Below, in pieces: positions 1 through 64,000 of a stretch of 64,000 bases of DNA. Position 1 is the stretch's first letter, and each line of letters opens with the position of its first letter. The translations under genes were made by a program, and so were the position numbers. The notes under the pieces are model-generated. The model was given only the letters and a program-made list of their open reading frames with translations. It was not told the DNA's origin and searched no databases. The stretch spans positions 82,156,822 through 82,220,821 of the forward strand of contig NC_068989.1 of the NCBI RefSeq assembly GCF_001194135.2, given 5' to 3'. This stretch comes from Octopus bimaculoides (Eukaryota).

Positions 1-613
1 GAAAAATTCAGAAAAAATGAAAAATAATAATAGTTCAGCAGAGTTTATTGGAAAACATAGGTAAGCAAATAAAGTTGTATTACAAACTACAGGACACTTC
101 CACACGAACTCCATTGGTTGCACACAACACACCAAGATGATAAATTGTGCAAGTTGTAATGATAATTTATGGACACCCTTATATATAAGTATTCACACAT
201 GATGGTGTAAAAACACTATTACATGAACCAATCACTGAATTTTTGAAACAGCTGTAAAGAATTACCTAGGAATATACTCTTGTTTCACTAACTATATTTT
301 GTTTATGTTCATATAACATCTTTTATAAATGAGAGGCATGATATAATGTGATATGTTCGCGTTTGTCCATCTTTTATCTTTTTATTACAAACTTGAGTTA
401 CACCGTTCAAATATTCTATGGCATTATTTTTACTCTGATTGGGAAGTTGGATTTCAAGAATTTTGAACCTTTTGAGAACTAATTTGGTATTCCTTTATTG
501 TGTGCTTATAATAGAATCTTGTCACCCATTGTATATCAAGCTCCGTTCTTTAGAAGCATAATGAATAGAGACTGAATACCAGGTTTCATTCTTAATCCTG
601 TCCCTCTTCACTG

Positions 614-1130
614 GTGTTTTACAGTTGTCATCCATCTGTGCCACCAAATTATCTCTTTTTCCTCCCCATATATCTCTCACTCTCCCTATGCACTATGTAT
701 CTGCCTCTCCCCTCACACATTTGCAGTGTATCCAACTACATGTCTTTCATTCTCTCAACCTTTCCTTGTCTACTATATCACTATTATTGTTCTACAACTC
801 TTCCCAACTCATGTGTCATGGATCACCCCTATACGTTTGTTCACTATTCACTATATCCATCCCTCATTTCTACCCAATCTCTACAGTCTATATTCATACC
901 TCAATACTGTTTACTCATTATATACACCTCTTATCTCCCTATCTCCTATCTCTAGCTATCCCTCACTCTCCCCATACACTTTTTCAACCTCTACTTTCCC
1001 TTCTGTCCCCACTCCCATCTACTCACCTTTTACCCAGAAGGTCCACCCTGACACTTCCTCAGCATTAATTCATGTCTCTTTCCAGCACCCACCTCTAGTT
1101 ACTTTCACCCACACTTCTATAATGTGATTA
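614..1130 (+). mobile_element. CT-rich interspersed repeat remnant, possibly the 3' region of a Penelope-like element
   Basis: Its translation (PPNYLF...STFPCLLYHYY) resembles the minus-strand translation at about 51190-51930 (PPNYLPF...ASFPCLLYYYY), so it is a dispersed repeat. The family assignment is inference. Confidence 0.45.
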
Positions 1131-1259
1131 GTAATGTGGATCCTTTACAGCAAGAACCTGTTCTGGTCTGAATCCTCTTTTCAAGCTTTAATCTTTCTTC
1201 TAGCATAAAACTGCCTCCCTCTCAACTGTAGTCTAAGTCAAATGAGATCTTACTCTTGC

Positions 1260-1460
1260 AAGAGCCATGGTAACCCCCTTAGTGCTGGTGCCATGAAAAA
1301 TGCACCCACTACATTCTGTAAAGTGGTTGGCATTAGGAAGGGCATATAGTCATAGAAACCATGCCAAAGCAGATATTGGAGTACAATCAATCTTTAGACC
1401 TGCTGGATCCTGTCAGATCATCAACACATGCCAGCATGGGAGATGAGAACTGAAAGATGA
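1260..1460 (+). mobile_element. SINE family C fragment (GTGGTTGGCGTTAGGAAGGGCATCCAGC-type tail)
   Basis: Degenerate match to the tail seen at 55140-55460 and 63340-63868. Confidence 0.7.
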
Positions 1461-1487
1461 TATCTACATGCACACAAACACACACAC

Positions 1488-1534
<47 letters not shown>

Positions 1535-1545
1535 CATACATATAT

Positions 1546-1794
1546 ATATGGTGGTTGTCTACTCCTTAAACAGAGTTTGACCACCTCCTGCACCTACACC
1601 TTAGCCCTTTCATGGCGTCTGATGTGGCTTTTTAAACCAGACAGTGTTTTGAAAAAACACCCACACAGATATATATACACATACATAAATATATACATAT
1701 ACATACGTAAATATATACATACACACACACATATATATACACACACACATATATACATATATATACATACACATATATACATATATACACATAT

Positions 1795-1827
<33 letters not shown>

Positions 1828-1839
1828 CANNNNNNNNNN

Positions 1840-1876
<37 letters not shown>

Positions 1877-2030
1877 CAAATATGTATACACACACACACA
1901 CACACACACACTGTAGGTAAGGAAAAAATCCAAGCATTATCCACTTGAAGCCCATTTGCTTTTTCCAGTATTACGATCCAGTATGTACTTGTTGTCATCA
2001 TCATACTGATTTGAGGTACATATTCTTTTC
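1546..2030 (-). mobile_element. Degraded LINE 3' end with a C2H2-like remnant, split by microsatellites
   Basis: Minus frame reads [23 protein letters not shown] just before a (TA)n tail. The upstream segment resembles LINE C-termini. Confidence 0.45.
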
Positions 2031-2182
2031 TAGGCATGAAATTTTTGGGGGTAGGGGCCAGACGATTAGATCACCCCCAGTACACAACTGATAATTTATT
2101 GACCCCAAAAGGATGAAAGACAAAGTTGACCTCGGCGGAATTTGAACTCAGAACATAAATACAAAATACTGCTAAGCATTTC

Positions 2183-2414
2183 TTATTTCTTTACTGCTCA
2201 CAAGGGGCTACACACAGAGGGGACAAACAAGGATAGACAAAGGGATTAAGTCGATTACATCGACCCCAGTGCATAACTGGTACTTAATTTATCGACCCCG
2301 AAACGATGAAAGGCAAAGTCGACCTCGGTGGAATTTGAACTCAGAACGTAATGGCAAACGAAATACCGCTAAGCATTTCGCCCGGCGCGCTAACGTTTCT
2401 GCCAGCTCGCTGCC
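2183..2414 (-). mobile_element. tRNA-derived SINE family A (GGCGGCGAGCTGGCAGAAACGTTAGC head), near full length, next to an older partial copy at about 2030-2180
   Basis: Near-identical to the copies at 4421-4655, 7468-7702, 31119-31333 and 41763-41948. Has A/B-box-like head motifs. Confidence 0.9.
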
Positions 2415-2519
2415 TTTGAGGTATATATTAGAGATGTAAGTTGTTGGTTGAGTTATATAAGAAATAGGAATATAGAAAATGTTTAATAATAACAAAATAT
2501 TTTCTATATTCCTCTTTTG

Positions 2520-2566
<47 letters not shown>

Positions 2567-3225
2567 TACATTCATGTGTATGTATACTGAATGTATATAC
2601 GTTTATTGCTTGTAGATTATAAGAGACTACCTTGTAAGGGTATGGTCGGAAGATGTAGTGTCCACAGAGGATATGAGACATACAGACAGACATAACTTTG
2701 ATATCAATCACACATAAATGATATGTGACTGATATTCCAGTATTCCTGAAATATACACTCAATTATATTCAAACATAGCTAACCATATAACACAATTATA
2801 CATAAACACACAATTATATCAATATAAATTCTAATAACCATGCAAGCCATTACATACTGTAATAGCCTCCAAATTACTAGAGTTCATGTTTTGTGGATTA
2901 GAACAGATTTGAGCTAAATCTCTCCTTGGATATGAAACTGGTCTATTACAGTTAACATTCACCAGATGATCTGGTTGTATTTAGAATACACTGTTTTGTC
3001 AAGAAACAAAATGAAACATACAGTAGATTTGAACTGGTGAGACTTATTGGGAGGCGGCAGATCAGTAAGTTATTTGCTTGACTACTGGGACTCTACAGAA
3101 ACCACGTCTTGTCTAGAATAGGGAGGGAGGGGGAACAATTATTTCCATTCTTTCAGCTTACAGCAAATGAGTGGGTTGTCTCCCTTGCAGAGGTAACTGA
3201 GCGGCTGCACACACACACGCACACA

Positions 3226-3226
<1 letters not shown>

Positions 3227-3277
<51 letters not shown>

Positions 3278-3278
3278 C
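3227..3278. repeat. (GCAC)n tetranucleotide microsatellite
   Basis: Read directly from the sequence. Confidence 0.95.
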
Positions 3279-3994
3279 ACCCTCTGTAGTGACTCCTGCA
3301 TGCATGCATGCAATGCATATCTCATAAGAAATATATAAAATGAATACAAATAAATTTGATTTTAATACAAATCTTCCATTTTTATCAAAGAAACCTCAGG
3401 AAAGAACTTACTCACATGACTATATGCATCCTACTTCAGTTACATGTCTTTAACATTGCATATGTTGNNNNNNNNNNTCCATTTTTATCAAAGAAACCTC
3501 AGGAAAGAACTTACTCACTTAACATTGCATATGTTGACTTTAAGTACCTGGTGTCCCTGATGTGTGTGTGTGTGTGTGTGTGTGAGTAAAGTCTCCCTCA
3601 TGTTGGCATGTTCATGTATTTAAAGAGGGAGAAAAAAATTATTCTGACATTCCGAGTGCTGATGAATCTAATTTAAATGAAAACCTAGAAAGTATACAAT
3701 AGATATTTTTACATGGAATGTAGCATAAAGGAATCCAAACATTTCAGCAAATCTAATAGCACTACTAATAATAATGATAGAATTAAAGAGACATATGTTT
3801 AAGCTGGATGTGACCTTAGACGTTTGCAGTTTTCAATGTACTTAATCACATTTCCACAATCCTGTGAATCAGCAGTCCCCAACCTTTTTTGCACTAGCGA
3901 CTGGTTTCATGTAAGACAATTTTTTCTGCTGACTGGAAGGTGCGTGTGGTGTTGGTCCTGCATATATACTATGGACAATGAAATGTATAATATA

Positions 3995-4160
3995 GGCGCG
4001 GGCATGGCTGTGTGGTTAGGAAGCTTGCTACCCAGCTACATGGTTTCAGGTTCAGTCCCACCGCGTGGCACCTTGGGCAAGTGTCTTCTGCTATAGCCCT
4101 GGGCCGACCGAAGCTTTGTGATTGAATTTGGTAGGCGGAAGTTACTGCCGTGTGTGTATA
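3995..4160 (+). mobile_element. tRNA-derived SINE family B, 5' part (GGCGCAGGAGTGGCTGTGTGG head)
   Basis: Matches the head of the copies at 20514 and 34547, including GGTTCAGTCCC and ACCTTGGGCAAGTGTCTT. Confidence 0.85.
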
Positions 4161-4420
4161 TATTTGTGCTTGTGCCTCTCCAAAAGAGAGAGAGAGGGAA
4201 TGACTTAATTATTATATATATAATACATATATTTTATATACACTGCAAAACACCCTGCAGACTGAGTTAGTCAATATAAAAAAAAAGAAAAATTTCTAAA
4301 ATTTCTTCTGTCTGTGCAGTCCAATACCAAATGATCTATGGCCAAATGCTGGTCTGTAGCCTGGTGGTTGTGGACTCATTCTGTAGAGTAATTACTTAAC
4401 CCTTTTGTTACCATATTTCT

Positions 4421-4655
4421 TATTTCTTTATTGCCCACAAGGGGCTAAACATAAAGGGGACAAACAAGGACAGACAAAGGGATTAAGTCGATTACATTGA
4501 CCCCAGTGAGCAACTGGTACTTAATTTATCGATCTCGAAAAGATGAAAGGCAAAGTTGACCTCAGTGGAATTTGAACTCAGAAAGTAACGGCAGATGAAA
4601 TACCGCTAAGCAGTTCGCCTGGTGTGCTAACGTTTCTGCCAGCTCGCCGCCTTTT
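4421..4655 (-). mobile_element. SINE family A copy with a 13-bp target-site duplication (TSD)
   Basis: TTACCATATTTCT at 4408-4420 and 4656-4668 flanks a full SINE A copy. Confidence 0.9.
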
Positions 4656-4705
4656 TTACCATATTTCTGTTGAGATGCTCCATTTCTTTCGATTAATTCT
4701 AAATA

Positions 4706-4948
4706 TAGGGTGTTCAAAAAGTCTCTCTGCAGTAAGTATTTTATTGGCAAATAAATATTTAGAATATAGTATAAGATTGCAGAAGATTATATTAGACTTT
4801 ACAAGAATTTAAAAAACTTTATAAGGTGTTGATAGTGTCGTCCTTCATTTTCAATACATAAGTTGACTCTTCTACACATGTTTTGAAATACATCTTGGAG
4901 AGTCAAGATGAAAAAACTTCACTGCGGAGAGACTTTTTGAACACCATG
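4706..4948. mobile_element. Tc1/mariner-type MITE
   Basis: TIRs of about 28 bp (GGTGTTCAAAAAGTCTCTC(T/C)GCAGT) at both ends, with TA flanks. Confidence 0.85.
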
Positions 4949-5169
4949 TATAACAAATGATTTAGTAAAATAACGTAGTTATCATTAAGCTAATGTTAGG
5001 AACATAAAGTGTGACTAAGGTTTGGTGGAAGATTTTAATTCAGAACATTTGAAAACAAGACATTTGTACTAGAAAGCCAGAGGTGGTTTCAACTGGGTTA
5101 GTATCAAAATAGTTAAATCTCAAACACTCTTTTCACTCAACTAGTTCTATAATTAATTAATATTTTTCA

Positions 5170-5400
5170 GGAATAATCTAGTGTGATTTGGAATGGTATG
5201 ATGTAACACAGTTTGTGTGTAAGATAACACTGTATGGTGTGAGGTGATACAGAATGGTTCAAGGTGACATGGTATGATGTAATGTAGCATAGAACGGTTT
5301 ATGACATTACAGAATAGCACAAGGTAACACAGTTCAGTACAACTTCATGCATAGACAGAGTAAGGTGACACATTGGTTTAAAACACTAGTTCTCAAGCCA
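5170..5400. repeat. Degenerate minisatellite (GGTGTGATGTAACACAGAAT-like units)
   Basis: Recurrent 20-25 bp motif read by eye. Confidence 0.55.
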
Positions 5401-5578
5401 TGTGTCACAAAACACTATTGTACCATAGAACAATACTATGCCACAGAACACTGATGTACCTTTAGGGAATGTCTGTGTACTGTGGATTTTTAATGCCCTA
5501 GAAAATTTATCTGAATGCATGACCATATTAATAAAAACATGCCATTCACAATTTTTCTTATATACATGTTTGTATATA

Positions 5579-6033
5579 CAGGTCGTCGTCGACTTACGAC
5601 CACAATTGGTTCCGACTGACTGGTCATAAGTCGATTTAGTCGTAAGTTGGCCTATAGGCCTACATAGCTTTGTTTTATATTTTTACATTCGTAAGGTACA
5701 TTCTCAGGTAAAAGTCAAACACAACATTTTTTTTTTACTATTATACTGGCGTTAGTCATAAATTTCTAAGTCTCAAGCAGTCGTCTTATAAACAAATATG
5801 ATATCTCTGCAACAGGATATTCATCCAACAGTTGGGATAACCACTGTGGTGATTGATTACCAAACCTAGGGGAAGCATTTATTAGCTAACATAATCTGTA
5901 GATGAGTAAATTTCTAAGAAATTAAAGCCATTAGATTTCAACTGGACTATTTACTATTACTGCCAGGAGTTGGTGCACCAATCATCATAAAGTCGGTTAT
6001 AAGTTGTATAGGTCACAAGTCAACAACGACCTG
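5579..6033. mobile_element. Tigger/pogo-like MITE
   Basis: TIR CAGGTCGTCGTCGACTTACGACC versus GGTCACAAGTCAACAACGACCTG, with TA on both sides. Confidence 0.85.
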
Positions 6034-6491
6034 TATATTAACTAGCAGGACTGTGTCACAAACTAAGGGAGTCTGAAAAGAGGGAGGTCATGACCTCTGC
6101 AAGAGATCATAGCAGATCATCACTTCCACCTGGCTGGTCACAGTCTCTGTCAAGCCCAGACCCCTTTGATTACTATCTATGGACCCCTGTGATTACTATT
6201 CTATTCAAGTGGACCCCCCATAGTCATTTGATGTTTAAAAACTAGTTTTATAGAAACTTCTTTCAAAATTCCTATTTTGTTTTTCATATGTTAACTTCTG
6301 TAGGTTGAATTGTGGAAAATGTTAGAGAAAGAAACCTATTTTTTTGCAATACATACTAATACACACATCTAAAGCAAAGTTTTTTTCAGGAGTCCTTAAA
6401 ATACTATTGCAAATCCTTAATTTATTCTTTTTCTACGTGGACTCCCCAAAATCTTACATGGACCCTGATTGAGAACCTCTGGTCTAGCCGA

Positions 6492-6697
6492 TCAACAGTA
6501 CTCGAAATCTGCTATGACTTGGGTACTACCTGACATAAAAGAGGCAGACTGAAGATCACTTGGTGATGGACATTTCACAATGACCTGAAGACAGCCAATA
6601 CTATGTGGATTGGATGTGCAAGAGTAACAGCCAACAGAACCAAGCAGAGGAAGCTTGTTGCCCAATGCGCTGAGCAGTGCAGGAGGAGCTAAAGTAT
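6492..6697 (+). mobile_element. RTE-type LINE 3' end remnant
   Basis: Frameshifted translation KRGRLKITW*...HNDLKTAN...TANRTKQRKLVAQCAEQCRRS* resembles the RTE ORF C-terminus (GRPKxTW...DRxxWRxLV). Confidence 0.65.
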
Positions 6698-7100
6698 AAT
6701 TAATAAAACAAGGAAAGCAATAGCTTTCTATATTTTTTTCTACATTTTAAAAGCAAATTTTATTTAAAGCAGTTGTGTTTTTTTAACTTTCTATGTAGGC
6801 CAGTAATTTAGTCTTTGATCTGTAATGTAATATAAAGTCAAGCATATTAAGAACACAGATCAAAGATGACACAAAGAGTGTAATGTTACTGTGCAGCATG
6901 ATTAAAAATGACGCAAAATGGATGAGGTTGTTGTTGTTGTTTAGCCACGGGCTAACTAATTGCATAAGCCTTTCAACTATAATCATTCTTTTTCTGAAGT
7001 ACAGTAAACCCACCATATCATCAGTCTTTTCTAAGATAGTGAGACGTATATTGGGGGAGATTTGGCTGCTATTTCCAGCAGGTTCATCAACTACATAGAG

Positions 7101-7329
7101 AAGTGGTTCTCAACTCGGGTCCATGTAAGATTTTGTTGTTGAAGTTTATCTGCCATAAATTCGTTATACTTCTACAATTCACAAAATATTTTTTCCTGAT
7201 AATAATTGATTATTAAAATATAATAGGATTTTTTAAACATTGAATGGCTGTAGGGGCCCATCTGAAAAAAAAAAAAACAGGAGGCAAAGGGGTCTATAGG
7301 TAAAAAAAAAAAATGGTTGAGAAACACTG
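7101..7329. mobile_element. hAT-type MITE
   Basis: TIR (C/A)AGTGGTTCTCAAC / GTTGAGAAACACTG. The 8-bp TSD ACATAGAG / ATATAGAG has 1 mismatch. Confidence 0.85.
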
Positions 7330-7467
7330 ATATAGAGGTTCCTTCATTAACTTTGGTATGAGATGACATGCCTCAAATAAACTCCATCCAATCAATGCAA
7401 CCATGAAAAAGTGGACCATATATGACGATGAAGATGATGAGTGACCAGTCAATACATAACAATAACC

Positions 7468-7702
7468 TCTAAAGCGGCGAGCTGGCAGAATCGTTAGCAT
7501 GCCGGCCGGAATGCTTAGCGGTATTTCGGCTGCCGTTACGTTCTAAGTTCAAATTCCGCCGAGGTCGACTTTGTCTTTCATCCCTTCGGGGTTAATTAAA
7601 TAAGTACCAGTAAGGCACTGGGGTTGACGTAATCGACTTAATCGCTTTGTCAGTCCTTGTTTGTCCCCTCTATGTTTAGCCTCCTGAGGGCAATAAAAAA
7701 AA
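7468..7702 (+). mobile_element. SINE family A, full length, with TSD
   Basis: AATACATAACAATAACC is duplicated at 7451-7467 and 7703-7719. Confidence 0.9.
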
Positions 7703-8193
7703 AATACATAACAATAACCAGTCAATGTATAACAGTGACCAGTTAATATATAACTGATTGGTCTATATAACTGTGAATAGTGTATCAAATAATAGTGACC
7801 AATCAACTGTGAAGTGACCAGTCAATATATAATAGTGATCAGCCAGCACCGAATGAGAGTGGTTCAATGTTGTAAGCGATGCATGACACACTGTGTACCA
7901 TGTCTGGAGTTACATGGGATGAGATTGTCCACCAGATTTTGTTATGTGGTAGATTTAACATGTAATTCAAGTTTAACCTCACAACCTGGTCCTTCAGTGC
8001 AGCAAACATTCAAACTAGAGCCCTGTTACAGTCCTCACATATATCTTAAACACACTGAACTGAAGATGTCCAAACAGACTGAACATCATCCACATCAATC
8101 ATGCCAGTCTGCGTGTGTCCCCTGCAAGCATCATGGACCCTGCTCCACGTCCCTTCACTTATTTAACATGAAAGCCTTTAATAAATTTGAAAA

Positions 8194-8672
8194 AGGAGTG
8201 GCTGTGTGGTAAGTAGCTTGTTTATGAACCACATGGTTCCGGGTTCAGTCCCACTGCGTGGCACCTTGGGCAAGTGTATTCTACTATAGCCTCAAGCCAG
8301 CCAAAGCCTTGTGAGTGGATTTGGTAGATAGAAACTGAAAGAAGCCCGTCATATATNNNNNNNNNNNNNNNNNNNNNNNNNNNNNNNNNNNNNNNNNNNN
8401 NNNNNNNNNNNNNNNNNNNNNNNNNNNNNNNNNNNNNNNNNNNNNNNNNNNNNNNNNNNNNNNNNNNNNNNNNNNNNNNNNNNNNNNNNNNNNNNNNNNN
8501 NNNNNNNNNNNNNNNNNNNNNNNNNNNNNNNNNNNNNNNNNNNNNNNNNNNNNNNNNNNNNNNNNNNNNNNNNNNNNNNNNNNNNNNNNNNNNNNNNNNN
8601 NNCGATTTGCTCGACTAAAGACGGTGCTCCAGCATGGCCGCAGTCAAATGATTGAAACAAGTAAAAGAGTAA
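8194..8672 (+). mobile_element. SINE family B copy spanning the N gap 8357-8602
   Basis: Head and tail match family B. Confidence 0.85.
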
Positions 8673-9529
8673 ATAAATGAGACACCTGGACTTGCAGCTC
8701 TTACTGATCATTGCTACACTCTTTCTTAAAGGTGAGTAACCATGTAGCTTCTCTATAAGAACCTGCTTGCTCTTCCCTCCTCCTTTACCCTAGACCCTCA
8801 TTTCCTCAAATAAATGCTGCCCCTCACTAGTTAGTGATCTTACTAACTCACTAGAGCTAGTGGCACAAAAAAAACAAAAAAAAAAACAAAACCAAAAATC
8901 AAAAAGCACCCAGTACACTCTGTAGAGTAGTTGGCATTAAAATAAGTATCCAACTGGAGAAACCAGGCTGCAGACACTGGAGCATGATGCAATCCTTGGA
9001 TCCATTGAATCCTGTCAAATAATCCAACCCATTCCAGGATGGAACATGGATGTTAAATAATGATGATGATGATATGTTCATGAAGATGGCGCCTTGGTGA
9101 AAATTGTGCAGCATTACATGTATGTTACTCCATTATAGGTGACATAATCAGGAGGCACTGCCACCTATCTGTCAGATAGTTCTAAATCAAAATTGGAAAA
9201 TATATCAGTCTCGTACTGCTAGAAATAGTAGCCAAATCTCCATCAAAATTTTCTATCCCGTTTTACAAAACAGGAAGGACACATTCAGTAATGTATTTCT
9301 AGATGTGCCATATCTAGTAAAATACTGTTTGACCACAGCTTGAACATCTGTTATTTTATCTAAAGTTTGATCAGAACTGATCTGTGACTACAAAAAAAGC
9401 ACAATGGCAAGAGTTACTTAAAGTGGAATTAGATGTTTAGGGGAATTACATGTTGAGAGAGAGAGGAAAGAGAGGAGAGAGAGAGAAAAAGAGATAAAGG
9501 AAAGGGAGAGAGGGGGAGAGAGAGGGAGA

Positions 9530-9810
9530 GACCCATATAAATATCTACAGAGATAGCTCCTTAATAACTCATTATATAAAGGTCATACGAAATAGATACA
9601 GACCACCTAACTATAAGGATATCCCTTAATAACTCAAAATAAAAAGGCTCTGATAGATAAAGGTCCCTTATTTACAGAGGTAACCCATTAATAATTTATG
9701 CAGAAGTCTTGTTGGAGACCCCCTATCTACAGAGGTAACTCCCTAATAACTCATTATACAAAAGTCCTTTCAGAGACCCTTCCCCTATTTATGGAGGTAA
9801 CCCATTCAGA
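9530..9810. repeat. Degenerate minisatellite (CTACAGAGGTAACTCCCTTAATAACTC-like)
   Basis: The motif recurs several times and again at about 10355-10430. Confidence 0.6.
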
Positions 9811-11003
9811 ATTCTTCATGCAGCACAAGAGTCTCCAACCACATGTCATGGACCAGTACCAGGCTGCTCTTATTTTAACTGTCCTGTTATTTGTACTGTT
9901 GTCCATTGTCCAGACCTCATGTCCATTGACCTCTGTGAAGAGGTCACAGATGTGTGATGAAAGATTTCTTGACAATGGACAAGAGTTAAATAATAAAATA
10001 AGAACAGTAATAAATGAGTGAAGAAAAATATATAGTGCTTGTGTTTATTTGGAAAAAAAAAAATGACCATTCTGAAATACAACAATATGTTTCAACACAT
10101 GATTTTGCATCAGAAATCTTGCAAAACGAATTGATAAATATAATAATTTTATTTCTATTTTATTCTATTTTATCATGGTCTGTACAGTGTTTTTGCATTA
10201 GATATGTAATATATATATATATATATAGATATATAGATATATATATTTGTATTTTGTAATGGGTGTGATTCCCCAGTCTGTGGGAAAATTGTCTTGCATG
10301 AAACAGGTCCATGGTGCAAAAAAAGGTAGGGGATAGCTGATGTAGAAGTCTTGTCAGAAACCCCCTAACTGCAGAGGTAACCCATCAATACTCCATTATC
10401 CACAATCAGTAATCCAATAACTCCATCAAAAACAATAAAATTGAAAACATAAACAAAACGAAATACAACTCAATTATTAATGATTCAAGAATCAATAAAC
10501 TAGCTATGGTAGGCTATTTCACCTCACTGCTAATCTTTCAGGTTAATATTCAACTGTTTTGGTACTATTGTTTAGCCCTCGGCCTTGATCCAGCAGACCA
10601 AATGATCAACTGTGTTCCAACTGTGACAATGCCATTTTTTTTTTTTACCTACAAGGGACTACATTGTCCAATGTAAGCTTACTCTTTTCTCAGATGGTAA
10701 TGTGAAAGATCTGAGATAAACTTAGCTCCTACTTCTAGCAGGCCCAGCAACCAAGTAGTAATTCTCACATAAGTTGATGCTATTTAATCCTGGGTTAGGT
10801 CTGAGCGAACAGAACCGAGCAAAGATGCTCCAGCTTGGATCGTACTATAATTTTCATAAAGACATCTTAGTTTGATTTGAAAGAGATTTGGGTGCTATTT
10901 CTAACAGGTTGATTGGCCATGTAGATGCTACCTCATGGCTAATAAAGGTAGGAGCCAAAGTTTGTGAAATGACATGAAATATAAAAATAATAAAACAACC
11001 TAC

Positions 11004-11322
11004 CGTAGTGTAGATGGTACTGATGGTGGTGGTACAGAGAGTACCAATTGTGGTACATTGTTCTATCACAGTGGTTGTCATTCCTGATCGACGAAAAGGC
11101 AATTTCTCCCGGCCCCAATTTCGGAGGAGCTGGATTTTCCTCGAGGGTTTGTCTGTGCTCAATATAATCTTCAGCATCTTGCTTGCTAGAGATCACTGCC
11201 ACTAAAGAGTACAGAGAGTAAGCCAGGTAGGAGCTGACCAAATTAACAATTAGCAGACCACTGATGAATACTGAAAAGTACTTGGGATGGCATCTAGGAG
11301 AAGGACCAAGGTATAGCCACAT
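11004..11322 (-). CDS. Candidate coding exon of an unknown membrane protein (106 codons before a donor site)
   Basis: ATG at 11322 opens MWLYLGPSPRCHPK, a hydrophobic stretch of about 31 aa (YFSVFISGLLIVNLVSSYLAYSLYSLVAVIS), then KQDAEDYIEHRQTLEENPAPP. It ends at G|GTAGGT. No homolog recognised. Confidence 0.3.
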
Positions 11323-11790
11323 TGCCAATTGCACATTGAAACTTCCTCTTCCAGCAGAAATTTATACCCACTTTCAATTGATTCTGGATTCTTCTGGAGA
11401 TTTCCACTTTCTGTTTGGAAATATAGTTACAGTTTTAAGGATCTGTATGTCAGCTCTAGATGGAGCTGCCTGTTACCACAAGATGTCTATCACTTCTCAG
11501 GAGGAGCAAGGGTGATGAAAGGTAAAGTGAAAATGTGGTGACTTCAACAATGTCCAGTTAGATTATATTGGTGAATTGATACAGATTTCAGTAACAATTG
11601 TAAATGGAATGTTCTTTAATAGTAAGAGTCTCTTGAACACAATGTACAGGAGTTCGAACCTGGATATCAATTATGCTCTCATTCTCTCCAACACAACATA
11701 CACAGTTCCAAACTTTATTTTCTCAAACATTGATTATATCCAATATATTCCAGTTATTTTCTCAGTTATCACAAGATATTTATATATACA

Positions 11791-11840
<50 letters not shown>

Positions 11841-23380: not shown

Positions 23381-24019
23381 TTGACAGCTATTTTTAGCAG
23401 GTTGAATAACCATATAAAGGACTGAAATAAACTGACACCGTTGTCACCATCAGCCAAAATAATCCAAGAAGAGAGCTTCTACATGGTTACTCAATCTACA
23501 GAGATAGCAGTCAAAGCTTCCTAAAAAACAACAACAAAAAAGGAAGTACAAGAGAATGTGTTTGTGATACATGAAAAGGCTCCAGTGTACTCTGCAAAGT
23601 AGTTGGTGCTAGGAAGGGTAACCAACCACAGAAACCCTGCCAAAGCAGACATTGGAGCTTGGTAAAGTTCTCTGGCTTGCCAGCACCTGTCAAACCGTCC
23701 AACCCATGCCAGCAGGGAAAACAGATGTTAAACGGTGATGGTGATGATAAATGTACTCCAAGACATATGATTGAAATGGACAGGGTTGTCATGGCTCGAA
23801 TGACTTTTACAGGTTTATTCAATCAGAAATAACCTGTGGATTTACAAAAAAACAACAGGAACCAACAGAAAGTGGGTGGGGGTTGTGGTGGGGGTGGTAA
23901 TAGTGGAGAAGTGTGTGTGTGGGGAGGGAATCAAAGGAAGGCTCTCTAAAGATTAACTGATTAATTAATTAATCAGTGCAGGTTGTTGCCAATGGTTACA
24001 GAAAGAACTTGAAGAGAAC

Positions 24020-24024
24020 GCGAT

Positions 24025-24062
<38 letters not shown>

Positions 24063-24226
24063 TATATTAAACCGTTAATATATGCCCATTACCATATATT
24101 GTCATCATCATCATCATCATCAATCATTATTATTATTATTATTATTATTTAAATATTTTTGTTTAATGTACTGCACCTCAGAAATCTTATGTTTCTAGTA
24201 ACACACTAGGGGATATAAATAAACTA

Positions 24227-24257
<31 letters not shown>

Positions 24258-24263
24258 GCAATG

Positions 24264-24304
<41 letters not shown>

Positions 24305-24320
24305 GATAATAATAATTAAA
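24020..24320. repeat. Compound trinucleotide microsatellites (TAG)n, (CAT)n, (TAT)n, (GAT)n, (TAA)n
   Basis: Read directly from the sequence. Confidence 0.9.
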
Positions 24321-24710
24321 GGAGTCAACTAGTGTATAGACAGGCGAGGCTATCTGTAGAATTATGGTTGTGAATATGTGTACATATATAAACAAGCAAA
24401 AGTATATATAGAATGTGTGTGGGACTGTGTGTATGTATATAAATAACTGAGTGAGAATATAAAATCGTGTATGCGGATGTGTATGTGTCAATAGACAAAA
24501 GAGGATGTATAAAAAATTGTGTGTGAATGTGTGTATGTATAGACAGAGGAGGGTATATATAGATTTGTGTGTGTGAATATGTATATAGGCAAGTTAGGAT
24601 GTTTACAGAATTGTGTTAGTGTATGTAAGTATTGAGACAGTCTGAGGGTGTATATGGAATATTGTGTGCGTGTGTGTGTGTCAATGTGGTTGCATGTAAG
24701 CAAGTGAGGG

Positions 24711-24742
<32 letters not shown>

Positions 24743-25745
24743 ACTGCATATATAGACAGACAGGTATGTAGAAATGTGTGTGTGTGAAAGTGTTTCTTTA
24801 TATAAGTAGGTGAAGATGTATATAGAACTGTGTTTGTGAAAATGCGAGTATACATATGTGTGTATGTGAAAGTGTGTATGTATACGTAGACAGAAGAGAA
24901 TGATGAGAGAGAGAGAGAGAGATCATCATCATCATCATCATCATCATCATTGTCATCAAAATATTTTCTATATTTTGCAGTTATTTTTAATTGATGTTAG
25001 CACCAGTCTGTATCCACCTCCACATATGTGTGTGTGTGTGTGTGTGTGTGTATGAGTGTGTGTATGTATGAATGTATGTGTAAATGTACATGTATCTTCA
25101 CATGTGTATGCATGTATGTGTGTGTATGTGTGTATGTCTAGATGTATATGTATGCATGTGTCGGTATACCAACAGACTTGCTTCCATACTTCCTCAGTAA
25201 CAAAAATAATCATCTCTTACATAGCAGAAGGGGAGGGGTAAGAGGGGTGATATTAGAAGTGGTGGTGGTGTGTTGGTGTCTGTGACTTTCCCCAATTACA
25301 TTACTGATATGAATTGGAAGAGAAAAAAAAAAAGAGATCACGCAACCATTCGTATGTCAGAATCTCACCTCAAAATAATGGTGCGTGGGACATCTTTCTT
25401 TAAATCGAGGAAATATATAACCCACCCTGTAAATATGTTGAATTCTCGATGAGTTGGTCACAGCTGAAATCTTGTTTTTCTTTCTTAAGATACCTGACAA
25501 CATGTCAGGTATAAAACTGGTTTACCTACCCATCATATGACACATATACATAGTCACGTGAAGCTCAAAGACAAGATAAGAGATGCCAAACCAAAATGCT
25601 CACCAAAAGTTAGTCCCCATCTGACAGACACATACACATATGTACACATAGTTTTCATGCTAGTCAGTGGAAACTGTACAAGTGGAGATAAAGATGTGCC
25701 AAACAGGTTTACCATTATTCTTGTGATTCAGAAGAAATCGCTTTT

Positions 25746-25780
25746 ACTCACCTGAAAGAGACAAAAAAAATGAGTAAATT
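25746..25780 (-). other. Candidate recursive splice site (3' splice site fused directly to a 5' splice site)
   Basis: Minus strand AATTTACTCATTTTTTTTGTCTCTTTCAG|GTGAGT: branch-like TACTCAT with A at -20, a long pyrimidine tract, CAG, then a consensus GTGAGT. Confidence 0.55.
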
Positions 25781-26644
25781 AAATCACCTTTTCAACATTG
25801 GATTAACAAAGAAACACATAACAACCAAACAGAATTGGTAAATTTCACTAAACTATAAGAGTACAGATGAATGGGTGCACCACTGTGTAGTCACTTGTAT
25901 GCTAGAAATAATAGACAAATCTTCTTCAAATTACATCTTACTGTCACAATAAAAAAAAAGGATTCATTGGATACTGTAGGCCATTGTCTAGCTTCCACCA
26001 CAAAGGGGTAGTCATGGTTGGAATGACTTTCATTATAGAGCTGACAGGACAGGATTGACCTAGTGCTCAACAACAACACAATATCTATAATAGTATCCAG
26101 TAGAGGAGCAAGGCTGACCTGGGGTTAAATAACAACAAACCTACAATAATATCAATAGAAAACCAATGTTGAGAGAGGATTAACTCTTTAGCAGGCATGT
26201 CAAACTGTAGCGTCTTTAAGGGCCACATTGCTCACAAACATGTTGTCACGGGAGCTGCATATTTTTAAACACTCGTTTACAACAAAGATTTCTGTCATAT
26301 CAATTCTTTATTATTAAGTAAAAAATATTTAAAAATCTTTTATTTGCTCATCAATAGTGCAATTTTTATTTGTGACACTAACCATCCTGTCAATGATCTT
26401 GATGTCCCCAGTTTATTATACTATCTTTCACTCAAGATACTATATGACCCAACAAACTGACCAGTATCCAATCACCAAGTGGCTGTTTGGTTAGAAGTTT
26501 GCTTCCCAATCCTGTAGTCTTGGGTTTATTCCCACTATGTGGCACCTTTGGCAATTATCTTCAACTATAGTCCCAATCCAACCAAAGGCTTATGAGTAGA
26601 TTTGGTAGAAGGAAACTGAAAGATGTGTGTATGTATGTATCTGT

Positions 26645-26990
26645 TATCATCATCATCGTTTAATGTCCGTTTTCCATGCTGGCATGGGATGGATGGTTTG
26701 ACTGGGGACTGGCAAGCCAGGAGGCCTCACTAGGCTCCAATCTGATCTGGCAATGTTTCTACAGCTAGATGCCCTTCCTAATGCCAACCACTCAGAGTGT
26801 AGTGGGTGCTTTTTACATGCCACCGGCACGGGAAGCCAGTGAGGCAGCATTGACAATGACCCACGCATGAATGGTGCTTATTGCGTGCCACCAGCACGGG
26901 AAGCCAGTGAGGCAGCATTGACAATGACCCACGCATGAATGGTGCTTATTGTGTGCCACCAGCACGAGAGCCTTTCTGTTTGTTCCTCTC
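26645..26990 (-). mobile_element. SINE family C with an internal tandem duplication
   Basis: (CAT)n tail. The block GGCACGGGAAGCCAGTGAGGCAGCATTGACAATGACCCACGCATGAATGGTGCTTATTG is duplicated. Confidence 0.85.
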
Positions 26991-27830
26991 ACCACTGTTT
27001 GAAACTGGTCTTGGCTTGTCTATGTGTCATAACTTAGTGGTTTGGCATAAAAGACTGATAGAATGAATACCAGCTAAAAAAAAAAAAAAAAAAATTGGGG
27101 TTAATTTGTTTGACTAAGCCCTTTAAAGTGGTGCCCCAGCATGGCCACAGTCCAATGTAAAACAAGTAAAAGATAAACAATAAAAGACGAGTAAAAGTTT
27201 ACTGAAATAAACTTTAATCAATAAGTAACAATTGCATTGCTCCAGCATGGTCAGAGCCAGTTGACTGAAACAAGTAAAACAACAAATTTTAATAAATTGT
27301 GAAATAAATTGACGTCGCACAGAAAAGGTTAATAATTCTGGATTTTATAACTGAAGGTAATAGACACACACGCACACACACACATATATACACACATGCA
27401 TACACATACATACAAACATAAACACACACGTATATACAAAAACTCTGCTTCCGTTAACAATTCCGGCAGGAATCTCGCTATCAGATAGCAGCTGTTCTAA
27501 ATAGATTTACCTTTTAGTTTACACTATTCCTTGATGTTACCCCAGGGTATACTGCACACAAAAAAACAAACAAACAAACAAACAAAAACAAAACAAAACA
27601 AACAAAATCACAGTACAAATCATTGAAAAATAAACAAATTTTCTATTAAAAGCATAAAATTAATATTGTTGTTGTTGTTATTGCCTCATGGCAGGGTTTA
27701 AAAAAAAAATATATTATCTGAATCCATTTATTAATTGAAATGAAAATAATGTCAGCAAGCTGTGTTTATATTTTGGGGTTCAAGGATTCTTCACTTTCAA
27801 TAGTGGCAGGAGATACATTTCAATAGTTAC

Positions 27831-28220
27831 TGAAGAAAATCCAATAGATTAACCCACTAGATTAATGATAATCCACTGGGGTAATACAATAGACAATCTA
27901 CTAGATTAACATATTAGACTGATAATCTATTGTGTTAAACACATTATATTGAAGATAATCCATTAGGTTAACACATTAAACTGCTAATAATTCACTGGGT
28001 TAACATATTATATTGGAAATAATTTATGAGGTTAACACTCAAGTGCTGATCCACAAGGTTAACCCATCAGATTAATGACAGTCCATAGGGTTAACACTAA
28101 ATTCCTGAATTAGCACTTCAAATTGAAGATAATCCAGTAGTTTAACACTGGGTTAACACAGATAATCCACTAGTTTAATATGTTAGATAATCCACTTGGC
28201 TAATAGTAGATTGATAATGA
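27831..28220. repeat. Degenerate minisatellite of about 30-bp units (GATAATCCACTGGGTTAACACATTAGA-like)
   Basis: GATAATCC and GTTAACAC motifs recur more than 10 times. Confidence 0.75.
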
Positions 28221-29114
28221 ACAAATGTAACATTCTGATTACAAATGAAGTATGAAATCAATTCACCTACAATTTATTCATTAATCTACAATTAATGAAG
28301 TTGCTTCATTAAGTCCTTCACTTCCAAATTATTAACCAAAATGGAAGCAGCCAAAGAGAGAGTATTGTTTTTCACAAACTGTGATAGATTTGGCAATAGA
28401 AAGAGTATGTAATGTAAATGTTGTTTCACTTCAGTTCAACCATAATCCAGCAGATCACCAATGATCAAAGATTTTCCAGTTCACTGAGCTCTAAGTAGGT
28501 ACCCACAAGATGAAACAACTGACCATCAAAGTAACATCCAGCACTTTGTTAGGTCTTATTTCCACTTAGGCCCTGGTAGAACTGTTCTGTGGGAGGAATT
28601 GAATCCATCGCTACAAACAAACAAAACGCTCAACAATTATATGATGCTCCCCACTTTTGTTGTTTAGTCGCATATCAGCCTTGATTGAACAAACTTTTGA
28701 TCAAGATCATTCTAGAAATGACCATGTTGGGTTGTCCGACATTGTTTATCTTGGATTATACTACCTGTTCGTCTTTTACAAGACAGTAGGGTGTTGGTAG
28801 AGTGTAATTTGAAAAATATTTGGCTGTTATTTCCAGCAGATTGAATGGTGACATAGGAGCTCCATCATTGGTTTGATCTCCTCCCCACCCTGCCACCTGC
28901 TCCTTTGTTTACAGCAAGTGCTCAACACCACATCGGTGGATAAATATTATTTATTTGTGGATTAACAAGGCAGCCAATAGTTTCATGTGGAAGAGATTTT
29001 CAAAATTGTTTAAGCTCACCACATTGTAATCTTGGTACTCATCTCCATTTTGGATGGGAAAAGGAGAAACATGTGTAGTGTGTGTGTGTATATATATATG
29101 TATGCATATTGAGC

Positions 29115-29335
29115 GAGATCGTTGCCAGTGCCCCTGGACTGGCTCTTGTGCGGGTGGCACATAAAATACACCATTTTGAGCATGGCCGTTGCCAGTACCG
29201 CCTGACTGGCCTTTGTGCCGGTGGCACGTAAAAGCACCCACTACACTCTCAGAGTGGTTGGCGTTAGGAAGGGCATCCAGCTGTAGAAACTCTGCCAAAT
29301 CAGATTGGAGCCTGGTGTAGCCATCTGGCATTTGA
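29115..29335 (+). mobile_element. SINE family C fragment
   Basis: Near-identical to 55140-55460. Confidence 0.85.
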
Positions 29336-29976
29336 AACATTCCTGTCACAACATGGGACCTTGAAGACTGCTAAAATGCAAGAAAGTATAATAGTCCTTT
29401 AATATTTAGTATTCAATATTTCATTTATTCAATAAGACAATCAATACTTCATTTCATTTTACTATACATACTATATATTCCATATTCTATATCCTACATT
29501 AATATTATAAGAATATAAATAAAACATAAAAAACAGAGTTGGAATTCTTTTGAATAATANNNNNNNNNNNNNNNNNNNNNNNNNNNNNNNNNNNNNNNNN
29601 NNNNNNNNNNNNNNNNNNNNNNNNNNNNNNNNNNNNNNNNNNNNNNNNNNNNNNNNNNNNNNNNNNNNNNNNNNNNNNNNNNNNNNNNNNNNNNNNNNNN
29701 NNNNNNNNNNNNNNNNNNNNNNNNNNNNNNNNNNNNNNNNNNNNNNNNNNNNNNNNNNNNNNNNNNNNNNNNNNNNNNNNNNNNNNNNNNNNNNNNNNNN
29801 NNNNNNNNNNNNNNNNNNNNNNNNNNNNNNNNNNNNNNNNNNNNNNNNNNNNNNNNNNNNNNNNNNNNNNNNNNNNNNNNNNNNNNNNNNNNNNNNNNNN
29901 NNNNNNNNNNNNNNNNNNNNNNNNNNNNNNNNNNNNNNNNNNNNNNNNNNNNNNNNNNNNNNNNNNNNNNNNNNNN

Positions 29977-30016
<40 letters not shown>

Positions 30017-30689
30017 ATGGGCTTCTTTCTGTTAAACAAACCCACTCGCAAGGCCTTCGTCAGGCTGGAACTTTAATAGAAGACACTATACCAAAGTGCC
30101 ACACAATGGAATTGAACCCAGAACCATGTGGTTGAGAAGCAAACTTCTTACCTCACAGCCACGCCTGTGAGTATGTATTGCCTGTACAAGGTATATCTTC
30201 ATGTACTGCGTATAAAAGGCATGTTTTAACATACATCTTGAAGTATCATTATCATGTTGCTAGCAGTTTTCATACAAGTTTCAACTGTACCACCAGTGCA
30301 CTTCTGCATTTCTGAGATGCGTGCAGGATTATATTCTGGCGATATAGAAAAGTGTTTGTGTACTATAGGAGTTTTGCATTGTTGTGGGGGTGTATTTTGT
30401 TGTTTCTGATGTTATTTTAGGGTTTCATCGGTTTGTTATGTAGAATATGTGTGGATTTTGTATGTGTCGTGTGGGAGTGTTGAACTGCTGGAGTATGTGT
30501 GTGTGTGTGAGCTGAGTTATATTGTTAGTGCATGTATGTGTATGTTATAGTGTTCCTCTGTGTGTGTGTCTGTTTGATGTGTTATAATACTGCTGTGTGT
30601 GTGTGTGTGGAGTAATTGTGCATCAGTTTCAGATGTTAATTATATGAATGTATGTGTCGTGTTATCTTATTGACTGGTATGATAATTCC

Positions 30690-31410
30690 AACACTGAAAG
30701 TACCTACCCAAGGTTAAGGGCTATAATTGTTACTTAGGGTCCTTATATATAGTGAATCTACCCAAGCTCAAGAGTTTTAGAAGTTACTTAGGGTTCTTAA
30801 GTGCACTGAATCTACCCTAGGCTACAGTTATAATACTTAGGGGCCAACAGTGAATCTACCTCAGGTTAAGGGCTGTAATTGTTATCTTACATATAGTGAA
30901 TCTACCCCAGGTTAAGGGCTGTAGAAGTTACTTAGGGTCCTTACACACACTGAAATCACCCAAAGTTAAGGGCTATAATTTGTACTTAGGGTCCTGATCT
31001 ACAGTGAATCTACTCAAGCTTAAGGACTGTAGTTGTTGCTTAGGGTCCTTACAAACACTAAATCTACCCCCAGGTTAAGAGCTGCAATAGTTGGTTAGAG
31101 ACCTTACATTCCCTAAATCCAAGGAGCTAAACATAGAGGGGACAAACAAGGACAGACAAAGAGATTAAGTCGATTACATCAACCCCAGTGCGTAACTGGT
31201 ACTTAATTTATCGACCTCGAAAGGATGAAAGGTAAAGTTGACCTTGCCAGATTTTGAACTCAGAACGCAACGGCAGACGAAATACCGCTAAGCATTTCGC
31301 CCGGCGTGCTAATGTTTCTGCCACCTCGCCGCCTTAAAATTCTAAATCTACCCCAAGTTAAGGGCTATAATTTGTACTTAAGGTCCTTACGTACAGTGAC
31401 TCTACACAAC
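30690..31410. repeat. Minisatellite of about 51-bp units (GTGAATCTACCCAAGTTAAGGGCTATAATTGTTACTTAGGGTCCTTAC) interrupted by a SINE A copy at 31119-31333 (minus)
   Basis: About 9-10 degenerate units. The array resumes after the SINE. Confidence 0.85.
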
Positions 31411-31769
31411 CAAGTTTGGAATTATTTTCAGTTTCTGTTTTTTTAACAAAGAACAGAACTTTGGAAATTCTTTCAATTACTTTTTAAACATTATCAATTA
31501 GGATTTCCTTAACTGAAATATAGTAATTTAATCTAAGAAAAGTATTTTTACATTTAATTTAGACAAAAAATAATAATATATAAAAAAAAAACCTTCACAA
31601 CAAAAATTATATTTTTGTAAATACCTAATTTGTGCTGAAATATTTTAAAGTTGTTTTCTTTGAAATTTAAGATCTAAACTAATTGCAAAACTATTTAGTT
31701 GAAACTTTTGATTGATTAATTATAGTTGACCAATCAAGAACAGGAACTAAGTGGGGATCAGGAATAAAA

Positions 31770-32770
31770 GTACTCTGCTATTGGATGAAATGCTTAGCAA
31801 TATTTCACCCCTTGCTACATTCTGAGTTCAAATTCTGCTGAGGTCGACTTTGCCTTTCGTCCTTTTGAGGTCAGTACATTAAGGTTGATGTAATCGACTA
31901 GTCCCCTCCCCACCAAGTTTCAGGCCTTGTGCCTTTAGCAGAAAGGATTATTATTATTACTATTAAGGCAGTGAGCTGGCAGAATCATTAGCATGCTGGG
32001 CAAAATACTTAGCGGCATTTCATCTGTATCTATGTTCTGAGTTCAAACTCTGCTGAGGTCGACTCTGTCTTTCATCTTTTTGGGGTTGATAAATTAAGTA
32101 CCGGTGAAACACTGGGGTTAATGTAATTGACTAGTCCCCTCCCCACAAATTTCAGGCCTTGTGCCTTAAGTAGAAACGCTTATTATTACTACTATTATTA
32201 TTATTATGGACGTCGCGAGAAGTTGTTCATTGAAGATATTGTGTCTACTGGGGGTTTGTACTGTTTGTCAAGTCACAACAAGGACCTCAGACAGACAGTA
32301 CCTTTTGCAGTAGAAAATATTATTATTATTATTATTATATTATTATTATTATTATTGTATTTGTTCTGGCTCTTAACATTCTGAGTTCAAGTCACACTGA
32401 GATCATATTTGCCTTTCATCTTCTGAGGTCACTAAAAGTACCAAATCAAGTACTGGTATTGATGTAATCGACTAGACCACCTCCCCTGAACTGCAGGCCT
32501 TAGGCTATTATTAGTAACAAATATTCTTAGTGTTGTTCTTGTGTTTTGTTGTTAAAGAAACAAGCTGGCAGAATAACTGAAGCATCAGGAAAAATGCCTT
32601 GCATTATTTCTTCTAGTTTGTTACATTCTGAGCTCAAATTCCACTGGGGTCAACTTTCTCTTTCATCCTTTTGGGGTTGATAAAATAAAGTACCAGTCAA
32701 GTACTAGAGTTGAAAGTACTGACAGAAACCTCTCCCTCAAATTTATGATCTTGTACCTATGCTAGAAACA
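31770..32770 (+). mobile_element. Cluster of 4 degenerate SINE family A copies with (TAT)n spacers
   Basis: Repeated TTCTGAGTTCAAA..GTCGACTTTGCCTTTC core. Confidence 0.75.
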
Positions 32771-33429
32771 TTGATATTGCTTTATCTGATGAATTATTTA
32801 GGGGCAAAGCCAGAATGTAAACCTTTTTTGCCTCTTATCTTCACCATTATCATCACTTAACATCCATTTTCCATGCTGGCATGGCTTGGCCAGCTGGAGA
32901 GCTGCACCAGGTTCCAATTGTCTGTTCTGGCATGATTTCTATGGCTGGATGCTCATCCTAATGCTAACCACTTTACAGAGTGTACTGGGCACTTTTTATA
33001 TGGCACCAGCATGGATGCTTTTTATGCGACACCTCTGGTTAATTATTGGTAGTGGTGAGTGATGTAAGTTATCCTTAGATTAGAAACCTGGCTCAAATGC
33101 TTGCAGCAGTGTGAACTATGCTAAAGGCATCACGGCCCAGGTCTAAGTGCTAATCTGAATGATGGAATATGTCATCTGGCAAAATTGGTAGAGCAACAGA
33201 AAAAGTACCTGATGGTATTTAGTTCGAACCCATTACATTCTGAGTTCTTATGAAGATGAAAGGTCAAAATTGACCTCCATGGCCAATTTTGACCTTTCAT
33301 CTTCCCAAGGGTAGATGATGATGATATCATCACCATAATCATTATCATCATCATAACTTTATTTTTTCCTACTTGCATGAGTTGGGAAGGTCTTGTTGCA
33401 CCAACATTTTGTGTTGCACTGTTTTCGTG

Positions 33430-34450
33430 TTTGTTTCGTCTACAAGATTCACCATCCAGCAATCAGCTAAATTTTCCTTTTCTGAAAATTCCTTCTGTTT
33501 AGATTCACTGATGCCATTTTTATCCAACTGTCATCTTACACATGCATCACGTAGCCATACCATCAAAGTCTTTTCTTTTGCTTACTACACCTGATTCTCT
33601 ATATCCAGTTTTTTCTTTTTACTCTCAGTTCATTTCTACTTCATCATTTATCTACACTAAAATTACACACCAACGGAGCATGTTCAACTCATTTCTTTTC
33701 TACTTCTACAGTCAATTCCCATGTTTCACAACCATTCAGCATCACTAGAATCCCTTTGGTACTAGCAGAGGTGATAGTTACCTGAACTTTTCCCATCCCA
33801 TTCTTACTCTGGCTACTCTCCTATCAGAACATTCACCTTCACAGTTAATTAGGTTACCTAGGTAGTCAAAACTATCAACTACTTCTAGGGAGTCCAGCAA
33901 GCTTTTCAAAGAATTTCCTTCACATATGCTTTCACAGCTAACTACTCCTGTACATCTGTCATACATGAAGCCTGCCTTCTCTGCTAGCTTGCTGATCTCA
34001 CTACACATCTTGTACACTCACAATTTTCATTGGGCACACCATATGGAATTCCTTCCTTCCCACTCTCTTTTTGCATATCAAACATGGACATTTTCCAAAG
34101 GGTAGCAGAGTCCTGTCACTAATTAAAATCTATATCTTCACTAGGTTTACCTGGAAACCTCTTTTTCTATATTTTGTTTCCATGTTTAGAATTTCATCTC
34201 TAAATTTTGGTTCTTAGTTGAATCTCAGCTGCTGGAATCAAAATGTGGTTATCCAAATCTTGACTCAAACAGCTAAGATTTAGTTGTTAGATCCAAGTCA
34301 TTAGCATACAGGAGTTCCCATGGTCAGCTGTTAAAATCTGGAATGAATAATAGTGAGCTGAAAACCAAGCCCTGATGAACTCCTGTTTAATTGCAATCTA
34401 AATTCCTTGCTGAATTCATTGACAATATCACTTTGTTGACAGCTCTCACA
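33430..34450 (-). mobile_element. RTE-clade LINE reverse-transcriptase remnant
   Basis: Minus-strand GVHQGLVFSSLLFI, PWELLYAND (degenerate YADD) and LEVVDSFDYLGNLINCEGECSDRRVARVRMGWEKFR, followed by a degraded LxGCETW...MLRW segment. Many stops and frameshifts. Confidence 0.85.
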
Positions 34451-34546
34451 AGCCATTCATCAAAACCAATTTTCTTAGTAATCACCAAACTACAGAGCAT
34501 AGTACTCAGTTAGAGGACTTCTCCGTATCAACAAATGCTAAATATA

Positions 34547-34956
34547 GGCGCAAGAGTGGCTGTGTGGTAAGTAGCTTGCTTACCAACCACATGGTTCTGG
34601 GTTCAGTCCCACTGCGTGGCACCTTGGACAAGTGTCTTCTACTATAGCCTCGGGCCGACTAAAGCCTTGTGAGTGGATTTGGTAGACGGAAACTGAAAGA
34701 AGCCCATCGTATATATGTATATATTCATATATATATGTATGTGTGTTTGTGTGTCTGTGTTTGTCCCCCAACATCACTTGACAACCGATGCTGGTGTGTT
34801 TATGCCCCCGTAACTTAGCGGTTCGGCAAAAAGAGACCAATAGAATAAGTACTAGGCTTCCAAAGAATAAGTCCTGGGGTTGATTTTCTCAACTAAAGGT
34901 GGTGCTCCAGCATGGCCACAGTCAAATGACTGAAACAAGTAAAAGAGTAAAAGAGT
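34547..34956 (+). mobile_element. SINE family B, full length
   Basis: Intact head GGCGCAAGAGTGGCTGTGTGG through the (AAAAGAGT)n tail. Confidence 0.92.
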
Positions 34957-35949
34957 ATAGGAACTTTTATAGTTGTCTCACTAGGAAGAGGACATCAGTA
35001 AGACCTTGCCTCAACCCTGAAATACACTTCAATCAAAGCTAATTTTCTTTCTAATTAGTTCTAATTAGTTCTAATTAGTTGTGCTTAATTTTCTCTTGCT
35101 TTTGCAATCTGGCTCATTTGTTTAATCCCCTTGTAGTGGCTTCTTTCTGGAGCAACTCCCTAAAAGCAGTTGAAGATGACAGATACCTCTACACAAGTCA
35201 TTGGGTAATATACAATACTAATTATCTACTGGAATAAATTAAATCAAATATAGCTCTCTTCAAAATATTTTGGCAACCTGCCAATGTCAGGCACCGCCAC
35301 CACCATCATCATCATCATTGTTTTGACAAGAAGTTCAGGTGTGTAACAGGATTGGTGTGTTATGACTAGTTACGTAATGGTTTATGAGAAAACTAACACA
35401 AGTTAGAAGAGACAGGGAAAGATTTTCAAGCATGAAATGGGATGGTTCCATCTCTCCCCCTCTCTCTCTCTGCCACTGAAATATAATTTTAGTTCTGTTA
35501 AGTAAGCTAACACATTGATCTATGTATGTAGGTGTTTGCATGAATGCATGCTTCTATGTGTCTATGTATGTGTGTGTGTATGTGTGTGAGAGTGTATGTG
35601 TGTCTGTGTGTGTGACTGTGTGGAAATGTATATTTGTATGTGCTTATATATTCAAACAGTAGTGGTATACAAATACAACTGTTGTGTGTGTGTGTGTGTT
35701 TTGACTAATTATATAGATTACTGCCTTTTAGAAATGTAAGGATTTTTTTCTTCTGTTATTTTTGCCACACACACACGCAGACACACACACACACACACAC
35801 ACACGCACAAATTCTCCAGAGATTTACAGGAAAAAAAACATGTATATAAATTCTTTGTACATATCATATACTTGGCATTACACACACACACATGTACATA
35901 CATATATTACACTATATGTAGATGATGATGTATACACATTCTCTCACAC

Positions 35950-35967
35950 TTTATATATGTATGTATG

Positions 35968-36028
<61 letters not shown>

Positions 36029-36308
36029 NNNNNNNNNNNNNNNNNNNNNNNNNNNNNNNNNNNNNNNNNNNNNNNNNNNNNNNNNNNNNNNNNNNNNNNN
36101 NNNNNNNNNNNNNNNNNNNNNNNNNNNNNNNNNNNNNNNNNNNNNNNNNNNNNNNNNNNNNNNNNNNNNNNNNNNNNNNNNNNNNNNNNNNNNNNNNNNN
36201 NNNNNNNNNNNNNNNNNNNNNNNNNNNNNNNNNNNNNNNNNNNNNNNNNNNNNNNNNNNNNNNNNNNNNNNNNNNNNNNNNNNNNNNNNNNNNNNNNNNN
36301 NNNNNNNN

Positions 36309-36365
<57 letters not shown>
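35950..36365. repeat. (TA)n and (CA)n microsatellites flanking the N gap 36029-36308
   Basis: Read directly. These explain the IYIY/HTHT ORFs. Confidence 0.95.
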
Positions 36366-36370
<5 letters not shown>

Positions 36371-37149
36371 GTACACACGCATTAAATGAATATTGTAATC
36401 ATCATCACCGTTGCTGATGATTTGATGCCTAATTATCCATACTTACATAGGTCAGAGAAAATTTGTTGAAGCAGATTTCTTTTGCAGCTGGATGCTCTTC
36501 CAGTTATCAACCCTCACCTGTTTTCAAGTAAGGTAATATTCTCCCGAGTCTGGATATTTTTCACAGAAGATTGCAAACAACACTGCTTGTATGATGGTGA
36601 TGTCTGTCTATAGCTAGCATGGGATATCAAACAAGGATGCATACACACAACAGACACAAGCATGTGCATTTCTGTCCATCATATTCACTCACAAGGCTTT
36701 GGTTGCCAGAGGCCATAGCAAAAAAGACTTACTGAAGGTAGCACCCAGTGGGGACTGAACACAAAGCATGGTTTAGTCTCACTGTGTTGCACAAAGCCAT
36801 GCCAGTACCCTCCCCCATATGTGTGTGTGTGTGCAGGGACTTTTGAATGAACTGTAGAGTATTGCTCCGGCAAATAAGATGTTAGAAAATCAAAAGCCAG
36901 CAGTCAAATCACAGTGCTAAGGACGTCCATGCTGTAAGTTCAATTAGTCGCCTGCAATTGCAAAAGGAGAATGGGAGCTATTGGACCAGAAAATAGTCCA
37001 GGAACTGGACGTGCTCATAGGGAAAGACACTCTAGAACACCAGCTAGCCATATTCGGAGACATTGTTTACACGAATTGCAGAGATGCCTATGGAGTAATA
37101 GATACAAAAGCGAAATTTTACTACTATATAAATATATATATCATAATCA

Positions 37150-37630
37150 TCATCATCATCGTTTAACGTCCGCTTTCCATGCTAGCATGGGTTGGACGAT
37201 TTGACTGAGGACTGGTGAAACCAGATGGCTACACCAGGCTCCAATCTGATTTGGCAGAGTTTCTACAGCTGGATGCCCTTCCTAACGCCAACCACTCTGA
37301 GAGTGTAGTGGGTGCTTTTACGTGCCACCAGCATGCGGGCCAGTTAGGCAGTTCTGGCAATGACCATGCTCAAAAGGTGTTTTTACGTGCTACCTGCATG
37401 GGAGCCAGTCCAGTGGCACTGGCAATGACCAAGCTCAAATGTTGTTTTTCACGTGCCACCGGCGCATGTGCCGGTAAGGCGACACTGGCAACGATCATGT
37501 TCGAATGGTGCTTTTCATGAGTAACTGGCACGGGAGACAATTTGTGGCCTTGGCAACGGTCATGCTCGGATGCGCTTTTAATATTCCACTGGCATGAATG
37601 CCAATCAGGCAGTATTGTCATTGGCCATGT
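37150..37630 (-). mobile_element. SINE family C with about 5 internal units of roughly 58 bp
   Basis: (CAT)n tail and repeated GTGCCACC..GGCACTGGCAA..GCTC..TGGTGCTTTT units. Confidence 0.88.
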
Positions 37631-38019
37631 CTGCGATATTTATATATATATATTTTATATTTTATGCACATATAGTATATTTGAAGATGTATATCTTGCG
37701 TTAAACTCTATGTGATCTTAGAAGTAACATACTATGTTAGGTGTAAGGGATATTGTACTATAGATTGGATTCAAATTATTTTAGACAAGTTTTGGTTTTA
37801 AAGGTAGAAAAAATTATGTGATGTTCACATTTTTCTCTTTGGATTAATTAAAATAACTTTACATCAGATTGTCTGTGGATCTATTTCAAAATATTAGGAT
37901 TATAACTGTAATATCTATAATTCCTCATCTCAAAATCATATTTTGTGGACACCAGTACTATGTGTGTGTATGTGCGTACACTCACATACAAGTTTATATA
38001 CATACCTCACTCCCCGCTA

Positions 38020-38082
<63 letters not shown>

Positions 38083-38129
38083 TATACACATACACACACA
38101 TAAATATAAATATATATGCAGCAATGTCA

Positions 38130-38550
38130 GTGATATCCAGTATCAAATTTACCAGCTCATTTGCCCTCATTCTGTCAAGTTTGTTATTACATCCAACAAA
38201 TAATGTTCACCTCATTTCCAATGAACCACATTTACCTTGTTCCTTCTTAACAACTATTTCAGGCCTTTTACTTCATTGCACAATAGTTCTTTTTAGTATT
38301 GACAAAACACATCATACCATTGCAAACCTTTGATTTTCGCTCCTAATATTTCATAACCACATAGTGCCTTCTACATTCAATGCCCATATTGCACAGCCAT
38401 ACAAAGTCTGCTATCTTCGTTGCACATATTTCACAGTCACAGTGTATCTTTCACCTTCACTGTTTATATTTCACTATTACACGATATCTTTATACTTCAC
38501 TGCCCATATTTCAATGCCGTATCACATCACACCATTCACAAATCTTCAAT
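38130..38550 (-). mobile_element. Degraded RTE-like LINE fragment
   Basis: Minus-strand LYGCAIWALNVEG resembles the RTE LYGCETW motif. Confidence 0.5.
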
Positions 38551-38875
38551 ATAGTTTCTGAAGTTAATTGTAAATAAGAATAATAAAGGAGGTGACTGAT
38601 GACTGACAATAATGACTGAGACTGATGACAATGACTGATGACGTTGATGACTGATGGTGATTGATGATGACTGACAATGATGATGATGACTGACGATGAT
38701 GATGATGACTGACTGATAATGGCTGATGATGATGATGGCTGGTGATGATGGTGACTGATGATGATGATGATGATGACGACCATGATCATAAATTTAACGA
38801 GGATTTTTTTCTTTTTTTGACACTTGCTGAATATGGGGTGAGTGACAGTGGTTATAACCTTTGAAAGCCCTCTAC

Positions 38876-39233
38876 GGGACTTATTCTTTGTACACCTAGT
38901 ACTTATTCTATCATTCTCTTTTGCCGAACTGCTAAGTGATGGGGACATAAACACACCAGCATCGGTTGTCAAGCAATGCTAGGGGGACAAACACAGACAC
39001 ACAAACACACATATATATATATATACTGAAAGAAGCCCGTCATATATATGTATATATATATACATATATACGACAGGCTTCTTTCAGTTTCCGTCTACCA
39101 AATCCACTCACAAGGCTTTGGTCGACCCGAGGCTATAGTAGAATACACTTGCCCAAGGTGCCACACAGTGGGACTGAACCTGGAACCATGTGGTTGGTAA
39201 GCAAGCTACTTATCACACAGCCACTCCTGCGCC
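38876..39233 (-). mobile_element. SINE family B, near full length
   Basis: Reverse complement of 34547-34956. Confidence 0.9.
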
Positions 39234-40105
39234 TATGTTAAGAATATGTCAAAAGCATATTCTTAACACAGTGACACCCAGTATTTGGCGCAACTGTGAG
39301 GGTTCTAACTGAGAGTTACTCACATTTATATGCGAAGGACCTGTTGAGAGTCACTTATGTTTAGGATTTGTGTCTATGTGGTAGGAACCAAATGATGTGA
39401 CATGATGTATTTCCCAGTGAGATTAGTAAAGCTAGTTCAACGAAGCAATGATAAAGAATAAATAGTACCAAGTAATGTTTACCTTCACCAATTCTATCTT
39501 ATACCTGACATAGACAAAAGAGAATTTTATACGAAGATTATTTTCTTTAATACATTTTCATCAATTTTATTCTAGTTGTTTTACATTTATGTGGGTTTGA
39601 TGGGTCTGACTCTCATAAAAACAACCAAGATAGTAATTTGATTTAGAAGCTGCAATGAAAATGTCTGTATAGTATTTTGAAAGATATCACTGGGGTTACC
39701 TGTATGTATTCAGGTAATAAAACAGAGGGAGCTAACAGAAGGTAGTGGAGGCAGGGGGCAAGAAAAACAAAACCCCCATCAACACATTCATACAAGAACA
39801 TACAGGTAATGTATCACTTCATTGAAAAGTGTTGGGGAAGGGGCGAATGCCATCAACCAGATTCCAACATACCAAACCTATTTGCAAAGGATGAAGTTGA
39901 TTGTTTTCAGCTCTGGTGTCTAGCAACTCGTGAAACACAATACATTGCAGCTCAAACTTTACATGTGACTACAACTTACTCCACACGTACACACATTTGT
40001 TGGGAACATTGTTTTAGTTTAACCCTAGGTAAACTTTGAATAAGTAAACTTATAATCAAAGGTATTTAGCTGTAACCATTTCATTTTTCCTATTTCTGGT
40101 AATAT

Positions 40106-40533
40106 ATCCAATGTGGCTACAATGGATGTAGTGCTAGTACAAAGACCATGCTATCCAATGTGTCTACAATGGATGTAGTGTTAGTACAAAGACCATGCTA
40201 TCCAATGTGGCTACAATGGATGTAGTGCTAGTACAAAGACCATGCTATCCAATGTGGCTACAATGGATGTAGTGTTAGTACAAAGACCATGCTATCCAAT
40301 GTGTCTACAATGGATGTAGTGCNNNNNNNNNNATATCCAATGTGGCTACAATGGATGTAGTGCTAGTACAAAGACCATGCTATCCAATGTGGCTACAATG
40401 GATGTAGTGTTAGTACAAAGACCATGCTATCCAATGTGTCTACAATGGATGTAGTGCTAGTACAAAGACCATGCTATCCAATGTGGCTACAATGGATGTA
40501 GTGCTAGTACAAAGACCCTGCTATCCAATGTGT
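40106..40533. repeat. Homogeneous 47-bp minisatellite (ATCCAATGTGGCTACAATGGATGTAGTGCTAGTACAAAGACCATGCT), at least 8 units, collapsed at a 10-N gap
   Basis: Period of 47 measured between 40106 and 40153. Only a few recurring variant positions. Confidence 0.95.
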
Positions 40534-41439
40534 CTCTTCTTATCTGAAGATGACAGCTTGTGACTGAAAGAAATTTAGTTGCTATGTCTAGCAGACCACT
40601 AGTTTATCAGTAACACTGATAGTAATATCACAGGTATTTCCCCAAACTAAACACCAATAAATAGGGAGCAGAAATGACAAATATTTTCTTGGTAATTATT
40701 GTTTCTTGCTATTTCAAACTCTGTAGTACAATCAAAATTACACGACAGGTGGCAAATTACCAGCATACATACCATTGACATCAGCCCAGCTAGCTTTCAA
40801 CAACATTAGCTTTACATAGCAGACATTTGTAACACTTATACCAATATAGTAATAAGGCCTTGGATGTCTTAAGGCAGCAGCAACTCTATAGAATGGAAAC
40901 CTAGATTCTCTTGGTGGAGGACATTTCAAGTACAGATCATTACAAGATAGCAGACAAGGTGAATGATTCAGTTGTGAAATAGGACTGAACCCAGGATTAA
41001 TTCTCAAAGCCAATAAGTATTTGTAACGTAGGCACAAGGATACAAACTAGCGTGAGGATTATATAAACAAGTAGTTCCACCCAGTGCTCAGCTAATATTT
41101 ATCTTATTAACCCTGGATATATGAACGACAATGTCATCTTCAGAGTGATTTGAACACTGAACGTAAAGATCCACAAATAAATAATCCAAAACATTTTGTT
41201 AATCACTCTAACGATTCTGTCAAAATTTTTAACACTAGCACACATTTTGAGGGGAGAGAAATACTGACTTCAGTGTGTAACTGGTAGCTTAACTACCACT
41301 CCTGTTATTACTACTATTGCAAGGCATTAATAATAATAATAATAATAATTATAATAATAATAATAATGATTTCAAATTTTGCCACAAGGGCAGCCATTTT
41401 GGGGGAGTTGATTACATTGAATAAATAATAATAATAATA

Positions 41440-41948
41440 ATAATAATGGTTTCAAATTTTGGGCACAGGGTCAGTAGTTTTTGAGGGGAGCGGGGAAGTC
41501 GATTACATCCATCCCAGTACTTAACTGGTACTTATTTTATCAACTCCAAAATGACGAAAGGCCAAGTTGACTTTGGCAGAATTTGAACTCAGAATGTCAA
41601 GACAAATGAAATGCAGCTAAGCATTTTGTCCGGCATGCTGATGGCTCTGTCAACTTGTGCCTTCAACCTCGGCAGAATTTGAACTCAGAATGTAAAGCAC
41701 TTTGTCTGCCATATACACACTAAGCATTTTGTCTGGCATATACAAACGCACACACACACACACGGTATTTCGTCTGCCATTACGTTCTGAGTTCAAATTC
41801 CGCCGAGGTCGACTTTGCCTTTCATCCTTTCGGGGTCGATAAATTAAGTACCAGTTATGCAGTGGGGTCGATGTAATCGACTTAATCTCCTTGTCTGTCC
41901 TTGTTTGTCCCCTCTATGTTTAGCCCCTTGTGGGCAATAAAGAAATAA
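41440..41948. mobile_element. Adjacent inverted SINE family A copies (minus 41440-41740, plus 41763-41948)
   Basis: GAATTTGAACTCAGAA on one side and TTCTGAGTTCAAATTC on the other, about 100-200 bp apart. Confidence 0.85.
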
Positions 41949-42232
41949 AAAACACACATATTCCTCTAATCAAGTTTTTACCATTAATTTTTTTTATTCT
42001 TAATCTTTAATTATGAATTGTAATTTTGATTTTATATTTTTTTCAATATTAGTTTTTCAATATTAGTAAACTTCGTTTGACTCCTTTTTATACTAAATTC
42101 ATAGCAATCACTTGCCTCCTTTAAATGTGTAGATTTTTCACTGTTTCATCCATCTAAACCTGCTTCTATGATTATCTCTTCCATCTTTCCCACTTTTACT
42201 CTCCTTTTATCCTACTTTCTTTCTTTTTTACT

Positions 42233-42267
<35 letters not shown>

Positions 42268-44339
42268 TTTACTGTTTACTTTGAAGTTAGTCTAGAAATC
42301 CCCATCCTAGCTGATTTATGATTCTGTGTAATGCTACTCATATCTGAATTCTGCTTTACTCCGTCGACCAGACAACATTCTGAATATACAGACTAAATAA
42401 TAAGTTCAGTTTCAAAATTAATCATATCAAATGATACACAATAACTTCTGTCCTCTATGCCTCACTACTCTTTCATTTATTTACATGTCTAAGCGGATGC
42501 TTCCTTGCTAGAAGATATAGGCTCCTCCACAAATTTGTATCTACATGTAGAGGATTTCATCATACACTCATGAAGAAATGACCACAGGGTGTATGTAGTA
42601 TGATTTAATATTACATAATCATTGATTATATTCATGTTTTCTACCTTGTGAAATAATTTGTCTGATCCTTATATTATTAAAATTGTAACCAAAAAACAAA
42701 TGTGATAACAGTACCTCCATTATTTCACTTGCTGTATTATACTCCAAGACTGACAGTAACTTTCTGGATTTTCATTTTGTTTGAAACACTTTCTTTGACA
42801 GAAGTACTATGTTTTTCTCTATACACTCTGTTAGCCAGTATTTGCATGAGTGCTGACTGAGGTAACTACCTGGATTCCTGAATCACCTTTCATTCCCTAT
42901 CATATATACAACCCCATTGTAAATCAACGTCTATAAAACATACTATCTCACTCACACAATACACATACAACACATATTCACATTACACATATACACGTTA
43001 CACAGACTACCTCACACATATACACACAATATTATTATTATTATCACAACAAGACATTATGTTAACGCATAAGCAAACTGTATCCAATAATTTTACAACA
43101 GTAGATCACCACCCTTGTCTGCCAACTTTCTCAACATAACTGGCCACCACCAATACTATTGCACACTTCTGTTAGGTGCACAATTTTACACAATACCATC
43201 AGCACTTGTGATCGTAAGGTTGTGAGTTTGATTCCTGGCAGCATGTTATATCCTTGAGCAAGACACTTAATTTCACATTGCTTCAGTCCACTAAGCTGGT
43301 AAAAATGAGTTCATCATCATCATCATGGTTTAACATCCGCTTTGCATGCTAGCATGGGTTGGACGATTTGACTGAGGACTGGTGAACCAGATGGCTACAC
43401 CAGGCTCCAATCTGATTTAGCAGAGTTTCTACAGATGGATGCCCTTCCTAACGCCAACCACTCCAAGAGTGTAGTGGGTGTTGTACCTGTAATTCAAAAA
43501 GGCCATCCTTGTCATATTCTGTGTCGAGCAGAATCTCCCTGACAACTACATTGAGGGTACACATGTCTGTGGAGAGTGTTCAGCCACTTGCATGTTAATT
43601 TCACAAGCAGAGCAGACTATTCCATTGATTGGATTGAGTGGAACATGCCACATCATAACCGATGGAGAGCCAGGCCACCAGCACCAATCAACAAACACTA
43701 CTGTATTTTCCAGCATACAGGTCAAAGTAGTATATAGTATAAACACATAATCATTCAGACATTGGCATTATCTTTCCAAAACTTGCTATATTTCACATGT
43801 AGTTGTAAGTTTTAGTCCTTCAAAGTCGTCTTGGTATCTAAGTCAACCTGCCTTCTTTTGGCTACATATTTTGGTCTGAAAAATTTGACTTGCATGCTGG
43901 AAGATATGGTATTTTAGGTACACATTTCTGGTCAATTGTATCTTGTTATTGAAAATGAACAAGACTTCATCTCTCAGGAACATTAGAGGATATAACTACA
44001 CAGGAGACCAGTGATCCATGACTGCTCCTACCTACACAACTATATCTTGCATGTGATGAAACAAAAACAGTATTTCATTGTTGCAGACATGTACCATAAG
44101 GTCTGCCAGCTGTTTGCTGTTTTAAAAAGTTTGGTTCCTCAACTACATCATAGATGCATGGTAGTGACCAGAGTAATCCCATTATTATCTGAGGTACACA
44201 TCTGTCTCAGGGTCATTGTGGATATCACCTTTACAGCAGTTCAAAATTTCACTTATGATGATTGAGTTTCCTCTGTGCAATCCACTATAGTGACCTATCT
44301 TGGTATGCATTTTGGACACACACACATGCATACATGCAA

Positions 44340-44371
<32 letters not shown>

Positions 44372-44439
44372 CAATACTGGATGACTGCTGACTTTCTCTT
44401 TAGTTTATCCACTGATTGATTTTGCTTTTAATCCTGCAG

Positions 44440-44556
44440 GTTACTCCAAAATCACTCTCCTCATTTGGAGGAGTTGCAGGTATATCCCCTACTGATCCGA
44501 CAATGCAACATACTGCATTGGGTATATGCTACCAGAAGTACCCGGGAGTACTCTGA
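44440..44556 (+). CDS. Candidate terminal or internal exon (VTPKSLSSFGGVAGISPTDPTMQHTALGICYQKYPGVL*)
   Basis: Branch-like CTGAT at 44412-16, then TTTTGCTTTTAATCCTGCAG| and 38 protein-like codons. No homolog recognised. Confidence 0.3.
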   Translation, partial: VTPKSLSSFGGVAGISPTDPTMQHTALGICYQKYPGVL

Positions 44557-45004
44557 CAGTATGCACATGTCTATATTGTAGTAGTTAGACATTTCTACAT
44601 TAGGTGCACAATATAATGCGCACTACATTAGGTGTACAATTCTACACTATATTAGTTGCGCAGTCCTACTCTATAACAGGTGTACAATTCTACATTTTCT
44701 ATACAGTTAGTTGCCCAATTGTACAGTTCACCAGGTGCATCAAGACACAAATACAAACAGTTACCAAGAAATTCAGTTTTATCCAAAGACACTTAAATAC
44801 CAATTCTTCAGAGATTGTTATTATTTCTGCTGTTGTTCCTGTTTTAAGTAAATTTAGCTACAGAGCATGTTGATCAAATAACAACAGTCAGCTGAAATTA
44901 ACACAGCTACCCCCATATAGCTTTCATACCCCACATTGCACTATATAAACAACTGTATACTCGTCTCCCTATCTCTCTTCCTTTCTATAAAAATATGTAG
45001 CCGC

Positions 45005-45026
45005 TCTCCCCCCCCTCTCTCTCTCC

Positions 45027-45100
<74 letters not shown>
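45005..45100. repeat. (CT)n/(CA)n microsatellite
   Basis: Read directly from the sequence. Confidence 0.95.
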
Positions 45101-45104
<4 letters not shown>

Positions 45105-47466
45105 GTACCTGTCTGTGTCTCCCCCTCTCTAACATACCCTAAATAGAAATGAGATATCAGAATCTGCAAAAAGTTAAAATTTTAATGGGTGCAGAGTAGT
45201 GTTATGACTGTGTGTGTGTGTGTGTGTGGTTGATTGATGTGTATTTGTATGAGTGTGGACGTATGTATGCTTGACTGAGTGTGTATGTGTGTGTGTGTGA
45301 GAGAGTGAATGTGTATGTGATTGATATGTGTTTGTATGACTATAAGTGTGAATATATGTGATTATGTGTATTTGTGGATTACAAGAATTTTTCCTAAGAA
45401 CTGCCTTAAGTTGAAAACCAAAAAAAAAAAAAAAAATACATAACGAGAAAACAGTAATTCACTCCATTACCCCCAATCAACCTCACCCAAATGATATATT
45501 ATCTTAAACTACTAAAAAAATTTATCCATAAGATATAAATACAAAATACAGTACTGAAATTAACTCATATTTCTAAAAACCTTGAGTAAAGCATAAATGC
45601 TCAAACTTCCTAATTTCTTTTGATACACTCAAACTTAAAACTAATCTGAAAAATGATCATTTTGAAGATCCTTAATGACATATTAATTATTTCAACTGCT
45701 AATTGAACTATCTGTCTATTTAATATCTTGCATGTCTACTCGTCTGCCTTATCTACTTCACATGTTGCCAATACCTTAGCAACATGGACACCTTCATAGC
45801 TATCTGTCTACAACTAGTGTGTATACACGTGTGTGTGTGCATGTATATATATATATATGTACATATATGTATGGATATATGCATATGTTTATATATTATT
45901 TATATTATTATTATTATTATATATATTTATCTTTTACTTGTTTCAGTCATTTGACTGCAGCCATGCTGTGGCACTACCTTGAAGGGTTTTAGTTAAATGA
46001 GTCGGCCCCAGTACAGTATGAACCCGGAACTTATTCTATCAGTCTCTTTTGTTGAATAACTAAGTTACATGGACATAAACTAACTAACTCTGATTGTCTA
46101 GCGGTGGAGTGGGGAACAAACAAACACAAACACACACACACACACACACACGATGGAAGAAACTTGCCCAAGGCACCAAGCAATTGGACTGAAACTTTGG
46201 TTGGGAACAAAGCTTCTTACCACATAGCCACATATACATGTGTGTACATATGTATATATAAATGTTTGTATATCTATCTACCTTGTGCACCTACTTACCT
46301 ATATACATATTTATCACCAGAATCTACCTACCTACATTCAAACCTATATATTTATCACCAGTCCACATACCTACCCACTCACCTACCTACCACCAGTCTG
46401 CTTTATCCCACTCCCGTCACTTCAAGTGATAATAGCCAGACATTTTTTGTACAGATTTGTCAAAGGAAGAAGAAACTTGCATATGACTTTTGGAAGGACC
46501 TCCAAGACTGGGGTGTGGGGTAACACAAGGAAGAGCACCCCCCCCCCCCNNNNNNNNNNGTTCCACAAGATTTCTGTTATAGTAGACGATACCTGATCAA
46601 GGTGCCATGCAATGGAATTGGACCCAGAATTTCACCCATGCCTGCATTCACCTCCATACAAGATAGCATCCTAAATCACTAGTGTATAACCCAACTGCTA
46701 GAATCCCTGTAGCCCCACCTAACTAGTGTAATCCCTCCCCTCAAACCTTCCCCTGATGTTGCCTATCTCCTTCTCCCACTTCCCCTATCTATTCCCCCCT
46801 ACACACTTGTAAATCCTCACTCCTTCAATTATTACTACTTCTGCTACCTGAGGTGCCACCTGGACACCTCATCAACACTGTCTATTTCTTTGGAGATATC
46901 CCTAATCCATTCTCTCTCACTCTCTCTCCTAAATGTGGGTAGCCATGTAGCTCTCTACAAGAACTTGCTCTGCCCCTGTCTCTTCTCTCATACCACAACC
47001 CCTGTCTAACATGCAGATGCAGCCTCCACCCTTACTGGGTTTGTTAACACACAAGCTACATGATGGCCTCAATAGGTCTGGTTACAAGGAAAAAAAGCAC
47101 CCAGTACACTGTAAAGTGGTTGGCATTAGGAAGAGTATCCAACCACAGAAATCATGCTAAAGCAGACATTGGGGTATGGTGCAGTCCTTCAACTCATCAG
47201 ATCCTTGTCAAACTGTCCAACTAATTGCCAGCATGGAACGTGGATGCTAAATGATGTTGATGATATATATATATATATATTAGATGTGCACAAAGTAGCA
47301 TTGAATGAAATATAGGCGTGTACAATCACATTCAATATGTTCATGTCATAAAAAGCCATGCAGTGGATATATAAGGACAAGATTCCTTGAACAATTTTTG
47401 CAGTGCATATTTTTTCATGTTTGAGTGAACATGAATACGTTAAATATAACTGTACACACTTATGTA

Positions 47467-47681
47467 TGAAGGGGTGCTGAAAAGTTCCTGTTTTTAAGGA
47501 TATTGCAAAAGGCCTGGTTGGAGGCCCAACCTTCTAAGTTCTTTCACAGAGCTTAGAAGACCTGAAGGACCACTGCAATAAGTGTGTGAACCAGAGTGAA
47601 ATATGGTGAATAAAATCATAATTAACTGATCCTCCTGTATTTTCTTTTACCCAAAGCCAGGAACTTTTCAGCACCCCCTCA
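47467..47681. mobile_element. Mariner-type MITE
   Basis: TIR TGA(A/G)GGGGTGCTGAAAAGTTCCTG at both ends. Confidence 0.85.
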
Positions 47682-47977
47682 CCCTACCCTTCATATATAT
47701 ACAAAACAGATATGTGATAGCAGTATATCCAAGTAGTAAGACTTCAAAAAAGGCTGTGGGTTGATCCATTTCCTTGAAATGTTGCTTAAATATATCTTTT
47801 ATGTGTGAACCAAATTCACACAATAGTGTTTGTTTAACAGTAGATGTATATATTATGTGGTTGTAGATCTTTCTTATATTGGTGTATTTGTTTATACATT
47901 ATACACACACACACACATTCATACTTAAATGCATGTACATGTGCAGTGTGCTTACGTTTTATATATTGCATATGTGT

Positions 47978-48015
<38 letters not shown>

Positions 48016-48121
48016 NNNNNNNNNNNNNNNNNNNNNNNNNNNNNNNNNNNNNNNNNNNNNNNNNNNNNNNNNNNNNNNNNNNNNNNNNNNNNNNATATGT
48101 AAATAAATATATAGAAATAAA

Positions 48122-48169
<48 letters not shown>

Positions 48170-49289
48170 CACATATATGTGATGTGTGCATACATCATAT
48201 ATATGTATCATGTATACGTATGTATGATTATGCATCCTATATGACATATGCGCATACACAATTCCTACGAGAATATTGAAGGTGTGTATCTGTGTGTATA
48301 TTCGTTACCTTGATCATCTCTTTAGCAGCTGTTCTTCTACAATGGCTACCTGACACACACGCACACACACACACACACACACACCAACAAACATCAGTGT
48401 ACCGATATAAAAACGCAGCACACCCACACACGCAAACATATACGTATGAACACACTTGCACACATGTAAGGATATGCAAGAGGAACTTGCATGAGCAGCT
48501 ATATCAATACACACACACACACACGTGCATATAGAACATGTTGAGAAGGCAAAATGCCAAATTTCATTAATCTTCAGGAAGCTGTTCGTGTTGATGTTTA
48601 TTATGTTTTCTGTGTACGGGGTCTCCTACCCAACCCAGTCCCCACCTCATCGTACACTTCCTTGGTAGCTACAATCTACTACTGTTACCATTTTATTACA
48701 TGTTCTCAACAACAGCCCCCTACATATACACACATAGTTAACCCTCTCTAGCCTGTATTTCACTTAACTGATACATGTCTAATACTGCATGAAATATAGA
48801 CATACATATGTTGTTTCTTTAGTCCCTGGGTCAATAGTGATTGAGTGGTCTTGTGATCTGAGATATTCCACTTTGGAGCACCTCATCTTTTCAGGAGGCG
48901 TCCTTCCTTCTTAAGATGATAAAGTATGATTTGAATGTGATTTGGTTACCATTTCTAGCAGGTTGAATGATGGCATAGTGGTTTCCTTGTTGGTTCATAT
49001 TCATGTGCGCATTTGCATACACAGATACACACCCAGATACATGTGTACATGTGTACACATACACAGACATGTATAAGATATATGCATAGGTGTATGTCTA
49101 TATATATTCATACATACATACATACATACATATTTATATATATATATGTGTGTGCATGCATATATATATATACATATATCCATAGAGAGAGTGAGAGAGA
49201 GAGAGAAACTTATATACTGTGTTTGTGAACACAACTTTAGGATGCCAACATAATGTTACACAGCATGCACCAAATTTTGAATTTCTCAT

Positions 49290-50220
49290 CTCTCTTTAAA
49301 ACATATGGACACCATCAGCATGGCAGATTCTAATATGATACAGGAAACGAAGAGGCACACTGTGCTTCAGGCCTAGCTGCCAACCACAGCAACTCAGAAA
49401 TCACCAGCTTCTAGAGCGTGGCCAAGACATTTGTGTTCAAGGATGAGAAAGAGCTTGGGGTTGATGTATAGCTAAGAGAAAGAAACATTCACAGTGGTCA
49501 GATGTCAGGACATGTGAGTTCATTTAGTAATTTCAGGACATTGTCAATAATCCCAGACAGTCAATGAGGGCCATTGTTGTCCAGTTCAAGATAGCAGGGT
49601 TCATTATCAGTCACATGCTACATGAGAACATTAGGCACAAATCCTATGTGATCATAAGACGACAGTTTATATCTGCCAAGACCTCAGGGAAGCATATGAC
49701 CCAGTGGAAACACTAAACAAATTCTAGTACAACAAGAAAGCCATCATGCTCTCTTTTTCTTCTTTTTTTCTTTTTCATGATAAAAACCTTAACTCGTTCT
49801 GTACTAGTTCTTTAACCAGTTCATGATCTGAACTTTAACTAGATAAGTACTTTAAATGGGAATGTTTACCTTTTGAGAGATGTCAGCATTGAGTTTCCAT
49901 AATCTCTGATGGTCCTAAGCAATAAGGGTTATGTCACGCTGCCTCATTTCTTCCTGAAGTACCCAAGGCACAATGTCACTGCTTGCATCAAAATACTGGA
50001 CATAGAAGTCAAGTCCTGGATGTGGGGCGGTGTATTCCAGTGACACCCTGCTTCTTCCAATTTAAGCCCTCGTGACACTGAAGTGGTGGGCTAACAATCT
50101 TTCCAATCATGTAATGTTCAACCTCTCCTAATTTGAACTCCCAAAACTACTGTATCTGAAGTATGCTAAGGAATCATTAGGGGCTGTCATCATGCAGTCT
50201 CTAACATGGCCACATTTTGA
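49290..50220 (+). pseudogene. Degraded Tc1/mariner transposase (maT/DD37D-like)
   Basis: Frameshifted remnants AANHSNSEITSF*SVAKTFVFK, QDIVNNPRQSMRAIV...HENIRHKSYVIIRRQFISAKT and MVLSNKGYVTLPHFF...IKILDIEVKSW...VFQ resemble maT-group transposases. Subfamily is inferred from memory. Confidence 0.7.
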
Positions 50221-50595
50221 CTTTCATTAGGGTTGTGGTTGATTTTGTTGTAAAGCATATTCACTTGGTTTGTCTAACTTAATGTGTGCTGGTCAGTTTT
50301 CTTTGAGTATGTTGTATTTTTTCTGCTTGGCATCTGTTTTATTCTCAGTTGCATGGCTACCTAAATATTTATACATACATACATACATATAGAATATAAG
50401 GATATAAATCACATTAATGATTTTTATCAGTTATTCAGCATGCTATTAAATTTTATAGGCAATATATACATTAAATTAATAATAATAAATTATATACATA
50501 TGTAGTATATTATTAATTTAATTTATATATATATATAGGTTATATATGTTTCATAGGTTTCTGCATGAAATAATGTGCATGTGTGTATGTGTACG

Positions 50596-50627
<32 letters not shown>

Positions 50628-50684
50628 AACAAACAGTTAATGATATCTATCTATCTATATATATATACACACACAAGCAGTTAA

Positions 50685-50762
<78 letters not shown>

Positions 50763-51189
50763 AAAAAATAAATATTTCCTTCTCGAGCTCTGCCAGACTC
50801 ATGAGGGCCAGTTTCCTGGTTTCAATGGCATATATATATTCCCCACTCATTTTTGCCTGCTGAGTGGACTGGAGCAATGTGAAATGAAGTGCTTTGCTCA
50901 AGAACACAATGCATCACCCTGTCCAGGAATCAAAACCACAGTCTCACCATCATGAGTCCAACACCCTAACCACTAAGCCATGCACCTTCACAAATATCAT
51001 CATCATTTAATATTCATGTTCCATGCTGGCATGGATTGGATAGCTTTGAATAGTGCTCAAGGCTCAATGTCTGCTTTATCATGGTTTCTATGGCAGGATG
51101 CCCTTCCTAAGGCCAAATACTTTACAGAGTGTACTGAAGGTTATTTTCCATGGTATTAGCACTACTACAGTGGTGATGAGGAGGCAGGG

Positions 51190-51930
51190 TGGACCTTCAA
51201 GGTGACTAAAAGTGAACGGGGTCCAGAAGAATAAAGAATGTGGGTGGGTAGAGGTTGCAGGAGTGTATGAGAGAGTGAGAAATTGGGAATAGGTGAGGGA
51301 GTGAATATAATGAATGAAAATAAGTGTCAAGGGCTAATAAGCAAGGATGGAAGGGAAATGTAGGTGAGAACTGTAGAAATTGGGTAGGGTTGAGAAGCGG
51401 ATGTAGTAACTGGTGGATAGAGGTGAAGGGGGTGCCCCATGATTCATATGATTGGAGGAAAAATAGAAGATGACTGACAGTGCAGAAAAAGGGTAGGCGT
51501 GAAGAGCAATAGTAAAGTAATAATAATACAGTAAACAGGGGAAGGATGCGAGAGAAAGATGTGTAATTGGATAAATTGCAAGAGGGTGAGGAGAGAGGCA
51601 GATGCAATGCATGGGGAAAAGTAAGAGATGTATGGTGGTTGAGAAGGGGAGATAATTTGGTGGCTCAGGAGGGTGATTATTGAAAAATGTGGGAAGAGGA
51701 CAGTCTGGAGAATGAAAGATGGATATCAAGTGAAATACTTCAGGGTAGTGAGAAAGACAAGTAGTATCAGGAAAAGATGGAGAAGTATGCAATTCTGCTC
51801 ACATTCAATTACTGCAGCTAGAGAGATGATGATTGGTGGGGATGTTTTGAGGAGGAAATTGGGCAAGGGGCCCAGTTGTGCATGTATGTACATATGGTGC
51901 TTCCAGAATCTCAATTTCACTGAAATAGGT
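51190..51930 (-). mobile_element. CT-rich dispersed repeat (second copy of the 614-1130 family), possibly Penelope-derived
   Basis: Shares translated segments with 614-1130. Confidence 0.45.
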
Positions 51931-51950
51931 GAGTCTTCTTAAGAACTGCA

Positions 51951-52003
<53 letters not shown>

Positions 52004-63289: not shown

Positions 63290-63924
63290 CAGTAGTACCT
63301 CGGTTTATGAACACCTCTGATCACGAATAAATCGTGCTTTATGTACCTGTGCCAGTGGAGTACTAACAGCACTGTCTAAGCGTGATCATTGCTAGAGCAG
63401 CTGTCTGGCTTCCGTGCCAGTGGCACGTAAATAGCACCATTTGAGCATGATCATTACCAGCATCACCTTACTGGCACCTGTGCCAGTGGCATGTTAGAAA
63501 ACATTCAAGCGAGGTCATTGCCAGTGCCGCTGGACTGGCTCCTGTGCAGGTGGCACGTAAAAAAACACCATTTTCAGCATGGCCGTTGCCAGTACTGCCT
63601 GACTGGCCCTCGTGTCAGTGGCACATAAAAGCACCAACTACAATCTTGGAGTGGTTGGTGTTAGGAAGGGCATCCAGCTGTAGAAACTCTGCCAGATCAG
63701 ACTGGAGTCTGGTGTAGCCATCCAGTTCGCCAGTCCTCAGTCAAATCGNNNNNNNNNNTCTGCCAGATCAGACTGGAGTCTGGTGTAGCCATCCAGTTCG
63801 CCAGTCCTCAGTCAAATCGTCCAACCCATGCTAGCATGGAAAGCAGACGTTAAATGATGATGATGATATGTATAAAGCATGATTTATTCATGATCTGAGG
63901 TGTTCAAAAACCGAGGTACTACTG
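63290..63924. mobile_element. Tigger-like hairpin MITE split at its centre by a SINE family C insertion (about 63340-63868)
   Basis: TIR CAGTAGTACCTCGGTTT..GAACAC at both ends. Inner arms GATCACGAATAAATCGTGCTTTA / TAAAGCATGATTTATTCATGATC. Confidence 0.85.
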
Positions 63925-63925
63925 A

Positions 63926-63971
<46 letters not shown>

Positions 63972-64000
63972 ATATATATATATACATATATATATATATA

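What the first reader, a model, noticed from the sequence alone, without database searches (positions are those of the whole stretch)
25713..25780. Candidate recursive splice site (zero-length exon) in a giant cephalopod intron
The minus strand reads TACTCA-TTTTTTTTGTCTCTTTCAG|GTGAGT: a branch-like motif, a 16-nt mostly pyrimidine tract, CAG, and at once a consensus donor. It is on the same strand as, and 34,830 nt downstream of, the exon-1 donor at 60581. A second donor (ATG|GTAAAC, 25713/25712) lies 39 nt later and would define a short cryptic exon, as described for recursive sites in Drosophila and mammals (established). It was the only AG|GT of this quality I found by eye on the minus strand. 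I am not aware of recursive splicing being characterised in molluscs.
Basis: partly seen in the sequence, partly recalled or inferred. Interest (0 to 1): 0.7.

Follow-up and report, generated by a model that had tools for sequence, protein, structure and literature searches.

The report
Unverified candidate recursive splice site
The minus strand carries a near-perfect splice acceptor joined directly to a consensus splice donor, the kind of motif used to remove very long introns in steps. No RNA data, gene annotation or related genome could be reached to show that it is used.

Summary
The minus strand reads TACTCA-T8GTCTCTTTCAG|GTGAGT (AG|GT = 25752|25751). A second donor, ATG|GTAAAC, lies 39 nt downstream, and CAG|GTAAAC lies at 60582|60581.

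The AG|GT is a real outlier. Its composite acceptor-plus-donor score is 14.5 bits, against 8.1 for the runner-up among 428 AGGT on both strands. It is z≈3.9 against the other AGGT and against reversed-sequence decoys. About 0.003-0.02 such sites are expected per 64-kb window.

It sits in about 1.3 kb with no other copy in the window. It has the sequence hallmarks of fly ratchet points:
- TT at -5/-6.
- An acceptor-side stretch free of other AGs.
- A regenerated donor much stronger than the downstream donors.
- Stop codons in all frames of the short cryptic exon.

The supporting arguments are weak. The second donor is chance-level. "Exon 1" rests only on a TATA/CCAAT/E-box cluster in a patch that has kept its CpGs. 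No coding exon, gene, organism, transcript or orthologue could be recovered.

About 130-840 sites of this quality are expected by chance in a genome of about 2.7 Gb. My estimates are about 0.4 for a used recursive site, 0.38 for a chance motif and 0.15 for the acceptor of an ordinary exon. It remains a testable candidate, not a demonstrated feature.

The parts
25771..25776 (-). Branch-point-like TACTCA. The candidate branch A is 25771, at -20. Alternatives are TTTAC (A25775, -24) and TTAAT (about -28/-29).
   Evidence: Read directly. It matches only the loose yUnAy rule, so it is weak evidence. All three candidates lie inside the AG-free stretch 25787-25754.
25754..25770 (-). Polypyrimidine tract T8-G-TCTCTTTC, 16 of 17 pyrimidines, with TT at -5/-6.
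   Evidence: The upstream acceptor part scores 8.08 bits, and only 14 of 7342 AGs in the window score as high. TT at -5/-6 occurs in 196/197 fly ratchet points (10.1101/006163).
25746..25753 (-). Core AG|GTGAGT: the acceptor AG (25753-25752) abuts a consensus donor (25751-25746).
   Evidence: Joined to any exon ending in CAG, the regenerated donor CAG|GTGAGT scores 9.08 bits, and only 2 of all GTs in the window reach that.
25713..25751 (-). 39-nt putative cryptic recursive exon. It has stop codons in all three frames and ends in ATG.
   Evidence: Read directly: GTG AGT AAA AGC GAT TTC TTC TGA; G TGA; GT GAG TAA.
25707..25712 (-). Weak downstream donor ATG|GTAAAC.
   Evidence: 0.72 bits, 93rd percentile of GTs in the window. 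Such donors occur about every 233 nt per strand.
25598..25603 (-). Stronger alternative downstream donor TTG|GTGAGC. It would define a 148-nt cryptic exon (25751-25604).
   Evidence: 3.87 bits.
60576..60584 (-). Putative exon-1 donor CAG|GTAAAC (60582|60581).
   Evidence: 3.66 bits. 113 GTs in the window score as well, so it is not significant alone. No ATG-initiated frame stays open to it, so exon 1 would be 5'UTR.
60850..60988 (-). Promoter-like cluster: inverted CCAAT box (ATTGG, 60988-60984), CACGTG (60904-60899) and TATAAATA (60857-60850). The inferred start of transcription is near 60827.
   Evidence: It lies in the most G+C-rich part of the window, which has also kept its CpGs (60501-61000: GC 0.47-0.48, CpG o/e 0.85-1.02, against 0.33 for the whole window). 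TATAAA alone occurs 112 times in the window.

Best explanation
The site is a recursive splice site (a ratchet point with a cryptic recursive exon) inside a long, probably first, intron of a minus-strand transcript that starts near 60.8 kb.

Proposed mechanism, all steps inferred:
1. The spliceosome recognises the strong tract and CAG at 25752. It is probably helped by exon definition across a short cryptic exon, ending at the donor at 25712 or at the better one at 25603.
2. Exon 1 (...CAG, 60582) is joined to G25751, removing about 35 kb as a first lariat.
3. The junction regenerates a perfect donor, CAG|GTGAGT. This outcompetes the much weaker cryptic-exon donors.
4. The remainder of the intron, more than 25.7 kb and running off the window, is removed from that regenerated donor.
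5. Nothing from this site is left in the mRNA.

Shown here: the motif, its rarity, its position in unique sequence, and the relative donor strengths. Inferred: transcription of this strand, the identity of exon 1, and use of the site.
For: - The motif is the top composite AG|GT of 428 in the window, by 6.4 bits.
- It is z = 3.9 against the other AGGT and against reversed-sequence decoys, with 0.003-0.02 expected per window.
- TT at -5/-6 and a prominent pyrimidine tract match 196/197 fly ratchet points.
- No AG lies between 25788 and the acceptor.
- The regenerated donor scores 9.08 bits, against 0.72 and 3.87 for the downstream donors. In flies this ordering leads to skipping of the cryptic exon (PMC8605326).
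- The site lies in about 1.3 kb with no other copy in the window.
- It has the same orientation as a TATA/CCAAT/E-box cluster in a patch that has kept its CpGs, 35 kb upstream.
- No minus-strand coding exon is detectable anywhere in the window, which fits a very long intron.
- A 35-kb first segment is within the fly range of 2.6-63.6 kb.
- In flies, most introns over 40 kb carry such sites (PMC6110457).
Against: - There is no RNA evidence, no conservation evidence and no gene annotation.
A repeat family carrying the motif would add more.
- In vertebrates most motif-matching candidates fail: 419 matched the motif and 9 reached high confidence (PMC13149111).
- In lungfish, very long introns did not bring widespread recursive splicing.
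- Neither the exon-1 donor nor the second donor is individually significant.
- Part of the CpG-retaining zone (59406-59835) is a foldback repeat, not a promoter.
- The strand-composition skew is inconclusive.
- The candidate branch A at -20 lies just outside the -36 to -21 range seen for fly ratchet points.
Confidence: 0.4

Rival explanations
1. It is a chance juxtaposition. A T-rich run followed by CAGGTGAGT arose by drift, or came in with an old low-copy repeat or an antisense retroposon tail. It is not used by the spliceosome, or is used only at noise level.
For: - A large genome should hold hundreds of such sites by chance.
- The crude product of tract and core frequencies gives 0.08 per window.
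- A near-miss, CTCTTTCTTAAAG|GTGAGT, sits on the opposite strand at 8731.
- The supporting features (second donor, branch motif, exon-1 donor) are all at chance level.
- No gene or exon could be found in the window.
- In vertebrates, most motif candidates are not confirmed.
- On the plus strand the tract is an A8 run, which an old retroposon tail could have left. This was not tested.
Against: - The per-window probability is only about 0.003-0.02.
- The site exceeds every decoy by more than 7 bits.
- There is no second copy of the surrounding 1.3 kb in the window.
- The orientation agrees with the only promoter-like region in the window.
Confidence: 0.38
2. It is the acceptor of an ordinary exon that reaches mature RNA and merely happens to begin with GTGAGT. 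The exon could be a 5'UTR exon, an alternative or poison exon, or an exon of a non-coding RNA. One option is the 39-nt exon ending in ATG, or the 148-nt version. Fly 'expressed recursive exons' are the closest parallel.
For: - The acceptor is very strong.
- Two downstream donors lie at exon-like distances.
- Putative exon 1 is non-coding. A following UTR exon is therefore plausible, and stops in all frames would not matter.
- The 39-nt interval ends exactly in ATG with A at -3.
- Flies have fewer than 50 expressed recursive exons, against more than 500 intronic ratchet points.
Against: - The regenerated donor (9.08 bits) is far stronger than either exon donor (0.72 and 3.87). By the donor-competition rule, the exon should be skipped.
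- Stops in all three frames exclude a coding cassette.
- No protein in the database matches any open frame around the site.
Confidence: 0.15

Closest known systems
Drosophila intronic ratchet points (zero-nucleotide recursive sites; Ubx, kuz, Bx, luna; Hatton 1998, Burnette 2005, Duff 2015, Joseph 2018/2021, Pai 2018)
   Same: - A long pyrimidine tract with TT at -5/-6, then CAG|GTRAGT.
- A short cryptic exon with a weaker downstream donor, unable to code.
- A tens-of-kb segment upstream, and a position well inside a very long intron if the exon-1 inference holds.
   Different: - A different phylum, and a genome about 20 times larger, so many more chance matches are expected.
- No junction, saw-tooth, lariat or conservation evidence.
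- The candidate branch A at -20 is closer than the fly range of -36 to -21.
- The cryptic exon is 39 nt (or 148 nt), against about 50 nt in flies.
Vertebrate recursive sites with recursive exons (Sibley 2015; later human total- and nascent-RNA studies)
   Same: - An AG|GT motif in a long, possibly first, intron.
- An exon-definition model with competition between the regenerated donor and the exon donor.
- A CG-rich context at the upstream donor. This has been reported as a feature of human recursively spliced first introns (10.64898/2026.04.13.717821). Here the putative exon-1 donor sits in sequence that has kept its CpGs.
   Different: - Vertebrate high-confidence sites are few and are defined by RNA evidence and deep conservation. 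Neither is available here.
- The CG-rich resemblance is a lead only. The classifier from that study was not run.
Cryptic pseudoexons and background splice-site-like motifs in long introns (for example DMD pseudoexons and repeat-derived exonisation)
   Same: A strong acceptor-like tract plus nearby donors in deep intronic sequence that normally contributes nothing to mRNA.
   Different: Pseudoexon acceptors are not normally followed at position +1 by a consensus GTGAGT. No repeat origin could be shown for this 1.3-kb stretch.

Membership tests
Recursive splice site / ratchet point | A 3' splice-site motif (pyrimidine tract, YAG) directly abutting a 5' splice-site motif (GTRAGT) | tested here: met
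   T8GTCTCTTTCAG|GTGAGT. Composite score 14.5 bits, top of 428 AGGT.
Recursive splice site / ratchet point | TT at -5/-6 and a more prominent pyrimidine tract than ordinary acceptors (fly sites, 196/197) | tested here: met
   -6 and -5 are TT, and 16 of 17 tract positions are pyrimidines. The criterion is from 10.1101/006163.
Recursive splice site / ratchet point | Lies on the sense strand inside a long (more than 10 kb) intron of a transcribed gene | tested here: inconclusive
   - A promoter-like cluster and a donor lie 35 kb upstream on the same strand.
- No minus-strand coding exon was found in the window.
- No annotation or transcript could be obtained, and the strand skew is not significant.
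Recursive splice site / ratchet point | Exon-to-site junction reads, a saw-tooth in intronic read density, and lariats to and from the site | not testable with these tools
   No RNA-seq data are accessible. The collections searched hold no DNA of this organism.
Recursive splice site / ratchet point | Evolutionary conservation of the AG|GT core above that of the flanking intron | not testable with these tools
   No orthologous sequence was retrievable. This covers an exact ORF look-up, three protein searches and DNA scans.
Recursive splice site / ratchet point | A cryptic exon with a downstream donor weaker than the regenerated donor, so that the exon is skipped | tested here: met
   9.08 bits against 0.72 bits (39 nt) and 3.87 bits (148 nt). 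The mere presence of such donors is expected by chance.
Ordinary coding cassette exon | An open reading frame through the exon, and homology to a protein | tested here: not met
   There are stops in all three frames of the 39-nt interval. No homologues were found for any open frame in 25170-26470.
Interspersed repeat carrying a splice-like motif | Further copies of the surrounding sequence | tested here: inconclusive
   There is no other copy of 25170-26470 in the 64-kb window, whereas the SINE families have about 10 copies each. Genome-wide copy number could not be tested.

The most novel reading that the evidence does not exclude
This is a working, fly-type ratchet point in a mollusc. It would be the first recursive splice site in a lophotrochozoan. 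It would imply that stepwise removal of very long introns at AG|GTRAGT sites goes back to the bilaterian ancestor, or arose again as cephalopod introns expanded.
Probability: 0.35. Interest if true: 0.6.

Novelty: new member of a known kind. Interest (0 to 1): 0.35.

Why it matters
Recursive splicing has been characterised in Drosophila and vertebrates. I found no paper that describes it in molluscs.

Octopus genomes are vertebrate-sized and have many long introns. A confirmed site with the fly-type motif would extend the mechanism to a third major animal lineage. It would bear on whether the mechanism is ancestral or tied to intron expansion. It would also give a sequence template for a genome-wide scan.

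As it stands, this is one well-scoring motif. Its value is as a cheap, precise hypothesis for anyone with total RNA-seq from this species.

Tried and rejected
**Orthologues and transcripts through proteins**
- An exact look-up of the ORF overlapping the site (25537-25755+) found nothing on record.
- Three searches with chimeric queries found no hit at E<=0.001. They covered all open frames in 25170-26470, 19 of the more protein-like frames including repeat-derived frames and the promoter region, and 87 non-repeat minus-strand frames of at least 40 aa.

**DNA scans**
- A 24-mer spanning the junction found nothing in metagenome contigs or genome contigs.
- The abundant SINE core found nothing in metagenome contigs, so that collection holds no DNA of this organism.

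**Other RNA genes**
- There were no Rfam hits and no tRNAs.

**Naive exon finder**
- I paired acceptors of at least 4.5 bits with donors of at least 3 bits and required an open frame. This gave 7 weak candidates, none convincing.

**Strand of transcription from composition**
- The plus-strand A-over-T skew is +0.020 ± 0.011 with no GC skew, which is inconclusive.
- SINE orientation is 6 minus to 4 plus, which is uninformative.

**Taxon check**
- A literature search for the SINE sequence string found nothing. The octopus attribution rests on recognition, and on the SINE-dominated repeat content being consistent with PMC9068888.

**Readings rejected**
- Coding microexon: stops in all frames.
- Repeat copy within the window: none found.
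- The whole zone 59250-61250 as a promoter island: 59406-59835 is a foldback repeat.

Full report
**1. The observation**

On the minus strand the window reads ...GGTGATTTAATTTACTCATTTTTTTTGTCTCTTTCAG|GTGAGTAAAAGCGATTTCTTCTGAATCACAAGAATAATG|GTAAACC....
- TACTCA is 25776-25771.
- The AG|GT junction is 25752|25751.
- The second donor is 25713|25712, 39 nt downstream.
- CAG|GTAAAC is at 60582|60581.
- The stated distance of 34,830 nt is arithmetically correct. It spans six assembly gaps totalling 896 N, so it is approximate.

The window is 36% G+C, has 12 N-gaps, and is full of microsatellites and SINE copies. This is a draft assembly of a large animal genome.

**2. Is it more than chance?**

There are 8 AGGTRAGT in the window, four on each strand. 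Only this one combines YAG with at least 14 of 16 pyrimidines upstream.

I scored sites with position weight matrices for acceptor and donor. The frequencies are approximate, human-like values typed from my own knowledge, so the scores are a ranking device and not MaxEnt scores.
- The site scores 14.5 bits. The runner-up, AAG|GTGAGT at 8731 on the plus strand, scores 8.1.
- On a second scale that leaves out the +1 acceptor position, the site scores 13.1 bits. On that scale the best of 552 AGGT in reversed-sequence decoys, which keep local composition and run structure, scores 5.9.
- The site is 3.9 SD above the other AGGT and above the decoys.

Expected numbers of equally good sites per 64-kb window, both strands:
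- 0.007-0.013 from Markov order 1/3/5 simulations of the pattern definition.
- 0.003 from the product of the empirical marginal frequencies. 14 of 7342 AGs have as good an upstream part, and 34 of 7833 GTs have as good an intronic part.
- 0.02 from a normal-tail fit.
- 0.08 from a crude product of tract frequency and core frequency.

So the motif is genuinely unusual for one window. Scaled to a genome of about 2.7 Gb (genome size from my own knowledge), the PWM-based rates still predict roughly 130-840 chance sites.

**3. The supporting details**

- The second donor ATG|GTAAAC scores 0.72 bits. 550 GTs in the window do as well, about one per 233 nt of strand. Finding one within 39 nt has a probability of about 15%.
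- A better donor, TTG|GTGAGC at 3.87 bits, lies 148 nt downstream at 25603.
- The branch-like TACTCA fits only the loose yUnAy rule. TTTAC (-24) and TTAAT (about -29) are equally acceptable.
- All three branch candidates lie in a stretch, 25787-25754, that has no other AG before the acceptor.
- The 39-nt interval has stop codons in all three frames and ends in ATG.
- If the acceptor were joined to an exon ending in CAG, the regenerated donor CAG|GTGAGT would score 9.08 bits. Only two GTs in the window reach that.

**4. Surroundings of the site**

- A BLAST of 24.7-26.8 kb against the whole window shows that 25170-26470 has no other copy in the window apart from two short weak matches (31-36 nt) at 25900-25935.
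- That stretch is flanked by microsatellite sequence (24.7-25.17 kb) and by repeat copies (26476-26969).
- In a whole-window self-comparison, 24% of the window is within-window repeat.
- No open frame around the site has any homologue among 5.8 billion proteins.

**5. Is there a gene on the minus strand?**

- CpG is strongly depleted over the window (observed/expected 0.33). It is close to 1 from about 59.25 to 61.25 kb and falls to about zero at 61.75-62.5 kb.
- Inside that zone the minus strand has an inverted CCAAT box (60988), CACGTG (60904) and TATAAATA (60857-60850). The donor at 60581 lies about 245 nt downstream of the implied start.
- This is the only promoter-like place in the window, and it points towards the site.

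Each element is weak on its own.
- TATAAA occurs 112 times in the window.
- 113 GTs match the exon-1 donor score.
- No ATG-initiated frame reaches the donor, so exon 1 would be untranslated.
- 59406-59835 of the CpG-retaining zone is a foldback element with nested inverted repeats and a -61.9 kcal/mol hairpin. It is not a promoter.

No coding exon is evident on either strand. 87 non-repeat minus-strand open frames gave no protein hit, and neither did 19 of the more protein-like frames from both strands. That fits a very long intron, but it fits intergenic DNA equally well. Strand-composition skew is inconclusive. There are no Rfam or tRNA genes.

**6. Comparison with known recursive sites**

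[quoted passage not shown] 196 of 197 have TT at -5/-6.
- They lie in introns of 11-133 kb, with removed segments of 2.6-63.6 kb.
- Their branch points lie mostly at -36 to -21, and they are strongly conserved (10.1101/006163).
- They include a cryptic exon of about 50 nt whose donor loses to the regenerated donor. [quoted passage not shown]
- Most fly introns over 40 kb have such sites, often near the midpoint (PMC6110457).

The present site meets every one of the sequence-level criteria.

The experience in vertebrates is sobering. 419 junction-supported motif matches gave 9 high-confidence sites (PMC13149111). Lungfish, with enormous introns, show no more use of conserved recursive sites than humans do (10.1101/2024.12.11.627982).

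No paper in the searchable library deals with recursive splicing in octopus, cephalopods or molluscs.

**7. What could not be done**

The defining functional evidence is junction reads, the saw-tooth pattern, lariats and conservation. All of it needs RNA-seq or other cephalopod genomes, and none was reachable. This was tried by exact ORF look-up, protein searches and DNA scans. The taxon itself could not be verified by a tool. The SINE-dominated repeat content is consistent with what is reported for octopus (PMC9068888).

**8. Weighing the explanations**

- Suppose true strong recursive sites in this genome number a few hundred. Then the rate of true sites per window is about the same as the chance rate (about 0.01), giving roughly even odds.
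- The agreement in orientation with the only promoter-like region raises the odds somewhat.
- The possibility of repeat-borne copies of the motif, and the poor vertebrate track record, lower them.
- If the acceptor is used at all, donor competition makes re-splicing from the regenerated GTGAGT the expected outcome.

My estimates are:
- About 0.40 for a recursive site used in vivo.
- About 0.38 for a chance motif, unused or used only at noise level.
- About 0.15 for the acceptor of an exon that reaches mature RNA.

If real, it is a new member of a known kind, in a phylum where the mechanism has not been described. For now it is a precise, cheaply testable candidate.

Noticed in passing
window 59406-59835: A foldback or MITE-like element of about 430 bp with terminal inverted repeats (59406-59442 / 59799-59835) and nested inverted repeats. 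The central 101 nt fold into a near-perfect hairpin (-61.9 kcal/mol, z = -11.2). It is CpG-rich, so probably young, and it accounts for part of the apparent CpG island.
   Followed up: partly
window 59250-61250 versus 61500-62500: There is a sharp boundary in CpG content. Observed/expected is about 0.85-1.6 over 2 kb, then no CpG at all in 61751-62500. The whole window is at 0.33. This suggests an unmethylated island in otherwise germline-methylated DNA.
   Followed up: partly
window 2121-2347, 4551, 7540, 17783, 31233, 31819, 32034, 41562, 41784: Ten copies of a SINE, which from its sequence I take to be tRNA-derived. The core is GTTCTGAGTTCAAATTCCGCCGAGGTCGACTTTG, with six copies on the minus strand and four on the plus strand. 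The copies at 2100-2430 still have most of their CpGs and so look young.
   Followed up: partly
window 26805-26966, 37311-37460, 63378-63623 (also about 29.1, 43.3 and 55.3 kb): A second repeat family with an internal tandem unit of 65-68 bp (GGTGCTTATTGCGTGCCACCAGCA...). It gives a recurring spurious open frame, '...DGYTRLQSDLAEFLQLDALPNANHSESVVGAF...'.
   Followed up: no
window 40104-40535: A 47-bp minisatellite of about 9 copies at 88% identity, interrupted by a 10-N assembly gap.
   Followed up: no
window 8731 (+): The runner-up AG|GT is on the opposite strand: CTCTTTCTTAAAG|GTGAGTAAC (13/16 pyrimidines, but an AAG acceptor; 8.1 bits). It lies within the range expected by chance.
   Followed up: yes
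window 33781-34017 (-): An open frame ending ...VVDSFDYLGNLINCEGECSDRRVARVRMGWEKFR resembles the C-terminal region of LINE reverse transcriptases. This rests on my recognition only. It was not significant in the protein search.
   Followed up: partly
window 25305-25340 (-): A second very strong acceptor-like tract lies 450 nt downstream of the site: CTCTTTTTTTTTTTCTCTTCCAATTCATATCAG|T. It is followed 83 nt later by T|GTAAGA. The open frame through it had no homologues.
   Followed up: partly
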